Assembly (NCBI GenBank): GCA_963769935.1
Contig: CAVYNY010000016.1
Coordinates: forward strand, 128,001-192,000
DNA length: 64,000 nucleotides
Direction: 5' to 3'
From: an uncultured delta proteobacterium
GTDB lineage: Bacteria; Desulfobacterota; Desulfobacteria; Desulfobacterales; JAFDCJ01
Shown here piece by piece: positions 1-64,000 of this stretch (its first letter is position 1; every line of letters begins with the position of its first letter). Made by a program: the position numbers and the translations under genes. Below the pieces are notes generated by a model. It was not told the origin of the DNA, did not search any database, and saw only the letters and a program-made list of their open reading frames with translations.

Positions 1-972
1 GGATACGGTCACTTTAAGCCCCCGCACCTCGACCGATCGCTGGACGATTTCACTAAGCGGTACGTTGGCCACAACATGCTCGTAGGTGCAGATACCGGTG
101 GGCAGCACCTCGGGGATGTCGGTGTCGGCCAGCGTCGGAAAGCCCCAGTTGATACAGCCCGCGGCAGCCCCGGCCCAATCGGTGCCGACCTCGCCCAAGG
201 CATTGACAAAGGCGAAGATGCGGTTTTTGTTGTAGAGCAGCATTTTTTTGTAGTCGCCGGGCTGCACGTTGCCGAACGCCATGGCGGCTCGGTTGGCAAA
301 ACCCAGGGCGAAAATGGCCGAGGAGATATCCGGGCCGAACGGCACGATGCGGGTATTCCAGCCGATCTGGACCCCGGCTTCGATCAATTGCTGCGTAACG
401 GACGTGTTGTTCTGGTTGGCGGCCAGGAAGATATAAAGGCTTCGTCTCTGGTAGTCTTCCACGATGTCTTTGGCGATCTCGGGTGTCGGCGCCGCTCCCA
501 CAATCGCGGCAAAACCCGGGGCCGTGCCGTCGACAAACTCAACCCCTCTTTTGCGAAAAACCGTGTCGTCCGCGGCCCCCAGCCAGATTTTGCCGGCCTC
601 GATGTCGGGCTCTTCGGAATGCAGATAAAAATCCGGCTGATTCAGATACCGCAGGGCCTCGCGAATCTCAAAACAAAAGAGCGTGGCCATGCCGGCATCC
701 AAAAGCGGTCCGAGATACGGCAGGTGGTTCATCCCCTTGATGTGCGGCGGCAGCAGCTTGCGCGCCACATCCAGGGGCTTTTTAATGTCTTCGAGGGTTT
801 CAACCTTGATTCCCAGCAAAGAATAAATGACCGGCAGATAATAGGCCGTGTTGGGGAAGCCGACCTTGGTATCCGCATCGAAGGTGTCCAGAGCCCGTTT
901 GTACTCTCCTTCCACCTGTGAAACGACGTTGTAGCCACCCTGAATGGCGGCAAATGCGACTAGCTTTGACAT
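1..972 (-). CDS. acsB: Acetyl-CoA synthase (CODH/ACS alpha subunit), 5' part; runs off the window edge
   Basis: Not in the ORF track. Manual translation from ATG at 972 (RBS AAGGAGGA): MSKLVAFAAIQGGYNVVSQVEGEYKRALDTFDADTKVGFPNTAYYLPVIYSL..., the typical AcsB N-terminus. Directly downstream of cooS. Confidence 0.9.
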   Translation of the reverse strand, partial: MSKLVAFAAIQGGYNVVSQVEGEYKRALDTFDADTKVGFPNTAYYLPVIYSLLGIKVETLEDIKKPLDVARKLLPPHIKGMNHLPYLGPLLDAGMATLFCFEIREALRYLNQPDFYLHSEEPDIEAGKIWLGAADDTVFRKRGVEFVDGTAPGFAAIVGAAPTPEIAKDIVEDYQRRSLYIFLAANQNNTSVTQQLIEAGVQIGWNTRIVPFGPDISSAIFALGFANRAAMAFGNVQPGDYKKMLLYNKNRIFAFVNALGEVGTDWAGAAAGCINWGFPTLADTDIPEVLPTGICTYEHVVANVPLSEIVQRSVEVRGLKVTVS

Positions 973-999
973 ATGTTCCTCCTTCGTGGAGATAAATTA

Positions 1000-1135
1000 A
1001 TGATTGAATATTTTAGATTGAAGATTGAATATTTAAGGACCGCCTCAGGCGGGTCCATTTAAAAATCACTCTAAATAAAATGACGGAGCGAAGCGACAAC
1101 CATAATTCTTCAATATTCAATCTTCATTCTTCAAT
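1000..1135. repeat. Miniature element with inverted 7-bp arrays (ATTGAAT/ATTGAAG ... ATTCAAT/CTTCAAT)
   Basis: gattgaatattttagattgaagattgaatattt ... cttcaatattcaatcttcattcttcaat around a core ggagcgaagcgac. Related copies at about 5168-5298, 13757-13876, 15802-15860, 16509-16658 and 19492-19622. Confidence 0.8.
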
Positions 1136-1142
1136 GTTTTTT

Positions 1143-3179
1143 TTACGCTTCGAGTGCCTGACGGCTGGCCATATCCATCAACACCCGCTCGCGGGCTTTG
1201 TCGATGCCCAGTTCTTTGCGTTTTTTGTCGATATGGGCAATCATCTTGCGGGCCATCTCGATCGGGTCGACCGCCAGATCCCACTTGCCGCCGTAGATTT
1301 TTTCCAGCTCCTCGAAGAGGTGCTTCTGAAAAACCGGGGCACCGGTCACCGGCAGCGTCACCCCGAACAGGGTGTAAACCCCGGAGGCGACAAAATAATG
1401 GCCGATGCTGATAGCTTTTTCACTCATCCATTCAGGCGCCGCTCCGGCCGCCGGCAGATCGCGAATGTCATTACCCAATCCGCCTGCTTTGACCACCTCG
1501 GTGGCCGCCAGCAGGATGCGGCTGTTGTCCACACAGGATCCCAGGTGCAATACCGGCGGAATACCCACCGTCTCGCAAACCTCGGATAGACCCGGTCCAC
1601 AGAACACCTTGGCGGATTCCGGTGTCAGCAAGCCTTCCATGGCGCAGGCGATGCCGTTGCAGCCGGTGGTCAGAACAATCACGTCATTTTTGATGAGCTC
1701 CTTGACCAGGGTGATATGGGCTTCATTGTGCCGGCTGCGGGCATTGTTGCACCCGACCACGCCGGCCACACCGCGGATACGGCCGTTGATGATGTTGTCA
1801 TTCAGGGTGAAGTAAGAACCGCGGAAGGTGCCCCCCAGATGATATTCAATCGACTCGACGCTAAACCCCGCGATCTGGGCCGCTTTCTGACGCGGAATCA
1901 TCACCTCGGCGCCACGGTTTTGGAAATTATCGATGGCCAGGGTAACAATCCGCTTGGCGTCTTCCATGGCATGATGTTCATCAAACTCGATGTGCAGCAC
2001 ATTGTCCTGCTCCATTCGGGCGATCGGATGGGTCGTGATCAGCTTGGTGTGAAAACATTTGGCCACATTGGCCAGGTTCTGGAAGATACACTGCACATCG
2101 ACCACCATGGCATCGCAGGCGCCGGTGACAATCGCCAGTTCCTGCTGCAGGAAGGTGCCGGCCGGCGGCACGCCGTGGCGCTGCAAAATCTCGTTGCCGG
2201 TGCAGCAGATCCCGCCCAGCTGAATGCCTTTGGCGCCTTTTGATCTGGCATATTCAACCATTTCTTTCGATTGGGCCGCCGCCACGATCATCTCGGAAAG
2301 CACCGGTTCATGACCGTGGATGAGAATGTTGACATGATCTTCTTTCATGATCCCCAGGTTGGCCTCCGACTGCACTGGAAACGGCGTACCGAACATCACA
2401 TCCTGCAGATCCGTCGCAATCATCGAACCGCCCCAGCCGTCGGCCAGCGCCGCCCGCGAGCACTGCTTGAGGATGTTCTTGTAGTCCTGGTCCACGCCCA
2501 TGTGGGTGCGATGCATGATTTCAACGATTTCGCGGTCGATATTGCGCGGCAGGACGCCCAGTTTTTTCCAGCGTTCATAAAGGGGCTGCGGCGCACGCTT
2601 CAGGTAGTACAGTTCGCCCTCGGGCTTGCCCCATTCCGCCAGCGCCTTTTTGGCAACTTCCAGCGCAATTTCATCCAGATCGCGGTCGACTTCCTGGCCC
2701 TCGACTTCAACCTTGACATCCACCCCGAAGTGCGGGGCAATGGCCAGAAGCTTGTTGTAATCTTTTATTTTATAGGCTTCGGTTTCTTTATTGGCGACGG
2801 ACATGAAAACCTCCGCCACCGCGCGGCCGTGGTCCGAATGCGCCGCGGCCCCGGCGGCCACCATGCGGGCAAAGTTGCGGGCCGCGATGGTGTTGGCGGT
2901 CGCACCGCAAAGTCCCTTGCGCTCGTCTTGGCCTTCAATGCCGCCTTTGGGCAGCGGCAGGCGACAGGGGCCCATGGAGCAGTTTTTACAGCAGATTCCC
3001 TGGACTCCGATATTACAGGGTTTCATAGCGACTGCCCGGTCAAAAATCGTATCTATCCCCAGAGCCTGGGCGCGCTTGATCATCTGCTGGGTGGCAACAT
3101 CAATGCTTGCAGCCACCGGATCTGCAAGCTTTTTGGACTTTTCGGTATTTAGTTCTTGCTTATCAGTTGTTCCTGCCAT
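1143..3179 (-). CDS. cooS: Anaerobic Ni,Fe carbon monoxide dehydrogenase catalytic subunit (AcsA/CooS)
   Basis: 678 aa. Motifs CCKNCSMGPC, AAHSDH, HGHEP, GICCTGNE, VDVQC, VVGCNN, TTGC, GSCVDNSR, EWMSEKA. Confidence 0.97.
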   Translation of the reverse strand: MAGTTDKQELNTEKSKKLADPVAASIDVATQQMIKRAQALGIDTIFDRAVAMKPCNIGVQGICCKNCSMGPCRLPLPKGGIEGQDERKGLCGATANTIAARNFARMVAAGAAAHSDHGRAVAEVFMSVANKETEAYKIKDYNKLLAIAPHFGVDVKVEVEGQEVDRDLDEIALEVAKKALAEWGKPEGELYYLKRAPQPLYERWKKLGVLPRNIDREIVEIMHRTHMGVDQDYKNILKQCSRAALADGWGGSMIATDLQDVMFGTPFPVQSEANLGIMKEDHVNILIHGHEPVLSEMIVAAAQSKEMVEYARSKGAKGIQLGGICCTGNEILQRHGVPPAGTFLQQELAIVTGACDAMVVDVQCIFQNLANVAKCFHTKLITTHPIARMEQDNVLHIEFDEHHAMEDAKRIVTLAIDNFQNRGAEVMIPRQKAAQIAGFSVESIEYHLGGTFRGSYFTLNDNIINGRIRGVAGVVGCNNARSRHNEAHITLVKELIKNDVIVLTTGCNGIACAMEGLLTPESAKVFCGPGLSEVCETVGIPPVLHLGSCVDNSRILLAATEVVKAGGLGNDIRDLPAAGAAPEWMSEKAISIGHYFVASGVYTLFGVTLPVTGAPVFQKHLFEELEKIYGGKWDLAVDPIEMARKMIAHIDKKRKELGIDKARERVLMDMASRQALEA

Positions 3180-3253
3180 ACGAGGTTCCTCCTCATAGTT
3201 TAAGTTGAAAGCGGCATGCCGGGCATGCCTGTTTTAACATGTTAGTACGAACG

Positions 3254-4829
3254 TTAGATTCTGCGGTGTATCCAGTTCAGGTTATCGACCATCTTATCAA
3301 CCATCGACTTCTGAACGGCAGCCGGCGTCTTGGGAACTTCTTCTTCGGTCTCGGAAGCCCGCTTGGCGGCCAGGTCTTCACGTTCCTGGGCGCGTTTTTG
3401 CCGAATTGCATCAAGCTCGGCTTCAGCTTTAGCCTTGGCCTCGGTTGCCTGACGGGCCGCTGCTTCGGCTTTGGCCTTGGCTTCCGCTTCGGCTTTGGCT
3501 TTGGCTTGCGCTTCGGCTTTGACTTTAGCCTCGGCCTCCGCCTTCAGCTTGGCCTCGGCTTTGGCTGCCGCCTCCGCCTTGGCTTTGGCTTCTGCTTCGG
3601 CCTTGGCTTTTTCGTCAACGACGGCTTCGACCTTGGGCGCGGCTGCAGCCGGAGCTGCGGTCGCAGGCTCCGGGGCGGGAGCCGCTTTTTTCGCGGGCTG
3701 GGCCGGAGCTGCGGCAGGTGCCGCTTCCTTGGCGGGTGCCGCCGCAGCCGCCTTGGGTGCCGGAGCCGGCTTTTTTTCTTTTTCTACAGCGATGGTCAGA
3801 TCCGGTTCAGGCGAAAGCGACAGAAAATCAATTTCCACATCGGCCAGCTGCTTTTTAATCGCCGCCACATCGGTAGCCACTCCGCCTTCATAAACCAGGT
3901 CGATGTAAGCCTTGACCAGTCGAATAGACTCGGGATGGCGCATGATTAGAATGTCGGAGCCACCCATGAGGTATGCCACCGCACCTACCGCTTCCATGAG
4001 GATAGCGCGCTTTTCCGGGTCCCCCAGCAGCGGCGCTTCTCGATGCCGACTGCTTGGCTTCTTTGCATTTCCAGACCTCGTTGCCGAGATTGTTGATCAG
4101 CGGAAGCTGCAGCTTTTCGTCACCCTGGCCCAGCGCTGCCATCCGGATTCGTTCCATGACGGAATACGAATATTCCAATCCGTAACCCAGACCGCCGGTG
4201 GTCGGATCGATGATCATGCGATCGGTGGGCATTCCCAGGTTTTCAAGCAGAATGTTGCATTGTTTGGCAAGGTTAACGTCGATCGGCGAAGATGCAATGA
4301 CGGCGTGGCCGAAACCCATGGCGGCCGCCCCGATGCCCTTGTGGTTCTTGTCCTCCACCGGGCCGAGGATCAGGTTTTCTCCCTGACATTCTTCGGCTAT
4401 TTTTTTGAGGACTTCTTCATCCTTTTCGACATTGGCGGAGCCCCAAATGATCAGGGGTACACTCACAGCTCCCAGGACTTTTTTGACGGTTGCAACCGCC
4501 TCACTCGCCGGAGCATCGTTGCCGTTGGGGTCGATACTTTTGAGCTGCAGAACAATCATATCGGCACCGAACTCCTCCACGCACTTTTTAGCCCAGGCGG
4601 CAGGATCTGAAACGACGTCTTTGAAAGGACTGAGCGCTGCCTCCGGCCATTCATCGGGTTTCATATCCCAGATTTCCATGGCTATTTTGGGTTTATTGGG
4701 CATTGCTCCTTCAAACTGATAAAACGGATAGCATGCCTCGCCCCCGACAGTAACGGCTTTATCGCCCTTTCCCAGAGTGATTTCCTTTATACGGCCGGTA
4801 TAGGATTCTTTAAAAAATTCGAAAGCCAA
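3254..4829 (-). CDS. acsD: Corrinoid Fe-S protein small subunit with a long Ala/Lys/Glu-rich C-terminal tail; frameshift near 4040
   Basis: TTG start at 4829 after AGGAGG. Motifs SSPIDVNLAKQ and DPTTGGLGYGLEYSYSVMERIR. Continues in the 3254..3997 frame (EAPLLGDPEKRAILMEAVGA...ILIMRHPES). Confidence 0.9.
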
Positions 4830-5074
4830 TGTTACCTCCTTATAGCTTGGTGTATTTCGGTTAATGAATGCAGTGTCCGCAATCGGAACATTGCAATGAG
4901 TTAACCACCAGAGGGACTCCACCGCCGGCAGGCGCCCCTGAATTTACAACCCCCCTTTCATATTTTTATTTTATTGATCAATCTACAATCGGTAGATTTA
5001 TTCCTGGTTGAAGCGAAGCCTGCTCTACAGACCTAAAAGGCCTGTCTATCCCCATAATATGCAGAATCTTTTCA

Positions 5075-5146
5075 TTTATATGCAGCGGGTAGCTTTGTCA
5101 AGAGTTGAACCCCTATGAATCTAAATTTCTAATTAAATCAGATTCA
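5075..5146 (-). promoter_or_regulatory. Putative sigma70 promoter for acsD-cooS-acsB with an upstream dyad
   Basis: Minus-strand TTGACA (5101-5096) followed by an AT-rich -10 region. Inverted repeat TGAATCT-N17-AGATTCA at 5116-5146. Confidence 0.4.
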
Positions 5147-5285
5147 CCCACGGGAGAGGTCTACGAATAATTGAAGATTGAATATTGCAGATTGAATATT
5201 TATGGTATTTTATCGTTTTTGACTTCTTTTAGATTAAGGCAGATTGAACAAAATTAAAAAGACGGAACACCTTCAATATTCAATC

Positions 5286-7240
5286 TTAAATCTTCAATTT
5301 CCTCCGGGTTTCCAGGCGGGATTTTAATTTGGGGAACTGGTTGATGTCCGTATGGGGTAAAAAGAGGGCGGCCACATAATTATCCATATATGAATTGGTA
5401 TCGGACAATTCAAAATTGGTCATTTTTTTAGTAACTTCCACAACATCTTTGCGGATGCGGTTGGTCAGCGAACTCATCCGGGCCCCCATGAATGATCCGT
5501 TGCCGATATATGTAACTTTATCCGGCGTCCATCTCCGGCAGCAGACCGATGGTCATGGCTTTTTCAAGATCCATATAGCTGCCGAATCCGCCGGCCAGAA
5601 TGATGTGTTCGATTTCGCCGATGCTCATCCCCACTTCGGTTAACAGGGTCATGCAGCCACTGTAAATGGCGCCTTTGGCCCGGATGAGATTCTCGATATC
5701 GATTTCCGTCAGGGTAATATCGCGGTCGATCTGGGTTTCATCCTTCCAGGCCAGCACGTACTCATAGACGCCGTTGTCTTCCCGAATGCGAGGAGTGTCC
5801 AAGTCGCGGTCGAATTTTCCCAGGTTGTTGATAATCCCCATTTCGAACATGATCGCCACCATGGTGATCAGGCCGGATCCGCAAATGCCTTTGGGCCGGA
5901 CATTGCCGATGGTGATAATCATGGGCTCCAGGGTCACCGGATCAATGGAAAAATCCTCGATCGCCCCTTTGGCGGCCCGCATGCCGAACTTGATGCCCGC
6001 CGCCTTCAAAAGCCGGACCGGCAGAACAGGCGGCACAGGCCAGCCAGTCTTTGTTGCCGATCACGATTTCGGCATTGGTGCCGATATCCAGGTAGAGGGT
6101 CAGCGTCTTCGGACCGATACATCCCCGATCCCATGACACCGGCCACAATATCGCCGCCCACATAGCTGGAAACCGCCGGATAAACCAGAGCGGTCACATG
6201 GTCGCCCAGATCCATGCCCAGATCTGCGGCTTTGATGGGCGGATACAGGGTGGCCGCCGGCACATAGGGCGCGCGCCGGATAGACCGCGGATCGACTTTC
6301 AGCATCAGCTGGGTCATGGTGGTGTTGCCGGCCAACGTGATGGTGGAAATATCCTCCGGATCAACCCCGGATCTTCTGAATGATTTTTCCCAAAACCTTG
6401 TTGATGGTTTCGATGACCACCCGTTGATTTTTGCCAGACCGCCGGGTTTTTCCGCATAGACAATCCGGGAGATCACATCCTCGCCATAGCTGATCTGCCC
6501 GTTGAATTCCCCATGCTCGGCCAGCACCTCGCCGCTGATAAGATCGATGACCTGCCCGTAAACCGTGGTGGTGCCGATATCCATGGCAATGGCATAACTT
6601 TGGGCGGTGGTATCTCCGGGCTGAACATTGATGATGCGGGTTTTGCCGACATCCCGCACCGGCCGGGCCAGGGTAGCCGTGACCTTGAAATCATCCTCCC
6701 GCATCACATCCGGTATTTTACGAATCACCGGAAAGATCAACCTCCAGACGGTGCTCATCATGTTTGAGGTTGAGATAGCTGACCAGCCGGGTGACATCCG
6801 GCAGATTGTCCTGGACCGTGGGTACGGGCAGTTCCAGATATTTTTTTTCAACCGGGGCCACAAACAGCCCCTTTTCCTTGAGCTCATCAAAATTCATCGG
6901 ACCGGATATGAGCGGTGCGCCGCGGTGAGGCCTGCAGATTCAGCACGCTGGCATCAATCGACGATTCGACCGGAATTCGCACGACCAGGTCGCTTTTAAC
7001 AGCCGCCTGACAGGCCAGCCGGTAGCCCGCGGCCAGATCTTCTGCACTCAACTTTTCTGAAATGCCGCCGTCCACGGTGCCCGCTTCAATCAGAACCCGG
7101 CATTTGCCGCAAACCCCTTCCCCGCCGCAGGAGGCATTCACATGAACGCCCGCCTCCAGCGCTGCCCGAATCAAGGTATCGCCGTCGTCGACTTCGATTT
7201 GCATATCATAGGGCAGGAATTTTACTGTGTGTTTGCTCAC
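5286..7240 (-). CDS. acsV: Reductive activator of the corrinoid Fe-S protein (RACo/AcsV; 2Fe-2S plus ASKHA ATPase), split by several frameshifts
   Basis: Consecutive ORF fragments carry CGGEGVCGKC...RLACQ, DIGTTT, YGEDVISRI, SYVGGDIVAG, DIGTNAE, ACSAGPAFEG, GICGSG, AGGFG and FLPHTD. Confidence 0.88.
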
Positions 7241-7292
7241 TTTAAATTTCCTTTAACCAATCAACCCAATTAACTCAATTAACTCAATAAAC

Positions 7293-9170
7293 TCAAACCG
7301 GTTCATCAAACTTGCATTTTAAAATCAGTATATCGCCGTCAAAAAAGGTGTTCACTTTGTAAGGCAATTGTTTGAAAAGTTTGACCATGCCCCGATTTTG
7401 CGGTGAAGTGTAGGCAACCAGGCCGGAAATATCATTTTGCTTGGCCGCTGTTGCCAGCTTTTTCAGCAGGATCCCGCCGAGTCCTTTTTTTTGATAGTCT
7501 TTGCTGATGGAAAAAGCGATTTCCGCTATATTGGTTGCCGGATCGATCAAATATTCGCCGATGCCAACCACGCGGCCGAAACCGAATTCGCCGACCAGGA
7601 CCACGATGGTTAAATCTTTGATATAGTCAATCTGAGAAACCCCCTCGGCCTCTTCTTTGACAAAAGTGGTTTTTTCGTGGAAAAACCTGGCAATGACATC
7701 GTCCTTTTCCAGATTGTAGAAGTGTTCCTGAATTCTTCTCTCATCCAGCGGTTTAGCCGGCCGGACCGTCATCTGTTCCCCGTTGATTTCGATGGTTTCT
7801 TCAAGCTGGATGGGATAGACGCCATGAATGGATTCGTGCAGCGTTCGTTCAGTGCTCATAAGCCCCATTTTTTTGGCTTCAAAAAACAGCTCATCCCTGA
7901 AATCCGGATGCGCGATGCCGATAAGAGCCATGGCCCGTTCCTGAAGGCTTTTACCGAATAAGTTGACCGACCCGAATTCGGTCACCACCAGGTGAACATC
8001 GCCCCGGGCGGCTGCAACCGCCGTGTCGTCAAGCATGGGTACGATACGACTCTTGGTACCCTGCATGGCTGTGGCAGGCAGCATTAAAATGGACTTGCCG
8101 CCCGGCGACTGGACCGCGCCTCGCATAAAATCTGAAATCCCGGTAATCCCGGAAAAATGGGTTTGCGGCATGGCATCGGCCGCTACCTGTCCGGTCAGGT
8201 CAATGGTCATGGCCACACTCATTGCAACCATCTTATTATGCCGGGCAATGATGGCCGGATCACAGACATAATCAGACGGATGAAATTCAACGGCCGGATT
8301 GTCATTTAAAAATTCATAGAGGGCCTCCGAACCGATGGCGCTCTGGGCAACCATCTTGCCGTCGTTAAAGCCTTTTTTGCGGTTGGTGATCACCCCTTTG
8401 GAAAACAGGTGCATAATGTCATCGGTCATATACATGGTGTGGATGCCAAGATCATTTTTATCCGACAACGCCAGCATAACGGACTCCGAGGTGGTTCCCA
8501 AACCGATGGCAATCGTTGACCCGTCGTCAATCAGTCGTCTGGCAATCAGCCGGCCGATATCATTGGCGGCGGCCAGCTCGGGATTTTCACCGATGGTCAA
8601 CAGCGGCTCATCGTATTCCACAAAATAATCGACTTCGTTGACGTGAATAAAACTGCGCCCCAGTACGCGGGGCATATTGGAATTGACCTGGGCGATTACC
8701 AGGTCGGCGGATTGGGCCGCCGCCATGGTGATATCAACCGAAACCCCCAGGCTCATCCAGCCGAAATCATCCGGCGGTGAAACCTGGATCAGGGCAACAT
8801 GAATCGGCAGCAGGCGGCTTTTAAACAGCCGCGGAATAGCCGACATGTTGATGGGAGTGATAAAGCGCTGGTTGCGGGCGATCGCTTTAGATTTGGCGGA
8901 GCCCAGGTAAAAAGATCGGATATTGAGGCTGTGGTCTTTGGTTTTGTTCGCTATCAGCGTAAGCGGTGTGGTCTCAAGGGTCATCAACCGGTTGATTTCG
9001 ATATCTTTGAGATAGTTCGACATTTCGGACAGCTCTCGAACCAGATGCTGGGGTTCACCGCAGGAAGATCCGATAAATACGCGCTGTCCCGGCTTGATAA
9101 GGTTCAGTGCATCCCGGGCGCTGCGTCTGTTCTCAACGTAATTATCGGCCCAATAAGTTGATGTGGCCAT
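7293..9170 (-). CDS. Acetyl-CoA hydrolase/CoA-transferase family protein fused to a C-terminal GNAT domain
   Basis: QVSPPDDFGWMSLGVS, DLTGQV, DFMRGA, VVTEFG, IAHPDFR. GNAT motif YQKKGLG near the C-terminus. Confidence 0.88.
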   Translation of the reverse strand: MATSTYWADNYVENRRSARDALNLIKPGQRVFIGSSCGEPQHLVRELSEMSNYLKDIEINRLMTLETTPLTLIANKTKDHSLNIRSFYLGSAKSKAIARNQRFITPINMSAIPRLFKSRLLPIHVALIQVSPPDDFGWMSLGVSVDITMAAAQSADLVIAQVNSNMPRVLGRSFIHVNEVDYFVEYDEPLLTIGENPELAAANDIGRLIARRLIDDGSTIAIGLGTTSESVMLALSDKNDLGIHTMYMTDDIMHLFSKGVITNRKKGFNDGKMVAQSAIGSEALYEFLNDNPAVEFHPSDYVCDPAIIARHNKMVAMSVAMTIDLTGQVAADAMPQTHFSGITGISDFMRGAVQSPGGKSILMLPATAMQGTKSRIVPMLDDTAVAAARGDVHLVVTEFGSVNLFGKSLQERAMALIGIAHPDFRDELFFEAKKMGLMSTERTLHESIHGVYPIQLEETIEINGEQMTVRPAKPLDERRIQEHFYNLEKDDVIARFFHEKTTFVKEEAEGVSQIDYIKDLTIVVLVGEFGFGRVVGIGEYLIDPATNIAEIAFSISKDYQKKGLGGILLKKLATAAKQNDISGLVAYTSPQNRGMVKLFKQLPYKVNTFFDGDILILKCKFDEPV

Positions 9171-9285
9171 TCGAGTTTCTCCAGATGCTAAGTTATTATT
9201 CTAAGCCATGAGCAGGCTTGATTGAATATTCAATTCTTCCCCTGAAACTTTGAACGGTCATTAATTAGCTCATCCAACCTCGCTT

Positions 9286-9396
9286 GGCAAGGGAAACCTG
9301 GCGGACGTGACCATGGGCACCACATCACGCCGGGTGTTGAGGCGCTGTTCCAAGCCGGTGCTGGTCGTGCGATTGCCGGAGGATCAGGAGCGTTGA
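9286..9396 (+). pseudogene. C-terminal remnant of a universal stress protein
   Basis: Translates as GKGNLADVTMGTTSRRVLRRCSKPVLVVRLPEDQER*, matching the USP C-terminal motif G(S/T)xxxxV...PVLVV. In-frame stop at 9262; the N-terminal part of the domain is missing. Confidence 0.75.
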
Positions 9397-9499
9397 ATCG
9401 AAGTTTTTGAAGGACGAACTCAGTATCTTTAGTTTCATTTATTCTTAATTTGGTGCTTGTGATTTGAGATTTAGCCCGACCTCGGTTTTTCACAGACTA

Positions 9500-10870
9500 T
9501 TAATCCTGCAGATGTTCTTCCTCGCTCAACTTCGCCGCATCCCCCTGCGGCACTTCCTGCACCACGCGCAGCTTGCGTGCGATGACCCGGGTGCGAACTT
9601 CAGCTTTTCCGATGGTATTGCTGGCCTCCTGCAGTTTCTTTTTGGTCTGGGCCAGAACATCGCCGAATCTATGGAATTCGGCTTTTACCGCGCCCAACAA
9701 TTCCCAAACTTCGCTGGAGCGCTTTTCGACGGCCAGAGTTCGAAAACCCATCTGCAGGCTGTTGAGCAGAGCGGCCAAGGTCGTCGGCCCGGTCACCACG
9801 ATGCGGTGTTCGCGCTGCAGGGTGTCGCAAAGGCCCGGCTGCCGCAGGACTTCGGCATACAATCCCTCCACCGGTAAAAACATGATCGCAAAATCAGTGG
9901 TATGGGGCGGGTCGATATACTTGTCCTTGATGTTGCGGGCCTCCAGTTTGATGCGATTCTCCAAGCTCTTAACCGATTTATCCGCGAGCTCTTTGTCGGC
10001 CGCCTCCCGGGCATCCACCAGACGTTGATAATCTTCCTGCGGAAATTTGGCGTCAATCGGCAGCCAAACCACCTGATCCCTATCCGTGCCCGGACCCGGC
10101 AGCTTGACGGCAAACTCCACCCGGTCGTTGCCGTCCTTTTTGGTGGCAACATTCACTGCGTACTGGTCGGGTGTCAGAATTTGCTCCAGAATGTGGCCCA
10201 AACGAATTTCACCCCAGATTCCGCGGGTCTTGACATTGGTCAGCACTTTTTTCAGGTCCCCGACACCGGTCGCCAGGCTGCGCATTTCTCCCAGCCCTTT
10301 ATAGACCAGCTCCAGACGCTCGCTGACCTGCTTGAAAGACTCGCCCAGACGCTTTTCCAGCGTGGTCTGAAGTTTTTCATCCACCGTGGCCCGCATTTTT
10401 TCAAGCTGGCGGGTATTGTCTTCCTGCAAAGTGCGCAGTTGTATTTCCATGGTCCGGCGCATGGCCTCCAGTTTTTCTTCATTGAGCTTGGCCATCGCAA
10501 TCAGCTGCTTTGCAAAAGAATCAAGCTGGTCGCGTTGCATGTGAATGTTTTCGACCATCCGTTGCTGCAATGAATCGCTGGATGACCTCAGGGCTGCGCC
10601 CAGTTCCTCCCGGGCCTGCCGCGCGCTGTCGCGTGTTTCTTCACGGTTGCGTTTGATCTCATCTTTTACGGCATTCTCGATATGCCGGTGTTTATTCTCA
10701 AGCGCCAGAAAATCCTGCCGCAGTTCGGTGACAACGGCTTCGGGTTTTCGGCGCAGCAGGACAACCAGAAAAATGAGAATGGCAAGCAGCATAAGAACTG
10801 CATAGGCCACAGCCAGTCCAAGGGCATAATTCTCAATAAAAAACACGACCCGGTTCACAAGATCGGCCAT
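9500..10870 (-). CDS. rmuC: DNA recombination protein RmuC
   Basis: N-terminal TM helix and coiled coil; KTRGIWGE, LPIDAKFP, TTDFAIMFLPVEGLYAE, GPTTLAALL. Confidence 0.93.
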   Translation of the reverse strand: MADLVNRVVFFIENYALGLAVAYAVLMLLAILIFLVVLLRRKPEAVVTELRQDFLALENKHRHIENAVKDEIKRNREETRDSARQAREELGAALRSSSDSLQQRMVENIHMQRDQLDSFAKQLIAMAKLNEEKLEAMRRTMEIQLRTLQEDNTRQLEKMRATVDEKLQTTLEKRLGESFKQVSERLELVYKGLGEMRSLATGVGDLKKVLTNVKTRGIWGEIRLGHILEQILTPDQYAVNVATKKDGNDRVEFAVKLPGPGTDRDQVVWLPIDAKFPQEDYQRLVDAREAADKELADKSVKSLENRIKLEARNIKDKYIDPPHTTDFAIMFLPVEGLYAEVLRQPGLCDTLQREHRIVVTGPTTLAALLNSLQMGFRTLAVEKRSSEVWELLGAVKAEFHRFGDVLAQTKKKLQEASNTIGKAEVRTRVIARKLRVVQEVPQGDAAKLSEEEHLQD

Positions 10871-10930
10871 AAAAGCGCATCCTTTCCTGAACTGATCGGT
10901 CCCATTTTAAGCGTAGAATCTTAAATATGA

Positions 10931-11078
10931 CTTTTTTGCATTTCATGAAAAATTATTTTCATCACGAAAACACGAAATCTTAAAAGTACGAAATTTATCT
11001 TCTCAATCTTTCGTGTTTTCGTTCTTTCGCGCTTTCGTGATTAATGTCTTTTTTTGGTTCCGGCTTGTCCGGGTTAAG
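10931..11078. repeat. About 150 bp dispersed element with inverted CACGAAA arrays; second copy in reverse orientation at about 36850-37000
   Basis: tttcgtgttttcgttctttcgcgctttcgtgattaat here versus attaatcacgaaagcgcgaaaggacgaaaacacgaaa at about 36885. Confidence 0.8.
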
Positions 11079-11360
11079 GGTTACAGTTTAGCCAGATAAC
11101 GATCATACCCATAACATATTAAAAACACAATTCTATTTAATTGCAATGGAACTATATCCCGCAAGAAGACAATCCATAACAGGAGTTTTCAATTTCAATT
11201 GATTTCAGAGAATTATTTTTAAATTAACGTTTTTTGATGACAGAAAGGGGCAGGACATGCTAGGGTGGCGTACCGCGGAAAGCTAAGAGTTGTCGGACGC
11301 CTTCATAGATCGGAACCCTGCAGCGCAAAAATCTAAATAATTCTTCTGGAGGGAAGGGTT

Positions 11361-13277
11361 ATGGACAAGCTTTTTACCCCTTTTGCAATTAAAAATATCC
11401 GGTTGAAAAATCGAATTGTGATGCCCGCTCTGGCATCATTTTTGATCCGGGACAACGGCGGGATATCAGATGCAGCGGTGGAGCATTACCGCCGGCGAGC
11501 CGGCGGCGGACCGGCCATGGTCATTATGGAGGCCTGCGCCGTCTCACCCGAAGGTGTGGTAGCCCCCCATCAGGCCGTCATTTATGATGACTGCTTTATT
11601 GACGGGCTGGCCAGGATCGCCCGCGCCATTAAAGAAGAAGGGGCCGTCCCCGCAGTTCAGATCCATCACGGCGGCCGTCAAACATCGGCCAAAGTCATCA
11701 ACCGCAAACCCCTGGCGCCGTCGCCCCTGCCCTGCCCCACAATCCGTGGCGAAGTGGAACCCTTGACGGTTGACGGCATTCAGCAGCTGGTGCAAAAATT
11801 CGGCGATGCCGCCGACAGAGCACATCAGGCAGGATTTGAACTGATTGAAATCCACGGTGCCCACGGCTATCTGGTGAATCAATTTCTGTCGCGGTTTTCC
11901 AACATTCGCGAAGATGAATATGGCAAAGATGTGGCCGGCCGAACCCGCTTTGCCAAAGAAATTGTGGCGGAAGTCCGGCAGCGCGTCGGCGAAGATTTTC
12001 CCATTTCCTTTAAAATCAGCGCTGAGGAATATGTCGAAAGCGGCCTGACGACAAAAGAGAGCATTGAAATCCTGAAAATCCTGGTGCCGGCCGGTGTCGA
12101 TGTTATCCAGGTTTCGGCCGGAAATGATGTGACGGCCGAATGGATCTGTCAGCCGATGTTCATGAAGCAAGCCTGCCTGGTTGAATCGGCCAGCCAGGTA
12201 AAAAAGGCCCTGGATGTTCCGGTGATGGCCGTCGGAAGAATCAACGAACCCCGGATCGCCGACGAGATCATCCGGCAGCGAAAAGCCGACTTGGTGTGCA
12301 TCGGCCGCGGGTTGCTGGCGGACCCGGAAATGCCCAGAAAAGCGCAGGAAGGCAGGCTGGATGAAATTCGCACCTGCATTGCCTGTAATACGTGCATGCA
12401 ATCGATTTTCAAAAGAGGCCGCATCGAGTGTCTGGTGAACCCCATGTTGGGCCGCGAAAAAGAAATGGCTTTCATACCGACCCAAAATCCGAAAAAGGTG
12501 ATGGTGGTCGGCGGGGGACCCGGAGGCTTGAATGTCGCCTGGGTGGCTGCCAAACGCGGGCATGACGTGCATGTTTATGAAAAGCGCCGTGAGCTCGGAG
12601 GACAGCTGGTTCCCGGCAGCACACCGGGCCACAAAGCCGAATTGCGCTCCTTAATTCGCTTCCAGGAAAAACAGGCCGAGCTGTTCGGAGTCAAATGCCA
12701 CCTGAATCACGAGGTGCAGGCCGAAGACATTGAGGCCTTCAAACCCGATGTCTTGATTCTGGCCACCGGCTCTCTGCCGGCTCTGCCACAGGTCGCAGGT
12801 ATTGATAAAAATATCGTACTCACCTACGAAGATGTACTGGACGGCGACCCGCCGCGTTATAAAACCGTCGTTATCATCGGCGGGGGAGCCACCGGTCTGG
12901 AGCTGGCGCTTCATCTGACCGAATACGGCTGTATACCGACGGTCATAGAAATGCTTCCTAAAATCGGCAGCGGGCTGGAGGCCATGACTAAAAAAATCAT
13001 ACTCCAACGGCTCAAGGAAAAAAATGTCCGTATTTTGACCAATACCAAATTGTCAAAAATCGAAGACACGGGCGTCGAGGTTGTCGCCAAAAACGACGGG
13101 AGGCATTTCATAGAAGCTGAAAAAGTGGTAATCGCTATCGGCACCCGTCCGGACACCAGACTCTATGACAGGATAAAATCCCTGGGTTATGATATCCATC
13201 AGGTTGGTGACTGCCTGGAACCCCGCAATGCCAAGGAAGCCATTTATGAAAGTGCCGTGCTGGGGAGAAAAATATAA
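11361..13277 (+). CDS. NADH:flavin oxidoreductase (OYE / 2,4-dienoyl-CoA reductase-like; FMN, 4Fe-4S, FAD)
   Basis: LKNRIVMP, QIHHGGR, EIHGAHGYL, CIACNTC...C cluster motif, two GxGxxG Rossmann motifs. Confidence 0.92.
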   Translation: MDKLFTPFAIKNIRLKNRIVMPALASFLIRDNGGISDAAVEHYRRRAGGGPAMVIMEACAVSPEGVVAPHQAVIYDDCFIDGLARIARAIKEEGAVPAVQIHHGGRQTSAKVINRKPLAPSPLPCPTIRGEVEPLTVDGIQQLVQKFGDAADRAHQAGFELIEIHGAHGYLVNQFLSRFSNIREDEYGKDVAGRTRFAKEIVAEVRQRVGEDFPISFKISAEEYVESGLTTKESIEILKILVPAGVDVIQVSAGNDVTAEWICQPMFMKQACLVESASQVKKALDVPVMAVGRINEPRIADEIIRQRKADLVCIGRGLLADPEMPRKAQEGRLDEIRTCIACNTCMQSIFKRGRIECLVNPMLGREKEMAFIPTQNPKKVMVVGGGPGGLNVAWVAAKRGHDVHVYEKRRELGGQLVPGSTPGHKAELRSLIRFQEKQAELFGVKCHLNHEVQAEDIEAFKPDVLILATGSLPALPQVAGIDKNIVLTYEDVLDGDPPRYKTVVIIGGGATGLELALHLTEYGCIPTVIEMLPKIGSGLEAMTKKIILQRLKEKNVRILTNTKLSKIEDTGVEVVAKNDGRHFIEAEKVVIAIGTRPDTRLYDRIKSLGYDIHQVGDCLEPRNAKEAIYESAVLGRKI

Positions 13278-13346
13278 ATGAATATTGAAGATTGTCGATT
13301 GAATATTTAAGGTATTCCGTCGATTTTATTTTCGGCTTTTACTAAA

Positions 13347-13730
13347 ATGGCGACTGTTATCCTCATACTCCTCCTTCTGATCGGTTGGGATTTCGGGTGG
13401 TATCTGGCCGGGGTTAGGCCTCTGTTTCCCTGGCAGTTGAAGAAACTTTTGAAAGGCAAAAGGGATCCGATCAGTCTCATCGATGTCCGCACTTCCTGGG
13501 AATATAACTGGTTTCATATCAAGGGCGCCGCAAATAAACCCGAACTGCTTTATGACGTTACAGCCTTGCCTGCCAAAAGCAAAGAAGAGCCGGTCATTGT
13601 AATCTGCATGACCGGCCATCGTTCGCCGCTGGTGGCTTACCGACTGAAAAAACGCGGATTCAACAGGGTGTATAATCTAACCTGGGGAATGCTGGCCTGG
13701 AAACTGTTTGGAATGTCGAATGACGAATGA
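13347..13730 (+). CDS. Rhodanese-like domain protein with an N-terminal TM helix
   Basis: LIDVRT..EY...HIKGA, active loop CMTGHRS, NLTWGMLAW. Confidence 0.85.
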   Translation: MATVILILLLLIGWDFGWYLAGVRPLFPWQLKKLLKGKRDPISLIDVRTSWEYNWFHIKGAANKPELLYDVTALPAKSKEEPVIVICMTGHRSPLVAYRLKKRGFNRVYNLTWGMLAWKLFGMSNDE

Positions 13731-13876
13731 AGAATGTCGAACGTTTGAATTGTCCATTGAATATTGAAAATTGAATATTGGTGGAATCCTATCTATTTTA
13801 AGCGCATAGCAGCACACATATAGATTAAAAGACAGGATACCTTAAATTTTCAATCGGCAATCTTCAATATTCAATT

Positions 13877-14929
13877 TTAAGGTTCGTCATTCTTCCGGTA
13901 TTGCCGGTACAGGCCCCTGAATTGATGGTACGTCAGACCCAGCAGCTGCGCCGCTTTTTTCTGGTTAAATTTTGCCTTTGCCAGGGCCTGCTCAAGCAGC
14001 CGGACCTTCAGCTCCCCCAACGCCTCTTTCATGGGCTTGGCCATCAAGTCCTCGAAACCGGGTGATGTTTTCCCCGCGCCGGCATCGGCTGCCCGTTTTT
14101 GCAATTCTGGCGGTTTTGGTGGAAAAGGTGAAGAAAACGGATCGAATACAATTTCGGCAATCAGGGTTGAATCCGATCGATATACCGCCCGCTCCACCAC
14201 ATTTTTTAACTCCCGCACATTGCCGGGCCAGTGATGATTTTCCAGGGACCTTACGGCTTCGGGGCTGAATTGCGGGATTTCCTGCCTCCCAAGTTCGACC
14301 GCCATGCGTCCGGCAAAATAGTTGGCCAGCAGCAGAATATCCTCGCCCCGCTCCCGTAACGGCGGCACGATTAAGACCTCAAATGAAAGCCGGTCCAGTA
14401 AATCCAGTTTAAACCTTTTTTTAAGGGCCAGCGCCTTCACGTCTGCATTGGTGGCCGCAATAATCCGCACATCAACCTCGATACTCTCGGAACTGCCGAC
14501 GCGCTCAAATGTATTGTATTCCACGACACGCAAAATCTTTTCCTGGACTCCCATGGGGATATTGCCGATTTCATCCAGAAAAAGGGTTCCGCTGTCGGCC
14601 GCTTCAAAGCGCCCTTTACGCTGGACAGTGGCTCCGGTAAAGGCACCCTTTTCAAAACCGAATAATTCCGACTCGATCAGCGAACGCGAAAGCGCCGAAC
14701 AGTTAAGGGTCAGGAAAGGTCCCTGCCACCTGTGCGACAAATAATGCAGGCGGTTGGCAGCCAATTCTTTGCCTGTACCCCGTTCTCCCAACAGAAGCAC
14801 CGGTCGGTTGACAGGTGCCACCTTGGACAATCGCTCCTGAAACTCCAAAAAAATTTCGGATTGGCCCAGCGCCTCGACGTCGCCGGTGGGAGATCCCCCG
14901 CTGTAATGTCTTTTTGAATGAGCATTCAT
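13877..14929 (-). CDS. pspF: Phage shock operon sigma54 activator
   Basis: GERGTGKE, GAFTGA, WPGNVREL and a C-terminal HTH (LGLTYHQFRGL) with no N-terminal regulatory domain. Divergent from pspA. Start codon uncertain. Confidence 0.92.
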   Translation of the reverse strand: MNAHSKRHYSGGSPTGDVEALGQSEIFLEFQERLSKVAPVNRPVLLLGERGTGKELAANRLHYLSHRWQGPFLTLNCSALSRSLIESELFGFEKGAFTGATVQRKGRFEAADSGTLFLDEIGNIPMGVQEKILRVVEYNTFERVGSSESIEVDVRIIAATNADVKALALKKRFKLDLLDRLSFEVLIVPPLRERGEDILLLANYFAGRMAVELGRQEIPQFSPEAVRSLENHHWPGNVRELKNVVERAVYRSDSTLIAEIVFDPFSSPFPPKPPELQKRAADAGAGKTSPGFEDLMAKPMKEALGELKVRLLEQALAKAKFNQKKAAQLLGLTYHQFRGLYRQYRKNDEP

Positions 14930-14984
14930 AGGTTCAAGGTACTGGGTTATATCAAGTAAAGGTATTATAGCAAAGGCCAACATG

Positions 14985-15019
14985 TGGTTATATATGCTAT
15001 TGAATAGCATTTTTTACCA
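14985..15019. promoter_or_regulatory. Putative PspF upstream activator sites
   Basis: Imperfect inverted repeat TGGTTATATATGCTA-ttgaa-TAGCATTTTTTACCA, about 70-100 bp upstream of the sigma54 promoter. IHF-like TTTCAAGTGGTTA at 15057-15069 lies between them. Confidence 0.55.
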
Positions 15020-15084
15020 TAAGCCCGGCGACCTTGTCAACTCAAAAATCTATTAGTTTCAAGTGGTTATTCGGATAAAACATT

Positions 15085-15101
15085 TTGGCATAGATCATGC
15101 T
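15085..15101 (+). promoter_or_regulatory. sigma54 (-24/-12) promoter of pspABC
   Basis: TTGGCATAGATCATGCT, with exact GG-N10-GC spacing. Confidence 0.85.
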
Positions 15102-15141
15102 CCTGCATAGGTCATAACTTCAACATCAATTTTGGAGGTAC

Positions 15142-15804
15142 ATGATGGGTATTTTCACACGATTCCGCGATATCATCAGTTCCAATATCAATGCGATGCT
15201 CGACAAAGCCGAGGATCCCGAGAAGCTGATCAGGCTCATGATCAGGGAAATAGAAGACACATTGGTCGAAATTAAAACTGCATGTGCCGGGGTAATGGCC
15301 GGGAGCAAAAAAATTCAGCGTCAGCTGGAAGGCCTGCGGGACAGAGTCGGCTACTGGGAAGAAAAAGCCGAATTGGCTGTCAACAAAGGCAGGGACGATC
15401 TGGCCCGGGAAGCACTGGTCGAAAAGCGAAAATTCACCCGCCAAACTGAATCCCTTGAAAACGAACTGGCCGAACACGACGATCTTATTCACCAGTACCA
15501 GGGTGATATTCGACAGCTTGAAGAAAAATTAAAATCGGCCCGCGACAAGCAGCGTATGCTCGTCCAACGCCACATCCATGCCCAGAGCAAAATCCGAGCG
15601 CAAAAAGAAATCCAGCGTATCGACAGCAGTGAGACTGTTATAAAATTCGGTGAGCTGGAAAACCGCATCGAACGCATGGAGGCCGAAGCTGCTCTAGTCA
15701 ATTACGGCAGTAAAACCACCTTGGAAGAAGAACTGGAAAGGCTCTCGGTTGATGAAGAAATTGAGAATGAACTGCAGGCGCTGAAAACACCGAAAGGCGA
15801 ATGA
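15142..15804 (+). CDS. pspA: Phage shock protein A
   Basis: MGIFTRFRDIISSNINAMLDKAEDPEKLIRLMI; coiled coil. Confidence 0.95.
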   Translation: MMGIFTRFRDIISSNINAMLDKAEDPEKLIRLMIREIEDTLVEIKTACAGVMAGSKKIQRQLEGLRDRVGYWEEKAELAVNKGRDDLAREALVEKRKFTRQTESLENELAEHDDLIHQYQGDIRQLEEKLKSARDKQRMLVQRHIHAQSKIRAQKEIQRIDSSETVIKFGELENRIERMEAEAALVNYGSKTTLEEELERLSVDEEIENELQALKTPKGE

Positions 15805-15885
15805 ATATTGAAGATTGAAGATTTATGGTATAGAGTCTTTTAATATTCGATATTCAATCACTTTTTCTCCGGGGTAGATTCCGTT

Positions 15886-16137
15886 ATGAAAGAAGCTCTG
15901 ATTGTTGCCATCATTTTTGGAAGCCTCGTACTGATACCGGCGGTCGTCGGAGGAACGATCATCATGTCCATCAGACTTTTAAAAGGTGGCGCTTCCCGCA
16001 AAGATCAGGCGGAAGATTCCAAAATTATCCAGGAAATATACCAAGGTCTTTCGCGCATGGAGGCAAGAGTGGAAGCGTTGGAAACCATTCTGCTGGATCG
16101 TGAAAAAGGGGATCGTAATTATGAGGAGAAACTATAG
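15886..16137 (+). CDS. pspB: Phage shock protein B
   Basis: TM helix followed by RMEARVEALETILLD; between pspA and pspC. Confidence 0.85.
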   Translation: MKEALIVAIIFGSLVLIPAVVGGTIIMSIRLLKGGASRKDQAEDSKIIQEIYQGLSRMEARVEALETILLDREKGDRNYEEKL

Positions 16138-16513
16138 CCAATCTTCCCGTGATGGACTATACCGCTCCCGCAATGGAGTTATTTTCGGGGTATGCCGGGG
16201 ACTGGCCGAGCATTTTGACTTTTCTGTTTTCTGGGCTCGAGCGATCGCCGTCGTTTTTCTTTTGGTTTCGGGTTTCTGGCCGGCAATCGGATTGTATTTG
16301 ATCGCCGCCCTGCTGATGAAGCCTGCCCCGGTTGTGGCAATCGAAAATGAAGCCGAACAGGAATTTTACAACAGCTATGCGAATTCCAGACATCTGGCAG
16401 CCCGGAGGCTGAAAAGAAGATTTGAAAACCTGGAACGTCGCATCCGGCGCATGGAACATATGGTGACCACCCGGGAGTTTGAGTGGGAGGAAAAACTGGA
16501 TAGTAGAGAATGA
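16121..16513 (+). CDS. pspC: Phage shock protein C
   Basis: ATG at 16121; LYRSRNGVIFGVCRGLAEHF; C-terminal ERRIRRMEHMVT. Confidence 0.92.
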   Translation: MRRNYSQSSRDGLYRSRNGVIFGVCRGLAEHFDFSVFWARAIAVVFLLVSGFWPAIGLYLIAALLMKPAPVVAIENEAEQEFYNSYANSRHLAARRLKRRFENLERRIRRMEHMVTTREFEWEEKLDSRE

Positions 16514-16637
16514 AGAATGACGATTGTCGAACTTCTGGAATGACAATTGACGAGTGACGAATGTCGAATGAAGGTATTCTATCTATTTTTTTATTATTAA
16601 ATAGATGGAGCGCAGCGACCCCGCAATTCGTCATTCG

Positions 16638-17234
16638 TCAATCGTCATTATTCATTCCTAGCAGTTCCTTTTCAAGCTCCAGCGAAGTAGCGACTCTCAA
16701 CAAGGGGTACAGCGGGTTGCGCCGGTAACAATTCAGCGTCTGCTCGTGAACTTCTCGGGAATAGGCCGCCGAGCAGTCCTCGAGCAGCACCGCCTTGAAA
16801 TCATGGCAGACGGCATCCATAACGGTAGTCAGGACACAAAAATGAGTGGAAATTCCACCAACTGCACAAAGCGTAACCCCCCTTTCACGCAGCCATATTT
16901 TTAAATCGGTTTGGAAAAAAGCTGAAAATCGGGGTTTTGGCAGCCAAAGATCATCATCGTTTCTATCAAGTTCGTCGATCACCTCAGCGCCCCGTGTGCC
17001 GGCAAGGGAATGGGGATGCATGCGGCCTTTAAAAATAAAATCCTCACGGTGGAAGGCATCCGTTGAAAACACAACCGGCCAGCACTGCTTCCGAAACAGG
17101 CCGCTTAATTTATTCAGCGGGGCAATGGTCTCCCGCGCCAACGGTGTGATAGGCAGTTTCCGGGTATCGTCGAAATTGTCCCGGACCATATCAATGACTA
17201 TCAGGGCGGGCGTTTCGCTTGCTGTTGCCGACAT
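16638..17234 (-). CDS. Isochorismatase-family cysteine hydrolase
   Basis: ALIVIDM, KPRFSAFFQT and GISTHFCV supply the D-K-C triad. Confidence 0.9.
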   Translation of the reverse strand: MSATASETPALIVIDMVRDNFDDTRKLPITPLARETIAPLNKLSGLFRKQCWPVVFSTDAFHREDFIFKGRMHPHSLAGTRGAEVIDELDRNDDDLWLPKPRFSAFFQTDLKIWLRERGVTLCAVGGISTHFCVLTTVMDAVCHDFKAVLLEDCSAAYSREVHEQTLNCYRRNPLYPLLRVATSLELEKELLGMNNDD

Positions 17235-17260
17235 GATTAAATCCGGTATCGTCCGGCTGG

Positions 17261-17488
17261 TTAGATTTGCTCCAGGATTTCGGCTGGAACGTCATAAGCT
17301 TCGGCCGGCGAAAAATTCGATTCACTCGGTATTGAATCAGCCAGAATTGTCTGGATTTTATCTAATATTTCGCATCCCTGAATGCAAGTGGGCAGATCAT
17401 CCCGGTTGAGGCAGTCGCGGCAGGGACTTTTTACCAGATAACCGATGTCAAAATCGAAATTATGGTTTTCACTCAGTCTTTGTTGCAT
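17261..17488 (-). CDS. Small hypothetical four-Cys protein (CxxC-x8-CxxxC)
   Basis: 75 aa; RBS GAGGTG before ATG; KSPCRDC...PTCIQGC. Confidence 0.65.
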   Translation of the reverse strand: MQQRLSENHNFDFDIGYLVKSPCRDCLNRDDLPTCIQGCEILDKIQTILADSIPSESNFSPAEAYDVPAEILEQI

Positions 17489-17974
17489 TTAAGCACCTCG
17501 TATTTTCTGGTTTCGATGGCATGATTGCGATGGATATTGCCAGGCCTGAAATAGTTGATTTAATCAGCGACAATGTGTCAACAAGTTTGCTATATACCTA
17601 TACAACTATCATGCCAACATTGTGAATATTTATATATTTTAATATATTTCAGATACTTACCCATAAGACTCACAAAGAGCCTAAAAGGTTTGTGACAAAA
17701 ACAGTCAGGCCTGGCGTCAAAATATTGTCATCCGAATCGGCTGCAAGTGTCAGAAAAAATTAAAAATGCAGGCTATGCTGCTATTCTTGCAGCCCAAAAA
17801 ACCGACAAAAAATGCAACCTAAAAAGATACTTGATAATAAAAAGCGAACCAAATTTTTTCTTCCATTAGATGTATCGGTTGCGATTCTGGTTGAGTTTAG
17901 CTTTTTTTTGAACTACTTAAATTCTATTGTCGATACGGCGCTATTAATCGCCTATCCTATCAGGGGAGGTAACG

Positions 17975-18712
17975 ATGAATGACTTGGGCCTGAATCCCGA
18001 TATTTCAGATCGGTATAAACTGTTTCTCAATGATGTCATGGAGGATCATCAGGACAAAATACATTCTGTTTACATCATCGGCAGCGCATTAACCCAGGAT
18101 TATGATCCGAAAATCTCGGACATAAATTCGGTATTTGTTCTGCATGAAATGGATCTCGATTTTCTTGACCTGCTGGCTCCCCTGGGTAAAAAATTCGGTA
18201 AAAAGCGAATAGCGGCGCCGTTGATCATGACCCCCCGATATATTGACGAATCTGTCGATGTCTTTCCGATAGAATTTTTAAATATTAAATTGCTGCATTA
18301 CACGGTATACGGCAAAGATGTTTTTAAGGATTTGGATATACCAAAATCATATCTGCGGCGTCAGTGTGAAAGGGAGCTGAAGGCTAAGCTCATCGGTCTC
18401 AGACAGGGCTATATTTCTGCTGCCGGTGAGCAAAGGCTCCTTACTCAGGGGTTGGTAGAATCCTTTGCCGGCTACATGCCGCTTTTTAAGGCCGTCATCG
18501 TATTGCTTGGCAGAGAGGCCCCCCAAATTAACAGGAAAATATTATCTTTGCTGGAGGAAGTGTCCGAAATCAAAACAGCCGCATTCATGGAGGTTTTGAT
18601 GTATAAACGCCGGAAAACAAAACCGACTTTCGACAAACTCAATCTGGTTTTTAAAGACTATTATCGGATCATTGAACAACTGGGAGATGTGGTCAATGCC
18701 CTTGAAGATTAA
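17975..18712 (+). CDS. Nucleotidyltransferase-domain protein (LemA/TPM-associated)
   Basis: IIGSAL..DY....SDIN motif and DVFPIEFL; RBS GGGGAGGT. Confidence 0.78.
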   Translation: MNDLGLNPDISDRYKLFLNDVMEDHQDKIHSVYIIGSALTQDYDPKISDINSVFVLHEMDLDFLDLLAPLGKKFGKKRIAAPLIMTPRYIDESVDVFPIEFLNIKLLHYTVYGKDVFKDLDIPKSYLRRQCERELKAKLIGLRQGYISAAGEQRLLTQGLVESFAGYMPLFKAVIVLLGREAPQINRKILSLLEEVSEIKTAAFMEVLMYKRRKTKPTFDKLNLVFKDYYRIIEQLGDVVNALED

Positions 18713-19487
18713 GCCGGCAATCTTTTTTACACTGCTGATATTGATAATCAACACCGCATCGGCTGGCCACGCCGTTGAAATTCCGCCTCTGCCTCCTGAC
18801 CCCGTCGTCGACCTCGCCGGTATCATCGACGATTCCGTTCAGACCAAACTTAATCGGTATTTGAGGGAGCTCGAACAGAAAACCACCGCTCAAATGGCGA
18901 TTCTGACGGTTAAAAGTTTACAGGGTCAATCTCTGGAAGAATTTTCGATCACCATCGCCCATGATAAATGGAAACTAGGTCAAAAAGGCAAAGACAACGG
19001 TATTCTACTGGTGATCGCCTTAGACGAGAGAAAATATAGATTCGAAGTCGGTTACGGACTGGAAGGGATCTTGCCGGACAGTCTGGTGGGCAGTATTGGC
19101 CGTCAATACCTGGTGCCTTATTTCAGAAAAGGCGATTATTCCGACGGAATTTATGCGGCGACACTGGCCATCGCCAACGAAATCGCCAAGGACGCCGGTG
19201 TACAAATTACCGAAATGCCGGCCGCCGGAATAGTCTCCCCGGTCAAAGTCCGCCAAAAATCTACCGGATTTTTGGGCAAAATAATCTCTCTGCTGTTTTT
19301 TCTTGTCATATTGATCATATTCATCAAAAATCCCAGATCTTTTCTGCTCTTTATGTTGCTTTCATCCATGGGCGGCAGAAGAGGTCCGTGGGGGGGGTCG
19401 GGAGGTGGTTTCGGCGGCGGCGGTTTCGGCGGCTTCGGCGGCGGGGGCGGCGGATTCGGCGGCGGCGGTGCGTCGGGAAGCTGGTAG
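18696..19487 (+). CDS. TPM-domain (YgcG-like) membrane protein
   Basis: VVDLAGII, WKLGQKGKDNGIL, EVGYGLEG; Gly-rich tail ending GGGGASGSW. Confidence 0.9.
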   Translation: MPLKIKPAIFFTLLILIINTASAGHAVEIPPLPPDPVVDLAGIIDDSVQTKLNRYLRELEQKTTAQMAILTVKSLQGQSLEEFSITIAHDKWKLGQKGKDNGILLVIALDERKYRFEVGYGLEGILPDSLVGSIGRQYLVPYFRKGDYSDGIYAATLAIANEIAKDAGVQITEMPAAGIVSPVKVRQKSTGFLGKIISLLFFLVILIIFIKNPRSFLLFMLLSSMGGRRGPWGGSGGGFGGGGFGGFGGGGGGFGGGGASGSW

Positions 19488-19640
19488 GCAGAAATGAAGA
19501 TTGAAAATTGAAGATTTGTGGATGTCGCTCGCGCAGCGCAGGCGCTTGCGCCGCGTGGCGCGCCGTCATTTTATTTTCAAAAAAGACAGAATTCCTTCAA
19601 TATTCAATATTCAATATTCAATCCACAAACGGAGGATCTT

Positions 19641-20216
19641 ATGTCCAAAGCGCTAAAAGTCGTGCTGATTATATTGGGTGTCACCGTATTGCTGATGTTT
19701 ATCGTAGGCGGCAAGCTGATTGCCGGTTACAACCGGGTGATTACCATGGAAGAAGATGTGAAGGGCAAGTGGGCTCAGGTGGAAAACCAGCTGAAGCGCC
19801 GTTATGACCTTGTCCCTAATCTGGTCGAAACCGTTAAAGGGTACGCCAAGCACGAAAAAGAGATTTTTGAGAACATCGCCCAGGCCCGAACGCAATATTT
19901 TCAGGCCAAAGATTTAAAAAGCCAAATCGATAGTGCCAATCGCCTTGAAGGCGCCCTTTCAAGACTGCTGCTGCTCCAGGAGCGCTATCCGGATCTCAAG
20001 GCCAACCAATCCTTTCTCAGGCTTCAAGACAGCCTGGAGGGAACCGAGAATAGAATCGCCGTTGAAAGAAAGCGCTACAACGATTCGGTCCAGATGTTGA
20101 ACACGTATATAAAGACCTTTTTAGGCAGGCTCTATGCCCTGCTGGCCGGTGTGTCGCCGGCGCAATATTATGAAATTCCGGAAGCAGAAAAAGAAGCGCC
20201 CAAGGTCAAGTTTTAG
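19641..20216 (+). CDS. lemA: LemA family protein
   Basis: WAQVENQLKRRYDLVPNLVETVKGY, YPDLKAN, TENRIAVERKRYN; ATG after GGAGGA. Confidence 0.95.
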   Translation: MSKALKVVLIILGVTVLLMFIVGGKLIAGYNRVITMEEDVKGKWAQVENQLKRRYDLVPNLVETVKGYAKHEKEIFENIAQARTQYFQAKDLKSQIDSANRLEGALSRLLLLQERYPDLKANQSFLRLQDSLEGTENRIAVERKRYNDSVQMLNTYIKTFLGRLYALLAGVSPAQYYEIPEAEKEAPKVKF

Positions 20217-20364
20217 AATCGCGCCGGACGATTCGCACCCAATGCGCCTCAGGTTCCGCTTCCAGCCCGGAGGGCTTGAGGGCCGGCTTCCGGATCGCAG
20301 AGCCTACAGCTCGGAGAGAGGGTGGAGCTTGCGGCTCAGAGAGGATACTGCAATGTACGAGACT

Positions 20365-20568
20365 TTATTTCCGGCCGGGCCGGGCTGCTTGTGGAACTGG
20401 TTCTGCTGCCCGGCCGGCTTGAGACTTGGAAGTGTGTTTATGGACGAACATACCAATGAAAAGCATGCAGAGGTGAATCGAAAAAAAATAACATAGCGCG
20501 CTGTCGCTGGAATTTAATCCCAGAGCAAGAAAAAATATGGCACCCCAGAACAGCAGCTTGGTCTTCAT
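20365..20568 (-). CDS. Small hypothetical two-TM membrane protein
   Basis: 67 aa with two hydrophobic segments; GAGGCGG upstream. Confidence 0.5.
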   Translation of the reverse strand: MKTKLLFWGAIFFLALGLNSSDSALCYFFSIHLCMLFIGMFVHKHTSKSQAGRAAEPVPQAARPGRK

Positions 20569-20805
20569 TTGAATATTTCCGCCTCAGATACCTCAGGATA
20601 TTTTTGACAATCCAAATATCGATATCGGCAGAAACATCATAAACTTGAGCGCCGCTTCGCAATCCATCAAATCAACCGGCAAAAGCGGCGCAGCAAAAGG
20701 TAATTAATCCGCCGGTCCATAGAACCGGCTCTTGCACCGGTTTGCAAAGCGCAACTCATAAAGCTTGAATCGCTATTTGTGAAGGCGGATGAATTTGCCT
20801 GAAAT

Positions 20806-21240
20806 TCAGCGTTTGGCGTGCCTGAACATTATGGGGGCCGCACAAAGAATTAAAATGTCGCCGATGGGCCCGTTGCACACCAAGGTAACGATCGAAAGGA
20901 TAACCGAATATAGATATACTTCCGAATTCACCAAAACAGCATTTAAAGTCTGGGGATCGACGATAAAAAATATCAGATTCCCGATGGATACCAAAAGAAT
21001 TCCCCATACAGCCCACTTTCGTAAGTTCCACACGCCGATGCCGCAAATAACCAATGGCGGAATATTCAGCAAGTATTTATACCCCAAGAGCTGGAGAATA
21101 TTTTCCGGTTGAACCGGTTCATATGCCATCCACAGGAAAGCTTTGAGAAGCGCAAGCCAACCAACCGCCCAAATAACCCATGGAAATTCGGATTCCATTC
21201 TCTGCGCTGGAAAAATCATAAAATCACTCCGATTCACCAT
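20806..21240 (-). CDS. Hypothetical multi-TM membrane protein
   Basis: 144 aa with about four hydrophobic segments; RBS AGGAG. Confidence 0.7.
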   Translation of the reverse strand: MVNRSDFMIFPAQRMESEFPWVIWAVGWLALLKAFLWMAYEPVQPENILQLLGYKYLLNIPPLVICGIGVWNLRKWAVWGILLVSIGNLIFFIVDPQTLNAVLVNSEVYLYSVILSIVTLVCNGPIGDILILCAAPIMFRHAKR

Positions 21241-21386
21241 CTGCTCCTTTTTTTGGCCGTTAGTATTATATATTTAAATTTTTTAGGTAGTAAAATTAAG
21301 CGATTTGGCGGTGAATGTCAATGGGCTGGACCTGCATTCCGCCGACCACGAAAAGTCGCCGGTCAGGTGAGATTGTGAAGTCGCAG

Positions 21387-21998
21387 CTAATCGAGCAAGT
21401 TAATAATCGACAAAGATAAGAGGAAGAATGAGAGGACAGCGCCTACAAGCCCCGCCATAATTGGATGCCGGAAGATGAAGGAGTCAAGTTCGTGACTGCT
21501 GTTATCAAGTTTTTCGAAAATGAATTTTGTTTCGAACCAGGAATTCAACTTATTATCTATCTGCTTCATTTTACCGGGTGCGAACGCAAGCAGCGATCCA
21601 AAAAACAACGCCATCAGACCAGCGATTTTACCGATCCAAACCATGGAATCAATAATGATTTCAGGAACAAAAATATCTTTTTGATAGCCAAGAAATATTC
21701 TGGTAAACTTTGTAACATCCAGCGAAAAAAAGAAAAAGAAGAGGGAAAAAGCACCTCCGCCAATCAACAACAGGCCGATCACAAAGTGGTGATTGTAAAA
21801 ATGATGCGCAATCTCAATATCTTTGTCCAGGAAATTAATCTTTTCATCAAGATTTATTTTGCGATTGAGGATGTTGCTCAGGGATTTGGTCCGGTTGGGT
21901 GAAAACAGCAACATGACCGAAAGGGTCATCCCCAAAACGGCGGTGATTAACGTTAAAATCTCAATGGCTTGCCATCCTATTTGCCCGATGATCTGCAT
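21387..21998 (-). CDS. Hypothetical membrane protein with an internal two-fold repeat
   Basis: 203 aa. The pattern TM-FSP..NKL...LD...F.H-TM occurs twice. Confidence 0.7.
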   Translation of the reverse strand: MQIIGQIGWQAIEILTLITAVLGMTLSVMLLFSPNRTKSLSNILNRKINLDEKINFLDKDIEIAHHFYNHHFVIGLLLIGGGAFSLFFFFFSLDVTKFTRIFLGYQKDIFVPEIIIDSMVWIGKIAGLMALFFGSLLAFAPGKMKQIDNKLNSWFETKFIFEKLDNSSHELDSFIFRHPIMAGLVGAVLSFFLLSLSIINLLD

Positions 21999-22085
21999 TT
22001 GGTATCCTTATCGCCGATTCCATAAAATAAATTGAATTGATTCGCTGATTGCCGCGCGCCGACACCGCCGGAGTCAAAGCGGACT

Positions 22086-22787
22086 TTAACCTGATTTAGT
22101 CGTCAGCCGTTTAGCCAGTTTCCCCAATTCATCACTGGCGATGGCTTCCAGTTTTTTCCGAACTATCCTGGAATAATATTCGCGCTCGGTCTTGGTAAAT
22201 GCCTTGCCGTCCCGCCTTTTAAATACCAGTTCCTTTTGTTTCGGAGAAAACAATCTATCCATCAAAACGTCGAGCGCGCCCGGCTGCTGGGGCACAATTG
22301 GTCTGCGGTCCGCATGGGGTTGCGCAGGACCGGCGATGTACATATCTAATGTATTTTCTAAAGCCGGTATCGAGACGTACATGCCGCTGCTCATTTGAAT
22401 CTCCCCGGCCGACAGTAAGTCGCCGTATTTATGTTTCAGCGATGCGACAATTTGGTTTAAATTTCCGGGGGGGGTAAGGCCTTTTATTTTGAAAATGGCG
22501 GCGCTGACCAAAAGCAGTTTTTCCAGGTTCTGTCTCTTGGGGCTGGTCTCCCAGTAACGGGAAAATAATGCCTGCGAATTGAGCACCAGGCCTCTGCGGG
22601 AACAGATAGCGAGAACAGCGGGGAATCTGGCAACGACCTCAACATCTTCAGCACTTGCCAGGGCATCCAGAATTACAATGATCTGGTTTTCATTAATTTT
22701 CTTGCGCCCTGGCTCATTCAGCAGCGAATCAAGAATCTTTAAAGCCGTTTCTGATCTTTTTTTCTTTTCAGGCGCCTGCTTTTTCAT
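22086..22787 (-). CDS. Hypothetical protein
   Basis: 233 aa ORF; C-terminal FSPKQKELVFKR...TKTEREYYSR.VRKKL may be HTH-like. Confidence 0.65.
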   Translation of the reverse strand: MKKQAPEKKKRSETALKILDSLLNEPGRKKINENQIIVILDALASAEDVEVVARFPAVLAICSRRGLVLNSQALFSRYWETSPKRQNLEKLLLVSAAIFKIKGLTPPGNLNQIVASLKHKYGDLLSAGEIQMSSGMYVSIPALENTLDMYIAGPAQPHADRRPIVPQQPGALDVLMDRLFSPKQKELVFKRRDGKAFTKTEREYYSRIVRKKLEAIASDELGKLAKRLTTKSG

Positions 22788-23080
22788 TGGCTTTGGTAAT
22801 TTACCGGCAGTTAATAATCGATTGCTCTGCGGGAGGGGATAACCCCCTTGAGCAAGTCTCTTAGGGGCGCCCATTAAAGTGCTTCCCGCCCGCCCGAATC
22901 TGGTGTCGCTACCCGAAATCGCTTAGATTAAACCATGGTAACCTTATTTGTAAAATAGAGCAAGAACATTGTATCTAAAAATACAATTATGAAGCGCTTA
23001 ACGGCACGGTAGGAAGGCTTTTTCCGGTTTAGCCGGATTGTGAATTTATGAATCAAAGGTTAGCCGATTGGCGGCAGTCG

Positions 23081-24449
23081 TCAGCGTCGGTAAGTTCTTT
23101 GTCTGGCCAGGGCCGCTTTGGTCAAAGTGTCGACATGGATATCTACGTAATCGAAAACCCTAGCCGTTTTTTTACCGGGTGCCGGACGCAGAACCCGTCC
23201 AAGATACTGTAAGACACGACCGCTGAATCGGATGGGGGTGGCGAAAAAAAGGGTAGACAAATTTTGACAGTCAAAGCCCTCACCGATAAGCTGGCCGGTG
23301 GCAATGACAACCTGCACCTTTTTCTGATTTAAGCCCTCGATTACCTTCTGACGCTGATCCATATTCAGGTCACCGGTCAAAATTTCGGAATCGATTTTAA
23401 ATCGAAACTTCAACAGGGCCCGCAGGTTTTCACAATGCGCCTTGCGATCGGACAAAACCAGGCAGATCCCGTCAATGTTCGCGGTTTCCCGGGCAACATC
23501 GGCAGCGATGAGAATATTCCTTTGGGTATCGGCCGTGAGCTCCGATAACATCTTGCTGTATTCGGTCACCGGGTCATAATGGGGCCTGAAGTCGGTTTCC
23601 CGCGTGATAACTTCCGCGGGCAGGACATCTCCGGTTGCAAGCAAATGTTTTTTGTCGACTTCATGGTGTACGTCACCAAGGTGCCAGAAGATCAATTTGG
23701 ACAGTTTGTCCCTGCGCCAGGGTGTCGCAGACAGTCCCAGCATATATTTGGAATCAAAACCGGTCACAGCTTCTGTAAAGGTGCGGCTCGGACACCGGTG
23801 GCATTCGTCTACCACCAGAAACCCGAAATGCCCGGCAACCTCCTCGACACATTTGTAAAGAGATTGCACCAGGGCGATGGACATTTGTTCGCCCAGCTGC
23901 TTTTTGCCGCCGCCGATTATTCCGACCTTTTGAGCCTCGAATTCCGAGAAATTTTTCGATGCGCTGCGCCCATTGGACGGCCAGGTCTTTGGTATGAACA
24001 ACTATTAAGGTCGGCTGCCGGCGTTGGGCGATCATGTACAGCGCCATAATTGTTTTGCCGGATCCGGTAGCCGAACTCAAGGTGCCGAAATCTTTGCCCA
24101 GCATGCGGTCCACCGCGACCTGCTGAAACGGCCTCAGTTTTCCATTAAACAAAAAGTCGACGGGAGCCAGACGCCGGCGGTGATCGTTAATTTTGTATTT
24201 TAGGTCATTTTTACGACACAGCAAAATCAGCTGCCGCATATAGCCCCGCGGAATCCACAACCCCGTATGTCCCACCTTATCGTAGAAACGCAGCACCTGG
24301 GGCGTACCCCGGTTCCAGCGCCCCATCCTCTCATTCTCAACCCATTTGGGGTTTAATATTTCCAGCTTTTCGGTGAGAATGGCCAGAAGGTCCGGCGGGA
24401 CATTTTCCAAATGCAGGTTATTGGTGATTGTAATCGTAAAAGGTGCCAT
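23081..24449 (-). CDS. Superfamily 2 DEAD/DEAH-box (ResIII-like) helicase; frameshift near 23940
   Basis: LRPFQ and ATGSGKT in the upstream frame; DECH, GLSATP, EGFD and QYLGRVLR in the downstream frame. Confidence 0.88.
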
Positions 24450-24681
24450 AGGCTCTAAATTGAATATTGGAAATTGAAGATTGTATGTATTCAATCGTTT
24501 TTATATATCAGATGACGGAGCTCAACAACTTTACCAACTTGATCCTTGTACGGTTATCCTATCACTCCGCAATCCGTAACTCGCACCCCGCACCCCATTA
24601 ACCCGCACCCCGCAACTCGCGACCCGCAGCGTGCCTTTCTTTACTATGAACTATCAACTATCAGCCATGAGCTATGAGCTA

Positions 24682-25743
24682 TTACATCTTCCCCCGTTCC
24701 TGCATTATACGAATGTAAGTTTCCGCTCCGGTTTGGGGGGGCTCGTAAAGCTGATCTTCAGGTTTTTTAATCAGCCTGATGGCATCGCCCGGGCAGGTGG
24801 TCACACACAGCCCGCAGCCGATGCAGCGGTTCAGGTTTATTTCAGCAATGCCGTCGGCCACCTCAACGGCGTCCATTTGACATCGCTCCCGACAGGTTTC
24901 ACAGCCCGTGCAGGCGGTCTCATCAACCTGCGCGAAATAATTACTCTGCACCATCTCAGCCGGAGACGGGTGCATTTTCAGCGATCGGAGGACGCCGCAG
25001 CAATCGCCGCAGCAGCTGCACATTCCGCCGATTTTCTGGGAATTGAAGGGTTGCATAACCAGACCGGCCTCTTCGTTCCGACGGACAATCTTTCTGGCTT
25101 CCTCATGGGTGATGAAACGCCCCATTCCGTTCTCAACGTAATAATCGGCATGAGAGCCGAAAGAAAAGCAGTTCTCCACCGGTTTATCACATCCTTTGCC
25201 GGCCAGTTTAGTGGTTGTACGGCAAACGCAGGGCGCAATTGCAATTTTTTTCTGGCTATCGATAATCTGCAGGACATCTTCATAGGGCGCTACCGGATAT
25301 TCAGCGACCAGTTTGCGGTTGATGGGTACGGTGCGCAGCACGGGAGTTTTAAATGACTGAATCGTGCGGCCGAAAGCGGTTTCAAAATATTCTTCATGAT
25401 CCCGGGCAAAACCCTCATCCATGCGGCCAAGCTGATGTTCGAATATTCCCACCACATAGGGTACGGCCGAGTAGCGCACCAAATCACCTTTGCGTTTTCG
25501 AAAAAGGAGTCCTTTTTGGGCCATGCGCTCCATCATCGCGGCAATCTCATCCGGATCACGCCCTGACTGTTTGGCCACGTCGACAGACTTTTGCAAAAGG
25601 GGAGAAAGGTGCAAATACAACTCGGCCTCTTCCTCGGTAAACAGCCGCTCCAGCAGCCTGATTTCGATCTTGCTTTCAGTTGCCGGGTACCCGGTGGCCA
25701 AGTCATCCAGACGTGCTCTCAAACGCTCATAAATATTATCCAT
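24682..25743 (-). CDS. 4Fe-4S dicluster protein with an N-terminal HTH-like region
   Basis: PCVCR, CFSFG, CSCCGDCCG, CTGCETCRERC, CIGCGLCVTTCP. Confidence 0.88.
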   Translation of the reverse strand: MDNIYERLRARLDDLATGYPATESKIEIRLLERLFTEEEAELYLHLSPLLQKSVDVAKQSGRDPDEIAAMMERMAQKGLLFRKRKGDLVRYSAVPYVVGIFEHQLGRMDEGFARDHEEYFETAFGRTIQSFKTPVLRTVPINRKLVAEYPVAPYEDVLQIIDSQKKIAIAPCVCRTTTKLAGKGCDKPVENCFSFGSHADYYVENGMGRFITHEEARKIVRRNEEAGLVMQPFNSQKIGGMCSCCGDCCGVLRSLKMHPSPAEMVQSNYFAQVDETACTGCETCRERCQMDAVEVADGIAEINLNRCIGCGLCVTTCPGDAIRLIKKPEDQLYEPPQTGAETYIRIMQERGKM

Positions 25744-25794
25744 TCACCATCCTCCAATTATTTAATAGTATAAAATGTTGTGCCAAACAAGACC

Positions 25795-26508
25795 CTATAC
25801 GGTTTGAAGTCGTTGCGAAGCAGGCGCAGGATCGAGCAGAAACGTATCAATAAACTGCAGCACGAACTGCGCGTATTGTTCCACCGGAATTCTTCTTCTG
25901 GCATACTTGCTGCGCTTCAAATACCAATCCTGCAGCATGGCTTTGATCACGCCGGCCGTCAATAGAGCATCGCGGGCCATGAAATCACCCCGATTCTTTC
26001 CCTCTTCTATAATTTCAGCTAAAAGCCCTTCGGTATAGAGTTCACTGGCGACCGCCAGGTCCTGTTCTTTTTTGGAAAGATTTTTGGCCTCCATGTAGGA
26101 AAAATAAAACCAGGGCTGCATAAACTCGCTTAAATAAAGGTGGGTTATAATGGCCGCCCTGAGGCGGGCCGCAGGTCCGGCTTCCTGCGCAATGCAGTCA
26201 TCCAGGATTCGCCTGGTTATGGTGCGACGCTGATTCTGGAGCATCGCCAGAAGCTCTTCTTTGCTCGCAAAATAGGAATATAAGGCGCCCAAACTCAGAT
26301 GGGTTTCGCGGCTGAGATCCCGCATGCTCATAGCTTGAAAGCCTTTCCTGTTGCTGATACTGAGCGTGGCGCTGAAGATTCGCTCGAGGTTCTTGACCAC
26401 CGTATCTTCTTTTTTGACCCGGATGGAGTTTCGATTTTCTCGATACACCTCCCGACAAATGTCTTCCCTGGAAAGACTTATCTTGTTTTGAAAATCCGAG
26501 TAGTCCAT
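25795..26508 (-). CDS. TetR/AcrR family regulator
   Basis: KGFQAMSMRDLSRETHLSLGALYSYFASKEELL HTH. Confidence 0.92.
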   Translation of the reverse strand: MDYSDFQNKISLSREDICREVYRENRNSIRVKKEDTVVKNLERIFSATLSISNRKGFQAMSMRDLSRETHLSLGALYSYFASKEELLAMLQNQRRTITRRILDDCIAQEAGPAARLRAAIITHLYLSEFMQPWFYFSYMEAKNLSKKEQDLAVASELYTEGLLAEIIEEGKNRGDFMARDALLTAGVIKAMLQDWYLKRSKYARRRIPVEQYAQFVLQFIDTFLLDPAPASQRLQTV

Positions 26509-26523
26509 GGATTCATAATATTT

Positions 26524-26595
26524 TAGGTGTCAGGTGTCAGGTGTCAGGCCAGCCGCTGGCCGCGGAGCGGCCAGTTTGATCAAAGACGAAAATTT
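26524..26595. repeat. GGTGTCA-array plus CCGC.GGCC..CGGCC.G.TTGATC dispersed repeat
   Basis: Related copies at about 45532-45595, 45757-45820 and 51412-51470, and in reverse at about 26925-26970 and 54360-54418. Confidence 0.75.
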
Positions 26596-26625
26596 TATAT
26601 CACCTGCTCACGGTTTCAAGATGTT

Positions 26626-26698
26626 GTGGGAGCGGTTTGTAACCGCGATAAACTCGGTCGGGCTGCCATCGAAAATCGTGGTTGAAAACCACTCCCAC
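26626..26698. repeat. REP doublet (GTGG-type palindromes)
   Basis: GTGGGAGCGGTTTGTAACCGCGAT ... ATCGTGGTTGAAAACCACTCCCAC inverted pair. Confidence 0.7.
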
Positions 26699-27075
26699 CC
26701 ACAATTAACTCTATTCTAAAAATAGCCCTAGCCAGGATTTTAGTGGAGTTTCACACGAAATTTATGGCGCGAGCCAATCGATAGTACAATCCAAATTGCA
26801 AGCACCAAATTCCAAATAATCCCCAAATCACAATAATCAATGGCCGAAACCGTCCAAAACAAGAACCGTGAGCGGTTTTATTTTTTAATGCCAATGGCAT
26901 CTTCACATAATTTAGGCCGTGATTAAACTGGTCGATAGCCGACCAGCGAAGCCGCTGACACCTGAAACCTAAGTCATAAAAAATACAAAGGATTCGACAA
27001 CATCGGCAACAAATTATCGATGTCGCTTTGTTAAGCGCCTCATAACCTAGATCCGCCTCCGATGAAATTGCGGTA

Positions 27076-28281
27076 TCAGCGCACCCGTTTGCCTTCATAT
27101 GACCGCAGGATCCGCTTGGCCACCGATACCTTGTGAACCTCGTCGGCACCGTCGTAAATTCGGGCCGCCCGTTCATGGCGATAGAAAAAAGCCAGTATCG
27201 TATCATCGGTCATTCCCAGACCGCCATGGACCTGCAGCGCCCGGTCGATGACTTTTTGCATCACATTGGCCACGACAAATTTTATCAGAGATATTTCATT
27301 GCGGGCTTCCTTTTTGCCGACGGTTTCAATCATCCAGGCCGCGTGCAGCACCATCAGCCGGGCCGCCTGGATATCGGCCGCACATTCGGCGATCCACGCC
27401 TGGATGATCTGTTTGGTGGCCAGCTTGCGGCCCGGTGCTATAATCCGGTCCCGGGCGCGGGCGACCATTAAATCAAAGGCCCGGTTGCAGATGCCGATCC
27501 AGCGCATACAGTGATGGATTCGCCCGGGACCGAGCCGTTCCTGGGCAATGACAAATCCATGGCCTTCAGGCCCCAGCAGATTTTTCTGCGGTACCCGGCA
27601 ATTTTGATACAGGATTTCAGCATGACTGAAATAGTCTTCACCGGCATGGCCCATCACCGGAATGTTGCGCACCAGGTTGAACCCGGGGCTGTCGGTCGGA
27701 ACGATGATCATGCTGGCCTGCAGATAGGGTCCGGCATCCGGGTTGGTAACCGCCATAACAATGGCAAATTTTGCCCCATCCGCCGACGAGGTATACCATT
27801 TCTGACCGTTGATGACATAGTCATCGCGGTCTTTGACGGCGGTTGTATCCATCATGACCGGGTTGGAGCCGGGCAATTCCACTTCGGTCATCGAAAAACA
27901 ACTGCGGATTTTACCGTCTACCAGGGGCTGCAGGTATATTTCTTTTTGTTCTTCGCTTCCGAACTGATGCAGTATCTCAATATTGCCGGCATCCGGTGCC
28001 TGACAGCCAAAGATATAATGTCCGAGCGGCGAACGCCCCAAGGCTTCCGAAACCAGAGCATGTTCCATCAAATCAAGTCCCATTCCGCCGTATTCCGGCG
28101 GGTGGTTGGGTGCCCATAGCTCCATTTGCCTGACCATCTTCCGTTTTTCCTCGAGTACCGGCAGCAGACTTCGGGCCGGCTTGGTCAAAAATTCCGGTTC
28201 CAGAGGAATCAGCTCCCTATCCACAAATTCATCGATCATCCCCAGGATGGTCTTCATTTTTTCCGAAACGGTAAAATCCAT
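27076..28281 (-). CDS. Acyl-CoA dehydrogenase (ACAD10/11-like bacterial group)
   Basis: CQAPDAGN, FSMTE, INGQKWYTS, AQERLGPGRIHHCMR, RIYDGADEVH. Confidence 0.95.
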   Translation of the reverse strand: MDFTVSEKMKTILGMIDEFVDRELIPLEPEFLTKPARSLLPVLEEKRKMVRQMELWAPNHPPEYGGMGLDLMEHALVSEALGRSPLGHYIFGCQAPDAGNIEILHQFGSEEQKEIYLQPLVDGKIRSCFSMTEVELPGSNPVMMDTTAVKDRDDYVINGQKWYTSSADGAKFAIVMAVTNPDAGPYLQASMIIVPTDSPGFNLVRNIPVMGHAGEDYFSHAEILYQNCRVPQKNLLGPEGHGFVIAQERLGPGRIHHCMRWIGICNRAFDLMVARARDRIIAPGRKLATKQIIQAWIAECAADIQAARLMVLHAAWMIETVGKKEARNEISLIKFVVANVMQKVIDRALQVHGGLGMTDDTILAFFYRHERAARIYDGADEVHKVSVAKRILRSYEGKRVR

Positions 28282-28401
28282 TTAAGTCCTCCCTTTTGCA
28301 TGCAAGTTAGGGGCTTGGCCCCAATTGGAACGCTGCATTTTTTTCTTTTCTTATTTCAAATCAGCCCTCTGAAAATTATGACCCATCATTATTTGAATAA
28401 G

Positions 28402-28505
28402 GTAATTAATCCGCCCGGGCAACGATTAGCATCCTCATAAGTTTCAAAAGGACGACTATGTTTCATATAGACCTGATAACGCTATTTTTCAGGGCGGAGT
28501 GATTA
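28402..28505. repeat. About 100 bp miniature element with TAATTAATCCGC / TTTTTCAGGGCGGA ends
   Basis: Same end motifs at 55286-55382 and 55479-55501; a solo end at 20701. Confidence 0.65.
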
Positions 28506-28510
28506 CTGTG

Positions 28511-28600
28511 ACTCATATAACCGCAGTCTTGCATAGTCAAGAAAAAAAAGAACGAACGTTCGTTTTTTATTGACACCGGCCCTTGCCTCTCGTTATTGTG
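28511..28600. promoter_or_regulatory. Back-to-back sigma70 promoters (ACAD and etfBA) flanking a perfect 14-bp palindrome, a candidate TetR operator
   Basis: AACGAACGTTCGTT at 28551-28564. Plus strand TTGACA (28570-28575)-N18-TATTGT (28594-28599); minus strand TTGACT (28540-28535). Confidence 0.7.
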
Positions 28601-28606
28601 GAACGT

Positions 28607-29386
28607 ATGAAGATACTTGTGTGTGTGAAACAGGTGCCTGAATCGGATGCGCCCATCAAAATCGATGCCGGTACCGGCTGGATTCAAACAGAAGAAATAT
28701 CCGGGTTCAAAATGAACCGGCTGGATGAATTCGCCGTTGAAGAGGCGGTTTTAATCAAGGCGGCATTCCCCCATTCAAGCATTGATGCCGTCACTGTGGG
28801 CCCGGACCGATCAGCGGACGTAATCAGGCGCAGCATCGGCATGGGCGCGGATTCAGGCGTACACATCGTGACGCAGTCCGAAAAATATCAAAGTTCATTC
28901 GAAACTGCCGGCCGGATAGCCGAATATGCCCGGGACAGACACTATAATCTTATTCTAACCGGCGCCATGTCTGAGGACAATATGCAGGGTCAGGTCGGTC
29001 CGATGATTGCAGGCCGGCTCGGCCTGCCCTGGGCAACATCCGTGATTTTTGAGAAGATCGCCGCCGACGGGAAAACGGTCTATGTTGAACGCGAAATCGA
29101 AGGGGGCTGCCGGGATACATTAGAGCTGCAATTGCCCGCGGTATTGACGATCCAATCGGGAATCAACTCGCCACGCTACCCGTCCCTTTCCAATCTGCTG
29201 CGGGCCAATCGGACGGAGCTGCACCAAATTGAGGCCGGCGATCCTGCACAGGGCTCATCTTCTGAGATGATCGATCGGATTGTCTATCCGCAAAAAACGC
29301 GCGCGGGTGAGATTTTAAAAGGCACCGGGGAGGAAAAGGCCGCACAGCTTGTCCGCATTCTTCGTGAAAGAGCGTTGCTGCCATAG
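28607..29386 (+). CDS. etfB: Electron transfer flavoprotein beta subunit
   Basis: MKILVCVKQVP, DEFAVEEA, MGAD, GQVGPMIA, PRYPSL. Confidence 0.95.
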   Translation: MKILVCVKQVPESDAPIKIDAGTGWIQTEEISGFKMNRLDEFAVEEAVLIKAAFPHSSIDAVTVGPDRSADVIRRSIGMGADSGVHIVTQSEKYQSSFETAGRIAEYARDRHYNLILTGAMSEDNMQGQVGPMIAGRLGLPWATSVIFEKIAADGKTVYVEREIEGGCRDTLELQLPAVLTIQSGINSPRYPSLSNLLRANRTELHQIEAGDPAQGSSSEMIDRIVYPQKTRAGEILKGTGEEKAAQLVRILRERALLP

Positions 29387-29525
29387 GGAAGTTGATTGAG
29401 TTGATTAGGTTGATAAGCTGATAAGTTATATGAAGAGGCTTTTTTAGGAAATAAAGTTCATTCCGTCGTACCTAATCAACCATTCAACTCGTCAACCCAG
29501 TCAACTAAATAGGGTGAGCCGAAAG

Positions 29526-30515
29526 ATGCGAAATAGCATTGTGGTCATCGCCGAACATACAGACGGTCTGGTGCGGCCCGTGACATATGAACTCATTGCC
29601 TTTGCCTGCAAACTGCAACAGCTGACGCAGCAGGCGATACGGGTTTTGATACTTGGTGCCGACGTACTGAATCTCGCCCGGGATATCGCGAATCAAAGCA
29701 GTCTGGATGTGACGGCCTTTGAAGTCCCCGATCTGCCCGGATATAATGGAGAATTATACAGCCGGCTATTGGCGGAACAGCTTCGCGTCCATGGCCCGGC
29801 CTATGTGTGTGTTGCCCACTCATCCCGGGGACAGGATTTTGCACCGGTCCTGGCGGTCAAATTGGGTGCCGCCTGTATCAGCGCAGTTGAAGATATTCAG
29901 CCGTCCGGCGAAGGCGTCGGTTTTGTGCGACCGCTTTACGGCGGCAAATTAAGGGCCGGCATCCGTCCGGTTTCCGCGACAGCCGTTGTGGCCGTCCAGC
30001 CCGGAATTTTCAAATTCGTGCCGCCGGCAGGTGCGAAAGCCGGCCGCGTCGACATCCGGCCGCTATCGGCTGTGCCGCCAAGCTCGCGTTCTCTGGGAAT
30101 GAAAAAGTCTGCGCCGGATGCGGCGGGTATCACGGAAGCCGACGTCATTGTCGCCGCCGGACAGGGCATCGGCGAAAGGGATAATCTTGACCTTATCCAT
30201 CAACTGGCCGCGCTGTTTGCCAGATCAGCCGTCGCCGGATCCCGCATCGTGTGTGACCTGGGTTGGCTGGAGTACCGGTGTCAGATTGGCGCAACCGGCG
30301 CAACCGTTGCCCCGCGGCTGTACATTGCCTGCGGCATTTCCGGGGCTATCCAGCACCTAACCGGCATGCGCGGCTCGGAGTTTATTGTGGCCATTAATAA
30401 AGACCCGGCCGCCGCCATATTTCAGGTGGCGGACATCTGTATTGTTGAAGATCTGACGACGTTCATCCCAAAAATAATTGCATCCTGCCTGGAATCGAGG
30501 GAGAAACATCAGTGA
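29526..30515 (+). CDS. etfA: Electron transfer flavoprotein alpha subunit
   Basis: [41 protein letters not shown]. Confidence 0.95.
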
Positions 30516-30561
30516 AGAATCCTGGCCCAGAGGGCCAGGCTTTCAATGTTGGAATATAATA

Positions 30562-32421
30562 TTACAATTTTTTATCTACTAATTTTTGAAATACGTATGG
30601 CAGGCAGTCTTCCGTTTTCATGGGTTTGCCGGCCAAAAGAGAATGCGTATCTATCCATTCTCTTTTATTCGCAGCAATATAGGTTTCCAAATCATGGGCC
30701 TCCATAAAATTTTTGGTTCTTTGAGATACATTTTTTATGGCTGTTTCATGAATAGCGGGGTAATGGTTCATAAGTGCCGCCGCTCCGGCAATATAATGCG
30801 ACCATTTTCTATTCTCTATTGATACCCTTTCGATGCCGTCAGATTTTATCATGGTATCGTAGTCGTCATTTTTAAAAAAATATAAATAGACATCCAAGTA
30901 AAATTTGACCATTTCCAATACACTGGATCCAAAAAATGAATTAAAAGCGTCATCGTCTATGTAAGCATCAGCCAGATACACCATATCCTTGTCCAGATAG
31001 TTAGTATTGTACATTTCTTTATAATCACAGATCTCCTTTACATTGGAGGCATTTCTACTAAAGCCGACACAATTTAAAACAATATCGGCATCTATGTGAT
31101 GTTTATCATCTATGATAATTCCATTTTCATACATAGCGGTTATATTTCCGACGATGGTACTTATTTTTTTTAAATAGTGCCCGATGAACCATATGTCGGA
31201 GACGCTGATTGTGTGGCCGTCGTGTTTAATTTTACCCATCCAGCACTCGGGTTGGGCGGCGCCACTCAGGTCATACAATTTCTTCCAAAGCAGCATGTTT
31301 CTCATGTTGCTTTTTTTATCATGCTGAAAAGATTCATCGTATGGGGTTGCAAAATTCAAGTAATCAATAATCTTGGGGCACACGGTGCCATGTCTTCTAC
31401 AGACGATGGTGACATGGCTGGCGCCGCTTTCCAGGGCGGTCCTGGCATTCTCGACGGCAAAGGCACCCATCCCGATAATTACCACCTTTTTATTTTTCCA
31501 GGGAAAATCTCTAACGTCGTCTGATATACCTGAAATTATTTGTCCTCGATAATCACGTTGATTTACCAGATCAATTTTCCGGGGTGTTCCGACACGATCA
31601 TTTATCGCTAAAATGACGCCGTTGCTTTTCAGGGTCAGTTTTTGTCGGTTCATGGTCAAATTTATTAGATATGAATTGCCGGTTTTTTTTATCCAATCGA
31701 CTTCAGTATTTAGGAAAATATTATCGGAGACGTTGCGGGCCAATGAAACGATATCTTCCAAAATTTCTCTGGTTGTAGAATGGTCTCGGTTGGATCTGGA
31801 CCCTTTTTCAATCATCCGATAACCGGCTTCCGAGGTATTCACTTGGGAGGTGCTGTTGGCATACTGCGACCAGATTCCGCCGACACTATCTCTTTTTTCC
31901 ACCAGACAAAAAGAAATATTGTTTTTTAATAGGCGCTTGGCGGCATATAAGCCGGTCACGCCGGCGCCGACGATAATAACATCGACTGTTTTGGGCAAAA
32001 TTTTTGTGCTGGAAACTTTTAGTCGGCTGTTGTCAAAAACAAACTTTTTTTGGGCATACGCAATTATCGTGCTTTCGAAATTATCCGAATCGGAGGGATC
32101 AAGTTTTATAAGATCGCAGTCGAACTCAGTCAGATCCAAGCCGGCTGGATGAATATCCGATCCATCAAGCAGGAACAGGGCATATGGGAAACATGCCGAT
32201 CGGATGGATTTTAATTCAAGCAGCAATTCATTTACCCATTTCATTTGACGGGTTGAAAATATGAATCCATAAGGCAAATCGGCATGTCTTCTGAGTTCAT
32301 TTACAATCAGCGGAATTTCTTGCGAACCAAAGTTTAAAATTGGACTCAGAGAAAGTTCTACCCGACTGAAATTGGCCAATCTCATCTTAAGGGCCCTGTT
32401 TGTATTTTCCGGTAAGATCAT
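30562..32421 (-). CDS. Class B flavoprotein monooxygenase-like (FMO/BVMO fold) FAD/NAD(P)H oxidoreductase with an about 140 aa N-terminal extension
   Basis: IIVGAGVTG...EKRDSVGGIW (FAD), VVIIGMGAFA...VCRR (NAD(P)H), CVGF. No FxGxxxH fingerprint. RBS GAGGA. Confidence 0.75.
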   Translation of the reverse strand: MILPENTNRALKMRLANFSRVELSLSPILNFGSQEIPLIVNELRRHADLPYGFIFSTRQMKWVNELLLELKSIRSACFPYALFLLDGSDIHPAGLDLTEFDCDLIKLDPSDSDNFESTIIAYAQKKFVFDNSRLKVSSTKILPKTVDVIIVGAGVTGLYAAKRLLKNNISFCLVEKRDSVGGIWSQYANSTSQVNTSEAGYRMIEKGSRSNRDHSTTREILEDIVSLARNVSDNIFLNTEVDWIKKTGNSYLINLTMNRQKLTLKSNGVILAINDRVGTPRKIDLVNQRDYRGQIISGISDDVRDFPWKNKKVVIIGMGAFAVENARTALESGASHVTIVCRRHGTVCPKIIDYLNFATPYDESFQHDKKSNMRNMLLWKKLYDLSGAAQPECWMGKIKHDGHTISVSDIWFIGHYLKKISTIVGNITAMYENGIIIDDKHHIDADIVLNCVGFSRNASNVKEICDYKEMYNTNYLDKDMVYLADAYIDDDAFNSFFGSSVLEMVKFYLDVYLYFFKNDDYDTMIKSDGIERVSIENRKWSHYIAGAAALMNHYPAIHETAIKNVSQRTKNFMEAHDLETYIAANKREWIDTHSLLAGKPMKTEDCLPYVFQKLVDKKL

Positions 32422-32489
32422 AGTATTTCCTCGAATTTCTGGTTTGATTTTATCCCACAGCCTTTTGGCCTTAAGGACGGAAATGGAAA

Positions 32490-32624
32490 AGAAGTAGTTT
32501 CAAAACCTCAGATCAGGTTCAAGGGCAAGGCGCGAGCCGATGAAAAAGCGCAGCATACACGGCAGTATGTGAGCATTTTGAAGAGGCTCGCAACGCAGCC
32601 ATTGGGCCTTATGAAACCACTTCT
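32490..32624. mobile_element. MITE-like 135 bp element with terminal inverted repeats
   Basis: AGAAGTAGTTTCA (32490-32502) and TGAAACCACTTCT (32612-32624), one mismatch. Nested hairpins GCGAGCC..GGCTCGC and GCATAC..GTATGT. Confidence 0.6.
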
Positions 32625-32625
32625 A

Positions 32626-33765
32626 CTAAAATTCTGCATTTGCCAGCCTTGCGCCTTCAACCAATGATTTTAACTTTAACCAGGCAATCTCGCCCGATAC
32701 ACCGGCGGCAGAGGCCGTTGAGGCAAACCCGCAATCGGTTGAGCCGATAACTCTTGCGGGTCCAAGCAATCTTGCAAAATTTAGAATTCGCTGTGCGACC
32801 AGTTCCGGATGTTCAATGGTATTGGAGGTCGTGTCGATGACACCCGGCATCAGAATTTTATTTTCAGGGACAGAAAAATTTTTTATAACTTCCCATTCAT
32901 GCGCATGGCGATGGTTGCTGGATTCGATCGAAATATAGTTTGCATGAACCCGCATGATGCTGTTGAAGATTTTACTTAAATCAATATCGCAGTGATGGGT
33001 GCCGGGATAATTTCCCCAGCAAATGTGAGCTCGGCATTTTCCGCCGTCAATATTTTCCAGCGCCTGATTCAATATATCTAGATTGGTTTCGATCAAGGTT
33101 AAAAAGTATTCTTCCCGCAAGTCCTTAAACCTTGTATGTCTTCCCATTGCCAGATCAGGGCAGTCGATTTGCAGAAAAATTCCGTAACTACTTATTGTTT
33201 CATATTCCTGTTGCAATACCTCTCCTAATTTCTGAAGATACGTTTCGTAGCTTGCATAGTATTTATTCTCCAGAAACAGGGCCACTGTTCCCGGTGAAGG
33301 CGCGGTAAAAAACAACTCGGCGTCGGATTCCGGATACTTTTGTTTCAACTCATAAAAGACCCCGACCATCATATCCAGCTCTTTTCGCAATGATTCCCCG
33401 CCGGTATAGGCAAGCTCCTGCGAGCATGCCGGAAGCCTGATCGGTGCTTTGGGATTAAGTGTAATTAATCCGTTTCTGCCGCTAAACCTCCGGGCATATT
33501 CCGGCAGTTCTTCCAGATCTTTCGGAAAAGGGGCCGTGCCTGTGTCAAAAAACCCTGATATTCTATCGACAGTCGCGCTAATGTAATCGGATCTCGGCAA
33601 TTCACCATTGTTAATGAAAGATAATCCCAACCTAATTTGCTTTTCCAGAATGGTCCTCAAATGACGTCGCAAATCATCATCACTTATTTTTTTCTGCTTT
33701 AAAATCTGGAGGTGCATTTCATTGGGACGCGGCAAAGATCCGACGTGGGTGGTTTTAATTTTCAT
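32626..33765 (-). CDS. Cobalamin-independent methionine synthase II family, core/half-size (related to MesA-D, YxjH and epoxyalkane:CoM transferase)
   Basis: TTHVGSLPRP, NNGE, QIDCP; candidate Zn ligands HIC (H,C), E (SIES) and DCGF; PGVID...EHPELVAQRI. At 379 aa it is only the catalytic half of MetE. Confidence 0.9.
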   Translation of the reverse strand: MKIKTTHVGSLPRPNEMHLQILKQKKISDDDLRRHLRTILEKQIRLGLSFINNGELPRSDYISATVDRISGFFDTGTAPFPKDLEELPEYARRFSGRNGLITLNPKAPIRLPACSQELAYTGGESLRKELDMMVGVFYELKQKYPESDAELFFTAPSPGTVALFLENKYYASYETYLQKLGEVLQQEYETISSYGIFLQIDCPDLAMGRHTRFKDLREEYFLTLIETNLDILNQALENIDGGKCRAHICWGNYPGTHHCDIDLSKIFNSIMRVHANYISIESSNHRHAHEWEVIKNFSVPENKILMPGVIDTTSNTIEHPELVAQRILNFARLLGPARVIGSTDCGFASTASAAGVSGEIAWLKLKSLVEGARLANAEF

Positions 33766-33800
33766 TTTTTTTGCAGCCTCTTTCTTTAAGCAGGAAGATT

Positions 33801-36554
33801 TTATAACAAAGAGTGAATCTCATCTATCAATTGGTCCGGCAGTGGATGTTCAAAAAGCAAATCGGAATCGATTTCGATTGCCAGCGAAGATTGGAGTTGA
33901 GTTATAAATTCGGTGGCACTCATTGAATCCAATCCCTGCTCAATCAGTTCAACATCCGGATCTATAATTTCAATGCTTGTAACTTTAAAAAACAGCCCTT
34001 GGATCAGCTGCTGGACTTGTTCCCGGGATAGTTTGCCTTTTCCATTATTACCCTTCTGAATTTCCGATCCAACATTTTCGAATACCTTCATATTATTTGG
34101 ACCGGCATCTAATTCAACACCGTTGCGGTCAAAATTTATAGCATCAAGCTGATAGTAATTCTCCAGCGATGAGGATCGCCCTCTATCAAATGGAACCGTT
34201 ATATTTTCAATTTCTTTTCTGACCCGCTTTTCCACTCCTTTGATGATGATATGGGCATTTGTTCCTCCAAACCCAAAACTGCTGATGCCGATGTGAGACT
34301 GACCATTTATGCTTGTCGCTTCAGAAACTACCCTTAGATTGAAAGATTCGAAATCAACATATTGATTGGGTCGGTTGAAATGCAGATTCGGCGGAATCGT
34401 GCCATGATACAGGATCAGTACTGATTTTATTAACCCGGCTATACCGGCTGCAGACTCCAGGTGCCCGATATTTGATTTTACCGACCCCAGATAACAATTA
34501 TTTTTGCGGCTCTTGGCAATTGTCCGTTGAATAGCTGAAATTTCAATCGGATCGCCGATCTTAGTGCCGGTCCCATGACATTCGATATAGGATATATCCT
34601 GCGGTTTGATGGCTGCATCCCGACAGGCATCTAAAATTAATTCCTCCTGGGCTTCCGGATGGGGCGCCGTGATAATCTGTGAACGCCCTCCATTTTGATT
34701 AATGGCTGAGCCCAATAGTTCGGCATAATAATTTTTTACCCGCTTTTTATTCGCCAACAGAACCAAGCCGCCGCCTTCGGCCCGAACGTAGCCATCGGCC
34801 GAATTATCAAAAACCTTGCAGCGATTATCTTTCGACAAAAATCCCGAATTTTTCATTTTATCGGTAAAATCATTTCCCAGGATCATATTCACCCCGCCCG
34901 CAATTGCATAGTCGACCCGGCCGGCCTCAATATCTTTGGCAGCATAATGGAGCGCAACCAATGAAGAGGAACAGGCGGTGTTGGAAACCCAACTCGGCCC
35001 CCTCAAATCATAATGGTAGCTTATGCGGGATGCTATTATGCTGGGGTTGGTTCCGGACGGATAATAAACTGAATTTCTGTCACCCCTGTATTCTTGATTC
35101 CATACGCCGATATATACGCCGATTCTTTTTTTATCCAACTTAGCGGGATCAAGGCCGGCGTCTTTAAAAAGTAGTTCCGTTAATTCAAGCGCCAATATCT
35201 GTTGAGGATCCATTGTTTGGGCTTCGGCTTCCGAGATATTAAAATATTTATGGTCAAACCTGGTTATTTCATCATTCAAAAAACCGGCTTCGAAATTACT
35301 CCGGCCGGCATTGGCCTTTACTTGATCTTCTCCCCTCAACAACATATCCCAAAATTGAGTCAAATTTTCGATCGATGATGGAAATCGACAACTCATTCCG
35401 GATATAACCACTTCATTTTTTAGGGATTTTAAATTCAAGGCCTGGTCAGATGGTTGGGTTGATCCAAAATTGTTAATCAATTGATTAATTGTCTTATATC
35501 TATAAAAGTCCTGCGGCGCTAAATTGGGAAAATAGGTTTGCAAAAATTCGGACAACTCAGCAAAAGTCAGCGATGTAAACCCCTGATACGCCAAAGAAGT
35601 TTTAAAATCCACGCCGGGGCGAAATTCTTCTATTGAACGTTTTAGTTTGTTCAAAAACGGATCTTGATCGAGCAGTTTCCGCTGATGCAATATCCACTCT
35701 ATTTCATCCTCTCCTCTAAACATCGATGATACATATTTATAGCTATCAAAAATATCACAACATTTATCCAACACCGGATGAAAACCAATCTCGATTATTT
35801 CCAGTTCATCATCATTAAACCTGGTTTTGATGGTTTGCATGGAACTGATAAAATCGACCGGACTGACCAACCATCGTTGCCAGTGATCGGCATTTAACTG
35901 GTTTTCAAAATTGGCCGTGAGGCCTGATACAAACCTGAAATCTTCTATTTTGCGGGATCGGACAGGGGGCAGTTTATCACTGAAACCATGGTAATCCGGG
36001 TGGTGCCACGGATGGGGCAGTCTCATGGTTACAAAACCAGGGTTTTTCTCTACGAATTCAGTCATTTCATTGGTGTATCCGCTCAAGGTTACATGGTTGT
36101 GAATACCCCTTTTGAAATTCAGGGAAGACAGGTTTACCGATAATTCTTCTATCTGTTGATTCGACAACTCACCATGCAGCATCACGCCTTCCAAATTGGA
36201 GGCTATTTCACCGATCCGAAAGGTTACGTCGAGAATATCTTCCAGGGAATAAAGCCCCGCTTGATATGAAGCCGATAATTCTCCGATACTGTGTCCGATA
36301 ACCACATCCGGATTATATCCCCACTGGGTCCAAATATCGGACAGACAGATTTGCGATACGACCGTCAACAGCGGACTGTAGGGACACCGATGTTTACCGA
36401 TCTCATTTTCCCAGATTTCTTCTAAATTTAAACCAAATTTTGAATCTAATATGGATCGTATTTCAGACCAGCATTGCGAATGTTCCAATAGTTTGAAGCT
36501 GCTATCGCTGTTGCTGGTGCCTTCCCCTGAATATAAATATATAATTTTTTTCAT
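33801..36554 (-). CDS. Minimal type I polyketide synthase-like protein, domain order AT-ACP-KS-ACP
   Basis: ATG at 36554 after GAGGT. AT: GHSIGE..R, EIGFHPVL. ACP1: QGFTSL. KS: MDPQQ, TACSSSL, ECHGTGT, KSNIGHLESAAG, SSFGFGGTNAH. ACP2: QGLDSM. Confidence 0.9.
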   Translation of the reverse strand: MKKIIYLYSGEGTSNSDSSFKLLEHSQCWSEIRSILDSKFGLNLEEIWENEIGKHRCPYSPLLTVVSQICLSDIWTQWGYNPDVVIGHSIGELSASYQAGLYSLEDILDVTFRIGEIASNLEGVMLHGELSNQQIEELSVNLSSLNFKRGIHNHVTLSGYTNEMTEFVEKNPGFVTMRLPHPWHHPDYHGFSDKLPPVRSRKIEDFRFVSGLTANFENQLNADHWQRWLVSPVDFISSMQTIKTRFNDDELEIIEIGFHPVLDKCCDIFDSYKYVSSMFRGEDEIEWILHQRKLLDQDPFLNKLKRSIEEFRPGVDFKTSLAYQGFTSLTFAELSEFLQTYFPNLAPQDFYRYKTINQLINNFGSTQPSDQALNLKSLKNEVVISGMSCRFPSSIENLTQFWDMLLRGEDQVKANAGRSNFEAGFLNDEITRFDHKYFNISEAEAQTMDPQQILALELTELLFKDAGLDPAKLDKKRIGVYIGVWNQEYRGDRNSVYYPSGTNPSIIASRISYHYDLRGPSWVSNTACSSSLVALHYAAKDIEAGRVDYAIAGGVNMILGNDFTDKMKNSGFLSKDNRCKVFDNSADGYVRAEGGGLVLLANKKRVKNYYAELLGSAINQNGGRSQIITAPHPEAQEELILDACRDAAIKPQDISYIECHGTGTKIGDPIEISAIQRTIAKSRKNNCYLGSVKSNIGHLESAAGIAGLIKSVLILYHGTIPPNLHFNRPNQYVDFESFNLRVVSEATSINGQSHIGISSFGFGGTNAHIIIKGVEKRVRKEIENITVPFDRGRSSSLENYYQLDAINFDRNGVELDAGPNNMKVFENVGSEIQKGNNGKGKLSREQVQQLIQGLFFKVTSIEIIDPDVELIEQGLDSMSATEFITQLQSSLAIEIDSDLLFEHPLPDQLIDEIHSLL

Positions 36555-36635
36555 ATTGGTGACCTCGGCATATTGCTGGCTTACGCTGTTTAATTTAATC
36601 CCCAACTTGGAGAAATTTACCGTTCAAAAATTTGC

Positions 36636-36663
36636 AAAAAAAAACCTCCCGACAGGGGGAGGT
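36636..36663 (-). terminator. Intrinsic terminator, the expression platform of the SAM riboswitch
   Basis: Minus strand ACCTCCC-cctgtc-GGGAGGT followed by a T-run. The 5' arm ACCTC is complementary to GAGGT at the 3' end of aptamer P1, giving an antiterminator. Confidence 0.85.
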
Positions 36664-36685
36664 AAGATGCCATTTGTCTTCAGCG

Positions 36686-36783
36686 ACCTCATGTTCCCCT
36701 TACGGGACTGGATTTAGCACCTTTATGGAATAGGTTGCTGAGCGGTCAACGGGCCAGTTCCCTCACGCTACTCTTCATGACTC
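36686..36783 (-). ncRNA. SAM-I (S-box) riboswitch aptamer
   Basis: Minus strand reads UCAUG-AAGAG-UAGCGU-GAGGGAACUGGCCC-GUUGA-CCGCU-CAGCAACC-uauuccaua-AAGGUGCUAAAUCCAG-ucccguaaggggaa-CAUGA. It has the S-box core motifs (AGAG, GAGGGA.CUGGCCC, GCAACC, GGUGC.AA.UCC), P1 pairing and the CUGG/CCAG pseudoknot. Confidence 0.92.
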
Positions 36784-36797
36784 TTTAATTTCTAATT

Positions 36798-36825
36798 ATG
36801 ATAGGGATGATACATTTAAAGTCAA
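36798..36825 (-). promoter_or_regulatory. Putative sigma70 promoter of the SAM-regulated operon
   Basis: TTGACT-N16-TATCAT, ending about 15 nt before the aptamer. Confidence 0.55.
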
Positions 36826-37038
36826 GCTTCATCGGAATTTTTTTTTAGACCCCAGCCCGGAAAAGCCGAAGCCAAGATGGACAAATTAATCACGAAAGCG
36901 CGAAAGGACGAAAACACGAAAAGAATAAAAGACTATTTTCGTGCTTTTCTAGATTTCGTATTTTCGTGATAAAAAATTTTTCATAAAATGCAAAGAAATA
37001 ACTATCAAGATTCCAAAGTAGAACTTCCCAGCCATTGC

Positions 37039-37808
37039 CTACAAATCTAAACGATCCAAGAAATCAATAATGGCCCGGTTAAACTCCTCCGGCTTTTCCA
37101 TAGGCAGAATATGCCCGGCTTCAGCAACTATTATCCGGCTTGCCTTCGGGATATTATTTTCCAAAAATTCTCCATACTTAAGTGGTGTCAACTGATCGTC
37201 GGCCGCCGACACCACCAACACGGGCAGTGTGATCGACCCCACAAGCTGCATCACATCGAATCGGTTGCAGGCATGAAAATCTCCCAACGCAACCGCGGGT
37301 TTACATCGTGCCGCTTCTCCCTGAAAACGCTTAATTAGTTCCGGCCCGGTTGTTTTGGAGGCGACGGATTTGCCGATCATCGACAGGTAACCGCTGTAAT
37401 CATTTTCCAGCGTATCGAAGATCGCGGGCGCCACCTTGAGCTTGGCACCCGTATTGACCAGGATCCCGGCCTTTATAAAGTCCGGGTAGTCAAGCAGAAG
37501 CTGCTGGGTGACGGCTCCCCCCATGCTGATTCCGCAAATAACAGGGCTTGAAACGCCGAGTGCTTTGATAAAATCAATAACCGACCGGGCATAGTCTTCG
37601 ATACGATCGCATCCGATTCCGCCGCTTCGACCGTGGCCGGGCAAATCAAGGGCAATCGTATTCGCGTGTGCAGCCAGACCCTCGACCTGCGCCTGCCAAA
37701 AAAAGCCGGATCCGCCGGCACCGTGAATGAAAAAAATTGTGGATTTTGCCGGATCCGGCGGCCACATACCCGCTAATATCCAATTCCCCCTGCAGTTCCT
37801 TCCACCAT
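37039..37808 (-). CDS. Alpha/beta-fold hydrolase; frameshift near 37775
   Basis: FIHGAG, DLPGHG, GISMGG nucleophile, D and AGH. The probable start is ATG 37808 (after GGAGG), which is one base out of frame with the ORF at 37767. Confidence 0.85.
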
Positions 37809-37828
37809 TTGAACCTCCGTTAAGTGGA

Positions 37829-38173
37829 TTAATTAAAGGTGACCTGATACACCATCTCCTTTTGCCGGATCAAGGCGCGCACCTCTTTTTGAATCATTTC
37901 ATCCCGGATCGGCTCGACCTGCGAAAGCCCGGCAGCATTCTGATCCGCTTTATACTTCCATTGCGTAATAAACCCCGCTACCAGGACATAAGCGCAACCG
38001 CCCACCCCGCAGCAGGTGGAATCGAGCACGGCATAGCCCACAAAATACAAAATCTCCCGGTCCCGGAAAGGCAGGCAAATTTCTTTTACGAAAACATAAT
38101 GCCCGCCGATGGCCGTTATTTCTCGCCCCAGTTCGGGATGGACGAAATCCAATGTATCGCTATCGCGCTGCAT
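37829..38173 (-). CDS. Hypothetical protein with a CCGxGGC motif
   Basis: 114 aa; LDSTCCGVGGCAY; immediately upstream of the hydrolase on the same strand. Confidence 0.7.
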   Translation of the reverse strand: MQRDSDTLDFVHPELGREITAIGGHYVFVKEICLPFRDREILYFVGYAVLDSTCCGVGGCAYVLVAGFITQWKYKADQNAAGLSQVEPIRDEMIQKEVRALIRQKEMVYQVTFN

Positions 38174-38306
38174 GAAATTTTCCTTTGATGCCGAAAAGTT
38201 ATGTAATAACCATTTGGCTTGCACGGTTCGATATGATACATTTGAGTCGAATACTCAAGTTCGGACGTTTCCAACCAAGAATCTGTCAAAGGATAACTCA
38301 CACTCA

Positions 38307-39029
38307 ATGACAACATTGTATTTAAAAGATCTGGTGAAATCGTACTCGGGCAGGAAGGTTGTCAATTCAGTAAACCTCAGTATCAAAAGCGGTGAAGTTG
38401 TCGGTCTGCTGGGCCCCAATGGTGCCGGCAAAACCACAACCTTTTATATGTGTATCGGCTTGGTAAGACCGGATGAAGGCGACGTTCTACTGGACGATGA
38501 AAATATAACCAATTCCCCTATGTACGTCAGGGCCCGTAAAGGCGTCGGCTATCTTCCCCAGGAGACCTCGATTTTCCGCAAACTGACGGTCAAGCAAAAT
38601 TTATTGGCAATCCTGGAAATCCTGCCCCTTGATGCAGCCGAGCGCGAGCATCGGGCTGAAATGCTGCTGGAAGAACTTGGCATAAAGCACCTGCAGAAGC
38701 AGAAGGCAAGTGTCCTGTCGGGCGGCGAAAAGCGGCGCCTTGAGATTTCACGCGCCCTGGCCACCAATCCCTCATTCATACTTCTTGATGAGCCTTTTGC
38801 CGGTATCGACCCTCTGGCCGTCATCGATATTAAAAACATTATCATGCATCTTAAGCGCCGCGGTATCGGTATACTCATTTCCGATCACAATGTTAGGGAA
38901 ACTCTCGGCGCCTGTGACAATGCGTACATTCTGGTCGACGGAAAGGTTCTCGAATCCGGCCCCCCCAATCAAATCGCAGCGAGTGAAGCCGTATGTCAAG
39001 CCTATCTGGGTGAGGAATTTCAGTTGTAA
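38307..39029 (+). CDS. lptB: LPS export ABC ATPase, LptB-like
   Basis: GLLGPNGAGKTTTFY, GYLPQE.SIFRKL, LSGGEKRRLEI, LDEPFAGIDP, SDHNVRETL, YLGEEF. Confidence 0.88.
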   Translation: MTTLYLKDLVKSYSGRKVVNSVNLSIKSGEVVGLLGPNGAGKTTTFYMCIGLVRPDEGDVLLDDENITNSPMYVRARKGVGYLPQETSIFRKLTVKQNLLAILEILPLDAAEREHRAEMLLEELGIKHLQKQKASVLSGGEKRRLEISRALATNPSFILLDEPFAGIDPLAVIDIKNIIMHLKRRGIGILISDHNVRETLGACDNAYILVDGKVLESGPPNQIAASEAVCQAYLGEEFQL

Positions 39030-39083
39030 AGCCAAGGCCTGATATGAAACTTCACGTGATAGGGCAGCGTCCCCGCTATCGGC

Positions 39084-39125
39084 AAAAAAAAGGGCACGCC
39101 CGGATCAGATGCTGCGTACCCTTTT
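39084..39125 (-). terminator. Intrinsic terminator of the cold-shock gene
   Basis: Minus strand AAAAGGGTACGC...GCGTGCCC followed by a T-run. Confidence 0.7.
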
Positions 39126-39145
39126 AAAAAATTTTTAGCGGTTAA

Positions 39146-39346
39146 TTAAACGACCGTAACATTTACCGCTGCGGGTCCTTTCTGTCCCTCTTCGATGTCA
39201 AAGGTGACCCGATCACCCTCCTGAAGCGACTTGAACCCCGAACCGTTGATGCCGGTATGATGAACGAACACATCCGGACCACTTTCCTGCTCGATGAAGC
39301 CGTACCCTTTGCGGTCATTGAACCATTTGACAACACCATTTGCCAT
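39146..39346 (-). CDS. cspA: Cold-shock protein
   Basis: [26 protein letters not shown]. Confidence 0.95.
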
Positions 39347-39515
39347 TGCGGCACCCTCCTTACACTAAAGCTAAAGTTCTCATAGTCCCATACTGCAGGC
39401 TGCCACAAGGACAAATGGATCTCTCCTTCAGAATGAAACCGGTCGGATAATGGTAGCCAACCTTTAATGATTGGGTAGATAATACCGATTTTTCTTCTAA
39501 AATCAAGAATTTTTT

Positions 39516-40898
39516 TTACAATACCAGAGATTTAATAAAATCCAGCAGTTGATTGAGGTTTTGGCAGGGTCGCACTTCGTCACAGCAGCTCTGGTAGGTG
39601 CGCATCTCACTGTCGCCCGAATACCAGAAATACTGAGTTTCCGGGTTCAACCAGATCACGCGCCGGGATTTTTCACGCATTTCCTCCAGAATTTGATCTT
39701 CAGGATTGCCATAATTGGTTCGGCCGTCGCCGATAATGATCAAAGTGGTCTTCTTATTGAGTATGTCCATATAATGCATTTTAAACTGGCGAAAAGTCAG
39801 ACCATAATCGGTGGCGGCATTGTATTCGATGTCGGCCTCCCGCAGTACCTTTGCAATAGCCTGGTTGATCTCAAAATCCTCAAAGACTTTGGTTACTTCA
39901 TCCAAACCGGCCACGAATACGAAACTGCGCACCTGGGTAAAGCACTCCTGCAGAGAATACAGCATGTTCAGCATGAATCTGGCCGCCGACCAGACCGAAC
40001 CCGAGACATCGCACAGGGTGACGATTTTGGTTTTACGCGGGGGCCGGTTGCGGAAAAAAAGCTCCACGGGAATACCCTGGTAACCGGCTGCCCGGCGCAG
40101 GGTCTTCTTGACATCCAGCGTACCTCTGTTTTTAACGGCATGGCGCCGGCCGGCAATGTCTTTGAGTTTGCGGACGAGCTGCTCGATAACTTCGCGCATG
40201 CCTTCCACTTCTTTTTTGGTCAGAGAAGCAAAATGGACTTCGCCGAGTCGTTCCAGATGCTGCTGATAGGAGCCAACCTCACGACGGTCATCACCAAAAG
40301 GACGGGGTTGCCCGGTAAGCAGACGGCGGGCGCTGGCCAGACGGGCCTCGAAAAGCGCCTTCAGATCCCGGCGAGTTTCCCAGTGCAGCCGATCCCGCTG
40401 TTCGGCCAGAAACAGCAACAGCGAATCTTCCAGAGCATTAATCTGCAGCATCAGTTCAAGACGCTGAATCATGGGTCCCAGGTTGGCGCCCATGCCGCCG
40501 CCTTTCCCGTCGCCTTCGAGAAAACCCTGCTGCAAGCGCTCAATAAACGACAGGGGATCGCCCCTTAAAAAATCAAGCAGGGCCTGGGCGGCGCCATTGC
40601 CGTTTTGTTCGGGGAACAAGGCTTGAAGCACCTCGCGAATCTGCTCGGACAGGGGATCGGCATGTGCAATACTAGGATCCTGGCGCAGTTCATGAAAAAA
40701 CAGCTCATACAGGCGGTCGAAGTGAAATTGCTCCCGCCGGCTTTTCGCAAAATTGGCCCGCAGCACCGCGGCAAACTGCGCCTCATCCAGTAGGTCGACC
40801 AGTTTAAGCTGTTTGAGACAATCGAGCACCTCGGAGGTGGAAATCCGGAGGCCGGCCGCACGGGCGATGGAGACGAATTTCAGCAGTAAATTTACCAT
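39516..40898 (-). CDS. VWA-domain protein, CoxE-like
   Basis: LDVKKTLR, MIDAS CDVSGS, TDYG, IIGDGRTN, VIWLNPE. Confidence 0.9.
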   Translation of the reverse strand: MVNLLLKFVSIARAAGLRISTSEVLDCLKQLKLVDLLDEAQFAAVLRANFAKSRREQFHFDRLYELFFHELRQDPSIAHADPLSEQIREVLQALFPEQNGNGAAQALLDFLRGDPLSFIERLQQGFLEGDGKGGGMGANLGPMIQRLELMLQINALEDSLLLFLAEQRDRLHWETRRDLKALFEARLASARRLLTGQPRPFGDDRREVGSYQQHLERLGEVHFASLTKKEVEGMREVIEQLVRKLKDIAGRRHAVKNRGTLDVKKTLRRAAGYQGIPVELFFRNRPPRKTKIVTLCDVSGSVWSAARFMLNMLYSLQECFTQVRSFVFVAGLDEVTKVFEDFEINQAIAKVLREADIEYNAATDYGLTFRQFKMHYMDILNKKTTLIIIGDGRTNYGNPEDQILEEMREKSRRVIWLNPETQYFWYSGDSEMRTYQSCCDEVRPCQNLNQLLDFIKSLVL

Positions 40899-40952
40899 AG
40901 TCTTTATGCATTAAACTGCTCATATATAGTTAAAACCAACCACACCAACTTT

Positions 40953-41165
40953 TAAAATCACAAATCTCAAGCACCAAATTACAAATAAATTCCAATATTC
41001 AATGACCAAAACATTCACCACAAGCGCAGCTTATCGCTTCTAAAATCCCGGGGAGTTAGGGAATGATTCCATTGGGGGCAGTGGTAGGCGGATCGTTTGT
41101 TTGGATTTTTGAATTTGGCTCATTGAGATTTGTTTGGAATTTGGTTATTGGTGCTTGGAATTTTC
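40953..41165. repeat. Element with inverted CAAAT/CACCAAAT heptamer arrays
   Basis: aaatcacaaatctcaagcaccaaattacaaat ... atttgtttggaatttggttattggtgcttggaattt. Half copies at about 9448, 26787 and 44246. Confidence 0.75.
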
Positions 41166-41280
41166 ATGTTTTTCATAAGGCAGGCAATTTTCACAAAATA
41201 AGTCAATTGCTTTTTTAGGTGACGCAGTCCTGGCCTCGACAGTTAATAGAAATAGACAGAATACCTTAATTTTAGGCATC

Positions 41281-42204
41281 TTAGACCATTTTGGGCATTT
41301 CCAATATCTTCCCCATCTTCTCCATCACCTGTTTCACATCAGTCCGGTATTTGCATATAACATTGAGGGTGTCGGTAATGACCTCGGGGCTTAACTCTTC
41401 AACCTGCAGGGCGATCAGAGATTGGGCCCAGTCCAGGGTCTCAGATATACAGGGTTTCTTTTTTAAATCCAGTTCGCGGATTTTGCGAATGGCGCCCACC
41501 AGCTGTCCGGCCAATCGATCTTTTATCTGCGGAATCTTCAGTTTTACGATTTGCAGCTCGAGCTCGCGTTCGGGGTAATCGATGTAAAGATGGATACATC
41601 TTCTTTTAAGCGCATCACTCATGTCCCGGGAATCATTGGATGTCAGAAAAACAAAGGGAATGTTCCTGGCCTTGCGGGTGCCCAGCTCCGGGATAGACAC
41701 CTGGAAATCACTTAATATTTCCAATAAAAAGGCTTCAAACTCCGGATCGGATTTATCCACCTCGTCTATTAGAAGCACGGCGGGCTCTTCCGATTCGATG
41801 GCCTGCAGGAGCGGACGGGGCTGGATAAAGCGCTCCGAAAAAAAAGCATCTTCCTGGGATGCAATCCGGTCAACGGCATCCGACAGGGAATGGGCCCCGG
41901 TAATCACATCGTCGATTTTCCCTTTTACCATCTGCGTGTAAAGCAGCTGTTTGGCATACTCCCACTCATAGAGGGCTTTGGCTTCATCCAGCCCTTCGTA
42001 GCATTGAAGCCGGATTAATTGGCGCTCCAGGCTTCGGGCCACGGCTTTGGAAAGCTCGGTTTTGCCCACCCCCGCCGGCCCCTCAACCAGAACCGGTTTG
42101 CGGGTGGCCTGGGCCAGAAAGACAACCGTGGCAATGGTCTTGGAACAGATGTATTCGGCTTTCTCCAGTTCGGCTTTGACATGCTCGACGTTTTTAAATT
42201 CCAT
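41281..42204 (-). CDS. MoxR-family AAA+ ATPase, CoxD-like
   Basis: EGPAGVGKT, RLQCYEGLD, LLIDEVDK, FLTSN..R.MSDALKRRC. Confidence 0.92.
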   Translation of the reverse strand: MEFKNVEHVKAELEKAEYICSKTIATVVFLAQATRKPVLVEGPAGVGKTELSKAVARSLERQLIRLQCYEGLDEAKALYEWEYAKQLLYTQMVKGKIDDVITGAHSLSDAVDRIASQEDAFFSERFIQPRPLLQAIESEEPAVLLIDEVDKSDPEFEAFLLEILSDFQVSIPELGTRKARNIPFVFLTSNDSRDMSDALKRRCIHLYIDYPERELELQIVKLKIPQIKDRLAGQLVGAIRKIRELDLKKKPCISETLDWAQSLIALQVEELSPEVITDTLNVICKYRTDVKQVMEKMGKILEMPKMV

Positions 42205-42591
42205 TAAAGAAGTCCTCACCGCCTAAACTCTCTGAATTTCTGCAACTAATTTTGTCAGGCACGGGTATTTGCTTCAATCCCGGACTATGACTGGTTGCCC
42301 TGTTGGCCCGTGTCGGCAAACCGGCAAACCGGTTGACCGGCTAACCGGCAACTTATATACCACAGCGGCATGTCCAAGTACACCGATAAGTACGAACATG
42401 CGCGCAACAGCGATTCTTGGCCGGCACATGCCGATAATTTAGCTAAGACCCGGATATTATGTTACTAAAAAATCCTCAATTTCAACCAATTAAAGAAATT
42501 CCGAGTCGTTTGCCCTTGCTATCTTGGCTGGCTGGATTTAAACTGCTCCCGCATTGAAAATTTATGTGAATTCCGCATACGGGAGATCACA

Positions 42592-44244
42592 ATGTTGACT
42601 AAAAGAAAGCTGCATCATCTGAAAAGCGAAATGCTGGTTGCCAATTTTCTGGCAAACCTTATCGGCGTATTCGCCGTAAACGCCCTGATGTTTCTCGGAG
42701 AAGGATTTACGAATAAAAAACTATGGGACCATGCCGTCCCCTTTTGGATCGATACGTTTTTTACTCCCTTTGCGTTCACCTTCGTATGCGTGATGACATT
42801 GCGGTATGAAAGACCGATTCGGCGCTACTTGACGGCCATCTATAAACAGGCACCGATCCCCGATGATCTTGCAAGCACCGCCCGCCAGAAGCTGCTCAAC
42901 GAGCCGTTTGTTCTGATCACCTATGATTTCAGTATGTGGCTGCTGTCCGCCATCGTTTATCCCCTTCTGCACTGGATCTATAACTCGGGATCAACCATGA
43001 TTCAGAGTTCTCTTTACCATGGCCTGAGTAGCGGCATCATCACCATCACGGTTGCCTTCTTTTTGCTGGAGCATATTTTACAGAAAAAACTGGCACCTTA
43101 CTTTTTCCCCGAAGGCGGACTGTATGCCGTACCCAAAACACTGCGAATAAGAATCCGCACCCGGCTGGGCGCCCTGTTGTTTGCCTGCAATTTAATACCC
43201 TTGTTGTCAATCATCCTGGTGACGCACCTTGTCGTCGGAAGTACTTCCGACACCGCTGTTGCGCTGGATAAACTTCGCAAGGCAATTATCACCAATGCCG
43301 TCATCTTTATCCTTGCGGGTGTCTATTTAATCGGCCTGGTCAGCCGGAATCTGACGATGCCTTTTCGGGAAATCATTCAGACGCTGCAGGGCGTCCGGAA
43401 TGGAATGTTCGATAAAAAGGTCCAGGTTACGAGCAATGACGAGATCGGATACACGGGGGACGTCATCAATGAGATGACCGAAGGTCTCAGGGAACGCGAC
43501 CGCATCCGCCGATCGCTGGGCATTGCCATGGAAGTCCAGCAGCACCTGCTGCCGCGCCAGGCACCAAAAATTGAAGGCCTCGATATAGCCGGCCAAAGCC
43601 TGTACTGTGAGGAAACCGGCGGCGATTACTTTGATTATTTGCCGATCGGGCAAAACGGTCAACGTAAAATTAAAATTATGGTCGGAGATGTCTCAGACCA
43701 TGGGATTGCTTCGGCCCTGCTGATGACCACCGCCCGGGCCTTCCTGCGCCAGCGGGCATCACGGAAAGGCAACCTCAACCAAATCATAACGGATGTCAAC
43801 CGCCAGTTGTCAAGGGATGTGGAAGACTCCGGCCGCTTTATGACCTTGTTTTTCTGTGAAATCGACGGCCGGATGAAATCCATTCGCTGGGTGAACGCCG
43901 GCCATGACCCGGCTGTTATTTTTGATCTGAACGGCGGCGGATTTGAAGAACTCGCAGGTCACGCCCTGCCCTTGGGTGTCTCTGACAAAGCACCCTACCA
44001 GGAATTTCAGCGGCGGCTTCTGCCGGGACAGATCGTTTTAATCGGTACCGATGGAATCTGGGAAACTCAAAACGCCCGGGGCCAAATGTTCGGCAAAAAG
44101 CGCTTCCGGGATGTCGTCCGCTCCCAGGCCCGACAGCCGGCGGCGGGTATCCTGCAGGCGGTGATCGCAGCGCTCGATGACTTCTGCCATCCTCTGGCAA
44201 AAGAGGACGATGTAACGCTGGTGGTCGTCAAGATCGAAGAATAG
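42592..44244 (+). CDS. Membrane HAMP plus SpoIIE/RsbU-type PP2C phosphatase
   Basis: Several TM helices, HAMP (NDEIG), GGDYFD, GDVSDHG, NAGH, TDG, DDVT. Confidence 0.92.
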   Translation: MLTKRKLHHLKSEMLVANFLANLIGVFAVNALMFLGEGFTNKKLWDHAVPFWIDTFFTPFAFTFVCVMTLRYERPIRRYLTAIYKQAPIPDDLASTARQKLLNEPFVLITYDFSMWLLSAIVYPLLHWIYNSGSTMIQSSLYHGLSSGIITITVAFFLLEHILQKKLAPYFFPEGGLYAVPKTLRIRIRTRLGALLFACNLIPLLSIILVTHLVVGSTSDTAVALDKLRKAIITNAVIFILAGVYLIGLVSRNLTMPFREIIQTLQGVRNGMFDKKVQVTSNDEIGYTGDVINEMTEGLRERDRIRRSLGIAMEVQQHLLPRQAPKIEGLDIAGQSLYCEETGGDYFDYLPIGQNGQRKIKIMVGDVSDHGIASALLMTTARAFLRQRASRKGNLNQIITDVNRQLSRDVEDSGRFMTLFFCEIDGRMKSIRWVNAGHDPAVIFDLNGGGFEELAGHALPLGVSDKAPYQEFQRRLLPGQIVLIGTDGIWETQNARGQMFGKKRFRDVVRSQARQPAAGILQAVIAALDDFCHPLAKEDDVTLVVVKIEE

Positions 44245-44434
44245 ATTTATTTGTAATTTGGTGTTTGAGATTTGGAATTTTATTTTCCTAAAAAACCTTC
44301 TGAGGCAACCAGCTTTGAACTTATACTGACCTTACAGTGGGCTGTCTCAAAAACTATTGATTATCAAAGAAGTTTGCATTAAATATAAAATTCTTTTGTA
44401 ATCATTTGAAACGCAACTAAAGTCAGGAGGAGAA

Positions 44435-45091
44435 ATGGACAACCCGATTGAAAACTACTGGAAGTTGAGGCTGGTTGATCTGAAGACCGCTCTGGAATCC
44501 AATAACTTTGACGTCTACCTGGCAGACGACTGCCAGGCGGCGTGCCGGACCGTGCTGGAAGACATCATGCCCAAAATAAAAGCCAGGTCTGTATCCTGGG
44601 GCGGTTCCGTGACGTTTCAGGTTGCCACCGGACTGTATGAGCGGCTGAAAGAAAGTCCGGATCTGGAGGTGCTGGACACCTATGACAAGAATATCTCCAA
44701 TGAGCAAAAACTGGAGCTGCGCAGGCAGGCGCTGCTGGTTGATCTTTTTATCACCGGCACCAACGCGATTACGGAAAGCGGACAGCTGGTGAACCTGGAT
44801 ATGATCGGCAACCGCATAGGCGGCCTGACCTTTGGCCCAAAGTGGGTGATCCTGCTGGTCGGTCGCAACAAACTGGTTGCAAATCTGGATGAAGCCATGT
44901 ACCGGATTAAAAATTATACCGCCCCGACCAACGCCATGCGCCTGGACCAAAAAACGCCATGTGTGAAGACTTCCTTTTGCGAGGAGTGCAAAAGCCCTGG
45001 TCGCATCTGCAACACGTGGACCATCACCGAAAAGTCCTTTCCAAAAGGAAGGGTCAAGGTTGTGTTAATCAATGAAGATCTGGGATTATAA
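44435..45091 (+). CDS. LUD-domain (lactate utilisation C-like) protein
   Basis: SWGGSVT, TGTNAITESG.LVNLD..GNR, VGRNK; Cys-rich tail PC....C..C.....IC. Confidence 0.85.
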   Translation: MDNPIENYWKLRLVDLKTALESNNFDVYLADDCQAACRTVLEDIMPKIKARSVSWGGSVTFQVATGLYERLKESPDLEVLDTYDKNISNEQKLELRRQALLVDLFITGTNAITESGQLVNLDMIGNRIGGLTFGPKWVILLVGRNKLVANLDEAMYRIKNYTAPTNAMRLDQKTPCVKTSFCEECKSPGRICNTWTITEKSFPKGRVKVVLINEDLGL

Positions 45092-45139
45092 ATTTGGCAA
45101 ACTTTAACCTTAACCTTAAATAATGACGGAGGCAGAAAG

Positions 45140-45532
45140 GTGAAAATTCTCGTAGGATATGACGGTTCCGCTGTTTCCCGGGAGGCCATCGCACTGGCCG
45201 CGGAGCATGCGAATGCTTTTAAAGCCGAAATCATCATCGTTCGTTCGATGGTCGGCGGCCCGGAAGTCCCACGCAAGGATTTCGAGGACGCTGAAAATGG
45301 TTTGGAATATGAAAAAAACCGGCTGCTGGACAGAAAAATCCCATGTGAATCAATTTTATCGGTGCGGGGAATGGAAGCCGGCGAGGATCTGGTTCGGTTT
45401 GCCGAAGAAAACAAAGCGGAAGAAATCATCATCGGCGTGCGCCGGCGGTCCAAGGTCGGCAAATTGCTGTTCGGCTCCACCGCCCAGTATGTGATCCTGA
45501 ATGCGGCCTGCCCGGTGGTTTCGGTTAAGTAA
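45140..45532 (+). CDS. Universal stress protein
   Basis: KILVGYDGS; G.RRRS......GST...V.....CPVV. Confidence 0.92.
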   Translation: MKILVGYDGSAVSREAIALAAEHANAFKAEIIIVRSMVGGPEVPRKDFEDAENGLEYEKNRLLDRKIPCESILSVRGMEAGEDLVRFAEENKAEEIIIGVRRRSKVGKLLFGSTAQYVILNAACPVVSVK

Positions 45533-45600
45533 GGTTTCAGGTGTCAGCCCAGCCGCCGGCCAAAACAACGGCCGGTCTGATCGAAAAAGAAACATAATAG

Positions 45601-45710
45601 TTCACCGCAGAGCCCGCAGCCTCCGGCCCATAGGGCCTACGCCCCGGTGGGAGAACGCCGAGAAAGAAAAGTTAAATTAATCTCTGCGCTCTCTGCGCTC
45701 TCAGCGGTGA
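45601..45710. repeat. TCACCGCAGAG...CTCTGCG/GCGGTGA palindromic element with a nested GGCCTAC repeat
   Basis: Related copies at about 54192-54290 and 56541-56608. Confidence 0.7.
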
Positions 45711-45912
45711 GACACTTCGTAAAAATGGCATCGAATTTAAGGAAGTTTCATATAAGGTGTCCGGTGTCGGCCCAGCCTCTATTGGCCGAAGGCGGTCGGT
45801 TTGATCGAAATAGAGACACTATAAAAAGCAAATGGCTGAGGCATCCGGAGGCGGATAACCATTCTACATTCTTCATTCGTCAATAGTCATTCATTTTTGC
45901 GGGAGGCAAATT

Positions 45913-46602
45913 TTGGCAGTATCGTTTGTATGGTTCGACATAGGCTACACCCTGCTGTACATGCAGCGCGAAGTTACCTACCGGCAGGCCCTGAAAGATT
46001 TCGGTCTGGATATCTCCCTGAAAGGTATCGAGCGTGAATTTCATCTGACGGACAAATTGTTCATGCGCGAATACCCGGGCATGTTTTTAAAGCCCCGCAA
46101 AGTTTACATGCCGTCTTACCTGGGCATTGTAAATTATCGTCTGGGGGTGAACCTGGACGTGTGCGAGCTGGATGCCCGCTGGGAGGAGATCAAGCAAAAT
46201 ACGGATCCTTACTGGCTGCCTTTTGAAGGCGTCAAGGAAGTCCTCGACGAGCTGAAGCACCGATCGATCGGAAGGGGAATTATCTCAAACTGGGACTGGA
46301 CGGCCAGGGATGTGCTAACCGCCGCCGGATTGATCGACTACTTCGATCATCTGATAATTTCCTCAGAGGTGGACTGCAATAAGCCGGACTCCCGGATCTT
46401 TAATTTAGCGATGCAAACCGCCTCAGTAAGCGCCCGGGAATGCGTTTATGTCGGCGACAATTATTATGACGATGCCGTCGGCAGCCACGGAGTGGGGATG
46501 GAGGCCCTGATTATCAACCGCTTCGGCTTCCTGGGCATCGAAGAAATTAACGGTTGCAGGATCATTCATCATATCTCGGAAATCTTGGATCATATCGAGT
46601 AA
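45913..46602 (+). CDS. HAD-superfamily hydrolase, subfamily IA
   Basis: FDIGYTL, ISNWD, KPD.RIF, VGDNYYDD; TTG start after GGGAGG. Confidence 0.9.
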   Translation: MAVSFVWFDIGYTLLYMQREVTYRQALKDFGLDISLKGIEREFHLTDKLFMREYPGMFLKPRKVYMPSYLGIVNYRLGVNLDVCELDARWEEIKQNTDPYWLPFEGVKEVLDELKHRSIGRGIISNWDWTARDVLTAAGLIDYFDHLIISSEVDCNKPDSRIFNLAMQTASVSARECVYVGDNYYDDAVGSHGVGMEALIINRFGFLGIEEINGCRIIHHISEILDHIE

Positions 46603-46770
46603 GGAATCATGGTCCCGAGGCCCCGCCGAGGGTAGGGTTTGACTTCACCCCCGAGGGGTGGTTTCGGACGTCAGATAATCCATGGCCTTCAACCACGGCA
46701 AGGCCTGTTATCTATGACCTGATCCAGAGGACCAAACTTTCAAGTTAGAGTGATCAGGGAATGAGGATGC

Positions 46771-47595
46771 ATGCGCAGTTTTTCGGACAAGATCATCATC
46801 GCCATTGATCGAGGAGCCTCTTTTACGGATTTCGGCGTCGTCGGCCCCGGTGGATTTGAAAAAACCTTAAGCCTTGAAAAACGGGATTGGAAAACCATCG
46901 TTGGAATCTATGAGGATCTGAACGCAGCGTATCGGACCGACCACGCTGTATTCTCGGGATGTGCCACCGGCATGCCGGATGACATGCAGGCCCGCACCAG
47001 CATCATCGCTGAAATTGACGCCATCGGGTTCGGCGGCGCCGCCCTGGCCGACTGCAGCGATTGTATCGTGGTCAGCATGGGCACCGGCAGCGCCATTGTC
47101 CACTTTGCCGATCACCGGGCCAGGCATGTGGGCGGTACCGGCGTGGGGGGCGGCACCATCAAGGGACTGGCCTCCCTGATATGCGGTTCGGATGATCCCT
47201 TGGAAATAGAAGCCCTGGCCTTAAAAGGCAATGCGTCCAAGACGAGTCTGACCATTGCTGATCTGGGCTATGAAGAAATCAGTTTTTTGGGGGCGGACAT
47301 GACGGCCAGCAACTTTGGCCGGGTTCAAACAAATTCGAGAGAGGATCTGGCGGCCGGCATCTTGCGTCTGGTGGGAGAAACGGTCGGAATTATTGCCTCA
47401 ATTTGTGCCCGGGAATCCAACTGCCGGGATCGCATCGTCATGGTCGGCAAAGTAGCCGGCAACCGCTTCATCCGGCAGGTTTTGGAGCTGGTAGGCAACC
47501 TGTACGGGACAAAATTTCTTTTCCCGGAGCATCCCGGATTTGCAACAGTTTACGGTGCGGCCTTAAAATATCGCTACGATCGGGAAGCAACGTGA
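46771..47595 (+). CDS. Type II (CoaW/Fumble-like) pantothenate kinase
   Basis: AIDRGASFTD, EIDAIGFG (candidate catalytic Glu), VSMGTGS, VGGTGVGGGT..GL, TASNFG; resembles staphylococcal PanK-II. Confidence 0.8.
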   Translation: MRSFSDKIIIAIDRGASFTDFGVVGPGGFEKTLSLEKRDWKTIVGIYEDLNAAYRTDHAVFSGCATGMPDDMQARTSIIAEIDAIGFGGAALADCSDCIVVSMGTGSAIVHFADHRARHVGGTGVGGGTIKGLASLICGSDDPLEIEALALKGNASKTSLTIADLGYEEISFLGADMTASNFGRVQTNSREDLAAGILRLVGETVGIIASICARESNCRDRIVMVGKVAGNRFIRQVLELVGNLYGTKFLFPEHPGFATVYGAALKYRYDREAT

Positions 47596-48329
47596 CCCTG
47601 AAAATTACAACCATCGGCTGGTGGGGAGCCTATCCCGAAGCCAATGAGGCAACCTCCGGGTATCTGTTGCAATCGGAGGACGTGAACATCCTCATTGATT
47701 GCGGATCGGGGGTGCTGTCTCACCTGCAAAACTATATCGAACTGCAGCATTTAGATGCGGTTGTGTTGTCCCACTATCACTGGGATCATGTGGCGGACAT
47801 CGGATGTTTACAGTATGCCGCCCGAATTTTAATGGATCTGGGCAAACGCCAAAAACCGCTGGCAATCTATGGCCACGCCGAAGATGAAAATTTAGACGGC
47901 CTGGATTACCTGCAGTACAGCAAGGGGCACGCCATCGATCCGCGAACACCCCTCCAGCTGGGACAATTGACATTTAGTTTCTGCCGCAATGTTCATCCGG
48001 ATCCCTGTTTTTCAATCCGGATTGACAGCGGATCCAATTCCTTGGTTTATATTTCAGACACCGCCTGGACCGATGACCTGATTGAAATCGCGCATGGGGC
48101 CGATTTACTCATCTGTGAATCAAGCCTGTACGATGAGTACCGGGGAAGGATACCCGGGCATTTGACGGCCGGTGAAGCAGGCCAGATTGCCGCCGCGGCC
48201 GGTGCCGGACACCTTGTCCTGACACATTTGCCTCATTTTGGTGATCATGCCATGCTGTTAAAACAGGCAGCTGTCAAATTCAGCGGTAAATTAGAACTGG
48301 CAGCCACCGGGAAGGTCTGGCACGTGTAA
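47592..48329 (+). CDS. MBL-fold metallohydrolase (RNase Z/YhfI-like phosphodiesterase)
   Basis: GTG overlaps the PanK stop (GTGA); LSHYHWDH, SDT, CES, GHL, LTHL. Confidence 0.88.
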   Translation: MTLKITTIGWWGAYPEANEATSGYLLQSEDVNILIDCGSGVLSHLQNYIELQHLDAVVLSHYHWDHVADIGCLQYAARILMDLGKRQKPLAIYGHAEDENLDGLDYLQYSKGHAIDPRTPLQLGQLTFSFCRNVHPDPCFSIRIDSGSNSLVYISDTAWTDDLIEIAHGADLLICESSLYDEYRGRIPGHLTAGEAGQIAAAAGAGHLVLTHLPHFGDHAMLLKQAAVKFSGKLELAATGKVWHV

Positions 48330-48339
48330 GTAAAGAATC

Positions 48340-48420
48340 CTGGCCCGGCTTCCGGCTCGTAGAGCCTACAGCTCGGAGAGAGGAAGGGTCACGCTTTGAC
48401 TTCACCCCGGAGAGGTGGTG
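48340..48420. repeat. GAGCCTACAGCTCGGAGAG / TTGACTTCACCCC dispersed repeat
   Basis: ccggcttccgg..cg.agagcctacagctcggagagagg is nearly identical at 20283-20322; ttgacttcacccc..gag.ggtgg also occurs at about 46639-46662. Confidence 0.75.
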
Positions 48421-48458
48421 TTTGCAGTCACATAACTCATGGAATAAAGGATACCCCC

Positions 48459-49379
48459 ATCATACTATTCGCTCTCAGAAGATTCGGCCGCCTGATATTA
48501 ACGGTTTTACTCATCTCGACGATTGTATTTATCGTGATCCGAGTGATACCGGGCGATCCGGCCCTGGTGGTTGCGGGAATCGATGCCTCACAGGCAGACA
48601 TTGATGCCATCCGCGTCAAACTGGGAACCGATAAACCGGTTGGGGCTCAGTATGTCCGGTGGCTCTGGGACGTTTTGCGCTTTGATTTCGGAAATTCCAT
48701 GATCTCCGGCCAGCCGGTAACCCGCCTGATTTTAGAACGCTTCCCGCTGACTCTATCCCTCGCCTTGCTGGGCATCATCATCTCCATAATTTTTGCCATC
48801 CCGTTGGGCGTGATTTCCGCAGTTAAGCGCTGGTCGTTATGGGATTATCTGGGCATGCTTTTTTCGCAAATCGGGATGGCCGTCCCGAGTTTCTGGCTGG
48901 GCATACTTTTGCTTCTCTTATTCTCGGTAAAAATCAAGCTTTTCCCTCTGTTTGGTTCCGGCTCCCTTAAGCATCTGATCCTGCCGGCGGTCTCCCTGGG
49001 GATAGCCAGAGCGGCCGTACTTTTACGCCTGACACGGGCCTCCATGACCGAGGAACTCAGCAAGGAATATGTCGTTACCGCCAGATCCAAAGGACTGACC
49101 GAACGGATGGTCAACTACAAGCACGCTTTGAAAAACGCCCTGCTGCCGGTCATCACGATTGCCGGCATCCAGCTGGGCTACATGCTGGGCGGCGCGATCA
49201 TCATCGAACAGGTGTTTTCTTTGCCCGGGTTGGGCAGGCTTTTTCTGTTCGGTGTCTACCAGCGGGACTTCCCGTTGGTACAGGGCGGTGTGGTTTTTGT
49301 GGCCTTTATCTTTTCATTTATCAATTTCGCGGTTGACATGTTGTACAGCCTGTTAAATCCCAGAATAAGGATCAGCTGA
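48459..49379 (+). CDS. Opp/Dpp-type ABC permease B; start uncertain, possibly ATC
   Basis: PGDPA, DFGNS, P.FWLG, EYVVTARSKGL (EAA loop), IEQVF..PGLG, RDFP. Confidence 0.92.
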   Translation: MILFALRRFGRLILTVLLISTIVFIVIRVIPGDPALVVAGIDASQADIDAIRVKLGTDKPVGAQYVRWLWDVLRFDFGNSMISGQPVTRLILERFPLTLSLALLGIIISIIFAIPLGVISAVKRWSLWDYLGMLFSQIGMAVPSFWLGILLLLLFSVKIKLFPLFGSGSLKHLILPAVSLGIARAAVLLRLTRASMTEELSKEYVVTARSKGLTERMVNYKHALKNALLPVITIAGIQLGYMLGGAIIIEQVFSLPGLGRLFLFGVYQRDFPLVQGGVVFVAFIFSFINFAVDMLYSLLNPRIRIS

Positions 49380-50378
49380 TTGGCCGGGAGAACAAACCGT
49401 CATCTGCTCGAAATTACCGACCTGGATGTCAGTTTTGAACTGCAACAGGGCCTTGCCCATGCCCTGCGGGGAATCGATCTGTGCCTGAACAGCGACGAAA
49501 CCCACGCCCTGGTCGGCGAGTCGGGGTCCGGCAAGACGGTGACTTCCATGTGTGTCATGGGTTTGCTGGCTGTTCCGCCCTGCCGGGTGAATCGCGGAAA
49601 AATTCTGTTTCAGGGCCGGGACCTGTTGACGCTTTCCGAACCGCAGAAGCGCAGGCTGCGGGGCAAAGACATCGGCATGATATTCCAGGAACCCGGCAAA
49701 TACCTCAACCCGGCTTTTAAAATCGGCGAGCAGATCACGGAGTCACTGATTTTGCATTTTAAGATGGAACGCAGGCAGGCGGTCGAACAGGCATTGGAAT
49801 TGCTCGGTCTCGTCGGTCTGGGGCAAACCAGGCGGGTTTTGTCCAGTTATCCTCACGAGCTTTCCGGCGGCATGAAGCAGCGGGCCATGATTGCCATGGC
49901 CATTGCCTGTCATCCGGCCCTGCTGATCGCCGATGAACCGACCACGGCCCTGGATGTAACCCTGCAGCTGCAGATTCTGAGGCTGATTCACAGACTCAAG
50001 ACAAAGTTCTCGATGGGAATTTTATTCATTTCGCATGACCTGGGAGTGGTCAAAGAGATTGCAGATCGAATATCGGTTATTTACGCCGGAAGGATCGTCG
50101 AATCAGCCTCCGCCGAACAGCTGTTTGAAAACCCCCTGCATCCATATACAAAATTACTGTTGTTGTCCATACCGGATGCCGCCAAACGGGGAACTCGCTT
50201 GCGGGCGATTCCGGGAAACGTACCCGATGCGCAGCACATTCCTCCGGGATGCAGTTTCCACCCGCGCTGCCCTCTGGCTGAGGACGGATGCCGCCGGGAG
50301 ATACCCCCGAGCATCTACTATGAAGACGGCCATCAGGCGGCCTGTTTTATGATCGGCAAAAAATGGATCGATTCCTAG
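49380..50378 (+). CDS. Opp/Dpp-type ABC ATPase D
   Basis: GESGSGKT, YPHELSGGMKQR, DEPTTALD, HPYT, GC.FHPRC. Confidence 0.93.
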   Translation: MAGRTNRHLLEITDLDVSFELQQGLAHALRGIDLCLNSDETHALVGESGSGKTVTSMCVMGLLAVPPCRVNRGKILFQGRDLLTLSEPQKRRLRGKDIGMIFQEPGKYLNPAFKIGEQITESLILHFKMERRQAVEQALELLGLVGLGQTRRVLSSYPHELSGGMKQRAMIAMAIACHPALLIADEPTTALDVTLQLQILRLIHRLKTKFSMGILFISHDLGVVKEIADRISVIYAGRIVESASAEQLFENPLHPYTKLLLLSIPDAAKRGTRLRAIPGNVPDAQHIPPGCSFHPRCPLAEDGCRREIPPSIYYEDGHQAACFMIGKKWIDS

Positions 50379-51328
50379 AAATAAGAAGTCTGGTAAAGCA
50401 CTTCTACGGCCGGGGTATGCTTAATAAGCGCAGGGTCGCCGCGCGCGCCGTCGACGGGGTAAGTTTCGGCATCGAGCACAGCGCGGTTTTCGGGCTGGTG
50501 GGTGAATCCGGCTGCGGCAAAACCACCCTGGTTCGATCGGTCCTCTATCTGGATCCGCCCACTTCCGGCGAGGTCTGGTTTGACGGAACCCAGCTCGGCT
50601 CGCTGTCACCCCGGCGCCTCAGAACGTTTAGAAAAAGAATGCAAATTGTTTTTCAGGACCCCAACAGTGCCTTGAACCCTAAAATGAGGATAAAAGACAG
50701 CCTGGCGGAAGGGCTCGTCAATCTCAAATTTCCGGTCCGGGAAAGATCCCGGCAGATAAAAAAAATGCTTGATCTGGTCGGTATTGCGGCCGCTCACCGC
50801 TCGCGTTATCCGCATGAGTTTTCAGGAGGCCAGAAACAGCGCATTGTAATCGCCCGCGCGTTGTGCATGAAACCGGATTTTCTGGTGCTGGATGAACCGG
50901 TATCCAATCTGGACGTTTCCATCCAGGCCCAGATCATCAATCTTTTGGTGGACCTCAAAAAGGAGCTGGCGCTCACGTATCTGTTCATCTCCCACGATCT
51001 GAATCTGGTGGCCTATTTCAGCGATCGGATTGGGGTGATGTATAAGGGAAGGTTGGTTGAGGTAGCCTCGACCGAGCAACTGATGAATCATCCCTGCCAT
51101 CCTTACACCTTAAAGCTGTTTTCCTCGATACCCGGAAAGCAGAAAGTCTCGGAAGAAGCCGCCCCGGGCGAAGCATCAGAGCGTCTCAAAAGCCAGAATG
51201 CCGCAGCGTGGCCGGCATCGTGTCCGTATACGTCCGGCTGCTCTCTGGGCGACCGGGCCTGCAGCGAAGCCGAACCCGAGCTAAGAGAAATCGGCGCCGG
51301 ACACCAGGTGGCCTGTTTTAAAGTATGA
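50363..51328 (+). CDS. Opp/Dpp-type ABC ATPase F
   Basis: GESGCGKT, YPHEFSGGQKQR, DEPVSNLDVS, HPYT, GHQVAC. Confidence 0.93.
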   Translation: MDRFLEIRSLVKHFYGRGMLNKRRVAARAVDGVSFGIEHSAVFGLVGESGCGKTTLVRSVLYLDPPTSGEVWFDGTQLGSLSPRRLRTFRKRMQIVFQDPNSALNPKMRIKDSLAEGLVNLKFPVRERSRQIKKMLDLVGIAAAHRSRYPHEFSGGQKQRIVIARALCMKPDFLVLDEPVSNLDVSIQAQIINLLVDLKKELALTYLFISHDLNLVAYFSDRIGVMYKGRLVEVASTEQLMNHPCHPYTLKLFSSIPGKQKVSEEAAPGEASERLKSQNAAAWPASCPYTSGCSLGDRACSEAEPELREIGAGHQVACFKV

Positions 51329-51577
51329 AGGTTCAGGGTTCAGAGGTTTGGCGCTTCGCGCTGCCCGCTGCGACCCCGCATGCAGGGTTTTGGTTTAAAG
51401 GATAAAGGTTTTGGGTGTCCCGGCGCGGACCGCTGGCATCCGCAGTTTTCAGTTTGATCGAAAAATAAACTCTAATAAAAGGCGAAAACCCGCCTGCCAC
51501 GCATCGTGGGTTGGGCTAGCGTAATCAATAACTTATTGAGCAAACAGTGCGCAACGCAAATAAAGGAGGAGGAGACC

Positions 51578-53089
51578 ATGAAACAATTTTTTTCTTTAGC
51601 TTTCTGCTTGAGTCTGACAATTCTTCTGGGAGCCGGTATTGCGCTGACCGCCGGCCCGGCCGCAGCCCGAACATTAAACTTTGCACTGAGCGGAAATCCG
51701 GACACGTTGGATCCTCAAAAGACTGCGGGGACTCTAACCTTCCAGACCCTGAAATCAGTTTATGATACTCTGGCGGAACCGGATCCGAGCGGGAAAATCG
51801 TTCCGGCGCTGGCAGACAGATGGGAGGTCTCCGGCGATGCCCTCACCTGGACATTTTATCTTAGAAAAGATGTCGTTTTTCACAACGGGGACAAACTGAC
51901 CGCCAAAGATGTCAAGGCAACTTTTGACCGGATCATGGACAAGGCCACGGCTTCGCCCAAGGCCAAAGAATTTAGTGCGATCGCGGCGATCGAGACGCCC
52001 GACGATTTTACCGTGATCTTAAAATTAAAGGAACCGGCCTCGCCCCTGTTGGCCACGCTGGCTTCAGGTTGGGGTGCCATTTTGCCCAAACGCCTGATCG
52101 ACAGCGGCCATGATTTCGGAGCCCAGCCCGTCGGCACCGGCCCTTTTGAGCTCAAAAAATGGGTGCGGGACAGCCAGATCGTCCTTGAAAAAAACAAGAA
52201 TTACTGGATGAAAGGCCATCCCAAGCTGGACCAGGTTATCATGGACATCATCCCGGAGCGGGCCGTTGCGATTCAGGGTCTCATATCCGATCAGATCGAT
52301 GTGGCCTATCTCATCGACAAAGACGACCTGCCGATCCTGGAAGCCAGCCCGGATGTGAAAATCGAAAAATCAATGACGTCCCTGATTCTGGTGATGTCCA
52401 TCAATTGCAGCAATCCCGTATTACAGGATCTGCGGGTGCGCCAGGCGATCAATCTGGCCATCGACAAGCAAAAAGTGCTGGATGTAGCCTATAACGGCGG
52501 CAAACCGATCGGGACATTTATGGACTACGGCAATGCCTATTACAAGGATTTCACCGCGATGTATCCTTACGATCCGGAAAAAGCGCGCAAGCTGCTGGCC
52601 GAAGCCGGCGTCGGCCCGGAAACGACCTTTGAGCTGTATTTGCCCCAAAATTACGAGATGCATGTCAAAGCCGGTGAAATGTACCAGGACATGCTGACTA
52701 AAGTCGGGCTGAATGTTAAAATCAAGCTGGTGGACTGGTCGACCTGGATCAGCGATGTCTATCGGGATGCAAAATATGACCTGACCGTCATCGGACACAC
52801 CGGCAAACTCGATCCCGACGGAACCCTGGCCGGTTATGGAACGCAAAGTCGCTATGTCAGATGGATAAATCCCCGTGCCGCCGGGCTGATTGATGAAGCC
52901 CGCAAAGTGTCCGGGTTCGAAAACCGCAAAAAGCTCTATGACGAAGTATTGGAAATCATGGCCAGGGAAGTCCCTTTCATGTATTTGGGAACATCATACC
53001 GCTACACGGCTGTCAGAAAAAATGTGTCCGATTTCAGAATTACCCCGATACTGGATACGTTTGACTTCAGGTGGACCACACTTAAATAG
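51578..53089 (+). CDS. Family 5 (peptide/nickel) ABC substrate-binding protein
   Basis: Signal peptide (AAA|R), TLDP, VFHNG, PVGTGPF, VRQAIN.AID, YDPEKARKLL. Confidence 0.93.
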   Translation: MKQFFSLAFCLSLTILLGAGIALTAGPAAARTLNFALSGNPDTLDPQKTAGTLTFQTLKSVYDTLAEPDPSGKIVPALADRWEVSGDALTWTFYLRKDVVFHNGDKLTAKDVKATFDRIMDKATASPKAKEFSAIAAIETPDDFTVILKLKEPASPLLATLASGWGAILPKRLIDSGHDFGAQPVGTGPFELKKWVRDSQIVLEKNKNYWMKGHPKLDQVIMDIIPERAVAIQGLISDQIDVAYLIDKDDLPILEASPDVKIEKSMTSLILVMSINCSNPVLQDLRVRQAINLAIDKQKVLDVAYNGGKPIGTFMDYGNAYYKDFTAMYPYDPEKARKLLAEAGVGPETTFELYLPQNYEMHVKAGEMYQDMLTKVGLNVKIKLVDWSTWISDVYRDAKYDLTVIGHTGKLDPDGTLAGYGTQSRYVRWINPRAAGLIDEARKVSGFENRKKLYDEVLEIMAREVPFMYLGTSYRYTAVRKNVSDFRITPILDTFDFRWTTLK

Positions 53090-53148
53090 GCTAAGAATCG
53101 AGCGCCATAGACGGAGCGACATTAATCAGAAATCTGGTTTGAATCTAA

Positions 53149-53219
53149 GGAGTGATGGAGTAGTGGAGTAATGGAGTAATGCCGATCAATCCCAACACTC
53201 CAACACTCCAATACCCCAT
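53149..53219. repeat. Inverted octamer arrays (GGAGTAAT ... ACACTCCA) forming a hairpin
   Basis: ggagtgatggagtagtggagtaatggagtaatg ... caacactccaacactccaatacccca. Confidence 0.7.
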
Positions 53220-53233
53220 AGTTTTTTTCCATC

Positions 53234-54043
53234 ATGCATACTCGTCGCAACATCATATTTTATCTTTCCATCATTTTTCTGGTGATGCTGGGCGCCGCCG
53301 CCGCGGCGGCGCCCCTGATCGCGCCGTACAACCCAACCGCCCAGAACCTGGAGCAGCGGTTTAAGGCACCAGATCGGCTGCACTTTCTGGGCACCGACAA
53401 CTTCGGCCGGGATATATTCAGCCGTGTCATTTTCGGATCCCGGTCCGCCCTGCTGGTCGGTATTGTGGCCGTCACGATCGCGGTTGTTATCGGCACGGTT
53501 GCAGGGCTGGCAGCCGGCTTGGCGGAAGGGTATGTCGACAACCTTTTAATGCTGCTGATGGACAGCCTGCTCTCGTTTCCAACCATTTTGCTGGCCATAA
53601 CCGTGGTGTCTTTTCTGGGCTACGGCCTGCTCCAGGTGATGCTGGCCATCGGCGTCATCTTCAGCCCGGTGTTTGCCCGCCTGGTCCGGGCGGAAACTCT
53701 GGCCATCAAGACCGAAGCATACGTCGAAGCTTCACGGTCTCTGGGCAGCCCGATCGTCAAAACAGTTTACAAACATATTATTCCCAACCTGCTCGGCAAA
53801 GTCATCGTTCAATGCTCCATTACCTTTGCGCTCACGATCGTGATCGAGGCATCTCTCGCGTACCTGGGGCTTGGCTCCCAGCCGCCGACGCCAAGCTGGG
53901 GATTAATGCTCAAGGACGCCCGCAACTATCTCGCGCTGGCGCCCTGGATGGCGATTTATCCCGGCCTGGCATTGGCGTTGACGGTTCTATGCTTCAACAT
54001 CCTGGGGGACGCTTTATCGGAAAAATTGAATCCGAAGCTATAA
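53234..54043 (+). CDS. Opp/Dpp-type ABC permease C
   Basis: LGTDNFGRDIFSR, YVEASRSLG, EASL.YLGLG..PP.PSWG.ML. Confidence 0.93.
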   Translation: MHTRRNIIFYLSIIFLVMLGAAAAAAPLIAPYNPTAQNLEQRFKAPDRLHFLGTDNFGRDIFSRVIFGSRSALLVGIVAVTIAVVIGTVAGLAAGLAEGYVDNLLMLLMDSLLSFPTILLAITVVSFLGYGLLQVMLAIGVIFSPVFARLVRAETLAIKTEAYVEASRSLGSPIVKTVYKHIIPNLLGKVIVQCSITFALTIVIEASLAYLGLGSQPPTPSWGLMLKDARNYLALAPWMAIYPGLALALTVLCFNILGDALSEKLNPKL

Positions 54044-54476
54044 AGAATTAAGAGTCTATTGCGCTTATTGCGTTTGTTGAGTTGATTTCGCGTTGCGGGT
54101 TGTAGGTTGCAGCACTTAAGTATCATGTGCCAGTCCAATTGCTGGTCGCCCACAGCGACGCTGACACCTGCCACCTCATATGAAACTACATCTCACACAG
54201 AGCGCTCAGAGATCACAGAGGTCTGGGTTTACAGGCGCCTGCGGCGAAAGAAAAATGTTCTCTGCGGTCTCTGTGAGCTCTAACGGCTTGTCGGGTCGTA
54301 GCTCGAAGAGCGAAGCCTGAAAGTGGGCGTGATATTAAATCCAACTGTGTCCGATTTCCAAAAGTTTCTTTTATGATCAGACCGGCCGTCGTTTTGGCCG
54401 GCGGCGGCGCTGACACCCAATTTGTGTTGTCTGTCTTCTGTCATCGTCTGTCATCTTGACCAATAAGGAGAGCACT

Positions 54477-55292
54477 TTGCAAATCGGCATCTTATCTGAC
54501 CTGCATATCGATCTCGAAAATAACCAACCCGGCGGCATTTTGGCGGGACTGGTTGCAGCGGTGAATGAAAATAAGGTCGAAACCGTAATTATTGCCGGCG
54601 ACGTGGCCAATGATTATGAAATCACGCTGGATTTCCTGCACGACTTTGAAAAAGCGTGCAACGTGCGCTGTCTCTTTGTTCCCGGCAATCACGACATCTG
54701 GAACGAAAAACACCCGGGCAAATCTTCTTGGGACATCTATCAGGCGCTGCAGTCGTTCGCAGGCAATCTGGCCAGCGGTCCGGTCGCACTGACCGATGAC
54801 TGGATCGTCATCGGGGACCTCGGCTGGTATGATTATTCCTTTGGCAGCCCGAAATACACGGCCGCAGAATTCGATCGCATGCAGATCAAAGGACGCCTCT
54901 GGCAAGATAAGGTTAAAGCGGTATGGGGAATATCCACCGTCGAGATGCATGACTTCTTTTATAATAAGCTTGAACAGCAGCTGGAAGCCTTTAAAAATAA
55001 ACGCATCATTTTCGTAACCCACGTGCTGCCCATCCTTGACTTCACAGTACAGCCACCGGATGTAATGTGGAATTATCTGAATGCATTCCTTGGCAGTGCG
55101 CAATACGGAGAGCTGGCATTAAAATATTCAGTGGCGTACTCCATCAGCGGTCACGTTCATTACCGTCGGCAGGTCAAACACAAAGATACGATGTTCATTT
55201 GCAACTGTTTGAATTACGCCAGCCAGTGGTATGACAACACTGATCCGGTTGTTGAAGTTCGAAGGGCCTTTAAAACCATTGAGATTAATTAA
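54477..55292 (+). CDS. Calcineurin-like metallophosphoesterase
   Basis: TTG after AAGGAG; SDLH, AGD, PGNHD, GWYDYSF, TH, GHVH. Confidence 0.9.
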   Translation: MQIGILSDLHIDLENNQPGGILAGLVAAVNENKVETVIIAGDVANDYEITLDFLHDFEKACNVRCLFVPGNHDIWNEKHPGKSSWDIYQALQSFAGNLASGPVALTDDWIVIGDLGWYDYSFGSPKYTAAEFDRMQIKGRLWQDKVKAVWGISTVEMHDFFYNKLEQQLEAFKNKRIIFVTHVLPILDFTVQPPDVMWNYLNAFLGSAQYGELALKYSVAYSISGHVHYRRQVKHKDTMFICNCLNYASQWYDNTDPVVEVRRAFKTIEIN

Positions 55293-55501
55293 TCCGCCCT
55301 GAAAAATAAAGTCCTGGCGGTTGTGCATTGTTCTATGTAAATTGAAGAAAGTTGGTAGATCGAAGGTTCAGCGGATTAATTAGCTTTTTGTTCTTGACAA
55401 CACAACCTCGATCTCTTAACTTTTTATATTATTAGTTACTACGCTTTCAAAGAATCATATTCAAACCTGAACACACACTATTTTTCAGGGCGGATTAATT
55501 A
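55286..55501. repeat. Perfect 23-bp inverted repeat bracketing the thi promoter region
   Basis: TAATTAATCCGCCCTGAAAAATA (55286-55308) and TATTTTTCAGGGCGGATTAATTA (55479-55501). TTGACA-N17-TAACTT at 55394-55422 lies between them. Confidence 0.8.
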
Positions 55502-55502
55502 A

Positions 55503-55576
55503 TATTAGGGGTGGCTTCCGAAGCCTGAGATTACACCCTTTGAACCTGATCTGGATAATGCCAGCGTAGGGAAACG
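55503..55576 (+). ncRNA. TPP (THI-box) riboswitch
   Basis: GGGGTG...GCCTGAGA..ACACCCTTTGAACCTGATCTGGATAATGCCAGCGTAGGGAA, upstream of thiM. Confidence 0.95.
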
Positions 55577-55606
55577 AGTGGAAGAACAATTGCGAGATGC
55601 AAACCC

Positions 55607-55635
55607 AGCCGTTTCCCGGAGGAAACGGCTTTTTT
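55607..55635 (+). terminator. Terminator of the TPP riboswitch expression platform
   Basis: AGCCGTTTCC-cgga-GGAAACGGCT-TTTTT. The 5' arm can alternatively pair with aptamer GGGAAACG. Confidence 0.85.
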
Positions 55636-55706
55636 ATTTTGTATATAATCTAAGCTTATTTTTTTCAGGCCGAACCATAAGAGCAAAATTAAAAAGAGGC
55701 TAAATT

Positions 55707-56513
55707 ATGACAAGTCTATCGGATAAAGCGGCGGAAAATCTGGCCGCACTTCGCAAAAAAAAACCGCTGATTCACAATATCACCAACTTCGTCGTCATGA
55801 ATTATACGGCCAATGCCCTTCTGGCAATGGGCGCGTCACCTGTAATGGCCCATGCTCAAAACGAAGTGGAAGATATGGTTTCATTTGCCGGTGCACTGGT
55901 TCTCAACATCGGCACCCTGACGGATGATTGGGTCGCTTCCATGATCAAAGCCGGCAAAAAAGCCACCGCTTTGGGCATACCGATCATCCTGGACCCGGTG
56001 GGTTCCGGCGCAACTGCCTTGCGGACAAACTCGGCCAAAAAAATTATCGAGGCGGCGGCCGTCCGTGTCATCCGCGGCAATGCATCGGAAATTCTATCTT
56101 TGCGGCATGAGGACTCCGGCACCAAAGGCGTGGATTCGGTGCACTCCGTCGACGATGCCGCGGAAACAGCCAAAATACTGGCACAGGCACTGACCACCAC
56201 CCTGGCGATTACCGGTCCGGTGGATCTGGTCACCGATGGCCGACGGGTGGTCCGGATATCAAACGGCCATCCGCTGATGGGGTTTGTCACGGGCACCGGC
56301 TGCGCAGCAACGGTTACCATCGGCGCATTTCTGGCAGTGGACAACGACCCGGTCAGTGCGACGGCAAGCGCCCTGGCATACTTCGGACTGGCCGGCGAAG
56401 TGGCCGGTCAGTCGGCATCGGCCCCGGGAAGTTTTATGATTCAGATGCTCGATGCCCTTTACACCATTACACCGGAAAAGCTGAGGGAAGGATGCAAGAT
56501 TCAAAATGAATGA
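55707..56513 (+). CDS. thiM: Hydroxyethylthiazole kinase
   Basis: PLIHNITNFV..N..AN.LLA.GASPVM, LNIGTL, LDPVG, RGNASEI, TGTGC. Confidence 0.96.
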   Translation: MTSLSDKAAENLAALRKKKPLIHNITNFVVMNYTANALLAMGASPVMAHAQNEVEDMVSFAGALVLNIGTLTDDWVASMIKAGKKATALGIPIILDPVGSGATALRTNSAKKIIEAAAVRVIRGNASEILSLRHEDSGTKGVDSVHSVDDAAETAKILAQALTTTLAITGPVDLVTDGRRVVRISNGHPLMGFVTGTGCAATVTIGAFLAVDNDPVSATASALAYFGLAGEVAGQSASAPGSFMIQMLDALYTITPEKLREGCKIQNE

Positions 56514-56686
56514 GATCCAATTCAATTTTTGCGAAACGCCTCACCGCCGAGAGCGCAAAGCGCGCAGAGATTATTTAGAATTTTCTTCCTCAGCGTTCTC
56601 TGCGGTGAACTATAGTGTTTCTTTTTTGACCAGACCGGCCCTTGTATTGGCTGACGGCCGTGCTGACATCTATATCGATATTCGCC

Positions 56687-57337
56687 ATGAAGCTTCAGAA
56701 AATTGATTACTCATTATACCTCGTCACCGACCGTGGTCTGGCAAAAGGCCGCGCTACCCTGGAAATCGTCAGGGCGGCTGTGGAAGGGGGCGTCACCTGC
56801 GTACAGTTGCGGGAAAAAGAATGCTCGACCCGGGAATTCATCGAACAGGCTTTGGCTGTTAATGAATTTCTCAAAGAGCGCGGGGTGCCGCTTATTATCA
56901 ATGACCGGGTGGATGTGGCGCTGGCTGTTGCAGCGGACGGTGTGCATCTCGGCCAGACCGACATGCCGCTGAAAGCCGCTCGCAAGATTCTGGGAGACTC
57001 AATGATCATCGGTATATCCGCCGAGTCGCCTGAAGACGCCGTTGAAGCTGAAAGAGGCGGTGCGGACTACCTGGGGATCAGCCCGATTTATGCCACCCCC
57101 ACCAAGACCGATACCGCGCCGCCGCTCGGCCTGGAGGGTTTGCGTGCAATCAGAGAGGCCGTGAAATTACCGCTCGTGGGCATTGGCGGATTAAACCGGG
57201 ACAATGCCGCCGAAGTCATCAGAAGCGGCGGCACCGGGGTGGCGGTGGTGTCGGCCATCGCAGCCGCCGGTGATCCGGCCGCCGCCGCGCGCAGCCTCAG
57301 GCAAATCATCGATAAGGCCAAAAAAACATGGACTTAA
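56687..57337 (+). CDS. thiE: Thiamine-phosphate synthase
   Basis: LYLVTD, VQLREK, INDRVD, GVHLGQ.D, TPTK, IGG, AVVSAI. Confidence 0.96.
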   Translation: MKLQKIDYSLYLVTDRGLAKGRATLEIVRAAVEGGVTCVQLREKECSTREFIEQALAVNEFLKERGVPLIINDRVDVALAVAADGVHLGQTDMPLKAARKILGDSMIIGISAESPEDAVEAERGGADYLGISPIYATPTKTDTAPPLGLEGLRAIREAVKLPLVGIGGLNRDNAAEVIRSGGTGVAVVSAIAAAGDPAAAARSLRQIIDKAKKTWT

Positions 57338-58338
57338 AAGAAATCGGAGAGTTCGGCTTTATCAAAAAGATCAGCCGGGGATGCCTGATTCGACCGGAAA
57401 GGGTTATTAAGGCCATCGGCGACGATGCGGCCGCCTTTACGACGGACCCCGATAAAGTTGCGCTTATCACGACCGACTTGCTGGTCGAGCGCATCCACTT
57501 TTTGAGAAAGTCGATATCCGGCTTTGACTTGGGATATAAATCCCTGGCCGTCAATTTAAGCGACATCGCGGCCATGGGCGGTACGGCCTGCGAAGCATTT
57601 GTCAGCATCGCCGTCCCGCCGGATTGCTCACTGTCGTATCTGGAGGCCGTTTACGACGGGATGAAGACATTGGCAGCGAGATTCGATGTCAACATCCTGG
57701 GCGGAGACACGACCACCTCTAAAATCGATCTGATTATCAATGTGGTGGTGTATGGATCGGTGGACCGCGAACAACTGCTGTGCCGGGACGCCGCCCGGCC
57801 CGGTGACCTAATTTTTTCGACCGGGTACCTGGGAGACAGCAGGGCCGGTTTACACTTGATCCTCAATAATATCCCGGCCGAAACCGATCGATTGCAAAAT
57901 CTGGTGCACGCCCATCTTCGCCCCGAACCCCACCTGCAGGAAGGACGTTTTTTAGCGCAGCAGTCTGCCGTCAGGGCGGCGATCGACACCAGCGATGGAC
58001 TGAGTTCCGACCTGGGCCACATTGTCGAGGAAAGCAGTGTCGGCGCAACCCTCTATTATGAAGACATTCCCGTCTCCCAAAACCTTAAGGCATTTTGCGG
58101 ACAATTTAATTTTGACCCGGCCGAATACGCCTTGTCCGGCGGCGAAGATTATACCCTGCTTTGCACCATAGCACCCGCTGAAGCCGAAAGAATCGCCGGG
58201 GATTTTCAAACGACGTTCAATCGCCGACTTTTCAGGATCGGTGAAATTACGGCGGAGAAAAGAATGCAGCTCATATATCCGGATGGGTCAGCCGGGCAGA
58301 TTGCCCTCAGCGGGTGGGATCATTTCAGGACCGGGTAA
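57328..58338 (+). CDS. thiL: Thiamine-monophosphate kinase
   Basis: GEFGFI, IGDDAA, AVNLSDIAAMG, GGDT, D.SDGL, GGEDY. Confidence 0.95.
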   Translation: MDLKEIGEFGFIKKISRGCLIRPERVIKAIGDDAAAFTTDPDKVALITTDLLVERIHFLRKSISGFDLGYKSLAVNLSDIAAMGGTACEAFVSIAVPPDCSLSYLEAVYDGMKTLAARFDVNILGGDTTTSKIDLIINVVVYGSVDREQLLCRDAARPGDLIFSTGYLGDSRAGLHLILNNIPAETDRLQNLVHAHLRPEPHLQEGRFLAQQSAVRAAIDTSDGLSSDLGHIVEESSVGATLYYEDIPVSQNLKAFCGQFNFDPAEYALSGGEDYTLLCTIAPAEAERIAGDFQTTFNRRLFRIGEITAEKRMQLIYPDGSAGQIALSGWDHFRTG

Positions 58339-58395
58339 AAGACATCTCCAAGGCATCGAACATGATGGGAAGTTATTTGTTAGTTAGGTAACCAA

Positions 58396-59223
58396 ATGAA
58401 GCGTACAAATGAAAAACGAGAGTATTACAAGGTACTGACGATTGCCGGTTCCGACTCCGGCGGCGGAGCGGGAATTCAGGCCGATTTAAAAACCATTTCC
58501 GCCATCGGCTGTTACGGAATGTCCGTGATCACCGCTCTGACGGCCCAAAATACCCTGGGGGTCACCGGAATACACCCCGTACCCCCGTCGTTCGCCGCTG
58601 AGCAGATGACCGCCGTCTTCAGCGATATCGGCGCCGATGCCGTAAAGATCGGCATGCTGTATTCGGCCGAACTGATCAAAGTGGTGGCCGAGCAGCTGAA
58701 AAAATTTGGCGCTAAAAATATAGTTCTGGATCCGGTAATGGTGGCTCAAAGCGGGGACAAGCTATTGCAGGACGACGCCATTCAGGCCATCAAGGACCAC
58801 CTGATGCCGCTGGCGGATGTCGTGACGCCGAATCTTCCGGAAGCCCGGGTATTATTGGGCCGTGAAATCCTGGGACTCGAGGAGATGCAAACTGCGGCCG
58901 AATCTTTGGCCGAATACGGCAGCCGCAGCATTCTCATCAAAGGCGGTCATTTGCAGGAAAACAAAAGTACGGACGTGCTGTATCTGGCCGGGGAGGCGCG
59001 CTGGGTCGCACTTGAAGCCGACCGCATCGCAAGCCGCAACAACCATGGAACCGGCTGCACGCTGTCCGCGGCAATCGCCGGCTATATGGCCAAAGGCTGC
59101 GGTATTGAAAAAGCGGTCCGCCAAGCCAAGATCTACATCCAGAACGCCATTCGGGCGGGTGCGGTTTACACGCTCGGGAAAGGACACGGCCCGGTGCATC
59201 ATTTTTTCGAATTCTGGCAATAG
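58396..59223 (+). CDS. thiD: HMP/HMP-P kinase
   Basis: LTIAGSDSGGGAGIQADLKT, KIGML, DPVM, TPNLPEA, KGGH, HGTGCT. Confidence 0.96.
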   Translation: MKRTNEKREYYKVLTIAGSDSGGGAGIQADLKTISAIGCYGMSVITALTAQNTLGVTGIHPVPPSFAAEQMTAVFSDIGADAVKIGMLYSAELIKVVAEQLKKFGAKNIVLDPVMVAQSGDKLLQDDAIQAIKDHLMPLADVVTPNLPEARVLLGREILGLEEMQTAAESLAEYGSRSILIKGGHLQENKSTDVLYLAGEARWVALEADRIASRNNHGTGCTLSAAIAGYMAKGCGIEKAVRQAKIYIQNAIRAGAVYTLGKGHGPVHHFFEFWQ

Positions 59224-59362
59224 CCCCCGGCCGGGCGATATTTGTCGGCTGCGAAATTTCCGGATTCCTGCCTTTTTAGCAATGACGGTCTGTGTTGCGG
59301 AAATCTCCCCGACAACTCATCTATTCTTTGCGCTTTTCCAGGCTGATTTTGCGCGATCGGGG

Positions 59363-60220
59363 TCAAGCCGACATGCTGTAATAAACCGCCGTGGAAACGG
59401 CCCAGATAAGCACGGCAATCGTCGCGACGGCGCAGGCACCGGCCAGCATTTTGTGAAAAAGGTTTTCCCTTTTTTTCTCCTGGTATCCCAGCAGGAAGCC
59501 CAGAACAATTCCGCCCAACATCCCGCCGGCATGGCCCCAGTTGTTAATCCCCGGCACCACCACCCCGAAGAGAAAGATGAGTACCGTCCACACGGCCACC
59601 TGCTTGTATAGGGCCCGCCCATATACGCCCCCGCGGCTTTTGCCGTAGTACAGGATGGCTCCTATCAGACCTAAAATCGCGGCCGATGCGCCGATGGTAA
59701 AGGCCACGCCGGCCAAATACGAAACCCAGAATCCGATAATCCCGCTCAGGGTATAAATCGCAAACATGCGATAGACCCCGTACTCCCGGTTGACGAGGGG
59801 CGCCAGCTGGTAGAAGGCGACCATGTTGAAAAATATGTGAAGTATCCCGCCGTGCAGGTAACTGGCCGATATCAGTGTCCAGAGACGATGATAGCGGGCA
59901 ATGGGAATGGTCCCGGTGGCTCCCAGCAGGAACAAGCTGTTGTTGGAAGGTGACAGAAAAGTCAGCGGGTTCATGGACAGGCCGGCGCCTCTGGGATTGA
60001 ACAGGATGGATATAATGTACATCCCCACGTTGATGGCGATAATGTATTTGACAGACTGCCCGGAATCACGAAAACCCGCGGTCCAAACGTTGTTCTTGTA
60101 CCACGATCCGGGTCTGGAGGTGCCGCAGTACGGGCATTTGGCCTCGGACGAGCTGATAAGTTTTCTGCAGTTGGGACAGAGAATGGATTGTCTTTGTCTT
60201 GAAGTCAATTGAGGTCGCAT
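59363..60220 (-). CDS. Rhomboid intramembrane serine protease with an N-terminal zinc ribbon
   Basis: CPNC..CPYC; YLHGG.LH..FN; GASAA; HAGG..GG. Confidence 0.92.
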   Translation of the reverse strand: MRPQLTSRQRQSILCPNCRKLISSSEAKCPYCGTSRPGSWYKNNVWTAGFRDSGQSVKYIIAINVGMYIISILFNPRGAGLSMNPLTFLSPSNNSLFLLGATGTIPIARYHRLWTLISASYLHGGILHIFFNMVAFYQLAPLVNREYGVYRMFAIYTLSGIIGFWVSYLAGVAFTIGASAAILGLIGAILYYGKSRGGVYGRALYKQVAVWTVLIFLFGVVVPGINNWGHAGGMLGGIVLGFLLGYQEKKRENLFHKMLAGACAVATIAVLIWAVSTAVYYSMSA

Positions 60221-60232
60221 CTTTTCACTCAG

Positions 60233-60556
60233 CTATTCGGACACCCATGATAACGAATCCGGGATCAGGGGACCACCTACCTTTTCCGAAAGTTTTTTCA
60301 GTGTCGATTGCAATTCCGACATCTTGGCTTCAATAGTCTGGCGGCTGGGAAACCAATCTGGCGGACAAGCACTTTTAAGCTGCTCCAACTCGTTGTCGAT
60401 TTCATCCATGATCGTGTGTAGACTCCGAATCGACGGGTAAACCGTTTCTTTTTCCCGGACGGGCAGTTTATCCACCACACGAATGACGCTGTAAATTTTT
60501 GCTTTCCATTCGGTCAACTGCCCTTCCAATTTATTGCAATAAGAAATCACGTCCAT
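60233..60556 (-). CDS. Hypothetical helical protein
   Basis: 107 aa; RBS GGAGGGAG; YC......L..WKAK.Y and CP.DW motifs. Confidence 0.7.
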   Translation of the reverse strand: MDVISYCNKLEGQLTEWKAKIYSVIRVVDKLPVREKETVYPSIRSLHTIMDEIDNELEQLKSACPPDWFPSRQTIEAKMSELQSTLKKLSEKVGGPLIPDSLSWVSE

Positions 60557-60925
60557 CTTCTGCTCCCTCCGGCTGCAGTCAAACCATCAGCCACGATTCC
60601 ACCGGACAACGTTTAATATGTCTCAGGGTGGCCGAGGAAGACCACCCTGATAAGGAGGTTGATAAGAATATTACCTAGCAGTTTTAAAACCGCATGATTT
60701 ACAATAATACCGATACCCGCATGGTCAAGGGTTCTGTTTCCAATTGACACTTGAAATCCTTTTCATTATGATAGCACATTGTAACATGCATGATCCCAAA
60801 CAACTCTTACCGGCAACCCCAAAAGCCTTCATTTTCTCGGAGGCGGACCGGCTCTTTTGCCTTTCGACGAACAGGTTGTCTGACGGGGTATTTCCGCCAA
60901 ACTTCCGTCAAATATCGAGGTGTAA

Positions 60926-61942
60926 GTGATTCAGGAAAAAAATGGCGACAGCCGGCGGCAAACGATTTTGAGTATCGTCGTCTTATCCACGCTGGTCGTT
61001 ATCGGAGCGGGGTTGATCATATCTCAGAGCCGTTACAACCCGGCGATTTTATCAAAAAATGAAATTTGGCCGTCGCCAGATGGGCAAAAACCACCTTCCC
61101 GGCCGTCTGTGCTTGAGGCATTCAGTCCCCTGCCGCAAGGTCTTGAGCCCCTCACGGCGCCGGAGACCTTTGAGGCCGACACGCTTTCGGATAAAATCGA
61201 CGGAAAAGCCGAGCTGTATTTGTCCGCAGGCTTCAACCGACTGCTCACTCAGCGTTTCAGGGATGAGCGTGCCCCCGATCGGTGGATCGAAACTTTTGTG
61301 TACGACATGGGCAACGGCCAAAACGCGTTTGCGGTGTTCAGCGCCCAGCGCCGCGAGAATGCCGAATCGCTGCAGTTGACCCAATATGCCTACCGGTCGC
61401 CCAATGCAATTTTTCTGGTTCATGGCCGATATTATCTTGAATTGATCGCATCGGAAGCGTCCGCTCAGGTGATGCAGCCCACGGAAATGCTGGCCGCGGC
61501 ATTCGTCCGCAACACGCCTGCCCCAAAAATCCACGATTGCCGAAAAGGACCTGTTCCCCCGCAGGATCTGGTAAAAGACAGCATCGCCTTGGTGGCAGCC
61601 GATGCATTTGGCTTTGATCGCCTGAATCAGGTATATACCGCAGAATACCGGTTGAATGGCGCCACCCTGATGGCTTATCTCTCCCGCCGCCAAACACCCG
61701 CAGATGCCGAAGCATTGGCCGTCGCCTACGATAAATTTCTATTGAACTTCGGCGGGCAGGCGCTCGAGCAGCAATTGCCGATCAAAAATGCCCGCCTGAT
61801 TGAGATTTTAGACACCTATGAGGTAATTTTTTCCTATGGCCCGTTTATGGCAGGTGTGCGGGAGGCGACCACCCCGGAGCAGGCCGTTAAACTGGCAGTT
61901 CAATTCCTCCATCAAATGCGCGAGGTAGCCGGTGAATTCTGA
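60926..61942 (+). CDS. Membrane-anchored periplasmic protein (DUF6599-like)
   Basis: N-terminal TM helix; LSDKIDGKAELYL.AGF, VYDMG....AF..FS; in an operon with DUF362. Confidence 0.7.
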   Translation: MIQEKNGDSRRQTILSIVVLSTLVVIGAGLIISQSRYNPAILSKNEIWPSPDGQKPPSRPSVLEAFSPLPQGLEPLTAPETFEADTLSDKIDGKAELYLSAGFNRLLTQRFRDERAPDRWIETFVYDMGNGQNAFAVFSAQRRENAESLQLTQYAYRSPNAIFLVHGRYYLELIASEASAQVMQPTEMLAAAFVRNTPAPKIHDCRKGPVPPQDLVKDSIALVAADAFGFDRLNQVYTAEYRLNGATLMAYLSRRQTPADAEALAVAYDKFLLNFGGQALEQQLPIKNARLIEILDTYEVIFSYGPFMAGVREATTPEQAVKLAVQFLHQMREVAGEF

Positions 61943-62925
61943 ACCGAACAAAAACGGTTTGAATCGACGCGAATTTCTGGCCCGCTCGGCCGGGGCCGGA
62001 ATCTCCGTAGCTGCGGCCTGTGCCGCCGGGCTGTGGTTTCATGATTCCAGAGGGCCCGCTTCGTCCGCCGCAACCCGGTCGGATACCGGCCTGCCGGATT
62101 TTTCAATGGGTGATCTGAATCCCAAAATGGCGATCGTCCGGGGCGCCGATCGGCGTACCGCCCTGAATTCGGCTCTAAAAGCGCTGGGCGGTATTGAATC
62201 CTTTGTCAAAAAAAATGATCGGGTTTTGCTCAAAGTCAATGCCGCGTTTGCATCTCCGCCCATGCTCTCGGCCACGACCCATCCGGATGTCGTCGCTGAA
62301 ATGAGCCGGCTTTGTCTACAGGCCGGAGCCGCATCGGTTGCGGTCACGGATAATCCCATCAATGATCCGAATAGTTGTTTCGCCTTAAGCGGAATTATGG
62401 AGGCCGCCCGCGGTGCGGGTGCCACCCTTATTTTGCCGGATCCGGACGCGTTCAGACCGCTTAGCGTTCCGAATGCCCGCTTGATTCGTCAGCTGGCCGG
62501 TTCTTTTAAAACCTTTTAAAAATGTTACCAGGGTCTTCGGTTTGGCCCCGGTTAAAGATCACCATCGCAGCGGTGCCTCACTGAGCATGAAGAATTGGTA
62601 CGGTCTGCTGGGAGGTCGGCGGAATATTTTCCACCAGGACATAAATACCATAATAGCCGAACTGGCTTTGATGGTTCGCCCGACGCTGGTGATCCTGGAC
62701 GGCACCACCAGCATGATGACCAACGGACCCACCGGCGGTTCTCTGTCGGATCTTAAACATACCAATACCATGATTGTCAGCACCGACCAGGTGGCGGCCG
62801 ACGCATTTGGGGCCACGCTGCTTGAAAAATCCGCCAGCGCGCTGCCGTACATCGGCAAAGCGGAAGCGGCCGGAGTCGGCAAGGCGGAATACCTGTCGTT
62901 GAAGCCGATGGAACTGTCGTTATGA
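61932..62925 (+). CDS. DUF362 family Tat-exported protein; frameshift near 62492
   Basis: NRREFL Tat motif; LGG...FV.K.DRVLLKVN, TTHP; continues in the next frame as PVKDHH....SLSMKNWYG. Confidence 0.85.
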
Positions 62926-64000
62926 AAATCGTAACCACCCGCCGAATCTGTCAGATTTTCTTTTTTTGCGTTTTCATCTGGTTTTGCATGGTCACCACCC
63001 TTGGGGATCAGTGGTGGCAACTGCGCGGCTGGCCCGTGAACTGGATCATTGACTTGGATCCATTGGTGGGCCTGGCGACCCTGCTGAGTACCCGCACCCT
63101 GTATGCCGGTCTGCTGTGGGGGCTTGCAACGGTTGTCCTGACCATCATCCTGGGCAGGTTCTTTTGCGGCTGGGTGTGCCCCTTCGGTGCCATCCACCAG
63201 TTTGTGGGGTTTGCCGCCCACCGCAAAAAATCAGTGGCCGCCAAAATAAAACTCAACCGCTATCGGCCGGCCCAAACCATAAAGTACTGGATTCTGATTT
63301 TCCTGCTGGCCATTTCAGCATTTGAATTGGCCGTTGATCTTATTCGGTCGCCTGCAACCAACCGGTGGCTTTGCGCGGTGCTGATATTAGCCGTCCTGGC
63401 GGCGGTCGTCATCCAGACCGTCCGCTATAACCGCCTGAACTTTAAAAGAGCCGCTATCGGGTTCCTGATCTTTACCGCCGTCTGGCTGCTGCTGAGCGCC
63501 GGCTTAAAAGACCACCAGACTTCCGTCGCAGCGCTTCAAATCGGTTTGCTGGACCCGATTCCGCTCGTCTATCGCTCGTTCAATCTAGTGATCCTGCCGG
63601 TCATCGAACAGGCCGCGCTCCAACTTTCGGCTGCCCCTCGCTTGTATGACGGCACCTGGTTGATCGCAGCGATATTTATCGGCGCCGTATTGTTGAATCT
63701 GGTAATACCGCGCTTTTACTGCCGATTCCTATGTCCGGCCGGCGCCCTGTTTGCGGTGCTGGGCCGCTTTTCCCTATGGCGAATCGGCAAAATCAGTGCT
63801 GAATGCGCCGAGTGTCACATATGTGAAAAGCACTGCGAGGGTGCCTGCAGCCCGACCAGCCGGATCAGATCCAGCGAGTGCGTGTTGTGTGTCAACTGCC
63901 TGAATGACTGCATGCACGGTTTGATGACATACCGGAACAGCCCCTCGGCCGCCGGCGAAATCCCGGGCCCGGATCTGTCCCGCCGGCATTTTTTGACGGC
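62922..64000 (+). CDS. Membrane 4Fe-4S binding protein (NapH/MauN-like polyferredoxin); 3' end beyond the window
   Basis: Manual translation from ATG 62922: GRFFCGWVCPFG, RFYCRFLCPAG, CAECHICEKHC, CVLCVNC. Confidence 0.88.
   Translation, partial: MKIVTTRRICQIFFFCVFIWFCMVTTLGDQWWQLRGWPVNWIIDLDPLVGLATLLSTRTLYAGLLWGLATVVLTIILGRFFCGWVCPFGAIHQFVGFAAHRKKSVAAKIKLNRYRPAQTIKYWILIFLLAISAFELAVDLIRSPATNRWLCAVLILAVLAAVVIQTVRYNRLNFKRAAIGFLIFTAVWLLLSAGLKDHQTSVAALQIGLLDPIPLVYRSFNLVILPVIEQAALQLSAAPRLYDGTWLIAAIFIGAVLLNLVIPRFYCRFLCPAGALFAVLGRFSLWRIGKISAECAECHICEKHCEGACSPTSRIRSSECVLCVNCLNDCMHGLMTYRNSPSAAGEIPGPDLSRRHFLT

Follow-up and report, generated by a model that had tools for sequence, protein, structure and literature searches.

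The question raised by this locus is why a PKS-like gene should stand behind a SAM riboswitch, together with genes for a core MetE and a flavoprotein. A reading made from the sequence alone had described a promoter, a SAM-I aptamer, a terminator and these three genes as an operon for methionine or methyl supply. All of these parts were found in that order, every one on the minus strand of the window, which here means the whole 64,000-nucleotide stretch analysed, from an uncultured delta proteobacterium. The sigma-70-like promoter (36825-36798; -35 and -10 boxes, 16-base spacer, 10/12 matches) is not above chance, since 16 such sites were found in the region and 16.4 were expected; its -35 box lies at the same place in the leaders of related loci. 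By covariance score the leader is a SAM-I (S-box) riboswitch and is predicted to respond to SAM. The covariance-model search placed the aptamer at 36783-36686, with 59.8 bits for Rfam RF00162 (gathering score 44.4, E 2.5e-11, model positions 1-108 of 108). The pair count made on the aptamer alignment is valid for the P1 and P2 rows only, P3 and P4 being out of register. No second SAM-I match was found in the window genome among the 150 of 620 candidates scored. The expression platform behind the aptamer (36690-36635) consists of a 5-bp antiterminator, in which 36690-36686 pairs with 36663-36659, and an intrinsic terminator hairpin with a U run (36663-36644). The antiterminator overlaps the 3' strand of P1, and the two structures are mutually exclusive in computed folds, with constrained energies of -41.6 kcal/mol (P1 plus terminator) and -40.3 kcal/mol (antiterminator).

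The genes are separated by 35 bases (PKS/MetE) and 204 bases (MetE/flavoprotein). The longer gap (32422-32625) is occupied by a palindromic repeat element with four further partial copies in the genome, and it is no part of the conserved system. A hairpin read from the sequence at 30521-30539, between the flavoprotein gene and a convergent etfA, is likely a terminator common to both. An alpha/beta hydrolase gene (37767-37039) was rejected as a member of the system, as it recurs in only 2/32 loci and precedes the promoter.

The first gene has the proposed AT-ACP-KS-ACP architecture. The ORF finder started it at TTG 36605 (934 aa); homologues start at ATG 36554, which gives a protein of 917 aa (36554-33801). 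The starter-type AT (about 36554-35670) carries the active-site Ser89 and has Ile114 where the malonyl-binding Arg is expected. It is followed by ACP1 (35657-35451, Ser328), the KS (35417-34212, Cys528, His660 and His698) and ACP2 (34022-33810, Ser877); the final ACP is single or doubled among homologues. The KS Cys/His/His residues and the ACP1 Ser were invariant in 23/23 proteins. The position 25 residues past the AT Ser was Ile or Leu, never Arg, in all 23 bacterial proteins and in 4/4 fused proteins, while Arg was kept in 3/3 unrelated ATs from the same search and is also seen in PDB ATs. The AT is therefore inferred to load acetyl, the acyl group being deduced solely from the missing Arg. 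No KR, DH or TE was detected in the domain search of this protein, and no processing or release gene recurs near the related loci. A natural-product type I PKS was ruled against by the Ile/Leu for Arg (23/23) and by the lack of KR, DH and TE.

The second gene (33765-32626) encodes a core MetE of 379 aa, as had been read, matching PF01717 only, the C-terminal barrel. Its Zn ligands are His247, Cys249, Glu281 and Cys345, and its amino-acid-binding residues are Ser10, Glu55 and Asp201. All seven were invariant in 62/62 aligned homologues, the roles of the homocysteine-binding residues being taken from PMC7857596. The predicted fold matches MetE barrels, and the MesD structure 3RPD was matched at E 2.6e-5 by sequence and at 17% identity in structural alignment. 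A split MetE was rejected, as the folate-binding subunit PF08267 was found nowhere in the window genome and above cut-off in 1/37 carriers of the system.

The third gene (32421-30562) encodes a flavoprotein of 619 aa with the two-Rossmann class B monooxygenase fold, again in line with the earlier FMO/BVMO assignment. Both the FAD motif (152-157) and the NAD(P)H motif (317-319) are present. The N-terminal domain of 140 residues belongs to no named family and had no match in the Atlas. Among PDB sequences, the flavoprotein comes closest to Baeyer-Villiger monooxygenases (E 1.6e-11). Type I BVMOs are marked by a His fingerprint between the two Rossmann motifs and by an aromatic-proline motif with Asp. 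The classical type I BVMO and FMO His fingerprint was found in 0/33 flavoprotein rows, and Asn195 sits where phenylacetone monooxygenase has Asp in the PDB rows compared. The family also occurs in algal PKS modules, and the nearest paralogues within PKS modules follow a KS in 21/63 copies, follow a KR in 5/63 and precede an ACP in 26/63. Enzymes of this kind provide precedents for ester formation: OocK converts beta-keto thioesters to malonyl esters, although two of the four beta-keto thioesters tested on it, substrates 9 and 10, were not converted (PMC6174933), and ACMO converts acetone to methyl acetate (PMC6215540).

In structure the top matches of the flavoprotein are nearly tied: Bdr, which is the bacillithiol disulfide reductase (Z 24.2), LbmA-Ox and an N-oxygenase. 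For LbmA-Ox the proposed product is an oxime rather than an ester (PMC7586987). Bdr leads with several monooxygenases within 1 Z unit, Cys348 and Cys393 are invariant in the bacterial rows, and the hosts are anaerobic, which together could indicate a reductase, with the methyl or alkyl group supplied without O2. This is considered very unlikely: by sequence the flavoprotein comes closest to BVMOs and FMOs, Cys393 is not conserved in the fusions, the same machine is present in oxygen-evolving algae, and the carriers are enriched in heme-copper oxidase-family genes. We know of no way to turn an acyl-ACP into a methyl donor by reduction.

The best route found for the three proteins together, held with moderate confidence, is KS condensation followed by formation of a methyl ester and methylation of homocysteine. 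The AT without Arg would load acetyl on ACP1, and the KS would condense it with malonyl-ACP2 to give acetoacetyl-ACP2 and CO2. Using O2 and NAD(P)H, the flavoprotein would insert oxygen next to the terminal methyl to give malonyl-ACP methyl ester. On the core MetE, homocysteine bound to Zn as its thiolate would then accept this methyl and displace the malonyl carboxylate, yielding methionine and malonyl-ACP2 again. A single priming of ACP2 with malonyl would be needed, for which the host FabD is the probable enzyme, and the regeneration of malonyl-ACP would account for the lack of a release domain. The net reaction would be acetyl-CoA + homocysteine + O2 + NAD(P)H to methionine + CO2 + CoA + H2O. 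Both the AT active site and the missing release domain speak for this route. If true, it would amount to a methionine synthase taking its methyl group from acetyl-CoA, a PKS in primary metabolism and a methyl ester serving as thiol-methylating agent.

The same three-part synthase could, however, use other chemistry, such as formation of acetoxyacetyl-ACP, alpha hydroxylation, N or S oxidation, another methyl donor or a longer acyl chain. Both ester orientations occur among PKS oxygenases (PMC7586987), and the FMO-type Asn195, the missing BVMO fingerprint and the N-oxygenases among the top structural matches point the same way. With just an AT, KS, ACP, flavoprotein and MetE at hand, though, none of these products would bear its methyl on a heteroatom or give back the extender, and each would require a releasing or decarboxylating enzyme, whereas no gene besides a PPTase recurs. 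Such alternatives are judged unlikely.

Conserved synteny, a check that the sequence-only reading had named, was evident among related genomes. The PKS and MetE genes adjoin the flavoprotein gene in 29/32 related loci, and two further loci are split by contig ends, with the remaining genes present elsewhere in those genomes. In all related bacterial loci the genes are separate ORFs with stops between them. Frameshifts occur in L010, L016, L023, L028 and L035. In L038 the flavoprotein is a fragment, and no MetE turned up in that genome. In the reverse direction, the MetE subfamily was found in 7/301 genomes of the order; in the six besides the window genome (G000), the flavoprotein gene adjoins MetE in 6/6 and the PKS gene in 5/6, one being cut by a contig end. 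In a phylum-wide sample the flavoprotein was found in 0/400 other genomes, with four candidates scored in each. Contigs of a close relative from four RNA runs of one sediment study cover all three genes and the flanks, although contigs show neither transcription nor a single transcript.

The SAM-I riboswitch lies upstream of the PKS gene in 12/32 loci, and a second motif occupies this position in 9 more. Its best Rfam match is SAM_alpha/SAM-II, at a best score of 23 bits, below the cut-off of 36 (RF00521 / RF01726). Its core letters agree with the Rfam SAM_alpha consensus line, and a terminator follows. The pseudoknot pairs are possible in 14/14 copies but invariant, and so give no covariation evidence. 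All 14 copies found in 151 genomes precede this PKS gene. These data suggest that the bacterial operon has two predicted switch classes, SAM-I and a separate SAM-II-like motif. MetE is inverted in 17/32 loci, and the switch there therefore controls the PKS gene alone. Neither switch was found in five inverted-MetE loci with upstream DNA (L013, L017, L033, L035 and L036) or in L040 and L044, and no common regulator site was seen by eye among the divergent MetE-flavoprotein spacers listed. A PPTase gene lies 3' of the flavoprotein gene in 7 loci, and a corrinoid-protein gene lies 3' of the operon in L027 and L032.

The corrinoid-protein gene in the latter two loci would fit a core MetE that works by itself and draws its methyl from a methylated nutrient or a corrinoid protein, with the PKS and flavoprotein as passengers or helpers, for example in zinc delivery. 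MesA and MesB do use methylcobalamin (PMC7857596), and stand-alone MetE relatives at 37-41% identity exist in L082 and L121. This reading was nevertheless given the least credence of those weighed, as co-occurrence of the genes is near-obligate in both directions, single-chain fusions exist, the switch remains with the PKS gene where MetE is inverted, and the stand-alone protein of L082 lacks motifs that the MetEs of operon and fusions have in common. Synteny, the two predicted switch classes and the fusions lend strong support to the earlier proposal that the trio is a system for methionine or methyl supply under SAM control rather than a natural-product cluster. On the side of regulation, the SAM switches are a separate line of evidence for a methionine-supply role of the PKS part. 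The further suggestion that the system makes a sulfur acceptor or homocysteine found no support.

The earlier statement that no system with this gene set had been described did not hold, as the set is already described in eukaryotes: the same domains form the algal MetE-fusion of marine protists, including Phaeocystis antarctica (Rao et al. 2024, PMC10861871). The full AT-ACP-KS-ACP-MetE-flavoprotein series in one chain was found in P0244, P0247, P0254 and P0257, with 29-34% (PKS), 36-43% (MetE) and 39-49% (flavoprotein) identity to the window proteins; the named fusion proteins are from Chrysophaeum taylorii and Emiliania huxleyi. The trio represents this protein in its unfused bacterial form. 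In Phaeocystis the fusion rises as B12 falls, while MetH falls; its mechanism was left unexplained, with zinc trafficking and methylated nutrients as speculations for the fusion partners (PMC10861871). In that study the prokaryotic hits were said to lack the other domains and the fusion to be eukaryotic in origin; two Desulfobacteraceae MetE proteins with the motifs of this family stand in its supplement, and the bacterial operon and its switches are absent from it. The whole machine, beyond the MetE domain alone, is present in bacteria. As to the direction of transfer, in a quick flavoprotein tree (63 rows) the bacterial clade was nested inside the eukaryotic fusions with support 91; in the MetE tree (29 rows; 16 bacterial of 36) the base is open, and one eukaryotic clade was not rejected (p-AU 0.208). 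The fusion P0244 (1,870 aa) had no relative in viral contigs and matched one 2-kb metagenome fragment. The taxon id printed in the record of P0394 resolves to a fungus. In literature that included few subscription journals, no paper was found on a SAM riboswitch with PKS, MetE and monooxygenase; likewise none was found that links a methionine synthase with ACP, Baeyer-Villiger chemistry, homocysteine and a methyl ester, and the match for MetE-fusion with monooxygenase only cites the fusion.

The expression data also bear on whether the product might be a small thioether, such as S-alkylated homocysteine or cysteine, with SAM control incidental. The core-MetE fold is shared with epoxyalkane:coenzyme M transferases, an annotation that family members carry in the PMC10861871 supplement, and a monooxygenase beside a Zn thiol-alkyltransferase could epoxidise an alkene and then add the thiol. 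A thioether product was deemed very improbable because DH and KR for an alkene and a release domain are lacking, the homocysteine-binding residues are invariant, two unrelated SAM-type OFF switches are predicted upstream of the PKS gene, and the Phaeocystis fusion is expressed reciprocally to MetH (PMC10861871).

The hosts are mostly Desulfobacterota, which are generally anaerobes. That carriers lack metH and metE, a point the sequence-only reading had named for checking, was found in part: there is no MetE folate domain in 36/37, and the MetH homocysteine domain is absent at E 1e-40 in 22/37, but a gene for an anaerobic MesB-like synthase is present in 33/37. The operon was accordingly rejected as the sole methionine synthase of the carriers. 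The heme-copper oxidase family (PF00115) was found in 36/37 carriers, which are related to one another, versus 152/301 genomes in the order. PF00115 also matches nitric oxide reductases. The presence of both MesB-like and heme-copper oxidase genes fits a backup role under oxic conditions, which would be switched on when SAM falls, likely once oxygen or lack of cobamide disables MesB or split MetH. The trio is considered a probable O2-dependent, B12- and folate-independent methionine synthase with its methyl from acetyl-CoA. The fuller account is given confidence only slightly above even. In it, an ACP cycle would use O2 to oxidise acetyl-CoA as far as a methyl ester that methylates homocysteine, independently of folate, cobalamin and SAM; the MetE-fusion would work in this way, and in relatives of sulfate reducers the cycle would act as an oxic backup under two SAM switches that were recruited independently. 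If true, it would account for the B12-independent growth of haptophytes and other marine protists. What the fusion uses as methyl donor bears on the B12 limitation of ocean productivity.

Among known systems, MesD/MesX (PMC7857596) is likewise a partner-dependent core MetE, uses neither folate nor cobalamin and depends on O2, the last traits being predictions for the present system. The MesD methyl is thought to come from central metabolism (PMC7857596). Its partner is DUF1852 (MesX) rather than a PKS and flavoprotein, and DUF1852 (PF08908) was absent from the 58 neighbour proteins scanned; MesD occurs in aerobes, and the identity at the MesD level (about 55-72% in PMC7857596) was not reached by the window MetE. 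MesB is the core MetE of Wood-Ljungdahl bacteria and is found in the same genomes, but it uses a methyl-corrinoid and has Asp as third Zn ligand in place of Glu. The MesB spacing is His-x-Cys, Asp at +21 and Cys at about +97, while the window MetE has Glu at +34. Compared with the MesB-like proteins in L079 and L080, which were assigned by the residue spacing in PMC7857596 rather than by a reference sequence, it showed no significant sequence match. The proposed malonyl-ACP methyl ester is of the same compound class as the BioC product of biotin synthesis. BioC makes this ester from SAM, whereas in the proposed route it would arise by oxidation and feed methionine synthesis. The oxygen-insertion modules of trans-AT PKSs (OocK/PedG and LbmC-Ox) likewise have a class B flavoprotein that follows a KS and works on a beta-keto thioester bound to ACP, as proposed here, but their ester is extended into a natural product, whereas that of the operon would serve as a methyl donor and be recycled. 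The operon flavoprotein is, moreover, a separate gene; the natural substrate of LbmC-Ox gives the opposite ester orientation (PMC7586987). The closest likeness is to the algal MetE-fusion, which has the operon's domain set and order (AT, ACP, KS, ACP, core MetE and CzcO/Pyr_redox_2 flavoprotein), homology along all three parts of the operon and one C-terminal MetE barrel with the His-x-Cys, Glu, Cys zinc site. It differs in being one polypeptide where bacteria have three genes, and the bacterial loci have predicted SAM riboswitches. The operon thus splits a 1,900-residue chain into three bacterial proteins that are separately expressible.

The promoter, SAM-I aptamer, terminator, and three co-directional genes proposed in the sequence-only reading were all located on the minus strand of the window. 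A promoter search returned a sigma-70-like site at 36825-36798, which is followed by a full SAM-I aptamer at 36783-36686 (59.8 bits with the Rfam model, cut-off 44.4) and a predicted terminator hairpin with U run at 36663-36644. The 3' strand of aptamer helix P1 was predicted to have the terminator 5' arm as its alternative partner, and the two constrained leader folds were computed to lie 1.3 kcal/mol apart. This predicted behavior is as expected for an OFF switch. By domain search, the first gene (ATG at 36554; most likely 917 aa) encodes a PKS-like AT-ACP-KS-ACP protein and the second a core MetE of 379 aa, which was the only PF01717 gene found in a search of the genome (G000). The third was assigned from sequence and structure matches to a class B flavoprotein of 619 aa. 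Also present in the window were dispersed repeat elements at 36856-37020 (~60 BLAST matches in the genome) and 32490-32625 (4 further copies) and a TPP riboswitch at 55497-55589 on the plus strand (73 bits), with ORFs beginning downstream at 55707.

GTDB genomes were scanned with the flavoprotein as the query, giving 32 loci; most come from Desulfobacterota, and a few carry the label Myxococcota, Spirochaetota, Proteobacteria, or Chloroflexota. The PKS and MetE genes adjoined the flavoprotein gene in 29 of these. L015 and L031 were cut at contig edges, with the missing genes present on other contigs of their genomes, and the exception was L038, a flavoprotein fragment in whose genome a MetE of the operon family was not found. 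The reverse search agreed: in the window's order (301 genomes), the operon MetE subfamily was observed in seven, with no weaker matches in that set down to E 1e-20. Setting G000 aside, the flavoprotein gene was adjacent in all of the remaining six, which include the genomes of L013 and L037, and the PKS gene in five, with the sixth locus cut. The only other partner recurring in unrelated contexts was a phosphopantetheinyl transferase (7 loci), and G000 carries such a gene elsewhere. The co-occurrence anticipated from the sequence was thus confirmed, and the three genes very probably form one real and conserved system, a three-part methionine synthase. The G+C content of the operon (window 30562-36830) was 42% versus 51% for the genome and the operon was not found in the seven other genomes of the genus (7/7), together suggesting horizontal gain.

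Other neighboring genes were also recorded. In two related loci (L027:11743-12549 and L032:11596-12555), the flavoprotein gene is immediately followed by a gene for a stand-alone corrinoid (B12-binding) protein. In L022, L024, and L025, the MetE and flavoprotein genes are separated by a TRAP transporter (DctP, DctQ, DctM) and a gene of the PEP-mutase/isocitrate-lyase family, with an isocitrate/isopropylmalate dehydrogenase-family gene further along. A catalase-peroxidase gene adjoins the operon in one close relative (L023:12041-14242). In G000, genes for the Wood-Ljungdahl corrinoid iron-sulfur protein (PF03599) and methyltransferase lie ~26 kb from the operon (window 4062-4784, minus strand, and G000:C16:124437-126453).

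Conservation of the upstream S-box was only partly upheld: SAM-I scored above the Rfam cut-off before the PKS gene in 12/32 loci, while other loci had a second leader or neither. Every co-directional locus whose upstream DNA was long enough (11 loci) had SAM-I; it was also found in L042, and the L007 copy was cut by the contig end. MetE was inverted in 17 loci, one of which (L018) had SAM-I; in nine of the 17, the promoter and terminator flank a leader of another kind (L016, at 5545-5620, L020, L021, L022, L024, L025, L028, L029, and L034). Its best Rfam match was SAM_alpha, of the SAM-II class, at 23 bits, under the cut-off of 36, and the core letters of that consensus are retained. Further loci with this leader are L102-L115; across 151 genomes of one family, it was found 14 times, each time before the operon PKS gene. 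An intrinsic terminator follows, the loop side of which could pair with the aptamer 3' core. In these Desulfocapsaceae relatives, the leader is a candidate for a SAM-II variant acting through transcription termination. Neither leader was found in L013, L017, L033, L035, L036, L040, or L044.

The four zinc ligands of MetE and the three residues for the amino acid part of homocysteine, whose roles are described by Price et al. (PMC7857596), were invariant in 62/62 homologues and retained in the single-chain fusions considered below. A basic loop and two motifs were common to the operon and fusion MetEs and absent in a stand-alone relative. Separately, some other genes resembling core MetE (L051:1327-2649, L053:1399-2565, and L054:1474-2649) each contain a single in-frame TGA and possibly encode selenocysteine enzymes; by eye, they adjoin small TusA/DsrE-type sulfur-carrier-like genes. 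In the AT, the serine was intact, and Ile or Leu stood in place of the malonyl-carboxylate-binding arginine in 23/23 bacterial and 4/4 fused proteins; PDB ATs and three unrelated ATs found in the same search retained the arginine. Lack of this arginine is a mark of starter-loading ATs and marks the operon AT as a putative starter loader. The KS Cys, His, and His were conserved (23/23), and the last ACP was single or doubled among homologues. No extender AT, reductive domain, or release domain was found in the PKS gene by domain search. The best FabD match in G000 (C18:166603-167456) lies in two pieces, perhaps through an assembly frameshift.

The nearest paralogues of the flavoprotein are domains within PKS modules, lying after KS in 21 and before ACP in 26 of 63 copies. 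From this placement, ACP-bound beta-keto chains are the likely substrates of the family. KS-flavoprotein-ACP modules of large PKSs (P0253, P0271, P0275, P0281, P0282, P0291, P0297, P0301, P0309, and P0314) are candidate eukaryotic oxygen-insertion modules; their flavoprotein family is unannotated and often missed by Pfam, and the sole named source is Prymnesium parvum. The classical BVMO/FMO histidine fingerprint was absent from 33/33 flavoprotein rows, and Asn195 occupies the BVMO Asp position. The top structural matches were tied between a disulfide reductase, an N-oxygenase, and LbmA-Ox, which is proposed to form an oxime (PMC7586987), and the model was of low confidence in part near the active site.

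The best mechanism, which we moderately favor, is an acetyl-CoA/O2/methyl-ester cycle. The AT would load acetyl, which would be condensed with malonyl-ACP to acetoacetyl-ACP; oxidation would yield the malonyl-ACP methyl ester, and its methyl group would pass to zinc-bound homocysteine. The malonyl-ACP left would serve as the next extender, which would explain the absence of an extender AT and thioesterase. Carboxylate leaves more readily than tetrahydrofolate, the group that MetE displaces. Several known enzymes offer precedents. OocK forms malonyl esters from beta-keto thioesters (PMC6174933); LbmC-Ox gave mainly the same ester orientation when its substrate was unmethylated and the reverse orientation with its natural substrate (PMC7586987); acetone monooxygenase forms methyl acetate (PMC6215540); and MesD/MesX is an existing oxygen-dependent core methionine synthase (PMC7857596). 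Counted against the cycle are the inactivity of OocK on two of four beta-keto thioesters (PMC6174933), the missing histidine fingerprint, Asn195, the tied structural matches, the anaerobe lineages to which most hosts belong, and frameshifts in some of the related loci.

G000 also has a MesB-like gene, a split MetH-like pair, and a corrinoid iron-sulfur protein. Among 37 carriers, a MesB-like gene, assigned by residue spacing, was present in 33. The suspected lack of metE and metH held for the folate-binding MetE domain (above cut-off in 1/37) but not for the MetH homocysteine domain (15/37). Heme-copper oxidase-family genes were found in 36/37 carriers versus 152/301 genomes of the order, a hint only, since the family includes NO reductases and the carriers are related. 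A backup role would fit, for use when SAM drops because the presence of oxygen, or a lack of cobamide, has blocked the ordinary routes.

A profile search over 1.84 billion representatives identified single AT-ACP-KS-ACP-MetE-flavoprotein chains (P0244, P0247, P0254, and P0257) as well as shorter forms. The fused chains align end to end with the window's three proteins; named sources are Chrysophaeum taylorii and Emiliania huxleyi, and P0244 is a complete uninterrupted fusion of 1,870 aa encoded on a 246-kb metagenome contig. These chains are the MetE-fusion of Rao et al. 2024 (PMC10861871), and the earlier statement that no system with this gene set had been described does not hold. In that study, MetE-fusion rises and MetH falls as B12 falls, the role of the extra domains is called undetermined, these domains are said to be absent from prokaryotic hits, and two Desulfobacteraceae MetE proteins of the operon family are listed as stand-alone "core" (PMC10861871). 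None of the words "operon," "riboswitch," or "Baeyer" appears in the available part of its supplement text, and neither the operon nor the proposed mechanism was found in the literature searched. The domain set was therefore already described, whereas the bacterial operon form is not in the available portions of PMC10861871. The operon is a variant of this system, which has been described but not explained, and with it the question of the MetE-fusion methyl donor becomes directly testable.

Follow-up and report, generated by a model that had tools for sequence, protein, structure and literature searches.

A polyketide synthase, core MetE and flavin monooxygenase operon behind a SAM-I riboswitch as a candidate folate- and B12-independent methionine synthase

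The window analyzed here, a 64,000-nucleotide stretch of an uncultured delta proteobacterium (contig CAVYNY010000016.1), carries an operon of three open reading frames, in the order mini-polyketide synthase (mini-PKS), core MetE and flavin monooxygenase. Its features, in the direction of transcription, are the following.

36798..36825, minus strand: sigma-70-like promoter site, TTGACT-16-TATCAT, 10/12 consensus match
36686..36783, minus strand: SAM-I (S-box) riboswitch aptamer, RF00162 (Rfam 59.8 bits, E 2.5e-11)
36635..36663, minus strand: terminator-like (intrinsic) hairpin with U-tract, whose 5' arm can alternatively pair with the 3' end of the aptamer (antiterminator)
33801..36554, minus strand: mini-PKS gene P0001, AT-ACP1-KS-ACP2, 917 aa (ORF and Pfam)
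35670..36554, minus strand: AT of P0001, starter-loading type; S89 and H184 kept, I114 replacing the canonical Arg and HPWH replacing HAFH
35457..35657, minus strand: ACP1 (Ser328, invariant in 20/20 orthologues)
34212..35417, minus strand: KS, elongating type (C528, H660 and H698 invariant in 20/20)
33804..34028, minus strand: ACP2 (Ser877; doubled in 11/20 orthologues)
32626..33765, minus strand: core methionine synthase P0002, 379 aa, without a folate domain (Pfam and alignment)
30562..32421, minus strand: class-B flavin monooxygenase-fold protein P0003, 619 aa, with a flavodoxin-like N-domain (~10-135)

A first-pass annotation described P0001 as a stand-alone protein, whereas it is the first gene of this operon. 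The rest of its anatomical description holds: Pfam matches to AT, KS-N, KS-C, KS-extension and two PP-binding stretches confirm the AT-ACP-KS-ACP set in a whole protein (ACP1 alone scores 21.2 bits against a cut-off of 20.8, ACP2 43.6 bits), the KS triad is intact (C528/H660/H698), and the ACPs carry the motifs GFTSL (S328) and GLDSM (S877). In the AT, GHSxG (S89) is accompanied by the altered motifs GEG (10-12), SPL (60-62) and HPWH (181-184). As also claimed, Pfam finds no KR, DH or TE in P0001, and the operon at this locus contains no PPTase.

The assertion that the AT keeps the downstream Arg fared differently. Across 149 modular PKSs, the canonical Arg stands at the catalytic Ser+25 in 179 of 183 AT sites, versus 2 of the 50 rows of the mini-PKS family. 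This position is Ile114 in P0001 and Ile or Leu in all 20 bacterial orthologues; R113 lies one residue early and is present in 8 of the 20. Having I114 and HPWH, P0001 shows neither mark of a malonyl- or methylmalonyl-type extender AT (Arg at Ser+25, HAFH or YASH). According to PMC5655351, this Arg grips the substrate carboxylate, and AT-ACP loading didomains accept other acyl-CoAs. An AT without the malonyl-binding Arg is therefore taken to be a starter-loading one, and from sequence its loss points only to a non-carboxylated acyl-CoA. The sulfur- or amino-containing starter previously guessed is accordingly left unsupported, the Glu of GEG being Val in many fused forms; a plain acetyl starter, as predicted below, explains more.

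P0002 has the composition of a core methionine synthase of the MesA-D type, with fewer than 400 residues and PF01717 (Meth_synt_2) as its only domain. Alignment assigns to it the Zn ligands H247/C249/E281/C345 (H-C-E-C) and the homocysteine-binding residues S10/E55/D201 (S-E-D), in roles taken from PMC7857596. The latter three align with S22, E73 and D188 of MesD (3RPD), a distant relative (E 2.6e-5), and all seven are invariant in 20/20 bacterial and 50-51/51 fused sequences. MesX (DUF1852) is absent beside P0002, which lies between the PKS and flavoprotein genes. Among 81 loci of more distant core-MetE relatives (35-41%), two have a neighbour resembling an FMO and none has a PKS neighbour. 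A complex prediction for MetE with the flavoprotein scored 0.01.

Two dinucleotide-binding motifs (GAGVTG at 152, GMGAFA at 317) and a modelled FMO/BVMO fold (pLDDT 83.7) mark P0003 as a probable class B flavin monooxygenase. PAMO and a steroid monooxygenase lead its Foldseek matches, DiatB scores a VIA Z of 25.0, and it superposes on the PKS-embedded LbmA Ox with Z 23.4, rmsd 3.7 and 400 aligned; these fold matches are 12-20% identical, and the fold does not fix the reaction. The nearest paralogues of P0003 are embedded in other PKS/NRPS proteins. Type I BVMOs bear the fingerprint FxGxxxHxxxW. It is absent from P0003, where the stretch at 291 reads YRGQIISGISDD and has no His; of the catalytic Asp/Arg pair of that class, the Asp is replaced, Asn195 aligning at PAMO Asp66. 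For the N-domain (10-135), the matches were flavodoxin, receiver and hydrolase folds of a generic kind (Z up to 9.9), which point to no particular function.

The aptamer ahead of P0001, overlooked in the first-pass annotation, exceeds the RF00162 gathering score (44.4) and is followed by a terminator/antiterminator platform, the antiterminator pairing appearing when transcripts cut before the terminator 3' arm are folded; SAM binding is predicted. It is the one match in a genome-wide RF00162 scan. The promoter site just 5' of it is the best-scoring one, though a consensus match only (13 sites found versus 16.7 expected by chance). Of 27 related loci scanned, 12 have an aptamer 5' of the PKS, among them 11/11 co-linear operons with upstream DNA. 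SAM-I matches are missing from 10 of 11 loci with an inverted metE and upstream DNA, and in three inverted-metE loci no other RNA family appeared at E up to 0.5. Close relatives occur as contigs in four sediment metatranscriptomes of one study, with flanks covered as well, so that this coverage does not demonstrate expression. In one run of the four, short contigs that span nothing but the aptamer reach a depth of 56-88 versus 17.5 at the PKS start, an excess that amounts to no more than a weak hint.

Of 32 related loci, 29 contain the trio, the remaining three being interrupted by contig ends. A PPTase gene comes after the trio in 9 of the 32 (4 checked against Pfam) and a B12-binding protein in one, L021; no other conserved neighbour, ligase and transporter included, emerged among the 50 of 101 listed neighbours and ~17 others scanned. 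The cassette is present in 8 of 23 genomes of the genus and in none of 400 sampled from the phylum, and the locus has a GC content of 42% against 51% for the genome. The host carries dsrA, corrinoid and MetH-type genes, two A-type-scoring heme-copper oxidase subunits, two cytochrome bd genes and a fabD match split in two pieces. A-type oxidases match in 14 of the 32 cassette-bearing genomes, 18 having none, versus 15 of 201 in the order, the groups being unmatched and the kin within them not independent.

Profiles from the three bacterial genes recovered 59 long homologues, 41 of which are fused polypeptides in operon order. They include proteins of Hondaea, Polarella, Symbiodinium and Amoebophrya, and some of the species are named in the description of MetE-fusion (PMC10861871). 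The bacterial trio has the homologous domains of that protein in the same order (AT/PKS, PP-binding, core MetE, CzcO-type flavoprotein), encoded by three ORFs and not by a single fused polypeptide. Axenic Phaeocystis antarctica, which grows without added B12, has more MetE-fusion when B12 is limiting, in a trade-off with MetH, and in Phaeocystis, too, the AT/PKS part is split off (PMC10861871). Rao 2024 left the methyl donor open while suggesting methylated nutrients, guessed at Zn trafficking for the CzcO domain, and held that prokaryotic matches cover the MetE domain only, the fusion having arisen in eukaryotes (PMC10861871).

Trees of MetE, KS and flavoprotein each unite bacterial and fused forms against outgroups, and the bacterial forms group as a single clade in each of the three quick trees. 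Bacteria are nested among fused forms with support of 92 (flavoprotein) and 82 (KS), both unstarred, but an AU test does not reject a monophyletic fused group (p 0.50), and the operon is therefore not called ancestral. On four AT-rich contigs, the fused gene neighbours a malonyl-type AT and a PPTase (4/4), SAH hydrolase (3/4) and metK (2/4). Their GC, their gene content and one neighbour make these contigs probable giant-virus DNA; viral_contigs gave no match to the fused gene. GQG, the Arg at S+25 and xFH are retained in both of the trans ATs checked, unlike the cis AT of the fused and bacterial family, which is without that Arg.

It is very probable that the trio is a methionine synthase. 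The earlier proposal that the PKS serves two partner enzymes as a carrier-tethered module of primary metabolism was right, and the evidence narrows it to methionine synthesis. The methyl donor is probably made on an ACP. From the observed anatomy, motifs, riboswitch, linkage, fusion and gene neighbours, we infer every chemical step of the following scheme. A PPTase would prime both ACPs, the Arg-less AT would place acetyl from acetyl-CoA onto ACP1, and FabD would supply ACP2 with malonyl in trans. KS condensation would then give acetoacetyl-ACP2 and CO2, into which product the FAD/NADPH/O2 monooxygenase would insert oxygen in the style of OocK (Baeyer-Villiger), yielding a malonyl-ACP2 methyl ester. 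Finally, Zn-thiolate homocysteine in MetE would take the O-methyl, forming methionine and regenerating malonyl-ACP2. The net reaction would be acetyl-CoA + O2 + NADPH + homocysteine -> methionine + CO2 + CoA. Because malonyl-ACP2 would be regenerated and nothing offloaded, no TE, KR, DH or release domain would be needed. The riboswitch would turn the operon on as SAM drops, as might happen on failure of the B12-dependent route. The whole explanation, a single methionine synthase, independent of folate and B12, whose PKS and monooxygenase make a carrier-bound methyl donor, falls slightly short of an even chance, and the exact malonyl-ACP methyl ester chemistry is tentative. With the same reserve, the PKS might be a catalytic one-carbon generator that passes the methyl of acetyl-CoA through an ACP O-methyl ester to homocysteine, with malonyl-ACP recycled, in sediment sulfate reducers, bloom-forming algae and giant viruses.

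Of the groups that can migrate in Baeyer-Villiger reactions, methyl does so least readily, and we know of no MetE-type enzyme that uses a carboxylate methyl ester. The main difficulty of the model is its need for O2 in sulfate reducers, the supply being doubtful because of dsrA in the host and the 18 of 32 genomes without an A-type oxidase match. OocK turns beta-ketoacyl thioesters into malonyl esters and took only 2 of 11 test substrates, with medium or long chains (PMC6174933); a related in-line module yields the reverse, glycolyl, ester (PMC7586987). This substrate narrowness, the reverse ester, Asn195 and the missing fingerprint were counted against the model, as were the absence of SAM-I at inverted-metE loci and the two-piece host fabD match. 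A literature search that left most subscription papers outside its reach found nothing on a PKS/Baeyer-Villiger methyl-ester route to methionine, and nothing joining either a SAM riboswitch or a giant virus to a polyketide synthase and methionine synthase.

The same job may be done by other chemistry, somewhat unlikely as this is: the ACP-bound alkyl donor would derive from a non-acetyl starter (a methylthio-, sulfonium- or betaine-type acyl-CoA), or the oxygenase would hydroxylate or form the reverse ester. Linkage, fusion and riboswitch fit equally, GEG, SPL and HPWH give an unusual AT pocket, PKS oxygenase outcomes vary (PMC7586987, PMC6174933) and methylated nutrients are the donors suggested by Rao 2024 (PMC10861871). 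However, E11, the possible contact for a cationic starter, gives way to Val in many of the fused forms, the conserved neighbours include neither a ligase nor a transporter, and axenic P. antarctica, growing without added B12, therefore needs net methyl synthesis. Moreover, the methyls of DMSP and betaine derive from SAM, and onium donors require neither KS nor oxygenase.

Considerably less probable is a core MetE working on methyl-folate or a methyl-corrinoid protein, with PKS and oxygenase in a side role (cofactor, Zn supply, repair). In anaerobes, MesA-C are presumed to draw on corrinoid proteins (PMC7857596), corrinoid and MetH-type genes occur in the host, L021 has its B12-binding protein, and the flavodoxin-like fold of the P0003 N-domain is common to B12-binding domains (Z up to 9.9, not specific). 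Yet absence of B12 induces the algal form (PMC10861871), this MetE has no folate domain, and the catalytic KS, AT and ACP residues are co-conserved with MetE across domains of life. Scarcely better placed, and if anything a shade less probable, is a small secondary-metabolite cluster whose MetE-like protein S-alkylates a thiol using an oxidised polyketide; it would suit the type I PKS architecture, the patchy spread (8/23 and 0/400 genomes) and the deviating GC, but not the SAM-I control, the intact homocysteine-binding residues, the metK and SAH hydrolase neighbours on fused-gene contigs, or the lack of a release domain and of conserved transporter or tailoring genes.

That P0001 is what remains of a larger modular PKS after truncation, the finding named beforehand as fatal to the module reading, is rejected as extremely improbable: its best whole-protein matches are giant modular PKSs ranked by summed KS repeats (35-43% identity; 1 family member among the best 150, the modular matches serving only as a control set), but its catalytic residues are invariant, it is whole in full-length orthologues of 56-76% identity, its KS forms a separate clade with the fused-form KS (support 100, 25 modular KS as outgroup), and neither nesting among modular KS domains nor variable ends were seen in the tree and orthologues.

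The methyl donor of algal MetE-fusion bears on the B12 limitation of marine haptophytes and dinoflagellates. The bacterial trio is that 2000-residue fusion split over three genes, free of introns and open to single expression or knock-out in E. coli. The riboswitch and the metK, SAH hydrolase, FabD and PPTase neighbours offer support that does not depend on expression data and point to the missing parts. The ester mechanism, if true, would be new enzymology, in that a PKS would serve the primary metabolism of an amino acid and a carboxylate ester would donate the methyl. It would be a third way to the methyl of methionine, without folate or B12, with giant viruses carrying the whole SAM cycle alongside.

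Among known systems, LbmA Ox (8ODW), a proposed oxime former, is a structural neighbour of P0003 at 15-16% identity. OocK/PedG and LbmC-Ox are FAD monooxygenases acting on beta-ketoacyl thioesters beside a non-reducing KS-ACP module (PMC6174933, PMC7586987), but serve natural-product assembly lines, and P0003 is likened to OocK by description. Type B loading modules (PMC5655351) share the AT-ACP followed by KS and an AT without the carboxylate-binding Arg; the mini-PKS differs in having no extender AT, reductive domain or TE and in a terminal ACP predicted to be recycled. MesD/MesX likewise pairs a core MetE with a partner, depends on O2 and is predicted to draw its methyl from central metabolism, but its partner is DUF1852 instead of PKS and monooxygenase, and it is confined to aerobes (PMC7857596). 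The bacterial partner genes contrast with the claim of MetE-only prokaryotes in PMC10861871. With MetE-fusion itself, the operon shares the order AT, PKS, PP-binding, core MetE and 'CzcO' flavoprotein, the last ~42-50% identical, and differs as three separate genes under a SAM-I riboswitch (PMC10861871).

The mini-PKS is real and intact, and it likely belongs to a conserved methionine-supply system with a core MetE and a flavoprotein, the three genes forming a single cassette:

36554-33801, minus strand: mini-PKS ORF, 917 aa, with AT, ACP, KS and ACP domains
33765-32626, minus strand: core MetE, a 379-aa Meth_synt_2 protein, downstream of the mini-PKS
32421-30562, minus strand: flavoprotein, an FAD/NAD(P) protein of 619 aa, also downstream of the mini-PKS

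No KR, DH or TE domain occurs among the domains found in the mini-PKS ORF. An alternative upstream TTG would add 17 residues; orthologue alignments begin at the ATG at 36554. The motifs named in the first-pass annotation are present, except for the downstream Arg that the AT was said to keep: Ser+25 is Ile or Leu in 20/20 bacterial family proteins. Arg occupies this site in only 2 of 50 family rows (the motif-matching subset of 72 examined), compared with 179/183 AT sites in 149 modular PKSs from a representative search. R113 lies one position before the canonical site and is conserved in 8 of 20 bacterial proteins. As the canonical Arg stabilizes the carboxylate of malonyl-type substrates, and loading didomains of the AT-ACP type accept other acyl-CoAs (PMC5655351), this AT, which lacks it, is best read, from sequence, as a starter loader. 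The Trp of its HPWH motif may narrow the pocket.

In core MetE, the sole Meth_synt_2 match in the host genome, S10, E55 and D201 align with substrate-binding residues of the MesD structure 3RPD, and H247, C249, E281 and C345 constitute the Zn set (roles assigned from PMC7857596). All seven are invariant in bacterial (20/20) and fused (50-51/51) sequences. Most of its distant relatives (36-41%; L061-L135) share a conserved marine gene cluster, in which a SnoaL-like protein is encoded at 46 loci and a cupin protein at 41, along with an ABC-transporter-like set.

The predicted flavoprotein model (pLDDT 83.7) matches class-B monooxygenases: Foldseek finds PAMO and other BVMOs, and VIA finds DiatB (Z 25.0) as well as LbmA Ox (Z 23.4), which is embedded in a PKS. 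It carries Asn at the position of PAMO Asp66, and its motifs set it apart from classical type I BVMOs. Its closest paralogues form parts of other PKS/NRPS proteins. Flavoprotein-domain paralogues P0175-P0180, one from Aureococcus, sit beside A, KS, KR, TE or sulfotransferase domains, and their predicted oxygenase domains are a clade of PKS-associated oxygenase domains. OocK turns beta-ketoacyl thioesters into malonyl esters by oxygen insertion, with only 2/11 substrates reacting (PMC6174933), and LbmC-Ox forms the reverse ester (PMC7586987).

A starter AT and an elongating KS supplied with malonyl in trans, with no reductive domain, would yield a beta-ketoacyl-ACP, which with acetyl as starter would be acetoacetyl-ACP. 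By analogy, OocK-type oxygen insertion would convert this to malonyl-ACP methyl ester. On chemical reasoning, a Zn-thiolate could then displace the carboxylate from the methyl ester, giving methionine and restoring malonyl-ACP; to our knowledge, such an attack with carboxylate leaving has no enzyme precedent. Restoration of malonyl-ACP at each turn would explain the absence of a release domain.

S-box leaders govern genes supplying methionine and SAM. The genome's sole SAM-I riboswitch lies upstream of the mini-PKS, with a promoter-like site on one side and a terminator-like hairpin on the other. When transcripts ending before the terminator 3' arm are folded, the aptamer 3' end pairs with the terminator 5' arm, and this predicted alternative pairing is what an off-switch would be expected to show.

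All three genes occur in 29 of 32 flavoprotein-bearing genome loci, the remaining three being cut by contig ends. By record title, most belong to Desulfobacterales, Desulfocapsaceae, Desulfobulbaceae or 'delta proteobacteria', with single records of Myxococcota, Spirochaetota and Chloroflexota. SAM-I precedes the mini-PKS in 12 of 27 loci scanned: 11/11 co-linear operons with upstream DNA, 1/11 metE-inverted loci and 0/5 whose upstream DNA is cut off. In ten loci with metE divergent from the flavoprotein gene (L007, L010, L011, L014, L015, L022, L023, L027, L028 and L030), the riboswitch was not found. In L016, L018 and L019 (about 4000-7900), metE and the flavoprotein gene are separated by an insertion comprising a TRAP transporter (DctPQM) and a gene of the PEP-mutase/isocitrate-lyase family. 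A PPTase gene follows the trio in 9/32 loci. Distribution is patchy: of the 23 genomes in the genus, 8 carry the cassette, the host's included, and no close MetE was found in 400 genomes sampled across the phylum. GC content is 42% in the cassette versus 51% in the genome. The intergenic stretches at its ends (~30511-30560 and ~36880-36980), where RNA runs contain many loose-ended contigs, suggest multi-copy repeats.

The oxygen requirement is a difficulty for the proposed mechanism. The host carries dsrA, yet also heme-copper and bd oxidases; in a loose comparison, A-type-scoring oxidases occur in 14/32 cassette genomes versus 15/201 in the order, and 18/32 cassette genomes have no match. A plausible, putative role for the trio is as a backup during oxic spells that disable B12 enzymes. 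Homocysteine-methyltransferase domains occur in four further host genes, one of them adjoining a corrinoid-type gene. The host has one Sfp-sized PPTase, which could also serve a Pfa-like PKS cluster (PUFA-synthase-type) at a separate site in the genome (G000:C3:23129-41400). The fabD match is in two pieces; a ResIII/DEAD helicase gene (23081-24494, minus strand) is likewise split into two overlapping ORFs, splits of this kind recur in several related loci, and all are probably assembly frameshifts. An ordinary TPP riboswitch (55497-55589, plus strand) precedes thiM (55707), thiE (56642) and, at 57328, a ThiL-like gene of the AIRS family.

Among longer proteins, a search returned 59 matches, 41 of them matched in operon order by profiles built from the bacterial trio. 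Among the named sources are Hondaea, Polarella, Symbiodinium, Cladocopium, Effrenium, Amoebophrya and Chrysophaeum; the Emiliania form lacks the PKS part. These long eukaryotic homologues are the MetE-fusion (Rao et al., 2024; PMC10861871), which is induced in axenic Phaeocystis antarctica without B12 and trades off with MetH. The available text of that study describes prokaryotic matches as having the MetE domain only and places one Desulfobacteraceae protein near labyrinthulid sequences; two subsequent papers do no more than cite the study in the available text. In trees of MetE, flavoprotein and KS, bacterial and fused forms group together against outgroups, with support of 100 in the KS tree against 25 modular KSs.

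The fused gene also occurs, intron-free, on four AT-rich metagenome contigs (22-33% GC):

L057:4424-14241, fused-gene cassette
L058:2096-11901, fused-gene cassette
L059:10001-17288, fused-gene cassette
L060:1-4194, fused-gene cassette

These are probably giant viruses: one neighbor of the fused gene shares 60-78% identity with genes from three giant-virus MAG contigs, and genes for RING, ubiquitin-hydrolase and cathepsin proteins lie nearby. Directly downstream, all four encode a stand-alone AT and a PPTase (above Pfam cut-off in 1/4 and 2/4, respectively). The two ATs inspected bear GQG, Arg at Ser+25 and GGFH, a malonyl signature. The arrangement indicates malonyl supply in trans. With SAH hydrolase on three contigs and metK directly upstream on two, the cluster is an apparent viral SAM-cycle cassette, closing the cycle around the fused gene. 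We found no publication on a giant-virus cassette of fused PKS-MetE-monooxygenase with SAM-cycle genes.

The proposed ester cycle would run parallel to MesD/MesX, which needs O2 and not folate. The MetE-fusion family was already known, its methyl donor and the role of its extra domains being left open in the available text (Rao et al., 2024; PMC10861871). Whereas that form is one polypeptide, the bacterial form described here is a new variant, unfused and under riboswitch control.
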